From Carcharhinus longimanus (Eukaryota), in the NCBI GenBank assembly GCA_030264375.1, contig JASCQW010000154.1:4107011-4170873 (forward strand): a stretch of DNA of 63,863 nucleotides, in the 5' to 3' direction. This document shows positions 1 through 63,863 of the stretch, one piece after another. How positions within the stretch are numbered: position 1 is the stretch's first letter; every line of letters begins with the position of its first letter. A program made the translations under genes and the position numbers. The notes beneath the pieces are model-generated. The model had not been told where the DNA came from and made no database searches. It saw nothing but the letters and a program-made list of their open reading frames with translations.

Positions 1-246
1 TGGATCACCGGTTCTTCTCTCTCACCAACCCCCCAACACCACCCCCCCCCCCACCCCGCCTCCCCCAAATAAAGCAATTCACGTATACAGTAGACTTGTC
101 TCACAATTAAAACTTAAGGACCAGTTTCTTCTTGTATTGTTTTTAAAACAGCCTTTTCTTCTGCACATGCTAATTTGGAGAAAGCAATCTTATAAATACA
201 ACAGAGACGTAAACAATAACACAATCTAAAACAGCTAAAGCTTAAA

Positions 247-268
247 TAGGCAGCTTCATGTTGTCGGG
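247..268 (-). promoter_or_regulatory. miR-196 full-length complementary target site in the HoxB8 3' UTR
   Basis: mRNA-sense CCCGACAACATGAAGCTGCCTA pairs with all 22 nt of the miR-196 encoded at 17152-17173: 19 Watson-Crick and 3 G:U pairs. HOXB8 is the established miR-196 cleavage target. Confidence 0.92.
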
Positions 269-339
269 AGTTTTCTTTAAGCTAATGGTCATTAGCTGAA
301 ATAGTGCATACAGCTTAAATATTCTACAGCAGTATTTCA

Positions 340-371
340 ACACACACACACGCACACACACACACATACAC
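340..371. repeat. (CA)n microsatellite in HoxB8 3' UTR
   Basis: Visible imperfect CA run (acacacacacacgcacacacacacacatacac). Confidence 0.85.
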
Positions 372-649
372 ATTAGGACATTGATCTATGAACTTTACAT
401 TTAAATACTTTTACAAGAATCCACTTGAAACAACTACAGGGCTACACAACCACATGAATACATCTGGTAAAAAGTTGGGATACTCGTTTTAATCTACACC
501 TCCATACATTTGCATACAATATTGTGTATCAAACAGTAATCGGTAAAATTTGTTCTGCTTCTCACACCCGCACTGTTAAAAACTGTCTACATGATTCTAT
601 TCATACCCCCTCGGGTTGACGTTTTATGTTTTAAATTAGTTTTTTATTA

Positions 650-927
650 TTAATCTTTTTCTTCGTCTTCTTTTACTTCCTTTTCCTTTGGAGTTTCTTC
701 TATTTCGGACTTGCTGCTGGGAAACTTGTCTTTGTTATTTTCCTTCTTCCATTTCATTCTTCTGTTCTGGAACCAAATTTTGACCTGCCTCTCGGTCAGT
801 CCCAGAGCGTGTGACACTTCGATCCGCCGTTTGCGAGTCAGGTATGGATTGAACAAAAATTCTTTTTCAAGTTCTAGTGTCTGATAGCGACTGTATGTTT
901 GTCTTCCCCTGCGCCGTCCTGCAGCTA
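650..927 (-). CDS. hoxb8: Homeobox protein Hox-B8, coding exon 2 (homeodomain)
   Basis: Polypyrimidine tract then TAG acceptor. Reads (V)[72 protein letters not shown]..., with TAA at 652-650. Spliced CDS is 705 nt (234 aa). A second in-frame acceptor would start the exon at 924. Confidence 0.95.
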
Positions 928-1083
928 CTAGGGAAGAGAGGGAGGAGAAAGAGAGAGGTGGGGGTGGGGGGGGGGGGGCACCAAGAAAGAAAGCTCAATG
1001 AGGCTCTGTAGTTTTTAGGCGAAGGGTTCTAAAACAAGATTTAAACACTATTAAACAGTATTCAACACCGTAGGAAAAATACG

Positions 1084-1230
1084 CCATAAAACTGCAATAA
1101 AACTACAAACAGCATGCAATATACTACACTTCAAAAACCGCTCCAGGATCATTAAAGTATAAAGTAATTTACAAGTACTGAACTTTACAATCATAAAACA
1201 CTAAAGTTTCAAAGTTTCCTTTATTGGCTC
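1084..1230. promoter_or_regulatory. Cluster of Cdx/posterior-Hox-type sites in the HoxB8 intron
   Basis: CCATAAAA, GCAATAAAA, TCATAAAA and TTTATTGG occur within about 150 bp. Function is inferred. Confidence 0.45.
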
Positions 1231-1333
1231 AGGAAATGAACCTTTCTGCGTTTTAAATGTATGTGTGTGTTTTTTAATCCCTCTCCTTTCTGACGGCCTC
1301 TTTATTTCTTGCTGGCCCGTGTCAAAACCTCAC

Positions 1334-1760
1334 CTTGCGGTCTCATCCACGGGAACAGCTGTGTTGGAGATGAACTCTGTTCTGAATTCTCTGCTTCTTC
1401 TCCTAGGCTATTCGCCGTCGACTTGCAGTCGGGATATTGGATCAGTTCGGCCTCTTGCTGGGCGGCGAAAATTGGCTGTCTTTGCAGGGCATCGTAGCTG
1501 TAGAAACTGCCGGCATCCCCGTGACACGTCACCGCACACGGATTTTGTTGGTACGCGGAGGTGGAGAGGGTAGCAGCGCCGTGGTGGTAAAAATCCGGGA
1601 TCTGGCTGGGATGTTGGAAGCTGCCCCCGGTGCCGGGTCCATAAACCACGGTGGGTCTGCCGCTCAGATCCTGGGTGAACCCACAGTCATAATAATTGGG
1701 GCGCAGAGTCTCCCCACTTTTATACTTGGAAAACAGCGAATTCACAAAGTAGGAGCTCAT
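1334..1760 (-). CDS. hoxb8: Homeobox protein Hox-B8, coding exon 1 (427 nt, phase 1 donor)
   Basis: [31 protein letters not shown]...[14 protein letters not shown] closely matches the vertebrate HOXB8 N-terminus and hexapeptide (LFPWMR). Donor is CAAG|GTGAGG at 1334/1333. Confidence 0.96.
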
Positions 1761-4700
1761 TGGGAAGGACTAAGATCTTTCTGCTCAACGGAAGGAACTT
1801 AGTGTTTGCTAATCAGAGAAACAAACAAGCCAATATCTTTTTTTAAAATTAAACCTTCATCTTATTGATCTCAACAAATAGGGTCCTGGTATCACATCTT
1901 CGTGAAGAGGTTCACTCATAAACAGTTTTCTGTGATTTACTTCAGCCCAAATGAGTTGTTTCATATTTTGCCGTCTCTTTTCATGATAATTTGCATTTAT
2001 TACCTCAACCACGTCCTATTGGCTTCGCCTTCTCCGTACGGACACTGCACCGCGTGAAAAGGGAATGGTGAGAGAGAGAGAGGGAATGAGAGAAAGATAG
2101 AGAGGGGGGAATATGCGGATTAATATATTCAACCATGTTCATTACCGGGATATCAGCCGCTTTACAACAGATGAAATACATACGCCACCAAAAGATTGAT
2201 AAGGGGAAGTATCCGCGCTGTTGTGAAGTAAAGGATAGACATTCAGATGTTAATTTCCAAACCATTTAATGAGAATATGCGTCTCTTTTAAAGGTCAGAG
2301 TTACATCAACAAGACATGGCAATACAGTAGCAAACCAAAAATCTAATTACTATCAACTTTGGATCTAATTGCTATTTTTCCTCCCAAGTTATTGCAGCGT
2401 AGCGACAAGTACAGTAATTGACAAACGCAAATTATTTGGGTTTTTTTTATAAAAAAATGTTTTATCTTAAGGAAGGGGGGAATCTAGTGGTATTTAACAA
2501 TTTAATGACCCGTCTTCCTATTATTAATAAAGCCTTTTATCTGGTACTTGGACGGACCCTGGAACAGTAACAGTCATCTGAGAACTATAGGAAAGAGATT
2601 AAGGAACTATAAAGCGTAATAAAAGCACAGCCTGTTATTGTTTATAACATGCAGTGAACGGCAGTTAGTGCTTTTACGAGAGGCTCTGCGCGGAGCTGTA
2701 AAATATAGGTTTTCTGAAGAGGGCACTCCATTGTCGCTTAATATTTTAAATATAGGGCATTTTTATACAAAACAACTGTTATGGACTATTTGCTATTGGA
2801 TGGCATGTTACACCTCACATTTGATCTAATTAGCGGAGTTTTACTTTCCAATCCAGAGGTTTCTTAGTGAAAGCAAATGCACTGGTTCCTAATAAAGGTT
2901 CTTGTAAGCTAGCACAAAGCTCGCTAAGACGCGCATTAATCTGCTTCGAATAAATATATTTTTTATAATAGATCTAATATTTATTTATGCTTCTGTATAC
3001 ACATACAGTATATATAGTTGTAGTGATTTATAAAGTGTTAACATTACATTTTAAAATCGAGTATAAACTTGAGTATTGTAACCTTTGCTCACATTTTCAA
3101 ACTGACCATTTAGTTTTAAACCACTAACGAAACATCATAGTGATGATTTATGGTAAACCTGCATTATTTTAAGTTGATTTTTTGGGGTGATAATTGAAAA
3201 CAAGATATTTCCTACCGCCAAGTAATCAGAAATCGGGTATTGTCAGGCCGAACCATTTTTCTAGCAAACCTCTTTGATTCTTTGATTTTGTGAAGTAGTC
3301 AAAATAATTTATAATTGATCTGACACACCTTGGCAGGTCTCCCGATGCATACTAAATCTAATCACGTATTTCAATTACGTACAAAAGGCTTACTTTGGGT
3401 TAGCATTCGGATTGTCCATAAAAAAAGGTCTCGTCCAAATCAGCAGACTTTACGCCATCGTAACAGTTAAAAAGTTAGTCAAAATAGAACTTGTTAGAAT
3501 GCAAAGTGTAAAGGAAACTGCCGGATATCGGTGACAATGCGAATCTATCCAAATATTATCACAACCAGCGCACAATATATACCGATATTGGAACGTCACA
3601 TATTCTTATTCTGATTATGAATCTCGCAATCATCTGGTCTTTCTATCTAGCCATTGTTAATTTGTCTCTGCATCATTTTGTCCCTCGATTTATCTCCAGT
3701 CTATATATACACACATAACATAATGTTCCTTTATAGTCTCCCAATAATTCGGTGTTGTAGAAACACTGGTGATGCTTGTGCTGCAGGCTTTCTTCAATGT
3801 AATGGCATACCTCAGCTGGCGAGGAATGCACCGATGTTGTAAAAGTATCATTGACTAAAGTTACTGAGTACAGCTGAGGTAGGAAATAATGAAAACCACT
3901 GATAAGAAAATGTTATTAACTTCGAGCACGTGTAGCCTGTGAAATCTGCTCAACTGATCAAGTAACCCAATAAGATAACAGTGATAAAAAGGCGATCGAA
4001 TGCCTTTTAAAGGGGCGGTGTGTGAAGTACCTCATCAATTCTAAAAAAAACCGATTCCGTTCTACAAACGCTGATGCTTGTAAATGATTTGCTTTTTCTA
4101 TAAGTGGCCTTCTGAAAAAAAAACTGCTCGTAATAGGACTGAATGAACTCAGTAGTTCAATAATTCATTGATGGGTTCCTCTTAAAAACTTTTTTCCTTT
4201 CTGACCATTGGTACCTTTGGCTCAGCTTAAACTATTTTAATATTATCTTCTTCTTTTCTCAAGGATCAAGGCCAGCGTTTCGTTTGTAATATAAACTTTT
4301 ACTTTCGATTTTAGTAACAGTATTCACTTTCTGTATCCGCTTCATTCTGTTGAAATGTGCCTCGACCTTAACGCTACTAACGCTAAATATAACGGAACCG
4401 ATTTAAAACAGGTTTACTCTATTCAAAAAGCTAAGTTGATTGAAATGTACTAGTGGTGGGGCATAGACCAAGCAAATACTTAAGAACGTGGCGAAGTTTG
4501 CATAAAAATTCTTTGTTAAGACGCGATCAGCTAGTTCCTTGTTATTGTAACTGACTGATTATCTGAAGATCTTTTTGAGATTTGTAGAAATAAAATGATT
4601 TTTTGGCGACAAAAGTAAACAATATCTACACCGTCCGGTCCGTGAGGGCCCACGTGATTGCTGTTTATTAGGTTTCAGGGCCATGACGTGCTTTAGAGGG

Positions 4701-6892
4701 TTCTGGACTGTTTACTCAATATTGTTTTTCTTTGTGTTTTGATGTGTTTAATCTCTTTATCAGCAACATGATTCATTTAATGGCTGTGATTCCATTTTGT
4801 TCGAAAGTGTTCAAATGCATTTCCTGAGTTTAATTATGAATGCATTCACATATTGTGAATTTCATTTGAAATCTCTATCAATCTTTCTCTCTCCTGCACA
4901 TAGGCGCGCGCGCACACACACACGTGCGTAACGATATTCCAAGTATCTATCGTGAATGTAGATACATTTAAACACACACATCTTAATGAGAGTTACTTGC
5001 AAATGAGTTTTAAAAAGTAAACCTTCTTCCAACGACACTGTTTACAAATGGGACTCTTTATATCTATTTCTATATATTCTATATATTTCCTCTATATTTG
5101 CAATCGAAGCAGATTTCTCACATCTAAGCACTCTGTTCTGATAAATATAAAACAGCACAGCGAGATAGGATATTATAGGTGTTAGTACTAACACATTAAT
5201 TTCACTTTACATTCAGCTGTGACTGTTGTCTGTTATAGTAAGTGGGATGACAGAAATATTACTGATATATGTATGGATCTGTATTATTCTGTATTTATGT
5301 AACTTAATCAGCAGAGATATTATTGATACGTTAAGCAAACGCAAATAATCTAATTGGAATGTAATCTAAAATTAATAGAAAGCAGGATCTTGTGCATAAC
5401 TGAAAACATTACTAACTTTGTCAGATTTGAACTGTAAAACCACGGGCGTGTTATGTTCCTATTAGTGTGTCATATGTACAGACACAAAGGTGGAAATAAA
5501 GGGATGTACTCGCATACAAGCACCTTCATTTTTATGAGTACGTACCCCGCGGGATTGCAATTGTAAAATATAATGTTGTTTATTTTCTATATAGCTAATC
5601 ATATGTCTTCATTTCCTGGGAGAATCATGTGAAATAATTAAAAAGCCAAAAATAAAGTATTACCAGAAATGTTTTATATTCGGCGTCCTTGTGTTAAATT
5701 TTATTTTTAATTAACTTATAGGTAACTGCTATCTATAAAGGTTATTGGAGGAGCATGCGGCATAAAGACTGAAGTAGAGGGGGAAAAACAAGGACAGAAA
5801 CAGAGAAAGAGTAATCCTATTAAAGTATAGTTCTGCCTTTATTTTGGGCGAAATTCCAGTTTTGCTTTTACGTAAGGCGATAATCAGTTCAGTTCTATGC
5901 AAATTCGAATTCAAGAAACTGTCACACGCGTCCTTTCGGTTATATATGAAAAAGCCTGCAAAGCTTGATTTAAGTACCGAGACAAACAGATAAAGGAGTG
6001 GTTACCTAAATTGTTCATGTTTTAAAATCATGCAACAAATAAAAACGAAATCAATAACCTCTGAGAAAGAATAAATCAGCAAGATCTTGGAACTAGTCCG
6101 GAGAAATTGTCCATGCGGATGGCTATTCACTGAAAATGTGTGTGTGTGGCTTGTTGAAAGGAAGACAGTCTCACAAACAATAATCGATACATATACAACA
6201 GTCGAAGATGCATTCAATCGAAAGGCATGTGCACTGAGATATGAGATGTGTAACGGGCCTGCAAGTTAATTTGGAACCGAAGCTTCCCGAGGTGTATTTT
6301 TTCGACGTAACTTACTTCTATAAGTAAATACGTTAGTCTCCCAATGTATTCACAATTTGAAATAGGCAACTGCGAGTCAAACAGACAGTTGTTAGGTTTT
6401 TAGTTGCGTGGAGGTATATTTAAAAGTGCGAATTCCTAGCATTTTATGTATTTCCCAAGTGTAGCAAACCTCGTGATTTCTCTATAATGGGGACCCGTCT
6501 GTAATTATTGACGTTAGTCGTAGATTGTGGAATATTTTGCCGTAAATGGGCGAACTTACTTTATTGTGCTGTCTTCTCGTGCTTATACTGCAGTTTGAAA
6601 ATAACAGGACTGCATAAAACGTGGTCCAGATGAAATCATTGTAATGAAGATAAGTTTCAAATTATCATTAGTGATAAGTTGCATTCGAAGTACTGAACAA
6701 AATAGTTGATTAGGGTAAAGCCTTTTAGGATTAAAAATATACATATCATTTTAAAAGAGGATCAAGCAAGAAAGGCGGGGGAAAGTGAAGTGGAAGCTGT
6801 ATGTTTTTTTTATCTGGGTGTTGTATGTATTGAATTCCAGGTTCTTGTACTATGTCTGCAGAATTGCTACGACTGAGTTTTGGTGGAACAAT

Positions 6893-6907
6893 GCTGCCAC
6901 CTACTGG
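6893..6907 (-). promoter_or_regulatory. CTCF-like binding site between HoxB8 and HoxB9
   Basis: Minus strand CCAGTAGGTGGCAGC matches the CTCF core CCASYAGRKGGCRS. Confidence 0.7.
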
Positions 6908-9900
6908 AATCAGGGCGAAGTATTCTCGACTTCAAAAAAAGGGTGAAAAAAACATAAGCAAATATGCGCAATAGCGCGATAAAATCTGACTGTAAAGAAT
7001 TCATTAGGCCCAAACCGTGGCAAAGGAAGAGTGTTTAAGCTCTTCAATTCCTTCGACAAATACAATCGGAGATCGTACAATAAACCACATCCTAAGTGTC
7101 GTGCTGCAGTGAATTGCTAACAATCTGAATTCCTGAAGGGCTGTAAAGAGGGGTAAGAAGAAAAAGAAAAAAAGGGAAGGAAAGAAAGCTTTCAGGACTC
7201 TATTGTCTCTGAGTCCGAGTCTAAACAATTGAGCATTCTGCTTCAGAATAAAGTCCCAGGCATGGGCGCAGAGCTGTAAACACATCCAAAGACCTTACTC
7301 CAGACGTCTCGCCAGACTCTGTATAGCTTTTTATTGCAGCAATTTCTGGCAGCCTGAAATGGTTAGGAAGTAGAACAAAAGAGGGCGTCGCTTGCTTTAG
7401 AGTCGAAAATGCATATTGGTTACACCACAATATTCACCGCGATTTTCCCTAAACAAATCCAGTTCCTATATATTTCCCTTCAGAAATAAAACACGAAGTT
7501 ATATTTTTATTGCTTGGCGCCTCCAGTTGTAAGTTTAATTTAATAGCTTCTGAAAGTTTTCCCTTTGCTGTGTTTGTTTTACAGACGTTCAATTCTTAAC
7601 CTTCAGAAATTTATACCCTATAAACTTTTACAACGGTCATATTATTTTATTGCAGCACACCACACTGAATTTCCTATAATGATAGACAACTTCCTAACTC
7701 CTCCTCTACTGTGCTAGGCTCATTTCTGCCTTCCCCTTTTAAGTGTTTGTGTCTCTTGTGTTTGGGAAATAATGTTGAACTGAAAATAACTGATATTATA
7801 TTAGTTCTAATATACGACACGCTGATACTGTAATTATTTAGTTCCAGCGCAGTAATAGCTGTTTAAACGGCCACTATGCTATGGAGGTATAAAGTGCTAA
7901 GCATAGATTTATTTGTTAATATAGCCACGAGAGATCCATGGCAGCACTTCCACTGAACCAACCTAAACAGCAGGCTTTTAAAGTGGCGAGAACCCCTCCC
8001 TCCCGTCTAATTATCCCTTGTTGCGTTGTCAACAATATGATAGCAACAAGAAATGTAATCAACAGAAATGCCATCTATATGAACATTCGATAGAATTGAG
8101 CAGCTTTTCTTTCCAAGATTGTGAAATAGCCATCTTACTATTAGAGATTTGTGGATAGGAATGTTATTTCTTGTTTAGAATGTAATTCCTTTAAGTTAAA
8201 GACGCTTCATTAAAATGTCCCATTAGCTATTTGTGGACACATTTTTAATGACATGGTCTAATTGAGTGTGTAATATTTAATTTCGTTTTTACATTTTGTT
8301 CTTTTATCACATTTGTCAATGGAATGTATAGCACATAGGTTGATAGGTTCCTGCATTTATTTATTTTTGTTATGTTATAATTCTAAACTATAATAACTGT
8401 GTGCATAAATCCATATCTGTCTATGCGTAAAGGTATATATATATATATGCACTCATACGTTGATTGGTAGGTAGGTAGATAGATAGATGGATGGATTATA
8501 CATACAGACAAATATAAATTATTTCATCTGCTAAATGGTGAGGTCGACTTAAACCCTCCAAAGAGAATAAAATTACTGAAATAAGGTCTCATTTGTTACA
8601 AAATCAGCTTAAATAGGTCGATTGGAGGAATATTAATTAGCACACTGATTATAATAGCGAGCAATGCGAATAAACTATCAGAATATCGATAACGTTTCCT
8701 TGTCAATAGTGTATGGAAGTTATTTCAGAATATGCAATCTCCTTCATGTGGAAGCACACGAAGAGTCTACTTTTGAATTTCCAGAGCAATTCATATTATT
8801 GCAGAGCTGTTATGCTTAGTGTGCAAAACAAAAAGTAATGAGCTCACCACTTGCCGATATGCATTGGATGATGAAATATGCAAAGTAACCAGCGTTTAAA
8901 TACCTTTAGGACTTTTGTTTCGAATTTATTTTTTTTTTTGCAAAGGACAAAAAAACCCAGAATGTTTCAGATCCTCCAATGACAAGTACACGGAAAATAA
9001 GTGAGCAACTTACGAGATAAGGACCAATTCTCCCAGGTTGAAACCCTAATTTCTGCATTTTACATCCATCCCAACAACTTGAGAATATGTCACACTCAGT
9101 AAGACTCTGTGTTTGAGATTCCTTCATAAGAGGGGGGCATTTCATTGTTTGCGGGGTCACTTTGCTAGTTTTATGCTTCCCCGCGGTTGCAGGCGTTATT
9201 CTACTGATGGCCCGCCATTGTGTCCCGTCCTGAGAAAGGATTTATCGGGAAAACGGGATAAAAATACTGAGCTGCTTTCTATCCGTTGTCTGGTATAAGC
9301 ACTGGCTTTGTCCTCAGAAATTGCTTCGTGGTTTATCAGATAAATAATTTGGTTTTGTTGAAAATTTAGGAGTTGGCTTTCTGCTCAGGCTTCTAAATTC
9401 CTCTGTTCAATGTTTGTAATTATTCAGAGAGCTTATTTAATAAATGCCGCGATTTCCCTTTGTTTTTCTGGGTCTGGTTCTCGTGCATGAGTCACACAGA
9501 GAGCTTCACATTCACAATCAAGAATGAGACAAGACTTTAACAGGAGACACAAGGTCACGGGGAAATACCGTTTCCAATTTTTCAGCAGCATTTTATTTTG
9601 CAGCCGTTTTTGATACATTCACATATTTCCATCTAATGATTGTGGTGTTAGGTGTACAAAGAACGGTGGGTTCAAAATATTTTATACCATTCTGTGGGTT
9701 TAATTTATTATTATTATTAGTAATAAATCACATTAAAATAGTGCAACCGCGCGCTGCTGTTGTCGGAGAGCTCCGGAAAAAAATAACTAAAAGTGAAGGT
9801 CACCTAGAAATGGCAATCATTTCATACAAAATAGTTAGTTCGTTTACCTTAAATGCAAAATCTGCACAAACACAGGAATATAAACAACACTTCCACATCA

Positions 9901-10959
9901 GACAGAGACAGAAATACTGAGAAATATTTAACAAGCTGTCAGCAGAAATGTTACTGCTTCTAAAATGTATCCCTTTGAACTGAACCGTGTTGTCACCCTC
10001 TTTTTATATAACCCGTTCGTCAATCATAATTCGCCAGATTATTCCTAAACAATATTTTATTTCTAAAATGTCATGACATTCTATACGACAAATGGTTAAA
10101 TTTCGCTTCGACAGTTGAACTACAATATTAGAACAACGTTAAGAATGAGCCACGTGGTAAAGCTACCCATAGTTGTACAAACTCTTAGCAAAGGTGAAAG
10201 CTACTAATTTAAACCTTAACAGCATCGTACTGCTCATTAAAACAAAACCGCTAGGCCCACACTCGAACACACAGACAGGGATTACAGAAGAAAGAGATCG
10301 TAAAGTAGACTATCAATCGGTTTAAACAGTAGTTACAATTCCATTGAAAAACACAAATTCTCAAATCAAAGAGATACAGGGATTGGAAAAACAGTACTTA
10401 AATCAACCGCAATATAATACGTCTTCGAAATGGATTATAAACATTCGTTTTTGCATGTAAACAATTAAAATAAAGTCGTGCTAAATCATTAGGAACAATA
10501 AAGATTAAATATATATATTTAATCGTAGGTTAAAAGAATCCAAGCGCTGTTTTGGAACGCGGTCCATCCGGCTCTCGCGTCAAAGGCCAACACCAAAGCA
10601 TTCACAGAAATTGTAGCAATTTATAAATAACGCGAAGTTTCTTTTTAAGCCATAAAGAGAGAAAAGGTGGCGGGATAAAAGGCTCGCTGCTCTCTCTGTC
10701 TGTTATAGTGGATGAGAATGAGAGGAAGTTGTATCTCTTAATATCCTGCAATAAAATCCTTTACACGTGACTCTATTCCCTGAATGAATGCACTAAAATG
10801 TTCGAAATAAATAGCCGAATTGCTGGATGTTAAAACCTTACATTCTGGCCATTCTTTGCTGTGGATGCATGTTGGTTTTCTCAGAACTACCGTGCTTTAA
10901 GGATATATTGCAGTGACAGCAAAAACCTGCTACGCACTAAAGTTTAAACTTAAAGCTAG

Positions 10960-11201
10960 TCACTCGAACTCTTTCACGTGCTCCTTACTGAGTCTTTTCA
11001 TCTTCATCCTCCTGTTCTGAAACCAGATTTTGACTTGTCTTTCAGTCAGGTTGAGAAGCCGAGCTACTTCGTGCCTCCGGTCCCTGGTGAGGTACATGTT
11101 GAACAGAAATTCCTTTTCCAACTCCAGGGTCTGATACTTGCTGTAAGGACATCTTTTTTTCCTTGTCGAGCGAGCGTGTAGCCAGTTTGCAGAAGGATTG
11201 T
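10960..11201 (-). CDS. hoxb9: Homeobox protein Hox-B9, coding exon 2 (homeodomain)
   Basis: Acceptor TTCAG|AC. Reads [91 protein letters not shown] is typical of HoxB9. Absent from the ORF track, so translated manually. Confidence 0.95.
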
Positions 11202-11881
11202 CTGAACATGAGTGAAGGAAAAATAATCAGATCAGAATAAGAATAATTTTGCGATCATATTTTCTCAATGCACTTCTAACATTACAATGCTTATGGTAGG
11301 ATTTTCCCAAAATGATATCGATAGAGCTAAGGATTCAGCTAGCATATATGCATGTATGTATGTGCTGTACTCAGTATTTTCCCTCAGTAAAGTGTATAAG
11401 TAAATTGGAAACATTTGGGCGGTTTAGTTTTTTTTGTTCATCATCAGGCTTGCATTTGGGAAGTAAATTGGAAGACCCGATTGCACTGCATAAGTTGTTT
11501 GATTTCTGCCTTGACTGCAGCTTGACACAAAGATGGTGTGCCGCACATTTTTTTTTGTTCACAAGTTCTTCAGTAGATTAATTCAAACGTAAAATAACAA
11601 GGGGGAATAAGTTTTATTCATTCATTAATTTATTTATTGCCTCCAGGAAGACAGACTGGCAAACCCGTCATTAAAGGTTTGCAGGTGGTTACTTTTGTAA
11701 CCCATAAAACAGAACGGAGGCGTATAAAATAACAAGCAATATAAAACCAGTTAAATACTTGTGGCTAAACTGGAAGCAAACTGCCTTTTAATTGGAACCT
11801 TATTTCAGTCGCGTTTTTGCGTGAGGTTCCTAAACTATTTTTATTCTAAGATAAATCAAGTACATTTCCCGAACAACTTAC

Positions 11882-12398
11882 TTTGTTCTGATGCCTCTTT
11901 GTCTCCCTTCTCTTCACATATACTGTCTTCATAGCACGGCGCTTTCCCGGAGCTAATGGTTTCGCTCTCCAAATACTCGCCATGTATTTTTTGGAGCGCT
12001 GCTGGTAAGGTTTCGCCGCCGGGACCCGCGAGTACCTCTGTTTTCAATGAATCGTGACCGCTGGAAGGCATCCCGGGTAGGGAGACGGCCCTGGGGGTCG
12101 GGTCCAACCAGGACCGCATGTACCTGCTATCAGGCTGAATGGGGTGAGACTGGACGTATGGATGGTACAAAGTGGAGACATTGGTAGAGGACTGAGCGTA
12201 CACGGGGGCCCAAGAAGGACCGAACACGGGGGATTTCGGTTGAAAATTGCAAGCAGGAAATTCAGGGTGCTCTGGGACCCCCGGCTGTCTGGAGACTATA
12301 TACTGGCCCGAAGCAAACTTTGTTGCAGGCGATCCCTCGCTTTCATGACTTATAAGTGAATCGACAAAATAGTTACTAATAGCACCAGAGATCGACAT
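11882..12398 (-). CDS. hoxb9: Homeobox protein Hox-B9, coding exon 1 (517 nt, phase 1 donor)
   Basis: MSISGAISNYFVDSLISHESE...FPACNFQPKSPVFGPSWAP...SRYMRSWLDP resembles the HOXB9 N-terminal domain. The ATG is at 12398 (the ORF track starts at an upstream TTG). Donor is CAAA|GTAAGT. Spliced CDS is 759 nt (252 aa). Confidence 0.95.
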
Positions 12399-12514
12399 TA
12401 TCAAACATCATACACTTCGATTCATTGGGAAATTATATGTAAGAGTAGAAATTGTTCTCTCAACTTCTCAACTAACAAAGTAGAGTTAGCTAATATGTTG
12501 TGGGCTATCTGCGA

Positions 12515-12610
12515 AACGATTGGTTAAAGTTTTCATGAGGCCGACAAAGCGACAATAAAACGTAAATCAATCCGCAATGGGGGTTAAACAATTAACAGCG
12601 CCCCCGTATT
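12515..12610 (-). promoter_or_regulatory. Putative HoxB9 proximal promoter elements
   Basis: CCAAT box (minus, about 12519-12523), Pbx-Hox composite TGATTTACG (12569-12561) abutting a Cdx-type TTTTATTG (12560-12553). Confidence 0.5.
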
Positions 12611-15600
12611 AACTTCTTTTAGAGGAGAAATGGGGATTACACAACGAACAGTATTATACATATATATAGATTGTGCAACTATCCTTAACAATATAAAATG
12701 CGATTAACTTTAAAAGACAATCTTTTAAGGGACTATTTTGCTTCCTAATTAATCTTATCTCGTGTGACAAATTCTCACACCGGTCTCATAATCGCCAGTC
12801 TTATTGTTGCTGTTATTTGCTTAAACCTATAACATAAGAAGTGTTAAATGCAATCATTGTAGCAGATAATTCTTGTGGTATTTGTGTTTGATGGGTAGAA
12901 GAAACTGGTGAGGTTGGCGGTTTGGAACGCCCCAGATTTCCTTAACAATATTAGCTGGAGGTTTTCGTCCTATTGAAAGAAATATGTGTGCGTTCTCTGA
13001 GTAACAACTATAGACATTGGATTGGTGTGAAAATGTGCTTCACAAACCATGAGAAACCTTTCCGCCACATTTTCTTCAAATTTTAATTTGGACAAAAGTC
13101 CGCAATTAAGCAAGATTAGAACCAATTGGATTTAAGATAGTCTCTCGTTCCAGGTCCTGTATTTTCAACCAAGTATTTTAGTCCCCATTGTGATCTTTCA
13201 ATGCTCGCAGTTATACTAAAGACACGCTATCTATTATTCTGTATTATCTCGCTGCGTGACTTTAAATTACCCACGAAGGTGAACGGCAAGCCGATATTTA
13301 AGCAATATTGAACTCCGGTGAATGAGTGAATAATTCCAATGTATTAAAATTCTCCATGAATAGTTACAGGTTAAAGTTACGGTAAAGCCACGTCTTCCCT
13401 TGTTATCGTTTCCATTTGTTTTAGGAGACGCCATTTCCATTAGAATAAGTAGGAAAGGTACTTGTATTTGTGTCGTGGAGCTAGGGTGAAACTGTTAATG
13501 GAAGTTCTAAGATCACTTTCGACTAGTGAAATGAGCAAATACCGAAAAAGTCACTGAGTAGTGGGGGATTTATTTGGGGAGAAAATCGTTCCGATACCCA
13601 ACTTACAAAACCACTTTCTTGATGCAACTCATTAATGAAAACTAATAATATTTAACTTTGCATTTAACAAATTCATTTAGAAGGTTGAATGAAAAGAGTT
13701 TGATTGACATAATTGAGCTGACGCAAAGAAGTTGGGTTTGAAGAGACTTGGATATTCGTCAAACCGCAGAATGAGCAATGGCGGAAGCAAAAAGAACAAA
13801 CACAAGTGGTGAATGGCTCATATGCAGTTTTAAAGTACATTTTTCATAGAATCAATTTTGTCAACGTTTTAGTTAATAAAATTGCTGATGAAAAACAATT
13901 CATTCAAGGAAGAAATTAGTTTAGGACAAAAATAGATGTTCGTTTCTTGGGATTCATGATGATACGACTAATCTTTCAGTTTTAATTTTTGGATTGTTAT
14001 GGTGCTTGGCAGTGGACTCGTTACAACAGTGGTCTCTATTAGGCTAGCATTAGGGAGGGTAAAGACATTGAGTAAATCATAGGTTGAGGTCAACATCTGA
14101 TTATTCGTTAATGTGAAGATATCCTGAATCTCCAGAAGGATCCTTTCGTTGTTAAAATATTTTTCAATATTTGCAAGAAGTTGGCTAAGCTATAAGCCTC
14201 TATCATGTGAGTACCATTGAGAATATCCAAATATTAGAACAAACCAATGTAAAACTTAATCAATGCGCTTAAACTGGTTGTTTGCATCATGTGAGATGTA
14301 TTTTACAGAATGTACATACTTGTTTTGTATTTTGATTTGACTTGTTGGGGCTGGTATTGTATTAAATTGAAAACAACTACCGTAATCTCTTAAGTGCATT
14401 TTCATTCAAAAAGTTCATTCCGCCTCTTTAATGATATCAAAAGTTTAGGATAAACGAGACTAAAATTAATTTGGGTCTATTTTACACTTCAAAACTGCAT
14501 TTTCTATTCTTAAAATTAGTTAGATGCTGAGAGTTATGTTTCTACTTAGCGTGAATAGTATCCAGTCTAAATAGTTTAGGGAGAGTATTTCAACGGGAGA
14601 ATGTTGCAGTATAGGACCAGCAAGACTTGCAGGTCGAGTCCGAAAATTGGCATTAAATGGATGTTTTAGTCAGCAATTTATCTGCATATGTTGGTGATTG
14701 CTGTATATGTTGTCAAACATTGCGGGTTCGAGCTGCGATTATTCAACAGCTTCGTTTGAAATGCATTTATAGATACTTATTCTACTTATTCTGAACTCAA
14801 TTTCAAAATATCACAAATATGTATTTTCTAAAGTGTGAACTACCAGAAAATTAACTCATCATTTCATACATCAAATAAATCTAAATAAATTATTTTATCT
14901 GTTTGCTCAAAGTATGCCAAGGTTATCCCCTTATTTTCTGCTGAGGACGACCACTCTGCTGTGCAAATTACTGCACAGAGACACTCGCCTGTTTTTTAAC
15001 TCAGTATTATAAGGGACAAGCTGACACTAGTATCATCCTTGTTCTTTCCCGTTGAGAATGAAATTCTGGATATCAAATAGACTTTTGCAATCTACTTCCT
15101 TTATAATTAAAACTTGTCTTAAACGTACAAGCCGCAGTTTATATGAAGTGTTGAATAACATAGTATCACGTTAAATCAAGTAAAAATATGCACTCTCAAT
15201 CAGTTAGTAACAAGGAATAATTCTGTATTAGTAAGTGGATTAAGAGAGATGTTTTTAAATTTAGAAGCAATATATCTATTTAGGATAGAAACAAACCTTA
15301 ACCTGGGCAACAATGATTGGGAACAGCATTCTAACAATAATATATAAAAGGATAAATGAGCATATTGGTCCATTTCCAGTATAATTTCTGTCACAATAAC
15401 ATATTTGTATGTTCTTTGAGGCAAATTGTTTGGCTTTTCGTGTAAATTGTGACTTCACGTATTATATTTTGAACGCCCTTTTAAAACCACAGATTCGGGT
15501 CTCTGACACCCAAAAATGGAATGTCTTCAAACAACAGCAATTGACATTTTGAGTAGGGAAAGACCCGTCGTTCGAAGTCGCTGCAGGCCATTTCGGTGCA

Positions 15601-17104
15601 AATACTAGATTTAGGTTTAAAGAATGCAATTCAGCTTCGGCCAAACTATACAAGAATTGGGAACCCTTGCTCTTGCGTCCACAGCACTTGTGCAACCCTA
15701 CCAACTTGAGTCGTATCAAAGCAGTTATAAACGCTCCAAAATATTTAACAGCTAAGGATTATTTGTGGCATTCTGCCCTTTAGCTCAATTCATAATATAT
15801 TGGATGTATGCAAGTAAGTAAAAAAAAACCAAATACCATCACATTAAATTGTATACTGCAGATGGTGAAAAATGACAATCAGCTACAGTCTGTAATTGGA
15901 ACGTTCTCTATAATCAAATTGCTGTTAAAATGTGAATTCATGGTTTTCCTTTTTCCTTTGATGAGGTTCTATTCTACAAATCACTCGGCAGGCTCAGTGA
16001 CCACTGTGCATGTATCTCTGCATGTGTTTTAAACAGTAGCTGATACTTAATTTTCAGTTTCCAAACTGACAGTGAAAATGAACGAATTGAAGAACATCTG
16101 CGCAAACCCCCTGAAGTTATACCTTCATACATAAACCAAAAAAAAATAGACGAAGGCAACATTAAAGCCTAATTGGAACCTAGTCTTATGCCTTTCTGCA
16201 ATTGGATGCCTCCTGTGAGATATTGGCAGATGTGGCTCACTGCAGCAATATGGATCCGGCCTCTTTCATTTAATGTAAAGTAACGTTGTGATAAACTGAG
16301 GATCCATCGTGAATGATTGAGTAATATTTAAATTATCATTTATGACTGAACACACTGCATTATAACTAAACAAAGTCATGCCATTACAACAAAGCTGCAA
16401 ACCCCAATAACTTGACACAGTGGAACTGTAAAGCCCTCTGACCCGCCAGTGTACAACATTTGTTTCCATGTCACCATATTCTGTGTGTTCAAATATACAC
16501 GAAAACTAAATTAAGATGGTAGAGAAATGAATCGTGCTGCTTTTCTGCTCATTTTCAACCTTCCTTGGTGTATTTTCAATTTGCCTGTTTTTAAAACATA
16601 AAGTGACTCCTTTAATGCACATAGGCAGTGCAGATATCAGCGGTGACTTAACCTGATAAAACATTTCACACAACTGCGCAATCTACCTCAATCCACCTAT
16701 GGTGTTGTTAACCTATATATCTACCCATTTATTATACCTACGCAGTAATTTCTAAAGAATAGAAAATTGGATCCAGCTAGTTATGTTTGCAACTACAATA
16801 CAATTCCAAAAGTATACGTTTACAACTAGAAACATATTCACAATTTGCGTTATTTAAAACTTTACTACACTATCCATGCACATGAATAGTTACTTTAGAT
16901 CTATCCGCATATCGGGCAGATGGCTAATTAAATAGGTGAATACTTCAGATAATCTGCAATAACAGTCCGCTCCAGGCATTATTAGTGGGACCATCTTCCA
17001 TATATTTATAATACATAAAATGTTTTGTCACAGAAACCATTCCTTCGGGTAGNNNNNNNNNAGAAATTCTTGTTAACTAATATCCATAAGTTTGCGATGA
17101 CAAT

Positions 17105-17188
17105 AACTGGAGTAATTCAGGCAGTTTCTTGTCACTGCGATCAAACAGAATCCCAACAACATGAAACTACCTAAGTCACACAACAGTT
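17105..17188 (-). ncRNA. mir196: microRNA miR-196 precursor; mature 5p arm at 17173-17152
   Basis: Exact mature miR-196a sequence TAGGTAGTTTCATGTTGTTGGG. Complementary 3p arm CAGTGACAAGAAACTGCCTGA (17137-17117) and basal stem AACTG/CAGTT. Canonical position between Hox9 and Hox10 on the Hox strand. Confidence 0.97.
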
Positions 17189-20100
17189 CCATTTCACTTG
17201 CACCATAGATTGGTTCTAACGAGTTGAGTTCAATTCGTCATTAAAATGAAGACCATCATTGTGAATTATGTATTTTGCTACACATTATTATTTAAGAATT
17301 CATTAATTAATAAAAAAGGTCTCACATTTACAAGAAAGGAAAGGAAGGGAAACTATTTAGAAATTGCACAGTTGTAGGCGGCTTCTTCATTGTAACCATC
17401 TCTATTTAATTATTCTAGCAGGAGCAGATCACCCCATTTTGGCCATACTTCGGTAGTATTTAGCGTGCAAATAGACATGTAAGAAACTGAAACAATTGGC
17501 GTTACTATACTGAATCAATACCATGTTAAAGAATCAAAGACTTCACTTCCTAACACAGTCGGCTGACTGCTGCAACAACAAAATTCACCAGATCCAAACA
17601 TTCAATTTTCTACAAAGCCCATATGGCTGAAACCGGCCTTAAAGGGTCGCTGGGAAAACGACGTTAACGTGACAACAATGCCCTACCATTCTCATCATGT
17701 TTTCCAAAGTCTTGAAAACAAATTTGGACAAGTTAGCGAGTTTCCACTTGGAGTTTGTCAAGGAAAGTAAAGTGCGACCATTTCCTGATCTCAAAGCTAT
17801 GCTGTGCAGAATGCCGCTCGGAGCCAAACTGCCCAAGTCCAACAAGTCCTACATGACAGCAAATTGCCAAACATATTTATAAGCCATAAAACTTTACAAA
17901 AGCGGACGTGGTCGTCCTTGGAGCATCGTCAGTGCCCACAGTCAGTTACAACCGTCTGGATGGTATTTAAATCACCGACACCGGATACCAAATAAATTTC
18001 AAACTGCAGGGTTTTCTTTAGGGATGGAAGCATCGGAATTCCCTGTCCTTTTTTTCTCAACCATCAACNNNNNNNNNNNNNNNNNNNTCACGGGTTCACA
18101 ATCAGCCAACCAACGTCCATGATATATTCGAGCCAGACTTGATGAAAGAGCCACTAAAGAGCAAATGGCCACAACAAAACTTAACAGGCTTTTAGACATT
18201 AAAAAATAAAGAATTATAGAAATGCCAAACACAATTTTATTGTTATTTTTATGTCTGCATTTTAATATTAGTCTGTGATCAGGTCCAGAAATAATGCAAT
18301 CAATTTAAGTCGTGAAATATACAGGACATGCTATTCAAAAAAAATACTTTCAACACTTACTTTACACCATGAAGGTAAAATATTTATTTTAACAGTTATT
18401 TCTGAATGGTCCCCAAATATTAACAGTTTCTTTCCTGGCCCTCTCCTACAAACGAATTGTGCGGAGTTCAATGTGCACAGCAGTAGACATCAGGTAATGG
18501 AAAGAACCTTAAAGTCTTTGGTATAGCAAGTTTCCTTATATGTTTTAAAAATAAATATTACATCTTATCTGCCATTACACATTTGTCAATCTGAAAATCT
18601 CTACCTAAAAAAGACATATGCCAAACTAATTGAGAGGACAGAGTATCATAGTTTGTCGGTTTGATGAACATTTGAGAGATACATTATTCTTAAGCACAAA
18701 CACATTTTAATTGTAGTGTATAATCTCCAGTAAGATTGTAGTTCACTGCAAGAATGATAATCGACACTCATAATAAGTTTGAAGTTGAATTTTAACAGTT
18801 TGCTGTATATTCACATCATTTACGCAACAGAAGTTCAAATCAACAACTATTAATCTTCCCCAGATCAGTGACTGACGAAGCAATTGCCAGGGATTTTATC
18901 TATTTCAGTTTTCTGATGTATTTAAGCTGCAATTTGTACTGTGAGTTCATGTTAATTTATTGGTTTTTCACATTCCATTCACATTTCGATGGGAAGCTTT
19001 ACGTCACATCTCCAGTGTGGAACAGAATCAGAAATTAAACCATGAAATTAGGACTAAATCTTGTTAAACAGGTTGGTGTCCAATTACACCCCACTAAAAA
19101 TTAGATCAATGGAAGTTTTCAGTAATAAAATTGAACTAGTAGCTAACAGGAATCTATGCCTTTTCAAGGGATATGCGCCAGGTGTGGAGGCCAACTCATG
19201 AATATTTCAGTCATTTGACGTTAGTCAAAGGGGCACAAAAGCTGTATAAGCATCTGCCTTCTCATAACAATTGTAATAAGATCATTAAAAAGTGTTCTAT
19301 CTTGATTTTTGTTTCTTAGTTTTAAAAGCCTCTGTTAATTAATTTGTATCCAATTGATGTTTTATGTCTTCTGCAAATCCTTATGTAAATCAAGCCTTCA
19401 GTTATGAGATGCTGTTTTAAGCCGAGTGAACGGTAAAATATGTTGTTAATCTGCAATACACTGAATGCACTCCTAAATAATTTATCGTTAACATTTTAAG
19501 ACGTTTCGGTATGAAATACGCTGGACAATGCAAGGATTAGTATCATAATCGCTATGAAGCCCACGTGCAATATTCATAGTTTGGATATTTTCATGTACTG
19601 CTGTGTCTGTGTATTGATAAAGAACAATAAAGTTAATTTTGGAATCCTTCGAAACATTTTAATAATAAAACTAATACTCGATATTAAATTGGTGAATTTA
19701 TCTACTGAATGTACATAACAGCAACGAAAACAATTGTACATTATTTGTTATTATTGTTGCAATGCCCATTCAATAACCTATATAAATAACAGTTCTTGCA
19801 TACTAAAAAGCACGAAGGATTCATGATAGGCCGACCATCTCTGGAAATGGATTTTCACATTTATACCTTCTCATTACTTTAAGAAACAGCTTTGTTTTAA
19901 GATGAATCATAATGCATATATCCGTGAGTATGTAGTAATTCAAAATGTACCATTTGGTAGACGAGGATTTCCCATAATTATCGACCTCTAATTGCTTCAA
20001 TATGCCTGCCTATTTTGAGGTTAGTTTCAAACAATAACAAGCGCTTCACTCTTGTGCGTGAAGTATGCATACGCAGATGGCGTAGTATATATATAATAGG

Positions 20101-20626
20101 TGTCGATTTTTCTGGTGACCCCTCAATAAGAGGAAGTGGCTGGCAGACGTTAAAATGATTACTTTTGTAAGCATAAAACATAAATGTGGTATTAACTATA
20201 CATCGATTAAATCCAAGAAAAGGACCAAATGGATAAAGCAAGTCAGGTTTTATTGCATTTGTGGAACATTCTTTCAGCTCCTTTCCTCATAGTAAAGCGA
20301 TAGGATATTAAATTATCTGATGGCAATTAATGAGCTTGCCCAATAAACGAGTCTTCAGATTGTTCCGTTTCAACAGCGAACCAGTAANNNNNNNNNNACT
20401 TTTTGTTATGTTCAGTTATTTTGAACTTGCAAGTCCTTCATCCGGCTATGTCCCTTCTCCTTTGCTGGCTTAATGTTGTTCTAGCGACTAGACTTCTGAA
20501 CTTGCAACCTCTCCCCCTCCCCCAACCCCATTAATATTGTTGTAACACAGCAACCACTTCAACGAGACGCTTTATTTCGTCCACCGTCTCGTATATGTTT
20601 GATTTTGCAAAACACCAATTCTTTCA

Positions 20627-20898
20627 TCAGATGGGGAACGTTGCCGATATTTCTCGAACTCTGTGCTCTCTGCTCATCTTTTTTAGTTTCATTCTTCGGT
20701 TTTGAAACCAGATTTTGACTTGTCTGTCGGTTAGATTGACGCTCCGGCTGATCTCCAGGCGGCGCTCTCGAGTTAAATACATGTTAAAGAGGAATTCCTT
20801 TTCTAATTCCAGTGTCTGTTGCTTGGTGTACGGGCAGCGCTTCTTCCTTCCGCCCTTCGCCGTCAGCCAGTTTATCGTATTCTCAGCCTTTGCACTCT
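20627..20898 (-). CDS. hoxb10: Homeobox protein Hox-B10, coding exon 2 (homeodomain)
   Basis: Acceptor TTGACAG|AG. Reads [90 protein letters not shown], a paralog-group-10 signature. Assigned to cluster B by synteny with HoxB8 and HoxB9. Confidence 0.93.
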
Positions 20899-22481
20899 CT
20901 GTCAATCGGGAAAAACAAATTGTCAAACGACCTGCAGAATAAAATGGATTCTGTTCTTCCTCCCTTTCTTTTATCACCAACGAGACCAGGGGTTGCAATA
21001 AAGGTATCCCAATTGAGAGCGGGGAGGGGTAAGGCTGTCGGCACATAGTCAACGAGTTCATATTTTATCCTGATTCTCATTAGCACATGTTGTTTCAGAC
21101 CGCAGCATTACCTGTTCTAATGTAACTTCAAATCGTATCAAAATAAGAATTTCACCAACTTTTCTTAAACAGGAATCGGGAACTTGGGTAAATAGCTACA
21201 ATGAAGGCCTAAGGTTTGATATAATACAGGTTGCACTAGTATTCGATTGCTAACGAGATTGAAATGGAAAATGATGGAATAAGACATGACAAACAATACA
21301 TAGCACTCCTTTCCCTTACAAAAAAAGTCCCAAAAATTAATTGCGAACATATTGTTGAGTTGAAAATACAGCTAAATATTAGCTTGACCATGGCAGACCA
21401 TACGTCTCAAGTTCCAATTAATAATACCAATTTTTGAAAATAGACAAATTTAATTTCTGGGTTATCTCAGAGCATTTAAACGCCTATTAACTTTCCTGAA
21501 CTAATGTTTAAACCAGGCGACCTTATTAACGCTTGTCTTAGAACAGAACGGTTGCATTGCAAAATAGCCTTTAGACCTTACAATTTCGCCTTTAAGCTGG
21601 ATTTTCACTTGATTATGGCTTGTGTAAGTGAGGGGAAGAGATCATTCTCGGAAAGGCGACGGGAAAGCACAAACATAGGGACAGATGTTTTCAACAGAAA
21701 GTCAGATGAAGTTTCTCCAAGCTTTTAATTTTGCATTATTTGCTGAAAATCTTACATCCCTTTGATTAATTTTAATGCAAAAGTTGACATTTTTAATGAT
21801 GTAATACGCCATTCACAAGTTTTGCGATGAAATGTTTTATGTTGAACTGTTTCTACATAATCTTTTAGATTAATTCACAGTTTTAGTTTTTAAATGTAAC
21901 ATGATCTCTGGGGTAACCTTACTGTATAAAAGACAGATATTGTCGATGCCACGAATATTGTTGTATTTGAATTGAAATTGTATGAGCTAATCCAATATTA
22001 AGAAAAAGCTCAATGTTTCCAAATTGTAAATACAAATCTACGTTTATCAACATCTTTAGAGTTTGCATTGATAAAGCACAAGCTATTTGAGCTTCTAGAA
22101 AACGACAGTGTGTTTTAATGAAATGCTATACTTAAAATATGAGTGGACATAAAGGCGATAAACCACTAAATAGATAGTTTTCAGGATCAGAAAACATGTT
22201 ACGCCCACACAGCAGACACGTTTTTGACTTTGTTGAAAGGGTTTAAAACAATGGGACACAGGAAATGGTTTATCCGTTCAGTTACTAGATGCATAAACTT
22301 GCCAAACTAATAATCTCCTAAAGAAGGGATCGATATAGGTTAAATTTTCGGCTCATGCAAAAAGCAGCGGATGTGATGCAGGGGATAGTTCCTTACCAGC
22401 CAAATTTCATTCAGCTTCAAAGGAGAAATACAAGAAAAAAATCTGAGTTTCAGTTCAAAGATGTTATAAATGAAATATATG

Positions 22482-22680
22482 TAGAAAAAGCTGCAAACAA
22501 CTCAATAGGTCTGGCAGCATCAGTGGAGGGAGAACATTTCAGGTCGTGACCATGCATCAGAATGACCTGAAATCATAACTCGTTCTCGCTCCCTCCATAG
22601 ATGCTGCAAAGCCTGCTGTGTATTTTCAGCATTTTCAGTTTTTCTTTGAGATTTTCATCATTCACTGTATATTGCTTTTG
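22482..22680. mobile_element. Short foldback element (family A, Penelope-like derivative) in the HoxB10 intron
   Basis: About 50-bp imperfect inverted arms (22483-22532 vs 22589-22638) plus inner ATTTCAGGTC/GACCTGAAAT inversion. Similar to copies at 57.0, 57.9, 58.9 and 63.3 kb. Confidence 0.7.
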
Positions 22681-22739
22681 ACCCACACATGAATATTGAT
22701 TGGCCAGACTCTTGCTTAGGCCTCAGGGTAGTATTTTAT

Positions 22740-22819
22740 ATCTTATTGAATGGCGGGGCAGGCTCGAAGGGCTAGATGGCCTACTCCTGCTCCTATTTCT
22801 TATGTTCGTATGTTCTTAT
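22740..22819 (+). mobile_element. 3' terminal fragment of a CR1-type LINE
   Basis: ...GAATGGCGGGGCAGGCTCGAAGGGCTAGATGGCCTACTCCTGCTCCTATT followed by a (TTCTTATG)n tail. An inverted near-copy lies at 44306-44375. Confidence 0.8.
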
Positions 22820-23740
22820 ACTCCGCATCCAATCGTAATTCCCCAGTATTAAACTCATTTGCACATGACCTTCCTTTTCTTAAACATTATTTACTACCAG
22901 AAACTTGTATTTAACAATTCGCAAATTTTAACAACCGGGTTCACATTAGGAAAGTTGCTGGTGCCTGCTTTGACCATCCAGTAGGAATCCATTTATATGC
23001 ATTAACAGAGGATTTTTTTTCCCCTTTTGAACTGCGTCTACCAAATGTTCTGAAAGGTCCAAAATGCAAAGAACTATATGATAATCAGTGTGAAATCACG
23101 TTAGACTTCTCCAAATAGTTTTCTTTTCTAGATGTTGCATGTCAATTTGTTGTTTCTTGTGCTATGGGTGAAAGTTACATCACGTGCTACATTTTCTGTT
23201 TAAATGCTGTATCCTGTTGGGGTGGCTCCCGAGATGAAGATAGAAGCTGTATTCTGTGAATAGACCTGAACGCATTTAAAATGTGGATAATGATTCAACA
23301 AGATTAAAGTGACCGGAACAGCAAGGGCTTGGAAAGAAATACGGCTTTACAGAGCCCGGGGTTCAGTTAAATATTACAATGCAAATTTATATTATGTTAT
23401 AAGCAAACAGCTAATTATTCACTCATGAAAGTATGTTAGTAGCTTGCTATAAAGCTTTATTGTACAGCAAATTGTGTGGCTGAATCCTGCTATCGGGTTT
23501 ATGAAATAACCGTCCTTATTATTTTATAACAGCAAGTTAATTATTATTAGAAACTGTGTGGAAATTAACCAAGCACTGTGAATGACAATAAGCTTTTCCG
23601 TTTAACTTTCACTTTGTTACGTACAAGTTCAATTTTAAAAAGAGTTAAAATTTCAAGTCAATATAAGGCCTCCATCTTTATTAGCTACTTTGTCACGTCA
23701 TTAGTTCTTTGTGTGAAGCTGACGTTACTTCAATGCAGCA

Positions 23741-23751
23741 AAGATGGCGGC
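23741..23751 (+). promoter_or_regulatory. YY1-like site in the HoxB10 intron
   Basis: AAGATGGCGGC matches the long YY1 consensus. Confidence 0.4.
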
Positions 23752-26092
23752 AGCGTTGTTGTAATAGCGTGTAGTTTTCTCTTAAGAGGTTTTTGACATC
23801 TGTTAAGAATGGAAATTCCATGAAAGTCAAATAACCTGAAACTAGGTACACCAGCTAAGCTGGTGCAATAGATAAAATACAGGGATTATATGTTGCAAAA
23901 AATTAAATAAATCGGAATTGCTCAATTATATTGCACCACACAAGAAATAAAAGTCAACGAGGACTGAATGTTTTCTTTGAGATCAACTAACTGATGAAAA
24001 GAAATCAGGAGATCCCCACAGCTGCAGAAAAAATATATCAGTAAATTGTAACAGTCCCCAATCAAGTCTAGTTGTTAGGTTGAACAAAACTTTCCCAATT
24101 CAGAATCACCCAGTCTGTGGTTTGAGTGCTCACTGCTGATTTCGTCTAGTTCAATGAATGCACTATTGCGCCCATGCACAGTTCAAGACGTGACAAGAAT
24201 GAAATACAGGATTCTCTCCCCTTAATTGGGAGATAATTTAACTTCGGAGGTGCTCTATGGGTATTCACTGGGCCAAGGGGGCACCTACGACTATTTACTA
24301 TACTTTGACTCAAATTCTAAGTTTAACGTGTGCTTAACATGTCTCACATTTGCATAACAATAAACGCATTTGTATACCCCATTGTTACTTGATGCTTAGC
24401 ACAGTTTCCTCGTTTGTGTCATTTGATTGTGTGGGTAAACACTCAATAAAACCAATGTTTGCTAAAAAGAGCCCCTTTCAGTTCACCATTTATGTTTAGA
24501 TCTCAACAATATACAAAACAGACACAAAGCGGGAACCAGCCACTTGAACTGTTAGGGATTGCAAAGTTTTTACGAAGAGTTTGCCGACTTTTTCGTAACT
24601 GAAGAGTCGTTGCTTTGCAATGTTTCATTATTTAATGTGTCTGAGAGGAGGTGAAGGAAATCCGTTATGGTAGACCCACGTTAATTATAACTTCCTCCCA
24701 GTTATTACATCCTGGTGTTTATCCACATTTTTTTCTGCGGAGTGTTTCAGCGTTGGGAGGTGGAAGGGTTAGAGATTATAGTTACTTCCTCTGAAAAGTT
24801 TCCTCTGAAGATGCAGAAATGTGTCTTATTGATTACCTCAGAAAGAATCAGCCAATTACTATTTTGATACTCATTTCATTTCTCATGTGTTAGAATCAGA
24901 TCAGAGCCATTGGAATCATAGATACCTGCCAGAGAATAGTATTTAGAGTGCCTTGGATTACAAATTAGCATGTCCGTTCAATTTGTTTGCCCCTGTGGTT
25001 CTTTTATTTCTAACTTACTGAGCAGCAAGTTCCCATATATTACCGCAATACCTCTGCAGCCCTGTGTGATGTAATTTCTCTTAGGCGCCATAATCTAGCT
25101 CCATGGTAACAAATAGGGCTGAAGTAGACATCACGCAGGGCCACCTAGCTCATTTTATTTATATTCGGAACTTAGAATTTAGAATTCCATTTGTAGATTG
25201 TTTTTATACACGAATCTGTCGCTCGGATACTTGCTTGGCAACTGTCAGACTCAAATTCAATATATCAACACTCACAATTACTTATTTTAAACATCGCTGG
25301 TTGCCAATGCAGTGTTTGCATCAAAACTTTAAACTCGAATATTTGTTTGTGTATTTGTTTAAAATAATATTCATCAGTACATGTGTACGTTTTTATAAAT
25401 GCCTACACCAACTAACAATCCCAGCAATGTTACACACATAAATACACACATTGCTGCATATGCTGAGGTAACTATACGAACGGGTAGATTATTAATTATC
25501 CGATCAGTTCAATCAGTTCACCTCTGTGTATACGTGCATTATATACATCTGCAGCCATATAGATAGACGCATTTAACGGAATTATATTATGATACATATG
25601 CATGTTGTGAACATTTACCTGTGCATATAATTATTTATGTTCATAAAATCATTTAGCTATATAAGTATATACCTGCATTTACATAATGTTTTACCTTTGT
25701 AATGCAACCTTTGTACTTGATCTAACTGCAGAATTCTTCTTAAGCATGTCGTGCTTTTGATAATGCTCATTGTTTTTGCCTAGGTGAGTTGTTTGTATTG
25801 GGGACTTTTGCAGCGATTTCCACTGCAACTAAGGAGTGGCCTTCAGGAGAGGAACAGTCCGCTGTTTTGATCTTTAAAAGGGCACTTAAACGTAATTTAC
25901 TCTGCCGTAAGGGGCCAGTCCTATAAACTACTCAAGGTATTAATTTGTACTGAGGGATCATTGTGCTGGGGACAAAAAGGCTCCTTTATGACCTAAATAA
26001 AGTCACCTTGCTGCGGATGAAATTGCGGTATATGCTCCTTTTCCGACTGCCCTGTAAATGTTTCTCTTCCTTTCGTTCATGGTTTTACCCAC

Positions 26093-26816
26093 CTTTCATT
26101 TCCTTCTCGGGGAGGATTTTGTCGGAACCACGAAACTGGAAAGAGGCTGTGTCTTGTACAAATGTACTTTCTCTTCCCCCTGCGTTCTTTCCCGGGTCTC
26201 CGCGGCCCAGATCTTTGGCGGTGCTCATTTTTGATTCTTTTTCACCTGGTTTTGAGGAGGACGACGTGGCGAAAGAAGAAGTGAAGGAAATGCTGGATTG
26301 TATCGAGCACGGAGTTGTGACTGGCGGTGGCGGGTTGTAATCCGTCGGTTTGTTTGATGAATAGCTCGGTTCTGAACGGAAATAGCTGGGTATGGGAACG
26401 CTGCCACTGTCACTTGTGCAGCTTTCAGAAATCACCCTTGGATAGACTGAGACCTCAGGGTGCGTCTTCGAGTGCTTACCCCCGTCTAATAAACAATAGT
26501 TGGCTTCTTCCTTCACACTGGACGTGAAGGAATAAGAGTTTATCTGCTGAAGTCGGCCTGTGTGGATGGATGGTGACTGGTTTACCCACCCTGCCATGCC
26601 TGGCACGTACTGATGTGGAACCAAAGCTATACCTTGCTGGCTGTTCATCTCCCCTTGTTTATGAGGTGATTGGCCAACTTGCCAATTCTGTACCCCGTAG
26701 CCCTGGTTCGCCCTGGAGGACAAATAACCCCCAGGACAATAAGGTTCAGCCCTTCTGGAGCAAATTAAAGACTTCACTGAAAAGGAGCTGGGAGCTGAAT
26801 TCTCCGAACATGACAT
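26093..26816 (-). CDS. hoxb10: Homeobox protein Hox-B10, coding exon 1 (724 nt, phase 1 donor)
   Basis: MSCSENSAPSSFSVKSLI..., with group-10 motifs SVKEEANYCL and VPIPSYFR. Donor AAAG|GTGGGT joins in frame to exon 2, giving 996 nt (331 aa) across a 5194-nt intron. Confidence 0.9.
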
Positions 26817-29800
26817 AGCTGCAGCTTAATTTGCTGAGGGGGGTTGGGGGTGGGGGGGGGGGGGGACGTCAAAAAATGGTGTTTATCAAANNNNNNNNNN
26901 NNNNNNNNNNNNNNNNNNNNNNNNNNNNNNNNNNNNNNNNNNNNNNNNNNNNNNNNNNNNNNNNNNNNNNNNNNNNNNNNNNNNNNNNNNGGGGGGGAAA
27001 GGAAAAAAAAGGTCTTTATCAAACTGACATTTCACTTGGACTCCTCAGATGCCGGCTGCGTTCAACTTCCTCCCAGCCAGCCAATTAAATTCATGGCAGC
27101 CCCCCGTAGGCTCCGCCTACATCACGAGGGTTTAGAAATGAGAAGAAAATTGACGTATTTGTGAGACTCTGAAACACCCGGTCATTGTGACAAATACAAG
27201 ATTGTTAATTCAGCTATGATAACCAAATTAGACAGAATCATGTCCTGGTCCACAAATGCAGGCTCACCAGTCCAAATTAAAGAACGTGGTTGCCATGTTC
27301 TATGACAAAGTAAAACAGAACAAGGTTATTATTTGCAGTTTTTTTTTCAGACAGTATGGCGACAGTAGGGACGCTAGAGGAGCTCTGTGCTTTTTCCAAG
27401 TCGGTAACATGGGAACCCATGACTGAAGTAAGGGTTCAGTGGAAATAAGGGGAAGGTTGAAGTTAGAAATGTACCTGTAGAAACAATATATTAGTGTTCA
27501 GGAAGAATAAATATTGACTACACCTCCAGAAATATCCACATTTACAGTAATGCGACAGATAAACAAATACATATAAACATATTAGAACAGTTACATGCTA
27601 ACTTATGGTTTTAATTATGACATTAAATTAAGTAGCATTTACAACATCCCTTCTGGGATATAGAAGTAGAAGTTAACTTAAGGTGAAGTCAAGTATATAT
27701 ATTTGACACACAGGCACCAAAAGGACATTAAAAGTTTATGCTTGCTTTATTTGCAAATGGGGCTATTTTTCACATTATGATAGTCCAAGGGTGTAGAATC
27801 TGCAGTTTCCAATCCCTGAGCATTCATACAATACTGTATGACAATATACAGCTTAAGTAGCTTGTAGCCTGCAACAAATGACTAACTTTTGTTCTAACTT
27901 CACCTCTTGGTCCTCTGTTGGATTAAAAGAGAAGGGGTTCAGAAATAGCCACGTTTCCCTTCATCCGCAGAGTTATTTTAATCCTTTTTAGCTTTAAAAT
28001 TAGTTCTAAAAACAGCAGTTAGATTTGATCTATTTTTCCATTTCGAGCTCCTCAAACTTGTTGTCATCTTGTGTTTCTCAATAATTGGAAATGACAACAT
28101 ATCTTCCTACAGCTTCGATTTTATGTTCCGGAGTCTTTCCTCTTTTTGTCTATTTTTTAATGGAAGATCTTGAGTCCTATATTTGTTCTTAATGTCTCAC
28201 ATACTTCAATACACTTACTTAGTCTTGTACTCAAATTTGCTCCAGCGAGTTAGAGAATTGGACGCATAAATAAATAATCAAACAAATAAACGAGTAGATC
28301 ATTTTACAAATGAGAATGTGGATGTTGTGTCTCAAGGAAAGGAATCTCACGCTTACAGTACAGTTGTGCCGAGCTGCGCACTAAGAGGCCAATCGTTTCG
28401 TCATTTATACATAAGCATTAAATCTGACTTTATACACCCCTAAGGTTTTCAACTAAGATCAAATCTCCTGTGCAAACATGTTTTGCAACAGCAATTGAGT
28501 TAAACTAGTGTTTTTTTAAGAAAAGCAATGGTAATGTAAGTTGTCTGTTTCCCGAGAGTGGAATATTTTATATCTGTCAAATTCAGGCACAGACGCCAAT
28601 GCAGTATAAAAAATCTGCATTAACAGAAAATGAAGTTTTAACTTTGAAATACAATACCCCATGGGGGGTTCACGCTCCCAACTGTAAATATTTAAAGAAC
28701 AGAAAAAAATTAAATCTGACGATGACAGATAGGGGCATTTTTATTGACAACTGGCTAACTAACTATAGATTTGGAGCAATTGTCCTTTTCAACCTCAATT
28801 AAATCTGTTTTCGTGACTCAAGTTAAATGTGTACAGTCCGCACATTTTTTCATCGTCTGGAAGCAATGCCAACGAAATCCGACAGGAACTCAATTGGTTC
28901 GCCCATTACTAGTTCGGGTGGAGGTAAGATTCAACACTTCTCACACCGCTTGCCGCCCCCACCCCCGGAAAAACATATCCTCTAAAATGCAAAGAAAGCA
29001 CCTTTGTATAGATAACTGGACTTAGTCACAGTTTGTAACCCAGTAATATTTCAGAGCAGCAACAGGGGATTGTAGCATGTCATTGCCACGTGGACGGGGC
29101 ACGCGTGGGGGCAATTTTCCATCCCGAACCTGCAGCAATAATTTCACAGAAATGACTGAGAGCTGCTTGTGAGAGAATAAGCAGAGGATTATCCTGGCTC
29201 AAGCTCATTACAAGGCCCCGGAGTACGGTATTCTGGGCAGCCGTGTAAAACAATCTAAAGCGTGGTGTATTGTAAGTGAGGGGTCGACAAATGTGGATTC
29301 ATAAGCGTTATACAGTGACAGGAGTGCAGTATCTGAATGAAGAACATCACACTGAAACCTGCATCACTAACTCCCAGCAAGACATGTCAATAGCTAACAT
29401 TGCCTCCTCCAAATTAGCGAATTAACCGGGAATACAAATGCAGGACTCAGAACTGTATACAACGCTCCCACACTACATACAAATCTCTGAGTATGTGTGC
29501 AACTCATACTGCATGTAACTGCGATCTCAAATCTCATTTACTTTCTATGATTCACCTGAACACAACATTGCATACTTCTACTGATCGACACAATGCAGTG
29601 GATATTGTAACCAAGGTTGCATGCGATATATTTGCGAGTATATGATCAGTGAGCCTGTTAGAAGTTAAAATTTCTGCTGTCATACTTTATTAGGAAAGTA
29701 CAGTGGCGAAATTAGGGATTCGTAACCTGTTGCGAAAAATTGTAGAAACTGGGTTTAGAAATCATAAGGCGACAGGGAGGCGTCAAATAAATCTCAAAAA

Positions 29801-32800
29801 CAATAGGATTTGGGGTGTTTTTAATGAACAGTCCTGCCTCACATGTGACTAAGTAAATAGAGAAGTGAAATGACTATAACCACTATTCGTGATTACTTTG
29901 GCTTCCACAGCTCACATCAAGCCGTTCGCTTATTTAACTCTAAAACACAATCTCTTACACAAGAACTTAGGTGGCATTCATGCACGTAGGCATTAGTAAA
30001 CAGTGCATGCTTCCAATTTTAAGACATACGCCGCTGAGAAGGCAGGATTTAGCTTGGTAAATATGTGTTGAGTTTAAATAACATTTATTTTGCATCCCTT
30101 CTCATAAAACCCTTGGGGATTTTGAACAATTAAAATAACGCGTATCATCCACAGCATCACAAAGAACACCTTTGCACAGAGTTTTTTTTAAAAAATATGT
30201 TACATAATTATCTTTATCCCGATAATGTTGAAATTTACCACGGAGGTCACAAACGTTCTGAAATGTAAAGCTCAGAATCCAAGAGGCTCAAGATAAGAAT
30301 TATTGCGCCGATTAAAAAACACGGAGGCAGTATTGAGTGCAGAACATCGTCTGATGCTGGTGTATGCTTGGTGAAAACGAGCCATATATAATTCTAAGAT
30401 ATTTTAAATCAGATTTATACAATTACGGTGACAGCAATTGCAGCAGGAACCCCGCGCAGTGATTGTTTAAGGAAGAATTGCAATCACAACGCTGAATGTA
30501 ACTGAAGAAACCTTTTTGAAAGGGTGACATTATTTTCCTAGATTGAAAACACGGTTCAGTAGCGACTCATTAATAGAGCCTCACTGAGCGGGGTTGGGGA
30601 GGAGTGGGGGTGGGGATCTGGGGGGGCGTGAATGTCGGGGGTAGGTGGGTGGAGGGAGGGCGATGGATACTTACAGCAAAATGGCGTCAGAAGACTAATT
30701 GCCTGGGAGAAATTCATGCATATGCTGATCTCTCGAAACTTACGCAAGTATATATTGCTGTCTGTTACACGATGCCAAATAATAGTATGGGATTCAACAA
30801 TAGACAGTCAATGCTAACGGAAAGTTAGTTCTAAACAAATATTGTAGACTTATGGCTTTGTCTGGCTTATTCCAAGCATTTATAATTCAAAATCTAAATA
30901 ACGTGACTTTTGCATCTAAGGTCCTCACCGCTGATTCCAGACTAATGGTTGTGATCTTATCCTCCACGAGTCCCCCACACCCCCCTACCCCCGCTCGCCC
31001 AGCACCTTCACCTTCTCTGTTTCTGCTTTTCTCTTACTCAGTCGTTGGGGGGTCGTTTTCGTTGAAACGTACGTACGTAGGGAATTTTAAGTACTGAACT
31101 GTCCCATATAGAACATGTCTACTGGGTATATCAGTGAAATTGTAATGTTATCGAATATTCAAATACTTGCATTTGTGCTGCTCCTTTAATAGAGAAAACA
31201 AACTTCTTAAATCGCTCCAGTGATAATATCTACATAGTTCTCAAGAAAAATCTAGATGTATAAATTAACAACCACGTTGGAACATCAACATTTTAGGCCT
31301 ATTCGAATCTGTTCATTTTCAGTTTCTTCACGCGGAGTCCCTATAAGTGACTAACAAGGAAATTTGCCAATTTTCTCTTAGAAAACCTATTGTCAGTAAA
31401 TAAAGTTAAAGCAATGGAAGATGAACTCGAATCTCTGCACAATGGTTGCTGACAATACGGATTCGTATTTGTTACTAAGCGGTCACTGTAGTCTTTTACT
31501 TTCCAAGATGGGTATATATTAATACATTTAAAACATGATGGCATCTCCACGTTAATTTGAAACGACCCGATTATATTGACTTACAAATATTAGCCAATTT
31601 TGCCAATTGTAAGCTCGGAGTGCCTCATAACTAATAGATTTCTAACTTAAAATTATGTTGAAACAGAAGTGCATTTCACTCCGGCATATTTCAACTTCTT
31701 GCGATATTTCTGCATCTTTGATGTAATTTCGTTGCAACGTAACCACTATGTAGTGTTCCAGCCAGACTCCTTTGAAAACCAATCAAAGCTCGATCAGTAG
31801 CGTTCAAAGTATAATTTAAAACTGCAGAACTTACAGGAAGACGGTGTCATGGTTAAGTTCGGAACTTGGATCTCGGCACTTCTTTTTTACATTTAATTTC
31901 GGGATCTCACGTGGATGAAATGAATGAAACGCGACACAACGAAACAAACCATGGAACAGGCCACACATTGCACCAGGAATCTACTTTCCGACAGAAATTT
32001 TCCCTCGAAACATCGGTTTACGGCTAACCGCAAGAAATGGAGTCAGTTCACATTTCGGCTCGTGATTAATATGTCCTTTACTGGCAGCATAAATCAAACT
32101 AGCTTAGTCAAGAATGCTCCTCTGTATCTAACTATTTGCCTGTCTTTCTATCAACCCGTTTGCTACAATTCTGCCAATTGTAGATGACGTGATAATTTGC
32201 CCCCTTTCAGCCCTTTAATCCATGATTGCAAAACTGTGCAACCTTTTCCCCGGTTAAATTCAAACTTCGTTCAATAAATTATAGCTTGCTGTTCACCTCT
32301 GTTGTGCGAATCTTTCGATGTCCTTGTCTTATTTGTCCCTTGGACTTTTAAATTCAATTCCAATCAACCCTACGCATGTGTCCACTTCAATTCCCTCAAA
32401 GTGGAGGCGATATCTCCGCATCTTTCTTTCCATAGTCTACTTGAGGCTCCTCCATGCTCCTTCTGAAGTAAAACAAAGCTGTTCTGCATAATTCTCCAGG
32501 ATAATAAACAGAAACTCGACACCCGCAAAAGTGAGGCCTGGACATTTCGTCTTAGTTTAAAAATGGCTCAGTAAGATACATGAACGCTTCTGTAATATAG
32601 CCCAACAATAACCTGTCCTCTCACCTAAATTAAACAACGTTCCAGATTGAACTGTAACAGGCATTTTTTAAAAGCCATTGATACTTTTAAAGGTACAACT
32701 CAGATATGAGAGTGATGTGTGCTTGAATTGGAAAATGGCGTCTCCAAATGAAATGCAGATTCCGAGTTCATTAAATTAAATGAGATCTGGCAACTGATTG

Positions 32801-35800
32801 GGCGATCATCAGTAAATTACAGTTTGTTAGCTTCCCATCAGCATCAAGCCAGAGTTCTCGCCGTTTTATAGAACGAAGATAGCAGAATGATCACTGGTCA
32901 ACACTTCTGACTTATTAATGGTCCAAATAAATCCGTCCACTGGCCTATTTGTCGGTACCCAACGGCTCTGCAGTGCATCATTTGCACCTATTCCTCTCTG
33001 AACTTGTTTCTCACAAAGAAATATGCCGAAACTATTCGAAGACGTGTTTTTCCTTATAAATTTGCACATTTAGAGCCGTGAGGACCGAATCCTCCTGCTC
33101 TTTTCAAACCCAATCCACATTAATGATATGATGATCTCAAGTTTGCGTCTCTTAACGCTGGATAAGGGCAAATCAGTTTAAAAAAAACCTCTCGCAGTGG
33201 AGACACTTGCAGTTTCAGCATTTACTAAGATTGCAAATGTATCTAAATGTATCTGTCTACAATCTACATCCGTGAAACTGGTCGTTTCCGGCTCAGGTGC
33301 AGACGGACAGCAAGAAAGCATCATTCCTTTGCAAAACATTCAACTGAAATCACAGAGGATCACGGTTGCATTATTTTCAACCCTTGGTTTATTTGGTAGC
33401 GTGTATAACTATAAGCAATTTCTCTTCGTCGAGGAACTAACACTGAGTTTGACATTGACGGCTCCTGTTGCAGTCAGTCAGCCGTTCAAGCTTGTTAATC
33501 TGTTTTTTCAATGTAACATCTAAGCTTTAAAGATACTCTAGCATAATGAAAAACTGCATTTCTATTTCTCCGTAAAAAAAGCCTTACATCACTTCGTTTA
33601 GATATTTCTCAGCCACCGTAACAGCAAGGTGTTCTGTCTGTAAATGGAGGAAGAATTATAGATTCGGAACACCTGCAGACCTGTTGTTTAATTGTCTTGA
33701 CTTCACTAATTTAAGCTTTTTTTTTAGCCCGTTTGAGATTTCATCTAAGCGACATTTACATGACGCAGAATTAAAAGTTGGATTTTAGTCATTGTTATTA
33801 TTACCGCACGAAAATTAGAATATTCATTCAATTAAAGCTTAAATAAAAGTTAAAATGATTTTCTCACTCGCCTGTTTTTCAGTTTTATCAGGTCGAAAAG
33901 GCTTATACATAACCCGATCATCTTAGCCAAGCTAGCAGTCAGAAAAATGCGTCCATGTCAATCCAATCTCAAAGCCAGTTTTAAATCATTACAAACAACG
34001 GTATTTTATCTCGGTAAAGATGGAGAAGGAGAATTTCCATGTAGAATAAAAGGAATAACATAGATTATTTGTTTTAATTGGTTCCATGTTCGCGTTATGC
34101 TATATAATTTATCTATATTACTTAATTGTAAGCAAACCTTGCACATCCTTGCCATAAATTCGCCGACGTTGACTTTCTGGTATCATCAAAGTTACATTTT
34201 TAACATGAACTTGGAACAATAAGGATCTTATCTGTCCGTACATGCAACCTTAGGCAGTTATAAGCATTTAATACACATACTACCTTATAAATGACTTTCC
34301 AAAGAATATTTGGGGCTGTAAACTGATTCTGCACAAAATAATTGTGTAACCACCATTCAATCAGTCCAGCACTTAAATAAAGTTGCGACTATTTCACTGC
34401 ACAAAATTAAATGTAAGCTCTTCCTCAATAAATATTTTTGGCCGTGTTGCAAAATTAATAAACACTGTCACATTGTTCGAAAATAATGGACTCTTTCACT
34501 GTCGCTCGCGAGACGATATTTACTCCATAAGCTAGAAGGATTTTGTAAGACATTTACTGAGGATTTTCATGTGGCACTTCACAAGAAATGATGCAAACCT
34601 ATTAAAAGATATTCTCCATTATCCGTTTCAATTTAGTCATTGGAATAATGTAATTTATAAATGGGGCTGGTAATTTCGTAAAGCATGATTTTTATTTTTA
34701 CAATATAAATTATTCGAGAAGCTGTGTATCCCTGTTAGTTGTGCGTTAGTTGTTAACATGCATATCGGGTTAAACTTTGCAAAGGCAGAAGAGACTCACC
34801 ATAAAGGTGTACTAAAGGTCAAAAAGGTCAATAATTTTGCACCGATTATACATCCAATTAGGTAGTCAAAGATTCTGGCTGCTTAAGGTTTGGGAATGAT
34901 AAGTCTTCGGGATTTGTAAATTCTATTTGCAAATTGTCTCCATATCGAAACTATTTTGTCATAGGTTCACATAGCACTGGACAAACTGGAAAAAGAAGTA
35001 GTAGCAGCAACACTTCAAACTTCCACTTGAGGTCGCTGTTGCTTCACAAATGAGCCGAAGGAGACCATGGCCTTTATGCGTCTGTCTGGAATTCAATTCA
35101 ATTAAATTCAAGAGTACAAAAGCATTTTTTGTACTTCTATTGGTAGCATTAAAAAACACTAACAAAGTTAGATTCCATAGCACACCACAACTTCAGCGGC
35201 TTAGTTCACATCTATTTATTATAATTATAAAAGAAAATACAAAAATAAAACAGCTAAAGTACTCGCCTCCTAATTGCTTCTAATAACATTCACATGTGAA
35301 TCGCTTTTTTGTCTATATGTTTTATGATGTTTAACTTCTACCGATTTAGAATATGGGGGGAAGCGATCACTGTCTTGAATGGATTGTCTCTTTATATATT
35401 ATAGAATAACAGACCAATTATTTTTAAAGCTGTGGTTGAAAGGTTGTCTGTGAATTGTTCAGGATGTGCCGGGGCTTCCTACCAGGGACAACGGTTGATG
35501 TTGGTATTCATGCAGTTTTAAGTTACAAAATAGGAAGGTCGGGAAATATATGCCACTTTGAAAGATCACTGTACATTAAACTGTCTTTCATTCTTTACTA
35601 TTTTTCCAATTAGCCACTTCAAACTCTCAGACTAACCTTCCTGCTGCTTTCAGTTAGTGACCGACAAAACAAAAACAGACTACTCCACTGATGCAAAACA
35701 TTTTTATCAGTCTGCACATTTTTCCCCGATACAACATCCACCAAAGTTCGATTAACNNNNNNNNNNNNNNNNNNNNNNNNNNNNNNNNNNNNNNNNNNNN

Positions 35801-37278
35801 NNNNNNNNNNNNNNNNNNNNNNNNNNNNNNNNNNNNNNNNNNNNNNNNNNNNNNNNTACAACATCCACCAAAGTTCGATTAACATAAAGATAACGAGCAG
35901 AATTATCATAATTAGCAGATTAACCTGAAATGAATCAGTCCTTTAATTGTGAATAATACTGGCAGCAATATTGAGATTAACATTTACTTTCGTCCTTCTT
36001 TTCAACGAAGATGGTGAATTCTACACTTGAAATTATAACTGAAACAAGATATTTCTTGCAGAGCGGATCATCTGCAATACAATATCAGGCAGAATGTTGA
36101 GCGTGTTTATTTTTTCGATGCTTTTCTTCAAAAAACACATTCTGTAATCAGTCTCGAAAATTAAACATATTAAAAAATATAGAAAGTTTGTGTAAAATCA
36201 AACTTTGTTGAAAAACTTGAAACTACTCCCCATGCCAGGGATCGGAAACAAACATTAGAACCCCAATAGAGCAGCTGAAAATCAAACAGTTGATTATAAA
36301 TTGGAGCATTGTTTGTAAACAGCGCAAATCAGCAGCAAATTAGGCGAAACTTATCTAACCAAACATATAACAAGATACCTGGACGCTGGTTTTAAAGTTA
36401 GGAATCTAAAATAACGAGCTTGGGAGTTCTATCATCGGGTGTTAGCAAAACACCTTACTGAAATGGAAGATAGAAGCCAAATCAACGCAGTTCGTAGAAC
36501 ATTTGCTCAGTTGCGATATTTGCTGTTCTTTCTGTGACAAGGTGGAATTGCGGAACTAAAAATCAAAGTGGGGGTGAATGCTAAGCAGGAGGCCCCGGGG
36601 AATTATACTACTGCGCGAGAATTCTGAAAATGCAGTGAAGGAGTTAGAGTCCGATATAAAGGCAGCAGGGTTCTGATTTCCCGAGGTATCTGGATTTTCT
36701 GGTTTGCTGGCTGCCAGTAATTTGTCTGATGTGTTATTCCCGCCCTGGCGTGCATCAATCTCCCGTTTCAATTTAATAAAAGCTTCAATAATCCACACAG
36801 GGCCCAAAACATTACGTCCAAGAATCCCTCTCTCGCCAGAGGTAACCTCTGACTACCAGAAACGTGCAGTCACTCACCTGTCAGATTGTTACGGTCTGTT
36901 TAGAGGTTTCCCCCAGACACTCATTTGTTGCTTTAGTGCAGCATTTCTCCAACCCCTCAATGACCATGGGCCGTAGGCGCTGTGCTCGTTTCCTCTCGCC
37001 GTTCGAATGCCCGCTGCAGAGTTGATAGCACAGTGCATAATATTACTGCTATTAGGGCTTGACGCTGATTGCGCCACCCTGCGCATTATGCAGATTTCCT
37101 GCCGTTACTGTTAAGCTTTTCAAAAGAACGCTTCGGCTTGTACAGGCGGCTGTTGTATTTATACGAAGTCGGTGCGGTGTGTACTTTCCGCCTCGTTTAA
37201 TCAGTGGGATTTATGCCAAGGAAGGTACATTTCAAAATGAGTCGTTAACATGTTATTAAAGATCAGTGAAATCTAACT

Positions 37279-37292
37279 GTAGCCATGGCAAC
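37279..37292. promoter_or_regulatory. RFX X-box-like palindrome
   Basis: GTAGCCATGGCAAC is one mismatch from GTTGCCATGGCAAC. Confidence 0.5.
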
Positions 37293-37555
37293 GGTTGTTG
37301 TCTCTTATTGGCGTAACATGGCAAGGTTACAGAAGACTACCTACTGCGTCAGTCGCTGGAAGAGTCATCTTCCACACAGATTGTTACTAAATAGATTCAC
37401 TTTCCGTCAATGGGAAAATCCAGCGCCAATGTTGAACTTTTTTTTGTTCTTCTTTCTTCTGCTTTGAGGCCACTTGGAACCATTAACAGATCGTGAAATT
37501 GATCCGTTTGCGGAGTGTTTTAGAAGTTTGTTCTGTTAATGGAATGTGCTTGTCT

Positions 37556-37597
37556 TGACCTCGGGGTCAAAGGTGACCTTGACCTGAAGGAAGTTCA
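37556..37597. promoter_or_regulatory. Dense nuclear-receptor half-site cluster (perfect DR0 plus DR1 and everted repeats)
   Basis: TGACCT-cg-GGGTCA-a-AGGTGA overlapping TGACCTTGACCT (minus AGGTCAAGGTCA, 37585-37574), then AGTTCA at 37592-37597. Confidence 0.6.
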
Positions 37598-38824
37598 AAG
37601 ACAGTGCTTATTAGACCAGAAGAAGAAAAGGCGGTTAGGCATTTAAAGCAGCTGGATTTTCTGAGAAAGAGACAGAGAGAAAGAGAGGTAAGATAAAAAG
37701 CGAGATGGGAAAGAATGAAGGCGAGACAAGGGGATGAAGAAAAGGAAGATGCGGAGACGAGGACACAGAGTGAGAAGGTTAAAAAAATACATGGAAGCAG
37801 AATTTTACAGTGAATCGAGCAGCATCCTTGAAGGAAAGAACATTATCATTTTGGGCAGGATGATACAATTCCTCTTTTAATTATGAATGCTCAGTCATGG
37901 TAGTTTTTTTTTATTAAGTAGACCAGGCAGCGGGGACAGAAAAAAGCGGAGAGTCAGACAGTCGGAGGTAGAGACATGAAGATAGAAGTCAGAGAAAGAC
38001 GTGGAAAAAATGAAAACGGAATCGATAACTGTACATCATGGGGCTGGGGGAGGGGGGGCGCAGGCAGGGAAGAATGAGATCGTAACGTATCAGAGAGCCA
38101 AAAAATAGAAAATATGGATCATTAATTGAATTGTCAGAAAATGCTTATGTCTCTTTCCCTATCACAAGGATCTCGAGGAGAAATCTAAACCTGATTTCAT
38201 TGATATAAACGCACCAAAACAAATGGACGTGGCAGAGAAATAAATTTAGCCGAGAGATTAAACCACAGTGATGAACAAAGCCCAAATGATCAAAACTCCA
38301 TCTCAAGAAGAATGGGCTGTGGAAAATTTGTACAGATTTTTGTATACACTGTTGAACTTACTGTCCCCACAAACCCGTTCATTTCACCGCATAGCGTTCT
38401 GGTCTCTCCCAGTTCAACTGTATATTTGGGAAGCTGAGCATCACAAACTGGCTCTCGCGTGGAAGCAAAGCCAGTCAGTCCTTAAAAAGTTTGCAGGATT
38501 TTGTCCGAGGGTCAACATGGCCGCTCCAGTTCTCACTCCCCACCCCCCAGCCACCACCACCACCACCACACACCCCCACCCCCTCCCCTCCCGCACCCCT
38601 CGCCACTCCCGACCTTTCAGTAAGAACTTGAATTTTTGGATTGATCTTCGTCCAATCAATTAGTTTTAGTTTAAAAAACAAATAAGTTTAAACTCAACAG
38701 GAGAGGGAGAGAGATCTTGTTGTAGCCGACAGTCGCAAAGAAACAATTGGCATCGTGCGTCACGATGGTTCTTAGCTTCCCCCCACACCCATTTAATGAC
38801 TTCAGTTCAACTTTCCACAGGCAC

Positions 38825-39185
38825 ACAGACAGGGAGATATGAGGACGGAGAATAGTGGAGAAAGAGAAAGACACGGGCAAGGAGAGAGGGACAAGACACA
38901 GACAAGGAGAGAGAGACAGATGCAGACAAGGGGAGGGAGAGAGACAGACACAGCCAAAGAGAGAGACAGACACAGACAAGGAGAGAGAGACAGACACAGA
39001 TAAGGAGAGGGAGGAAGAGGCAGACACAGACAAGGAGAGGGAAAGAGAGACAGACACAGATAAGGAGAGACACACAGATAAGGAGAGAGAAGCACAGACA
39101 AGGAGAGAAAGAGAGACACAGGTAAGGAGAGACAGGCAGACACAGACGAAAGTATCAGAAACGGACAGGGAGAGGGACACAGAAA
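38825..39185. repeat. Purine-rich degenerate minisatellite (GA/CA-rich, unit about GACAAGGAGAGAGAGACAGACACA)
   Basis: Repeated GACACAGA(C/T)AAGGAGAG blocks. These explain the low-complexity ORFs on both strands. Confidence 0.9.
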
Positions 39186-39229
39186 ATCTTTCAGAATGTT
39201 GACAAAGAAATACATCTTTATATCTTTAT

Positions 39230-39600
39230 AAACGTACTGGACGCACACCATGTGTACACTACGTATACGTTGGACACGATTTACGTACATGGCATGGAAA
39301 TGTCGAGTGCGGTCAGAATGCATAATGGAACCTGGTGAGAATAGACTAGATACATACCATGTACACAATGGATACAAGTTGGATACATGTTGAGTCGGTG
39401 CCAGTGCATGCTGGTCCAATGTTAGGCGCATGATGGGTTTGTTAGGTGCATAGAAGTTACATGCTGGCTGTGGTCAACATATGATGGGCACATGTTTACT
39501 GCACGCTGGTTCCATGATAAGCACGTAGTGTACATCAAGACTACATGTTCAGTACATGTTTGGTACACGCCAGGCGTATGCTAAATACGCATGCGCAATA
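39230..39600. repeat. Cryptic degenerate tandem repeat, about 11-bp unit resembling GGTACATGTTN
   Basis: Successive units such as GGATACATGTT, CAGTGCATGCT, AGGCGCATGAT, GGGCACATGTT, GACTACATGTT, CAGTACATGTT. Confidence 0.55.
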
Positions 39601-39869
39601 TGGTGATTTGAATCATCTTTGCGCATATTGAGTCTCTGTAGCGGTATGTCCTTTCCATGCGTAAGCTGAAAACATCCAGTGCCAATTCACCACCATTTCT
39701 TATAAAAGAAAAATGTTTGTAGAGTGGTACTAGATGAGCAGAAATTTCCTCCAACGAAGTATTGGGTAGGCAGAGGCATTACATTCTGTCCCCGCAGAGC
39801 CACTGACCTCACTCCTCTCCGAGGAAACTATTTAAGGTTCTCTTAGACAATACGAAAACTTAATGTCAT

Positions 39870-40372
39870 ATTAGACACCGGAAAGAGCTTGCAAACACAT
39901 ATCCACAACCTCACTAAGACTGTTTGATTCAGCCTCCATAGCATTGCTAACGTCATCTCCGCCTCAGCTCATTTACTAGTGAAACCCTAAACTTTCCCTC
40001 TGTTACTTCTGGACTTGACTATCCCAAAAGACTCCAGACTGGCTTCCTGTCTCCTACCGCGCCTCCCCACCCCCCACCATTACCTTGAGGCCATTCAAAA
40101 AGGCTCAACTTGGACCAAGTTCAATCCACCTTGTGCTTGTTGAACTAACTGATCTCGAGTTAGCCAACATCTCAATCGTAAAATTCTCATCCGAATTTAA
40201 ATATCTCCATAACCTCACCCCTCCTTATCTCTGCAACCGCCACCACCTCCTGCTCCAGCAACCTCTCTCCCGAACCTTACGTCCTTCCGATGTTAAAATT
40301 CATGTAATTCTGGCCTCTTCTACATCCCAATTCAGATGCATTGAAAGCCTAAGCTCGCCTTCCTAAATCTTC
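39870..40372 (+). mobile_element. Degenerate L2-clade LINE fragment
   Basis: C/T-rich sequence with remnants such as GTTACTTCTGGACTTGACTAT (VTSxLDY-like) and CTCACCCCTCCTTATCTC (LxPPYL-like), typical of the L2 ORF2 C-terminus. No intact frame. Confidence 0.55.
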
Positions 40373-40376
40373 CTAA

Positions 40377-40641
40377 TCATAGAGTTCCTACAGAGCAGAA
40401 GCAGCCTACACCACCCCAACAATCCCAGTGAGGCTGTATCCCCGTAACACCACGCATTTACCGTGCACAGCCCCCTGATCCTAGAGGGCAATTTAGCATG
40501 ACCAATCTACATAACTTGCACATCTTTGGAGTCTGGGACGAAACCGGAGCACCCAGAGGAAACCCTCGCAGACACGGGATGAATGTGCAAACTCAACCTA
40601 GTCACCCAAGGCCAGAAGTGAACCCGGGCCCTTGGCGCTGT
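40377..40641 (-). mobile_element. HE1/V-SINE-type tRNA-derived SINE, diverged, head cut by an assembly gap
   Basis: Reverse complement resembles the SINE at 43182-43529 (core GGGTTTCCTCTGGGTGCTCCGGTTTC, B-box-like GGTTCACTTC). Confidence 0.85.
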
Positions 40642-42479
40642 TTNNNNNNNNNNACATCCGTAACCAAATTTGTGATCATCTGCTCTTTTATCACCTCATG
40701 TGGCTCACGAGGGGCAATTCTATCTGTTAATTGCTCCTGAGAAGTTTATTTAGACGATTATAACATTAACAGTGCTTTATTTGTTGTTACATTCTGGGTA
40801 TAAGCGGATCAGTATAAGTACAAAAGTATTTTGTGGCATCCCGAACTCTTTCAGTGGTGACTCTTTTTTTCGATTGGATGGAAGGCAGCACATGGCCATT
40901 TCCACCTCAACAAATAAATGACTTCTGTTTAGTAATTCCAAGAATTGCTTGTTCCTTTAAATAACATTAGAATGCGAACTATATGAAATCAGCTGGATCC
41001 TTAAGTGGAATTAAATTCTGGCGCATCTGCTATTCTGGGCCTTTAGGGTCAGCCTGTAAAATTGGTAAGAAGAGAATTTGATCAGCTTGTCATGTGATGA
41101 TCCGCCACACAGTTTCCTCCTGATTCATAGATCAGAAATAGAAACAAGTGTAGAAGTGTTTAATTTTCAGTGGAAATAATTAGACACATACTTTAGGGAA
41201 TTTTGCATTATCAGACGCTTTTTTACATGGCAATACGTTATTGATGAAGCAATTTGCAACGGAATGTCTATTAAACCAGCTTTACTAATTTTTACATATT
41301 ATACTGCGTTCCCAAATAAGGTGCCACAACGGTGAATCCACGAGACAGTTCTCATAATTGAAATATGTTTAACTTTATTACAACTAACAATTCTAAGATT
41401 AATAATTAATAAACTGTTCGCTTTAAATATCTGTTGAGAGCCATCTGTGGGACAGTGGATCATTTGAGGTCCTTGGCTCGCCATCAGTTGGCCCGGGAGG
41501 CAATGGCACATTCCTCTTCTTGATATAATAATCTGTTTATGTCACCAAGTGTACCCAGTGTGCCCTGATTTTATGACTGAAAGCACGTATAATAAAGAAG
41601 TTAATGTGAAAAATGTGACAGAATGCCAGCAAGTCCGTGAATGTTTAACCTCAAAGCGCAGAAGGAACTTCATATGACCTGATGTGGCTTTTGCACCCTT
41701 CCGTCTTTTAACTAAATGGTCATAGGCCCAATTTCAGTTCACTTCTCGGCAGGCACTGATACACGCATTCTCAGGAAATTAAAATATCATTAAAATAAAG
41801 ATGCAATAAATTCATACATTGTCTTATAATTTTTAAACAAGGTGGAATTTATAAAAAGAGGTCTGGGCAGCGGATATGCCACTTGGGTAATTACCTGCAT
41901 TCTACCCTGAAGCTGAGCCTTCAACGTTCATTCTCGGCATTACATTTAAGTCTCGATATAATTAATTAGGACCACCGATACATTTTTCAATATACGATGC
42001 ATAAGTCGTTAACGATTCTGAGATATTACCTGGACAGCGTATTCGTTTTCCTGCAATGCAGTGCAATTCAGAGAAAGTCCTCATGACTAGACTGCTTCAG
42101 CATATCCGAGGATATCATTATTAAGTACAACTTCATGGATTGTGACCGTAATGCACTAGCGCTACACTGTGATTCGAGCCTCGGTTGCCGATGTGAATAG
42201 ACTGACAGCAAGATTGCCTACTACATATCTACTGTTCATTTAAAAAATGCTTTTGTAACTTGCAGCATTTTTAAAGTGTTGTCCTTGAACTAGAATTACA
42301 CAGAATCTGCAGCACAGATGCTTCTCATGATGCTCCACTCCACCTCCAAGTCAGACCCTACATCTCTTTCCCACCCCTTCTGTCTCAATGCTACTTCGTA
42401 AAGATATCGCTTCGAGATTCTTTCTCCCACCAGTAAATGACGGTCCTCTATTTGTACCCCTTAACTCAAGGGTAGGAGA

Positions 42480-42700
42480 CTCCCCTCTTCCCACCCTATT
42501 GAACCCTACCCTAATTTTCGACCTTTCATCTTGTCTTCCCCCCGCCTCAACTTGTTCAGAGAAAAGAGATCGAGAATGTTCAATCTTGCCTCAAAATTGC
42601 ATCTTCGCAATTCCAATAATATTCTTGTAAAAACTGTCGAACTTTCTCTGTGCAGCAATCTCATTTTTTAGTGTGGGAATATTCCATATTTGGTCTAACA
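42480..42700 (-). mobile_element. Highly degraded CR1-like LINE 3' region
   Basis: Weak resemblance to CR1 3' coding sequence (TTGTTCAGAGAAAAGAG...ATTCTTGTAAA on plus). Confidence 0.3.
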
Positions 42701-43181
42701 AAGGTTCTATTTTCATTTATCATTATCTTCTGCATTTGTGCTTAATTATCTACTGGTGCACCCCAATATTTTTGTTTGCAATCTTCATAGTGCTAGAGAC
42801 TTGTCTTGCTACTTTTAGTCATGCATGCACCCATAATGCCCAAACGTATTTGTCATGCAACAAATTCCTGCAGAACTACACTGTCCACTTGCTGCCGGGC
42901 CGAGAATCTTCATATTACTTCTATTCTGTCTTCTAATTTTTGGCCATCTTTCAATTCATGTTATGTGGCCCCGGGATCCACACAACTTGATGTTTGTCAA
43001 GAGCCCAATTTGTGGCACCTTCTCAAAAACATTAAAAAAGCCCAAATGTCCAACTGCTTGCTTTTGTCTATTCTTCAATAATTCAAGAGGGTGGTTTAAA
43101 CGCGATTCTCCTTTTTCGAAATAAATGCTGCTGTTTATCTTGTTAACTGATTTTTTTAAACAAATCTTCTGGTATTATTTT

Positions 43182-43529
43182 GGGCGGCACGGTAGCACAG
43201 TGGTTAGCACTGCTGCTTCACAGCTCCAGGGACCTGGGTTCGAGTCCCGACTTGGGTCACTGTCTGTGTGGAGTTTGCACATTCTCCTCGAGTCTGCGTG
43301 GGTTTCCTCTGGGTGCTCCGGTTTCCTCCCACTGTCCAAAAATGTGCAGGTTAGGTTGATTGGCTGTGCTAAAAATTGTCCCTTAGAGGCATGAGATGCG
43401 TAGGTTAGAGGGATTAGCGGGTAAATATGTAGGGATATGGGGGTAGGGCGTGGGTGGGTTTATGGTCGGTGCAGACTCGATGGGCCGAAGGGCCTCCTTC
43501 TGCACTGTGGGGTTTCTATGATTCTATGA
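43182..43529 (+). mobile_element. Near full-length HE1/V-SINE-type SINE
   Basis: tRNA-like head GGGCGGCACGGTAGCACAGTGGTTAGCAC (A box) and GGTTCGAGTCC (B box), V-domain core GTGGAGTTTGCACATTCTCC...GGGTGCTCCGGTTTCCTCCC, and LINE-derived tail ending in (ATTCTATG)n. Confidence 0.92.
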
Positions 43530-43583
43530 CTCGAACCCAGAGCTTCTGGCTCAGAGGCAGGGGTGCTAACCCACTCTGCCATA
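43530..43583 (-). mobile_element. Isolated tRNA-like head of a second SINE, opposite orientation
   Basis: Minus strand TGGCAGAGTGGGTTAGCACCCCTGCCTCTGAGCCAGAAGCTCTGGGTTCGAG has A and B boxes but no complete cloverleaf. Confidence 0.65.
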
Positions 43584-43896
43584 AGAGCTATGGCACAATA
43601 AATTTACCAAGTGAGTTGTGGGACATTGGCCCGGGTTTCTAATAGTTTTATTTTCAAAATATATGCTTTATTCATAAAATTTGTAAAAGTTTGTTACAGA
43701 GTATTTCAAATTTGACGTGAAATAAAGTGCAAAACAGTTCGAATTCTTTCAATACAATACACCAAACTGACAATACAGGTCATTACAACATACGTTTCAT
43801 GACAAGCGTCCCCTGCTGAAGGAAACCTGAGTGTTTATTTATGGGTTTGAGCCCCTCAGTATAATATGGCAGGGAGGGGCTTTGAAAGCGTACTTC

Positions 43897-44305
43897 CCAT
43901 AGAACCATAGAATCCCTACAGTGCAGAAGAAGACCATTCGGTCCATTAAGTCCCATCCCAGCAGGGAAGAAGCTGTCCTTGAGTCAGTTGGTACGTGCCC
44001 TGAGACTTTTGTAGCTTTTTCCAAACGGGAGAAGGTGGAAGAGAGGATGTCCGGGGTCACTCATTACACCGGATGCTTTCCTGAGACAACAGAAAGTGTA
44101 GATGGATGGGAGGCTGTTTTGCATGATGGACTGGACTTTGTTCATGACCCTTTGTCGTTTCTCATGGTCTTGGCTGGAGCAGGAGCCACACCAAGCTGTG
44201 ATACACCTGGAAAGGATTCTTTCTATGGTACATCTGTAGATGTTGGTAAGACATGCCAAATTTCCTTAGTCTCCTGAGAAAGTAGGGCTGTTGGTGAGCT
44301 TTCTT
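43897..44305 (-). mobile_element. Rex1/Babar-like non-LTR retrotransposon 3' fragment joined to an HE1/CR1-type tail
   Basis: ORF 43984-44259 (YRCTIERILSRCITAWCGSC...QRV...CLRKA...DPGHPLFHLLPFG) matches the Rex1-type RT C-terminal motif pattern. 43897-43950 is the (TTCTATG)-tailed 3' end. Confidence 0.8.
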
Positions 44306-44422
44306 AAGAACATAAGAACATAAGAAATAGGAGCAGGAGTAGGCTATCTAGCCCCTCGAGCCTGCCCCACCATTCAATAAGATCATGGCTGATCTGAAGT
44401 GGATCAGTTCCACTTTCCCGCT
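44306..44422 (-). mobile_element. CR1-type LINE 3' end, cut by an assembly gap
   Basis: AAGAACATAAGAACATAAGAAATAGGAGCAGGAGTAGGC... is the reverse complement of the element at 22740-22819. Confidence 0.85.
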
Positions 44423-44522
44423 NNNNNNNNNNNNNNNNNNNNNNNNNNNNNNNNNNNNNNNNNNNNNNNNNNNNNNNNNNNNNNNNNNNNNNNNNNNNNN
44501 NNNNNNNNNNNNNNNNNNNNNN

Positions 44523-44586
44523 TGCAGACTCGGTGGGCTGAATGGCCTGTTTCTGCACTGTAGGGTTTCTATGATTTCTATGATTA
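44523..44586 (+). mobile_element. 3' tail of an HE1-type SINE; body lost in the gap
   Basis: TGCAGACTCGGTGGGCTGAATGGCCTGTTTCTGCACTGTAGGGTTTCTATGATTTCTATGATT matches 43470-43529. Confidence 0.8.
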
Positions 44587-47500
44587 TTCCTACCACCGAT
44601 GTTAAGGTATAATCCTTTTTTCTGTGGTTAATAATTCCCCCAACTCATTCCAACACACATTTTGGAGACAGGAATTGTATTTGGCGTTGGTAATTCTACT
44701 GGATCTGTTCCATTTCTTTATGTTTTATCCCAATTTGGCTTTTAATAGTTCTGATATCTGCTTTCTATGTAACAGGATACCTACAGCCATAATCCATCTG
44801 GACCTGGAGAATTGTCACACTTCTGTTTGCCTAGTATCTCCTTTCTCTCCAATCAACTGTTGGAATAACATGGAGTTTTGCTGAATTAACATTGTGCAAC
44901 TTGCTTGCGCACTGGTTTATGATGTGAAATGTATAAGTTCCCTATTCTTGGAAACCTATGTATAGTTAATACATAGCACTTGCAATGGTTGTACAAAACA
45001 GAACATGGAACCGCATAAGCAAGCACTTGCCCATAAAAGTGTTGCAAAACCCCAGTGCCTACAAAGTTAAATTCAAAGAGATTGTGAGATGGTAGGAAAG
45101 GGTTGTGAGAGAGGGAGGGAGTGTTGTGCACACTTGGAGGGGGGGAGATTGTTGTGGGTGTGACTGTTTATACATTTACATTCCCAATATGGGCAAAAGT
45201 TTGTTTTCCCCAAATTAACTTAGAATTTTCCACTGATGAATACGTTTCCAGTATGTTACATAGATTGAGAAATTGAACATTTAAAAAGAGTCCCGAACAA
45301 TCGTTTATTAGTAATATCTTTGGAATTTTACTTCTATTTAAAGGGTCAGAACATATCCTACTTTTCTTATTCAATGAATATCTTGCGTTGACATTGCTCC
45401 CGATTCAAATATTTATCGCATCCTGAAATTGCATTGTGGAATTGTGTTTATCTAACATTTAAGATCTTGAAGTTCACGCGCAACTTTGAATGCAATACAA
45501 CGTAATCTTTCGTGCAACAAATTTTCCTTTGGGATTGTAGGAAAGAATAAATATTATTAATTTTTTTTCTTAATTTTCAGTACTTTCCTATTTTGAGAAA
45601 CATTATATTCAATTCTGCAATCTAGTATTCTTATCAAGCTTCTTTTCTTTCTGATATGGGCGACTTTAAAGCCTAATTGTCCTGCACCGCGCTTAAATGG
45701 AAATAGGGGGAGGGTTTCATTAACTGGGATCATTTAAATTGTGTTTTGTATCATTTAAACATCGATACACACGGTTTGACTTTTTTAGTAGAATTAATGC
45801 TGAAAGGAAACAATGTAATATACGGCGTCCGTTGTGAATATGCAATATTCGGAAGGTGTAGCAAGTTAAGCATTTCCGTGAATCGTTGCTTTATAACTTT
45901 AAAACGTTTCTTGAAGTGCGCCATGGGTTTTAAATCTATTGTGTTGAATATTAAAGCGTGAAGTTGCTTTTCAGCGATCAAAAAATATGAACTTTATTTC
46001 CTGTTGACCATCCATGCTGCAGTCCATGTGGTTTCAAAACTAATTCTGGTCTAATACAAATGTATCTACATTATTAATATCTGTGGGTAAGTTTATACAA
46101 CCGAGGAATTTCGGTGTAATCCACAAGCTGAATGTAGATATCTAAGAGAACGCGAGTGCCCTCACACTCAAGACTGAATGTTGAATTCAACTTAATGCGA
46201 GGTTTGTCACGTCAGCGTTTAAAGTTATTTAGAACCACAGGGCTTTCGACATTCGGTCCCATCTACAGACGAGCTGTTTTGTCAAGTTAAAAACTCAGCT
46301 TGCAAGGGAATAATTCTGAACCAGCATAATTGCTGATTAAAGTCCAATAAAAATGTGTTCCAGAATAGAGATCGTAGCTACCTTATTGGGGTGGGGGTGC
46401 GCAACAGGCCGCTAAAGTCGGCGTCTCCACTGCAATGTGTTCAATCTATCGATTTTAAATAAAAAAAGTGTTTCTTCCAGTCCGAAATTGAACTTGTCTG
46501 TTACTTTCTTTTACTCACCCAACAATGATAAGAATTTCGACTTATCGCGTCAAATAAACTTCAGGTTCCTGGAGTAAAAGCTGTTGCCCCTTTGTTTATG
46601 TTCAGTTGGGAAATCTTTCTCCCTCGCTCCAATTTTGCTGTTTGTTATAAGAGGCACCCCAGCCTCTGTCTCTTTTTTTCGTCAGCCAGTTGTCTGTTCG
46701 CACATAAAATGTATACAGACAGGCAATAAAGTGTCTGGCTGCCGTGTACCCTCTTTATACAATGCCTTGAAAAACCATTGGTTTTAAAATTCTGCAACGG
46801 TGCAAGGTATTTCTGCTTTCTACCCGCATTTACATGTCATAATCTCTGCATATTTTTGGAAATGTTAAAACTTTGCTGCTTTGGTGAATGGATATTTTAA
46901 AACAACTCTAAAAAATACAAACAGCGTCACTGTAAAAACAAGGTTGTAAATTGTACTTGATCGTGGGTGTTTCGTGAGAGGTTATCAAAGTTAAAGCACC
47001 AAAGGATAATTTAAATTTCAATTATTCCATATGGGTAAAATCTTCAGATTTTAAAATACAGGATTGATAAACAAGGAGATGTGTCTTATTTGAATTTTGT
47101 TGCCTCGGCCAGCACTCTGGGCAGTTTATGACCGTATCTGGGGCGACTGGCTGCAAAGGAGTGAACTTCTCTTGTTATTTCTGTCGCGCAATTGTTTTCC
47201 CTCCTGCAGCTTCTAACCTTGAAACGATTCCAGACTTAAACTTTATTTCCTGGACGCATTCCCCTGTGGAACTTAGGTGTCCCTCATTCTGAGCGGATGT
47301 TTATTTGAGTGAAAGCTTAACGCGTTTGGAAACTCAAGCGAAGTGATTCTATGACAGTCTTGTCTCCTGCAATCTTTTTCCTGGTGGTGATCATAGAAGC
47401 CCGTTTCTTTTTTCGAAGGGGCAAGGTCTAGTTAATACAAGTAAATCTGCATGGTCAACATACATTGCCAATGAACACGTTAAAAACACCACCTAAAATC

Positions 47501-50500
47501 AAAAGGATCTGTCTCTGCAGTTTGGAGTGCCAGGTAATTCAAAAAATCTGAATCTGGACTATCTTTAGGCCCAACTACAATATTCACTATTCATTTGTAT
47601 TTTTTTCACTTTTAAGGACAATCTTTATGGCCTCGCGTTACAATGTCGTTCAAGGTAGCGAGCCACGTGACGTGCTGTATGACCATGTGATCTGGTCAAG
47701 CATGCAACATTATTGGTTCCAAACACCTTCGGAGCCAACATTGGTTCGGTGGCAATGCAAAGTCTGCAGCTTTTAAAACAGACGCTGTTGCTATCTTTTA
47801 TTATTGCCTTTGTAGTGGTGTTGATTTGAAGTGGTAACCATCTAACAACAGAACATAAATATTCGTTTGAAAATGCTCCTGCTAAGTTCGTTGCTCAGCT
47901 CTTGAAACTATCGAGTAAAAAATGCCCATTTTGTTGTAAAGGCCTGTTGTAGGCGATTGTCCCTTTAATAAAAATAATCTTGGCAGAATCTTGGACATTC
48001 ACTGAATAACTATTTCAAAACATCCCCTAATTATTTATTTTACTAAATTGTTTGCCAAAGTACCATACAATTTTTATGGATCGTGATATTTGATTTCCAA
48101 TGTTCTTTCCAGGTGACTTGAGCAATCTGTCTTCCCAAGGAACAGTAGTTAATTTGTACCAGTCTGGCTGTTGTACAATAATTTTAATTACAATTCTATT
48201 GAGACGAAGTAATCCAACCAAAAATAAATGTTCCAGTAAGAGCGTGCAAGTATTACCTTGTGATTGCCACTGTTCTGCCAATCAAGCATGTAGAATGTGG
48301 CATAAATCTCTTTGTTTATTTTCTCTTGAAATTGAAGGCAAAACTGCAACAGAAGCTTTGAAATATGGATTACCTCCTGTGACTTATTTAAACTTTTCGT
48401 TGTGGAATGCGTTCCTCTTTTTATATTAAGGACCCGTTTTATTCCCCACATTGCAAGAAAGGGAATTGCTCCATATTTCATTATATTGGCTTGGCTCGCA
48501 CACATTTGCTTAGAAGCTTTTACTGAACTCAGCCTTTTCTCTTGTGAGCGGGGTGGGGGAGTGGGGGGGGGGGTCGCTAATGCGCCTTTATAGTTAGTTG
48601 TATCCGCGAAAAATAATTAATTGAAGTAAAATAAAGGAACACAGAAGAATATCATTCATTCATCTGTATACCGTTGAGTGTAGCATAAATTTGAAACTGA
48701 GTTTATTTTTAATTGTAGTTTATTGAAGAGGTTTGATGCAGGCCTGCGGCTTAAACCCGACAATAATGAAAAGTTGCAATCATCTTAAAAATAACTCGAT
48801 ACTTAGAGCTAATTAGAGTACTGCGCCACAGCAGAAGAGCAATCTTGGGAACTCAGCTGAAGTGAGCTGAAATAGGCTTGAAAAATTGTCGGTATCGAAA
48901 ACAATCAATAGAAATATTAGTTATTTTTCGGGAAGAGTGGCCAAGACATATAACGTTCAGTAAAGATCGGGGTATACAGCCGTCAGAATCGCGGTTCATA
49001 TTGTTATATGTTTTGTGAGCATTTTTTTTGCCGATGCTCTGGAAAATGATATTCGATGCCCATACCAACATCGAAACGAATCAATTAATTAACCTACAAA
49101 TAAATTGCCGAGTTCGGACGTGCTTCTCCATGCACTTGGAGCACCCATTACACACCAAGGTCATTATTATTTGAGCTCCATAGAAATGATTACCAAAGAA
49201 ATTTAACTCTCAATTAGATCCAGGCACAAAAATACCTGAAGCGGTCGTTTCAGCTATTTCACTGATACCTAAACATGTATCTTATTTTAACTCTGTACTA
49301 ATAATGCCCTCCTAGAAAAGAAGTGAAGGCCTCCTCAAAAATAAACATCTCAAACATTTTTTCACCGGCTGTCTGTTTATATTATTACATCAAATTCCTT
49401 TTTGCGAAAAAAACTCTATACATAAGATCACTCCTTCTAAAACACCTCAGAAAACTGGAAGTTGGGAAATTTTCTGCTTTCAGAAGAAGTTTTAAAATGT
49501 AATATTTGTTACAATTAAATACGGGTCGACACAGAAAAGGTGGCAGACAATATCCGCAAACATAAACACCAGATTAATCTAAAATTGTAGCGTTGGTGAG
49601 AACATCTCAATAAATTATATATCGGTATGATAACCGTAACATTGTGTTAGTTGACATTAGTTCTGGTAACAGAAAAGGATGGAATTCAAGAAGGAGATTA
49701 AGTATCTGATTTATCCTGGAATAAGATCAGCAGATCAGTTGACATTGATGGTGACAAGAGGCCTGCTAACTCTTCATTTATACTTGAAACCTTCGCCTAA
49801 GTTTTACTATTTACAGTTTGCGTGGTTTTCTGTGTAATTTGAGCATGTTGCATTTAATTTCAGTGTTTAACATTACTCGGTCATTACCCCTGTGGATGAA
49901 ACTGTTTTGCACGAAATTAGTGTTTAGAAATGACAGATTTTCATAAACAGAAATAAATAACTTTAAATGCATCATAAACACGACAAAATCGTCTAGTTAA
50001 TATCGCATGATTTAATAGGCCAGGTTAATGTGACAGGGTGGCTTTTGCGTTCTAATGGCTACCCAAGTGATCTGAAAGAAGGCTTTAGCAATGCAGGGTG
50101 CTCACACTCACAAACTTCGATCGCCATTATTGTATCGCAATATTCTAGCACTCATAGGGAGGACATAATAAGCATTTTAACGAATAGGATTCTCTCCCTC
50201 ATTAAAGCAACTACAATTTGAGTTAGCTATTTTCCCCACCATACGATCAGAGTTTATCTATTCTCACCCTGCGTATCTTCGACACGTTAATAGTATTTTT
50301 AGATGTAATTTTGCAATTAAATTCTACACGCGTTTTAGGGAACAGAAACATATCATCTACGAATCAAATTGCAGCATGTTTTAACAGCAGCTCTTGTTGT
50401 ACAAGTACACTTGTTCCCGATCTGAATTGTAATGATTTAGCTCGTTCAGAACAATCCTGCTATTTCAACCCAAACAGATCAATGAACGCAGATTGGTGCA

Positions 50501-52359
50501 ACAGGGGAGATTGGATCAGAAGATAAAATGCTTACAGACTGTTTCCACAATTCGTACAAGACACACTGTTTCTTACCCATTCCAAAAAATAAATTGGAGT
50601 GAATAACGAACAAATTCATGCCGATTTATATTCAGCTTCGCAGGAATGAGGTCCATAACAACCGCTTTTCGGTCAAGGTGAAAAAGGTCCCACAAAAATT
50701 TCAACGTCGGCGAAAAAAGAAAAAGAATTTTTTTTATTGTAAGGCGGTGATCGCTGATTTTCCTTCCTCTTTTTAAAACAAAAGGTCAACGCGAGGAACG
50801 AAGCCGCACCATCAAGTCCCCAAAGAGTTAAACTTAAATCGAGGAAGTCGATTAAAAGATGATTCGCTGACACCAATTATAGGGTTTCAAAATCGTGATA
50901 ACAATTCTGAAGTAAACGAGGGAGGTGAGAAGTTACGCGGTTCAGGAACTGCAAAGGAAACCTGTGAAAGAGTGTCGAAGATGCGGGGAGAAGGAATAAA
51001 GGCAGGAAGCACACACTTATAGCTTAGAAAAATAAGCAAGAGAACTTCATAGATGCAATGATCATAGCAGAAAGGCAGACAAAGACTATAAAGACCAGGA
51101 TGAATGAATCACTTACTGTTACTAGGATTATACACTGGAAGCAATTAAAGACAAAAGAGTTGATGTGATTCATTTTACATCGCGCAGCGTTGAACTTGAA
51201 TCTGCAAGAATAGAAATACAAGGCGTCAGCATTCACGCAATGTATGCGCATCGTGTTAACTCTTTCGGTGCTCGGAATTCGAATTTCCAATTTACATTAG
51301 TTGCAAACATTTTATTTTTCATCTTAAAATGTACTACAAAGTTTCCGGACTTTGTTGCTGTTTGGACGATGCTGAATAGTCATAAACAGCCAAATTCTTT
51401 CGTGATAAATTTCAATCATTAGAATATCTCTTGTGACACACACCAGCTGCGGAGATGCGCACAATGTATGTTTCAGTATAAACTCACACACGCAAGTACA
51501 TGAAGATTTTGCCTCACGAACAAGCAAGTACAATCTCTCTCACATGAAAATACATATTCTAGTAGCCAGGTGCACAGGTAGACAAATACAATATTAGCCC
51601 ATATCTCCCAGAAAGACCTGAAGATAGAATACATATACTCTGTCAAATATAAAGACATGGGTATAGAAATGTTTGCCCATCACCGATCTGTTTACTTCCA
51701 GTATCATTATATAAAAGAAAAGTTAACGTGGAGGATATCAACCTAAAATATAAAAGCTGGAGAGGGAAACTAATTACAAAGTTAAATGAATATTTTCCAG
51801 AAACATTCACTAAGAAACACATATTGAGCATACAATTCTTATCTTACTTCAAGTAACAGAAGTTTGTAGTTAATAAGATCGAGCTACTTGCCAATTAAAA
51901 GGATTTTTTAAAACAAGTTATTTGGAACAAATGGCATGAACCTTGCGGATTTTGAAGCCTACGACAGACGAAATTTACTTGGCAACGTCTGCCAGCATGA
52001 ACGAATCACTGAGCACTGCGGAGGTTTCAAAGCATTGCTAGTGGCTGGTTTTGCAAAAAAGGCCATTGATTATATCTAACGAAGAACACGCTCAATAGCC
52101 GAATGCTAATAATCACTAAAATCATCGAATGGTGAAACTGGAGGATTATCTGCAGAGAAAGAACACCAAAATCAAAACGCACTCGCGATCATGTTGGATC
52201 TTATCATCTGGCAATGTCTCAGTTGAATTGTCAGACATTGTTAAACAAGTGACACACAATGAAGTACATAGCAGCACATTTACTGTTGTGATTTACACAT
52301 GTTTTAATACGAATGAACACTGCATAAAGGGTTAATTTATGAGGGCACGTTTCATATGC

Positions 52360-52730
52360 TTGGCTAGTATTGCCTTGAATTTGGAAGATTGAGGGGTATA
52401 CTAATCAAGGCATTTAAACGATTAAAGAGTTCGGTACAGCTGATGTATATTGTATCATCTGGTGGAGGAAATGAACAAGCCGACGCAATCCTAAAATTCG
52501 ACACATTTAGGACTGAAATCAGAAAACAATTATTCGCATAAAAATATTGCAAATTGGAAATCTCTACCCGAACTAATGGTGGATTCTGGGTCAATTTACA
52601 TTTTCGAGACTGAGTGGTAGATTTTTCTTGGATTAAACATCAACACAAATACAAAAAATGGAGGTAGACATAACTTGATTTAAATATTCGGCCTGGGATG
52701 GAAAGGTTGAACGGTCTTTCTACTATTTCG
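52360..52730 (+). mobile_element. Old CR1-like LINE 3' fragment
   Basis: GAAGATTGAGGGGTATACTAATCAAGGCATTTAA (RLRGxLIxxF-like), TTTAGGACTGAAATCAGAAAAC and TGGAAATCTCTACCC (WxSLP-like). Multiple disablements. Confidence 0.6.
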
Positions 52731-53699
52731 CCAACATTTCGGAATCCTTTGAAGATGTTGAAAGCGCAATAGTGAAAGGTTGGCTATTATTTATGTGGAA
52801 CCTTCTGAATGCTTTTGACAACGTTCCAGACGGAAAGCTTTTATTAACCTAAAACAAACAGAAGGACGAGGTTATGGATAAGGTGTTGGTTATAAAATAG
52901 GAAACCGGATGCTCATTTCAACTGGGGGAAATTATAGACATTCCAAAAGATTAATGCGGAGATTAGCCAATTTACACGAATTGCTTGGATATCAAAACAT
53001 ATCTGGTTTGGTGAAATAGTTAAAGCAGGAGAAAGGGATTTGCAGAAATATTAACATTGTTACGAAACTGAATAGGAAATGCAAACGTTACTTAAACACA
53101 GATAACTATATTACATATTGATTAAATGTCTATCACGGATATGCAATATTTGCAACAGGGCCATCGGAATGAGAAATAGACAATTGCTTTAGTTGGAAAT
53201 TTCCTGCTTTGCAGAAGTACAAATCCAGCGATATTTGGCGGCCCAAGATCTGAGCCTTCTCTAATATGAGGTTTCAAACTCATCCCATTGTGTATAAGGA
53301 CAAAACTTCGCCTTGCCCAGGTTCATATATAAACATGCGCATTACACAGTCCTACAGATTGTACTGAACATCCAAGACAAAGCTATAACAGAATAGAGGA
53401 AAATACAAAATAAATAAAACTGTTGGCTTCCGAATGTTCATTACATTTTGCTTTACAATGTAACTATGCAACTACCCATGCGAAATATGCGCATGGTCTA
53501 TATAGTTGATTTTTCTGTGCCAGTGCGAGGTGACTAAATTAGTTTCATTCTAACTTGAGCCCCATACAGCTAATTCCAACTGAGGTTAACCTTAGACCAC
53601 GCTTGTAGTCTAATCTCAGCCTTTGAAAGTGACTTAGGAAGGATAGTCGACTTGCCACTCTAGAAGCCGAAGCAATTCCCAAAGCAATTTAATAAAAAA

Positions 53700-54100
53700 A
53701 TGCTCCGATATTTATCCAGAAGGATGCATTTAGAAGTTATACGGAGTCCTTACAGCCTACGGGTCAGATGTCACTTGCAAAATTGTGTTCTGGCCACAGC
53801 TTCACAAAAACATATACAACTGAGATGCTGTGGAACAAAGCAACAAGAATATGCTAAATCCAGAGCGGGATGAGCTGTGAGGGAAGATTGGAGATGCTCG
53901 AATTTTGTAATCTAGGAATAAGTTAAAGCCAGACGTTATGGAAGAGTTTAATGGTAATGATTATATAAATTAGGGACATTACTCCTGTAGAGGGCAGGAA
54001 ATGAGAGTCAGAGGATATGCAATTCAATTAGATTTCTTGAAAAAATAGGATTGAACTTTAGCGAAAGACTTCCAAGAGTCTGCGAGGTGATATAATGAGA
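53700..54100 (+). mobile_element. Heavily degraded CR1-like fragment
   Basis: Weak remnants such as ATGAGCTGTGAGGGAAGATTGGAGATGCTCG (SYEERL-like). Confidence 0.35.
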
Positions 54101-55590
54101 TAATGTTATTCGATGCTTCAATGGGAAAGATTCTTTCATTTTTTTCTCTTGCCTTTAACTTGCAATGTATTCCACATGTTCGCACTCTACCTCACAGAGA
54201 CCATCATAGATCTAGACCCTGCATATATAAGCAGTTCTAAACTAATAGTTTTCAAATATAGCCAAATACTATTTGCAAACCCACTATGGCGGAATACAAT
54301 TTCCTCAATTAATGCAAACAGGCGATTCTACTTTTTTAAAAACTTTTCATTATGTTATTCACGAGATAAGTTCCGACACTAATGTCCAGTGAAATAACTG
54401 TGAATTAGATTGAATTATACGAGTTTTGAAAAGTGCTGAAGCTTGTCTTGAAATGAGTGAAAATTAATTAAATTCGAAATCTGTTGTGTGGTTCAATTGC
54501 TGATTTTGAGGAACAATATCGAATAGGTTCTTATTTCCTTTGCAGCCTAAGTTCTAAGGTCGGGTTTCTTGTCTCATGAACATTTTGCTGAAAAGCAGTA
54601 ATAAATTCAAACGACAGGAGATCTACTTCCTTCATACACATGAATTGCATCTTTTGGCAGGCTTCCAAACAAGGTTTGAAAAGTATTAAGCCGACATTAT
54701 TTTGTTTCAGAGAGACGCTGAAGCTGTATTAAAGTTGGTTGATGGTTTACAAATAGGAACCATTATTTGCATTTTGGAAGGTGATATATTATTTGAAGAT
54801 ATTGTAGACCATGCCCGAGTACTTCAGTTCCAGATTACTTATGAAACAACAACCACAAAATACAGACACTTTCTCCCAGATTTCTCTTAATCAGTAGGGA
54901 TGGAATTCCAGCATCAACCTTTTCAGGTAGAGAAATGCATAGGGATTCAGCCTTGGCAAAGCAGAAATATTTTCACTTAGGAAAAAAAATCTCAAATACA
55001 AGCATGTTAATATCACAGTACGAGATGTTATCGATTCTCAAATTTGAATCCGAATATTCTCTATGAATCTTCCCATTCGGAAAAGGTTGTAGTGTAAGTT
55101 AGTTATCCAAATGTAAAGCTTAAATTGAATATTATATATACTATTTAAGAACATAAATATTATAATAATTGCAAGTCTTCTATAGAATTAAGTCTCAGAT
55201 TGTTTTAATCTGTGCATTACTAAATTATATTACCGAAGTATTGTTCTTTTGAGCATGTTTTCATAAAGGCATTAAAACTAAAACAGTGAAGAGTGAGATA
55301 TATTTTACCTATATTGGCCCGATTATAATACATTAATACGCATTTTTGCTTGCCCAACTATAGTTCAATCGATATGTACTAACAAACTAAATCTAATTTG
55401 ATGGAATTTGATTTACAATTATAAGTTATCAATTATTATATCATATTCTTGGGGATTGGGCGGAAGTAGAAGAAGCGTATACCCCATCACATTATCAACA
55501 ATTATAACAGCGCTGTGGCAATATTCTGAATCTTCCCCTCCGATATATTTTCATGGGTAATCCCGATTCACATGTTATGATGTTCATTGA

Positions 55591-55604
55591 ACGGCAGAGG
55601 GCGC
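55591..55604 (+). promoter_or_regulatory. CTCF-like motif
   Basis: ACGGCAGAGGGCGC approximates CCAGCAGAGGGCGC and sits in a small CpG-rich patch. Confidence 0.45.
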
Positions 55605-56575
55605 GCGGGTGTAACCACCTGCCGAGCTGCGATGGGACGGCGACATGAAACCTACATTTTTCTTCAGCTGAAGAAGAGGTAATTGCAATAGTCAAGACTA
55701 CATAATATACTTGAGCACCAAGTACTTTGAAGTTGTGGAAAGAGCTATATAAATGCAAATTATTTCTTCCCTTTTTTGTTTAATATATCTGCACACTTTG
55801 TCAGCTTCTCATAATTGTGGCTGTAAATCAAGGCCCCGAGCATTAAAATAATCACCAAGATGTTTAAATATTTACTGAAGAAGGCTGACAGAAGTTGAGC
55901 AGTGTATAAAGTTAATCATGTTATTAATGAAACCTATGATTGTTTTCTATGTGTAATTGTGAGATCCTGAGCTGATATTCGTGATCAATCTTATTATAAT
56001 AGCCCCTTTGTATTGTTTGTCTGTGTATGGTAGCTTAGTGCCAGACAGTGACCTTGGGGCTTATTGTTCAGGAAGGCTGTGCATGCAGGTGTATCAAATA
56101 AAGGCTTTATCGGTTTGGACTTCTCGGTAGTGGGATCATTACTTTCTGGTAGGAAAGGTGAAGTGGGTGAATCATAATTAATGGTGAACGTTTTCCTTTC
56201 AAAAGCAAACTATGATCATTAATATTCTTACCAGTCTATTTCTCAACGGCGGAATTATTTCAATTCTCCTGAAGACCTCAATCATCATTAGATCCTGCTT
56301 GTGTCCTTCAGTATCTCATTCAAGCATTTTTTGATTCCTTGTCTTTCTCCTGCAAGATAGCGATGGTTTTAGCACAGCACTGAAAATTCATGCCTTAGGT
56401 TCTCCATGTTTCTCTTCTCCTCGTCTTCAAAACTCTCCGTAAGACATTTATCAACCATATTTTGGTCATCTCTTTATGACCACTGGAGGTGAGCTTCTTA
56501 TTTGTGCGTTGCTTTCAGACGTTTACGGAATGTGCACGCTAAACTCAAATTGCTATTTTTGAGGAAGCTCAACTC

Positions 56576-56739
56576 ATAGAAACCCTACAGTGCAGAAGGA
56601 GGCATACGGCCCACTGAGTCTGCACAAACCTCAATCCCACGCAGGCCCTATCCTCATGCCCTAGTTAGTCCCCGTCCCCCTGACGCTAAGGGGCAATGTA
56701 TTATTTCCAATCCACCTCTCCCGCACATCTTTGCACTGT
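56576..56739 (-). mobile_element. 3' half of an HE1-type SINE
   Basis: CATAGAAACCCTACAGTGCAGAAGGAGGC...GAGTCTGCAC...CCAATCCACCT...GCACATCTTTG is the reverse complement of the 3' half of the 43.2-kb SINE. Confidence 0.8.
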
Positions 56740-57003
56740 TCAAATTTAACCATGCAACATTTTTAATTATTCAAAATGGCATCCCATGATTTCATAAGAG
56801 TAACGAGAAATTCCTGAAATATTTAGATGGGTCTTCAACGCAACCCAGTGCGCATTTGGATCGCAGGAGTGTTGGTAAAAACAGACAAATAACTTGCGAC
56901 AAACATTTCCATAAAGAGCGTCGCATGCCGAGAATAGACATTATCCCAATTTACAAAAACATGCGTGAAAAACTAAACACGATAAGGCATGTTACAGTTA
57001 ACG

Positions 57004-57340
57004 GCAAAGTATTGTGGATGCTGGAATCTGTAACAAAAACAGAAAATGCTGGAAAATCTCAACAGGCCTGACAGCGTCTGTGGAGAGAGAATAGAGTAAG
57101 AAGTCTCACAACACCAGGAACTCTCCACTCACCTGCCGAAGGGCCAAACCCCGAAAGGTTGTGAGTTTACTATCAAATAAACTGGTTGGACTCTAACCTG
57201 GTGCTGTGAGACTTCTCACTGTGTTTACCCCAGCCCAACGCCGGCATCTCCACATTGAGAGAGAATAGCGCCAACGTTTCAAGGCTGGATGACCCTTCAT
57301 CAGAGACCTGCAGAGATTTTCCAGCATTTTCTGTTTATGT
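57004..57340. mobile_element. Foldback element family A with hammerhead-like core, interrupted by a family B insertion
   Basis: Arms AAACAGAAAATGCTGGAAAATCTC (57037-57060) and GAGATTTTCCAGCATTTTCTGTTT (57313-57336) are perfect inverted repeats. Minus strand CTGATGA-agggtcatccagcctt-GAAA-cgtt at 57303-57273. Confidence 0.8.
57095..57256 (+). mobile_element. Foldback element family B (Penelope-like inverted repeat plus tail) with 12-bp target-site duplication
   Basis: 24-bp inverted arms 57095-57118 and 57197-57220 (2 mismatches), then a 36-nt tail. GAGAGAGAATAG is duplicated at 57083-57094 and 57257-57268. Internal CTGCCGA-agggccaaacccc-GAAA and AATAAA. Confidence 0.85.
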
Positions 57341-57877
57341 TGCAGTAAACCAGTGTTCTGGTGAAATTTAGTGAAATAAATTCCTGTTATCTTGATTGTA
57401 ATTAATAACGATCTTTTTTAACAAATGAATCATTTTTGAAGTTAATATCTGAAATATTTAAACATTGTATAATCGACCCTATCCTTGTGAGCCCGGATAT
57501 GATCAAATGTTTGATAATGAGATCTCATTACAATTACCAATACTATTCTGAAGCATTGTAATATTGGACCAATGGATTTCTTTGCCTGATGGAATCGGGC
57601 GACAGTGAACCTTGATATTATTAAATACAGCTATCATCGCGGTTATATTGAAAACCAGTTTTAGTGAAACTTTGATATGGCGCTGTTATGTGTAATGAAA
57701 TACTTACTATCTTACTATAAGAACCTCGTTTTATAAAACAATTTCATATTCGCCATTTTTATAGCGAAGACATATAATCAACACCGTTACAGTGAAATGC
57801 TGTTATAATGACCATTCTTATAATGAATGCTTACTTTCACTTGTCCTATGATGGCAAAATGCCGTCATAGCAAATCT

Positions 57878-57990
57878 CGAAATCAAAAACAGAAAATGCT
57901 GGAAACACCCAGCAGTCAAACAGGTTAGAGCAGGGGGACTGAGAATGTCAAAATCAAATTTAGAATTTCCAGTATTTACATTTTTTGGTG
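57878..57990. mobile_element. Degenerate partial family A element
   Basis: AAAAACAGAAAATGCTGGAAACACCCAGCAG matches the family A left arm. A weak right arm (TTTCCAGTATTT) lies near 57966. Confidence 0.55.
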
Positions 57991-58925
57991 TTCGATTACA
58001 GAATCATGATTATATTAAAAACTGCGTTGACGACCTGTTATAATGATGCCCCTGAGAGTGAAATCTTACCGCGTTGAAAACTTTGCAATAATAAAATACG
58101 TTTTTAAAGTTTCCTCAGGAAAATTTCTCCAAAGAAGGGGCTATTTGAAAAATATTTTGCTACATTTACAGTTAATTTGAGAACTCGTTATACAAGTAAT
58201 GATGTATATGCACTATGTTATAGTGTAATAAACTACTGATAGAGTAACTATCACAAAGACAACTGACTCGGAGGACACGATACTGAGCCAAAAACTGAAA
58301 ACCTGAAGGAAAGTATCTTAGGATCTTCATTACGCTATCACGTATCCAATCAGAAAGAAGGGATATTATTGCGTTCTTTATCTGCTTGCAGATAAATATT
58401 TTATTTCAAGGAATACCCTTTGTGTGTGCCAATGTTTTCAGCAACCCACTTAATGAATATGTCATTTGTGGAAAAGGCCCGGATTGTTTATAAGGGGCAG
58501 TAAAAAGAAGAATTTAATTTAAGGGCTCTAACCAAATATGCTAGCTCTTAATCTGTAAAATTGAATTTTCCAGGCATCCCAAAGCACGTGGGGAAATCAG
58601 TCGTCTTTTAACNNNNNNNNNNNNNNNNNNNNNNNNNNCTTTTCAGATTATATGGGAACATTGGAATACGAGTGTGCAGCCTATTGAGCCTGCTTAATTA
58701 GATCATGATTGATCTGTACTAATTGCAAATGAACCCTTTCGGTGGTACTTTCCCAAGTAATGCTTGGTTTCTCATTTATCCCTTTTCCTGATACTTCGCT
58801 GCTCGGCATGGCAGCTCGCAACCTTAGACATTCAGCAGCAGAATTAAACCCTCTTGATTGGCAATTCTTTTTCTTTATAAGAACGACGAGCAACTTGGAT
58901 ACTTAATGAAAAGTTACATTTTACT

Positions 58926-59110
58926 AAAAAAGCAGAAAACGCTGGAAGCTCTCAGCGGGTCAGGGAGCATTTATGGAGAGAAAAACAACTTAGGTCGATG
59001 ATTTTGCTTCAGATTTACACAGATGCTGTCTGACCTGCTGAGAGCTTCCAGCCTTTGCTGTGTTTAATGAATGTTCCCTGCTTCGGAACTGTTTTGCTTT
59101 TGTTTTAGCT
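58926..59110. mobile_element. Foldback element family A
   Basis: About 48-bp inverted arms (58927-58975 vs 59018-59065) sharing GCTGGAAGCTCTCAGC/GCTGAGAGCTTCCAGC. Confidence 0.75.
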
Positions 59111-59677
59111 TTCATTTACACCCTACTTTGATTCTGGTTGGCAAATGCTGAGTCAATAGAGAGGAGACAGCACACATTTACTAGGATTCTGATAAGAGGG
59201 AAATCAGTAAAACAACTGGGGCTGGATTCATTCGAGAAGAAATCGTGGGAGATTTGATATCCCTCTTTGAAATGGAAAGGGATTTAATTGCGATATACGG
59301 GACAAGATTGTTAGTCAGCCTAAAATGAGGGAACATAGATTCAGCATTAAGTATGAGGGATTTGGTACAGAACGCTAGATAAATATTTCTATCCAAAAGG
59401 TTCTGCGTCCAGGGAATGCTCTGCTGGGGTTACTGATTGATTCTTTTTCGTCTATTGAAGGATTTGGTCGTCGCTGAAAATACCAGCATTTATTGTTCTC
59501 TCCTAATCGCCATTGAGCGGGTGACGATACGATGCCTTACTTGGTGAAGGTACTCCAAGAGTTCTGTGCGAGAGTGAGTTCCCGGATTTCGACCCATTAG
59601 CGACGACAGAAAATGGAAGAACGGCGAGATATTTCAATATCAGGATAGAATGAGACCTGCAGGGAACTTCAAGCATT

Positions 59678-59795
59678 GGACTGCGGCAGTTCAAGAAGGC
59701 AACTCACCACCACCTTGTCAAGGGCAAATAGGATTGGGCAATAAATACTGACCTAGCCATCGATGCCCCCATTCCATGAATGAATTTTAAAAAAT
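59678..59795 (+). mobile_element. 3' end of the same LINE family, inverted inside the older copy
   Basis: GCAGTTCAAGAAGGCAACTCACCACCACCTTGTCAAGGGCAAATAGGATTGGGCAATAAATACTGACC...CCATGAATGAATTTTAAAAAA. Confidence 0.7.
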
Positions 59796-59906
59796 GCTCG
59801 TTCCCTTGATCTCTCTAGGACAGTTAGTGCCCTTTTATGTTTGGAAGGGGCTGCCGAACAAGTCTTGGCGAATACTGCCCTGCATTTTATAGATGGCATA
59901 TATCAT

Positions 59907-59994
59907 AGTAAAAAGTCTGACAACACCAGGTTTTAGCTGGTGTTGTCAGACTTTTTACTGTGTTTACGCCAGTCCAACGCCGGCATACCCACAT
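59907..59994 (+). mobile_element. Minimal family B element: perfect 23-bp hairpin plus tail, with 13-bp flanking direct repeat
   Basis: AGTAAAAAGTCTGACAACACCAG (59907-59929), 7-nt loop, exact reverse complement (59937-59959), and a tail homologous to 57221-57255. CATATATCATAGT occurs at 59897-59909 and 59995-60007. Confidence 0.88.
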
Positions 59995-62111
59995 CATATA
60001 TCATAGTCACAGCGCTACAGTGGTGGATGAACCGAATGTTTAATATGGAGGATGAGGTGCCAATCAAATTCTCCTAAATAGTATCGAGTTTCTTGAGTGC
60101 TGTTAGGTAGCACTATCCTGGCAGTGTTCCATCATACTTCTGATTGCACTTTCAGCCATAGTTTTCATGTGGCTGACACGATTAAATTTCTGGCCTATGG
60201 TTTGGGATGGCGAGGGCGATACTACGATAGCAATGCTGTTGGAAGATTAGATGGTTAAATTACCTCTTGTTTCGCATAGTCTTTACATGCTACTTATGTG
60301 GCATGAATATATTGTGTCACTTATCAACCCAAAGCTGAATGTTATCCAGATCTTGTTGTATGTGGGGAAGGAGTGCTTCATCTGAGGAGTTGCAACAGGA
60401 AGTGACCACTGAGCAAACATCAGGCTAGAACCCAGCCTGACCTACTGATTGAGGAAGGTGATTGATAATATGGAAAAAATTATCATGCTTAAGTTGTCGC
60501 CCAAGGAACTCATGCGGCTGGGACTAGGCACTAAGACAACCGACTTTCAACAACCACAGAGATCTTCCTTTGCACTTTGCATAGGTTTAGAAGGCGCTGT
60601 TTAAGAAGTCTTGGTGAATTCGTACGTATAGGACATTTTCCACATTGCTAGGTAGAAATCAGAGCAATATACTGTAACAGGTTAGCAAATGGTGTGGCTA
60701 GTTCTGGAATACAAGTATTCGACACTACAATCAAAATATTTTCGTGGCCCACAGCTTCTGTTTTACGCGTTATATTCAGCTATTTCATGATGTCGCAGGA
60801 AGTGAATCAAATTAGCTGAAATCTAATTTTCATGATGGTCAGGCAGATGGGAGACAGATTATCCACTCAGTATTCCACTGAAGATGGTTGCAAACGCTTC
60901 GACGATGCCTTCTGTGCGTATGCCTGACTCCAGCAGCATTGAGGATGGAAATATTTCTAGAATCCCAACCCCACAACCCCCCACCCACCCCGCACCTCCG
61001 ACATATGTTAATTGCTTCTTGCCAACAAACAAAACAACCTGGAGTCTGGATGTGGAGCTTTAATTTGATCAGTTGATTGTATGATTGATTAATTCTGCCT
61101 ATACATTGTTTCTTCCACTATTCAGCATGCATATAGTTCTGTGTTGTAGCTTCATAAGTTATGCTAGGTACTGCTCCTGGTGTGCTCTTCTGCAGTCTTC
61201 ATTGATTTGCTCCCTGGGTTTGATGATGATAGTAGAGTGAGGAGTACGCTGGACGTTGGGGATTACAACATTGATTCTGCTGCTGTTGTTAATCTGAAGT
61301 GTCAATAGCTGCCTAGTTTTCATTTGCTTGATCTGTTCTGAATATATGACAGTGGTAATTCCACACAACTATATTTAGTGATTTCTCGGTGTGAAGACAA
61401 GACCTCGTCTACACAAACATGGTGTGGCGGTCTCTCCAGCAGTAATGTCACAGAGGAATTCTACCTGTGGTATCTGGCGAGGACAAGGTCAAGTATAGTT
61501 TTCCTTCATGTTAGTTTTCTCATCCCTGCTAGAGGACCAGTCTGGCAGTTCTGTCATTCAGACCCAACCATATCTGGCATTACCCGTACTCCATTCACTC
61601 TGCGATGGAAGTTGAAGTTCCCCATCTCCACTCTGTGCTCTTGCTACCCTCAGTGCTTCTCTCAGGTGCCGTTGGAGGTTTTTCCCTCGTTTATTTTTGA
61701 CTGGATGTCATGAGACATCATGTGTCAAGAGTTATCGTTGAGGGCTACAGGGTCACTTCGACTTGACTGCATGTCGCTGTACCACTGGTGGGTCTCGTCT
61801 GCCAGTTGGATGTGACATCCCGAAGGATGGTATTAGAGGTCTGGAATTTTGGCTCTTCTGATTATGGAAAAAGTTTACAGACGTTAATGGGAAGGCTATT
61901 GAAGGGCGGACGGGCCTAAATGCATGTTTGTTGCACCCGAATCCAGTTTNNNNNNNNNNNNNNNNNNNNNNNNNNNNNNNNNNNNNNNNNNNNNNNNNNN
62001 NNNNNNNNNNNNNNNNNNNNNNNNNNNNNNNNNNNNNNNNNNNNNNNNNCAGTTTCTAGGTTGAATCTGAGCGATCAGTTTGTTTTTATTCCTTGATGTC
62101 TTCAGTAGAGG

Positions 62112-62402
62112 TTTGTACATCTGGGTGACTGGCTAAGCTATTTGGGAGGCCAGTTAAAAATCCCACAATGCCGTGTTTTGGAATCAATGCGAGTCAGACT
62201 GAATGAAGGTGGTAGATTTCCTTCCTGAAATTACACGATTGAACTTTTTTTTATAATAACCCATTGTCAGCAATGAAATAAGCTTTTTAATTCCACGCGT
62301 ATTTAAGTTAATTTAAATTTCCAAGCTACCTTATTGGTATTTACTAATTAATTCAGGCCGCTGGATTAGTGGTCCAGTTATATAACTGCTATGCTATCGT
62401 GG
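62112..62402 (-). mobile_element. Degenerate tRNA-head SINE or 5' region of the adjacent LINE
   Basis: Minus strand begins GATAGCATAGCAGTTATATAACTGGACCACTAATCCAG and contains AGGAAGGAAATCTACC. It resembles a common shark repeat, recognised by eye only. Confidence 0.5.
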
Positions 62403-62989
62403 CCCCACATATCAAAATGTAAGAATAGACCAGGTAGATTGTATAACACGACAACAATGGGGCAAGCACATGAGATTAGGAATGTAAATCCTATAGAAGA
62501 TGCGTGTCAATGCAGACTATTTGCGTCGAATATCTCTCGACTGTCTATTCTTAATAATTCAATGTAACAGTAATACCTTGTGTTAACATGAGTCACACTA
62601 TGAGCTGCGACTTACATTCTGCTCACTGGAAAGAAGTCACTTGGAGCGTTCAACTGACTTCATATTATTCAAACCACCGTCATAGTTTTACTCCCAATTA
62701 TGCTGACGCCTCGGACATCAATGGCAGTCAAGGAGATTGAGATGCAGAAGGGACCAGCACTGAAGCAATGTAGACTTGTTAGGAGATAATGTGGTTGAAG
62801 GAGAATACAAAGCTAGCGAAGGGTGAAACAATGCAAAGGTTTCAGCAAAAGGATGAACGTTTTTAATTTAAAGTGTTACGAGATTGAAATTTTGAGTAAA
62901 GGGAGAAGAAATTTACCACAATTATATGAGACATGAGGGACTTCAGTGGAGTTACTGGAGCAGAGGAGGTCAATGGGATCTTTAATGGA

Positions 62990-63238
62990 GAGGGTCAACA
63001 TGATGCGGATGTGTGAGAGCGTAAACACTTAAGAATTGTTTGCAATGGTGGATGAGTCGGCATCAAGAGGACAGGTTTAAGGTCATTGGCTAAAGGTCCA
63101 GAAGGAAGGTGAGTTGACGACATTTTATGCAATAATTTGTTCTGACCTAGTTAGACACCGCATGAAAGAATGTTAGAATTAGGTTCAATAGTGAATATCA
63201 AAAAAAGAAATTGGATAGATAGTTGAAGAGAGAAAAAG
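62990..63238 (+). mobile_element. Degraded CR1 3' fragment
   Basis: AGAGGACAGGTTTAAGGTCATTGG...AAAAGAAATTGGATAGATAGTTGAAG resembles the CR1 ORF2 terminus. Confidence 0.5.
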
Positions 63239-63239
63239 A

Positions 63240-63727
63240 TCGACTTCCATTTCTAGCGCACCTTCCATGATCTCAGGTCTTCCCAAAGCACTTCATGGCT
63301 AACTAAATATTTCGACTCTAATGAAGGGTCATTCAGATTCGAAACGTTAGCTCTGTTCTCGCTCCATAGATACTGTCAGACCTGCTATTTCTGCTATAAA
63401 TACTTTGACGTTTAGTTGTAATGTTGGGATAAGCAGCATTGAATTTCCGCATAACAGCTCCAAAAAATAGCAAGATGATAAGGACCCTGTTTTCTCATTG
63501 CGTTAATTACGGGATAAATATTGATCAGAGCAACTGCTAGATTCCTGTTTTTCTCAGAAATCGTGCTCTGGGATTTTTGTTAACCAAGACACCTTATCAA
63601 AAATGCAGTGCCTCCCACCGTCTAGTATTTTCTTGCTGCTTACCCACAGACCGTGCAGCATTCCCTCGGTAATGCAGAAATATGTTAGCCTGGATTTGGT
63701 GCTCCAGTCTCTGGTTTCGGACTTGAA
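63240..63727 (-). mobile_element. DeuSINE (SacSINE1/AmnSINE1-like) remnant
   Basis: Plus-strand CCCAAAGCACTTCA..., GGGATAAATATTG..., GTGCAGCATTCCCTCGGTAATGCA...GTTAGCCTGGATTTGGTGCTCCAGTCTCTGG match the reverse of the Deu domain and head as recalled. Confidence 0.65.
63317..63396 (+). mobile_element. Single-arm family A fragment with hammerhead-like core inserted in the DeuSINE
   Basis: CTAATGA-agggtcattcagattc-GAAA-cgttagctct followed by the family A right arm. Flanked by TAAATATTTCGAC (63304-63316) and TAAATACTTTGAC (63397-63409). Confidence 0.7.
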
Positions 63728-63863
63728 GTGTGAGGTGGTCCACTTTGGTAGGAAGAATGGTAGGAAGGACTATTACTTACGTGGCGAAAAACTGCAGCAC
63801 GCGACGGTGCAGAGGGACCTTGGGGTCCTTGTGCATGAGTCGCAAAAACCCAGCTTGCAGGTG
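63726..63863 (+). mobile_element. 5'-truncated CR1 LINE ORF2 fragment running off the window end
   Basis: Open frame KCEVVHFGRKNGRKDYYLRGEKLQHATVQRDLGVLVHESQKPSLQV contains the CR1 post-RT motifs KCxVxHFG and RDLGV. Confidence 0.9.

Follow-up and report, generated by a model that had tools for sequence, protein, structure and literature searches.

An orthologue of the mammalian miR-196 target site, with two additional G:U wobbles, in the HoxB8 3' UTR of Carcharhinus longimanus

The analysed DNA of Carcharhinus longimanus, 63,863 nucleotides in full (the window, to which all plain positions refer), begins with a minus-strand Hox cluster whose homeoboxes belong to paralogue groups 10, 9 and 8. 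The group 8 gene, HoxB8, consists of an exon 1 coding part (1334..1760, minus strand), a 406-nt GT..AG intron (928..1333, minus strand) and an exon 2 coding part with the homeobox (650..927, minus strand), which ends in a stop codon at 652-650. Both exons were predicted from their open reading frames. The homologues of exon 1 are named Hox-B8 or Hox-B8a, and its donor is confirmed by a spliced transcript contig (X9), the joint of which skips the 406 nt. The exon 1 protein shares 96% identity with a shark protein named Hox-B8a and 91% with a chimaera protein, while the remaining 118 of the 120 listed matches share 77% or less. Of the 3' UTR, the part 78..649 (minus strand) is covered by the same contig, X9 record 21, which extends from exon 1 through the joint as far as position 78. 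A tandem splice acceptor lies at 924-930 on the minus strand, with exon 2 starting at 927 or 924; the X9 contig uses the first acceptor, and the distal exon of another contig (X13) appears to be joined to the second.

A pre-miR-196 hairpin (17109..17182, minus strand) was identified between HoxB10 and HoxB9 by Rfam model RF00256 (69.3 bits, E 3.7e-14), with a predicted fold of -30.6 kcal/mol. Its mature 5p strand, a 22-mer, lies at 17173-17152. Three miR-196 genes are present in the genome assembly G000, and their mature sequences are identical in all three. A pattern with C allowed at positions 5, 8 and 19 and one mismatch retrieved no other hairpin from G000, which is a gapped assembly. A compensating miR-196 paralogue was therefore rejected, since the three genes share one mature sequence and none restores the Watson-Crick pairs discussed below. 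A fifth pattern match (L010, 20/22) lies in repeat-rich DNA without a homeobox and was treated as chance. The third miR-196 gene (L003, G000:C95:39258-39333) has no Hox motif within 1.5 kb. It may be a remnant of the HoxC cluster.

The miR-196 target site (247..268, minus strand) is situated in the HoxB8 3' UTR, 382 nt 3' of the stop codon and 17 kb from its cognate miR-196 gene. It pairs with the mature miRNA through 19 Watson-Crick pairs and three U:G wobbles at miRNA nt 5 (window 251), 8 (254) and 19 (265), with no hard mismatch. Each difference is a T>C change on the plus strand, so that a U of the miRNA faces a G of the mRNA. Recomputation confirmed the original prediction that the site departs from a perfect complement at these three positions only, always as A-to-G in the mRNA, that nt 9-18, including nt 9-12, are entirely Watson-Crick, and that the register of pairing puts the predicted AGO2 cut, opposite miRNA nt 10/11, at 256..257 (minus strand). 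The further statement that two of the wobbles lie in the seed holds for position 5, in the core seed (2-7), and not for position 8, which belongs to the extended seed (2-8) and falls outside the 2-7 seed as defined in PMC8940178. With the wobble at 5, the site lacks a Watson-Crick match to nt 2-7 and is not a canonical seed site. Strict seed matching indeed misses it, as had been claimed, but this is no shark peculiarity: the human HOXB8 site is missed too, being flagged only by a slicing rule and not by a seed match (scanMiR preprint). As written, that rule should flag the shark site as possible slicing.

On the target strand of the window, 247-268 is the sole match of this kind; the next best has seven differences. 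In one UTR of this composition, about 1e-8 matches with no hard mismatch and at most three wobbles are expected by chance. Window 1-649 contains no canonical miR-196 seed site (6mer or better), so 247-268 is the only visible miR-196 input to that part of the UTR. Local accessibility of the site is mixed (97th percentile for nt 2-5, 40th for nt 2-9). An RNA structure presenting the site was considered and is unsupported, with folds scoring z +0.45 and -0.70 against shuffles. In the mRNA, a perfect 7-bp mini-hairpin (280-297) precedes the site by 11 nt, in a region that folds no better than shuffled sequences. Target-directed miRNA degradation was judged unlikely, as the site has no central mismatch.

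Transcript contigs from four of the 24 listed runs (organisms B, C, D and E) were compared with the window. Contigs of all four runs cover the site without a listed difference. X9 record 21, from a close relative, lacks the intron and ends 169 nt beyond the site. The site is thus carried on spliced RNA. An AATAAA directly 3' of the stop codon (643..648, minus strand) is a possible proximal poly(A) signal. It must be read through at least in part because the spliced contig continues beyond the site, although partial use could give a short isoform without it. Within 290-890 nt of exon 2 plus UTR, the four runs show only 0-2 differences from G000, so their agreement over the site says little about selection. 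Transitions make up four of the five clear differences between G000 and the runs, or five of six if one doubtful difference is counted.

Metagenomes were scanned with a pattern in which positions 5, 8 and 19 were left free and the other 19 were fixed, a design by which mismatches elsewhere are not detectable. Of the four loci retrieved, three are miR-196 hairpins and the fourth, L013, is a vertebrate HoxB8 exon 2 with its UTR. The L013 site contains only the position-5 wobble and has the same register and flanking bases as the shark site. The two sites are identical at 20 of 22 positions, whereas no other stretches of the two UTRs match at more than 15/22 and the UTRs are unalignable outside the site. 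This comparison relies on one outgroup copy, the exon 2 of which is frame-shifted, reflecting either an assembly error or a pseudogene. The L013 UTR also has a 6mer miR-196 seed match. The human HOXB8 site likewise has a G:U wobble at position 5 (PMC2373929; scanMiR preprint), in agreement with the original prediction, and the miR-196/HOXB8 interaction has been described as conserved among vertebrates (PMC10772731).

Judged by these comparisons, 247-268 is the orthologue of the mammalian miR-196a site described in 2004 (Yekta, Shih and Bartel 2004, via PMC2373929, PMC10772731, PMC3394115 and the scanMiR preprint). It resembles that site in gene, near-full complementarity and the G:U at 5, and the two systems further share a miRNA of the same family encoded in cis upstream of Hox9 and Watson-Crick pairing across the scissile bond. 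The shark site differs in having two more U:G wobbles, at 8 and 19, and in coming from a cartilaginous fish, with cleavage that is predicted. The position-5 wobble is old, being shared with L013 and human, which leaves two informative changes (8 and 19) and not three. Long-term conservation of near-full complementarity is shown. A report of the miR-196/HoxB8 site in a shark was not found by title or abstract, although fish alignments may be present in the figures of the primary papers; in the part considered here, PMC2746220 deals with HoxA7 sites only. This is thus a known and ancient regulatory site, and what is new is a shark variant with two extra wobbles.

The original prediction held that selection had preserved duplex geometry for slicing and not seed matching. 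The wobble-only pattern fails to show this. Eighteen of the 22 nt of miR-196 are U or G (10 U and 8 G), and 17 of the 21 positions from 2 to 22 keep pairing after one particular change, which is always a transition. The probability that two random changes both keep pairing is 0.07, 0.16, 0.29, 0.36 and 0.45 at transition weights of 1, 2, 4, 6 and 10, respectively. The probability that both keep pairing and also avoid nt 9-18 is 0.02-0.12 (0.04-0.12 at kappa 2-10), the interval 9-18 having been chosen post hoc. The predicted duplex energy is nearly unchanged, at -36.1 against -36.4 kcal/mol, and just 1.0% of 1890 double changes (3.8% when transition-weighted) are as mild by nearest-neighbour energy. 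Such energies, however, predict AGO2 binding poorly, worst of all for U:G: in 3' pairing, a miRNA-U:target-G wobble disrupted binding as much as a typical mismatch did, and a wobble in the seed (2-7) costs about 3 kcal/mol, like any mismatch (PMC8940178). That all 22 positions still pair does not therefore amount to equal function.

The strong form of the geometry argument, in which only G:U wobbles have been admitted since slicing needs an unbroken helix, and in which the shark site is sliced as well as the mammalian one, is accordingly unlikely. Both changes do keep pairing, avoid nt 9-18 and rank among the mildest 1-4% of double changes. Against this, there are only two events, with a probability of 0.16-0.45 from mutation bias alone, the energy scale is least reliable for exactly this pair, and the near-identical runs add little independent evidence. 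The pattern is compatible with selection on geometry without showing it. For the wobbles at 8 and 19, the best reading is of transitions likely tolerated because they flank the 9-18 core, while purifying selection, in the explanation we favour, acts on near-full complementarity as a whole.

In that explanation, which we consider probable, the site is the shark orthologue of the known target, miR-196-AGO2 likely binds it and likely cuts between 256 and 257, and does so probably more slowly than in mammals. The site, its orthology, its presence on spliced contigs, the three identical miR-196 genes and a human-type AGO2 PIWI exon were observed; co-expression, binding and cleavage are inferred. 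The posterior embryo would make miR-196, which would guide AGO2 to the HoxB8 site; weak seed binding would be offset by pairing at nt 9-22, and the cut mRNA would be lost, clearing HoxB8 from posterior tissue. For mouse and chick, such clearance of HoxB8 from posterior tissue by miR-196 is on record (PMC3394115). Slicing survives partial seed mismatches as long as central and 3' pairing are intact; for miR-124, a g8 mismatch is tolerated when nt 3-7 are intact, and a 7-8 double mismatch is still sliced with strong 3' pairing (bioRxiv 2025.03.03.641270). Unlike those g8-tolerant targets, the shark site does not have nt 3-7 intact, owing to the wobble at 5. Slicing by miR-196a is slow (tau 5.4 min), and with miR-196a.M1, which has the same weak centre, a 16-bp target was sliced 250-fold more slowly than the full one (PMC11100590), a hint that the wobble at 19 is costly. 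A weak centre (UUCA), together with the requirement of that variant for pairing beyond nt 16, would account for the retention of all 22 nt and not of the seed alone. As a U:G pair costs about as much as a mismatch, and each defect in the 2-7 seed about 3 kcal/mol, the combined effect of the three wobbles could be to leave the site too weak for useful slicing.

No better placed than the strong geometry argument, and thus also unlikely, is a mainly 3'-compensatory mode, in which any AGO would bind through nt 9-22 and repress through deadenylation and translational silencing, with the mRNA seldom cut. The site has the seed defect and extensive 3' pairing that define the 3'-compensatory class, with the seed broken at 5 and 8 and nt 9-18 and 20-22 Watson-Crick. 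It resembles the 3'-compensatory and compound sites of PMC8940178 and bioRxiv 2025.03.03.641270, in which an imperfect seed is offset by long 3' pairing, and 3' pairing alone represses reporters (bioRxiv 2025.03.03.641270). The slow slicing of miR-196a also fits, as does the finding that only about 6% of reads in A549 cells lie at the slice site (bioRxiv 2025.09.30.679503). Mice with catalytically dead AGO2 are described as free of skeletal patterning defects (bioRxiv 2025.04.02.646793), so the function under selection may be something other than slicing. Set against these points, the shark site differs from 3'-compensatory sites in its zero offset and its unbroken, perfect pairing at 9-12, which such sites do not need and which make it a candidate slicing substrate; moreover, cleavage of the mammalian HOXB8 orthologue is documented (PMC10772731; bioRxiv 2025.09.30.679503).

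Cleavage of the HoxB8 mRNA would also depend on a competent Argonaute. An AGO2-type PIWI exon (G000:C99:59407094-59407300) is identical to human AGO2 614-679 at 64 of 66 residues. It keeps E637, F666 and D669, and we take 637 and 666 to be the positions that are substituted in teleost AGO2. In teleosts, AGO2 slices poorly owing to two PIWI substitutions (PMC7765534). The exon with H807 was not found in G000, the exon with D597 was not assignable to that gene, and seven stretches of C99 (69 kb) contained no flanking AGO2 exons. Beyond a three-gene cluster on C146, Argonaute exons sit on C99, C105 and C72, indicating either a scattered AGO2 assembly or extra copies. A pre-miR-451 (L060, G000:C139:3890531-3890601) is present and lends weak support to the slicing machinery. 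In its predicted fold, the G at position 6 is unpaired and position 13 is mismatched as well.

A more far-reaching combination is unlikely: a wobble-only rule outside nt 9-18 across jawed vertebrates, imposed by selection on AGO2 slicing and not on the seed, acting on a site that descends from a miR-196 precursor as a fossil fragment of it, with the position-5 wobble taken from the passenger arm and the CpG at 19 possibly ancestral. A passenger-arm G lies opposite U5 in all five miR-196 hairpins counted (17109-17182, L001, L003, L011 and L014; L012 repeats the L011 hairpin and was left out). The wobble at 19 creates a CpG (265-266), and the mammal-type base there is the expected product of CpG decay, so the shark state could be ancestral. 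The flank of the HoxB8 site matches the miR-196 gene on C95 (L003) for 6 bases beyond the mature end. The site may have arisen as a passenger-arm copy, for which the one supporting observation is the shared G at 5, or as an inverted 5p copy, which fits the flank equally and for which the one supporting observation is the 6 extra matching bases. No RF00256 match was found in 120-420 up to E 10, folding around the site is not better than in shuffles (z -0.47 to -0.70), and the best candidate for a decayed second arm nearby, at 10/22, equals background. With no model match, hairpin or second arm, the site itself was rejected as a miRNA gene or antisense miRNA. A report of the passenger-arm idea was not found by title or abstract.

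Finally, that the site is decaying, or is excluded from the mRNA by the poly(A) signal beside the stop codon, is very improbable: it carries two more defects than the mammalian site and the AATAAA is there (648-643), but the 22-mer is conserved at 20 positions amid an otherwise unalignable UTR, each of the four runs has contigs that extend across the signal region or over the site, including a spliced one, and a CpG persists within the site.

The site places the best-known animal miRNA slicing site in a cartilaginous fish, and hence in the last common ancestor of jawed vertebrates. It also provides a naturally occurring variant with two wobbles, from a lineage in which the AGO2 exon examined resembles the human one. 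Wobble-only change, if found in many lineages, would be rare comparative evidence that selection at an endogenous animal target acts on slicing and not on seed binding. Two changes within a single lineage are a lead and not a result.

Further features of the cluster concern miR-196 and HoxB8. A single X13 contig joins HoxB8 exon 2 at 924 to the 3' end of a distant upstream exon (36878..36907, minus strand); its 28-nt loose end has a unique exact match there, with a canonical donor next to it. The skipped 36 kb contain HoxB10, miR-196 and HoxB9, which suggests, from this one contig, a transcript that would carry miR-196 in an intron plus its own target site. No open ATG frame starting within 520 nt reaches the donor of the distant exon. 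Polycistronic miR-196/HOXB8 transcripts in human (PMC1831499 Table 1; PMC2148072) similarly hold miRNA and target on one primary transcript, whereas the shark case consists of one contig and its skipped part includes HoxB10. No canonical miR-196 8mer occurs within 1.5 kb behind HoxB5, B6, B9 or B10. The HoxB7 3' UTR (L004) has one, about 103 nt behind the stop codon.
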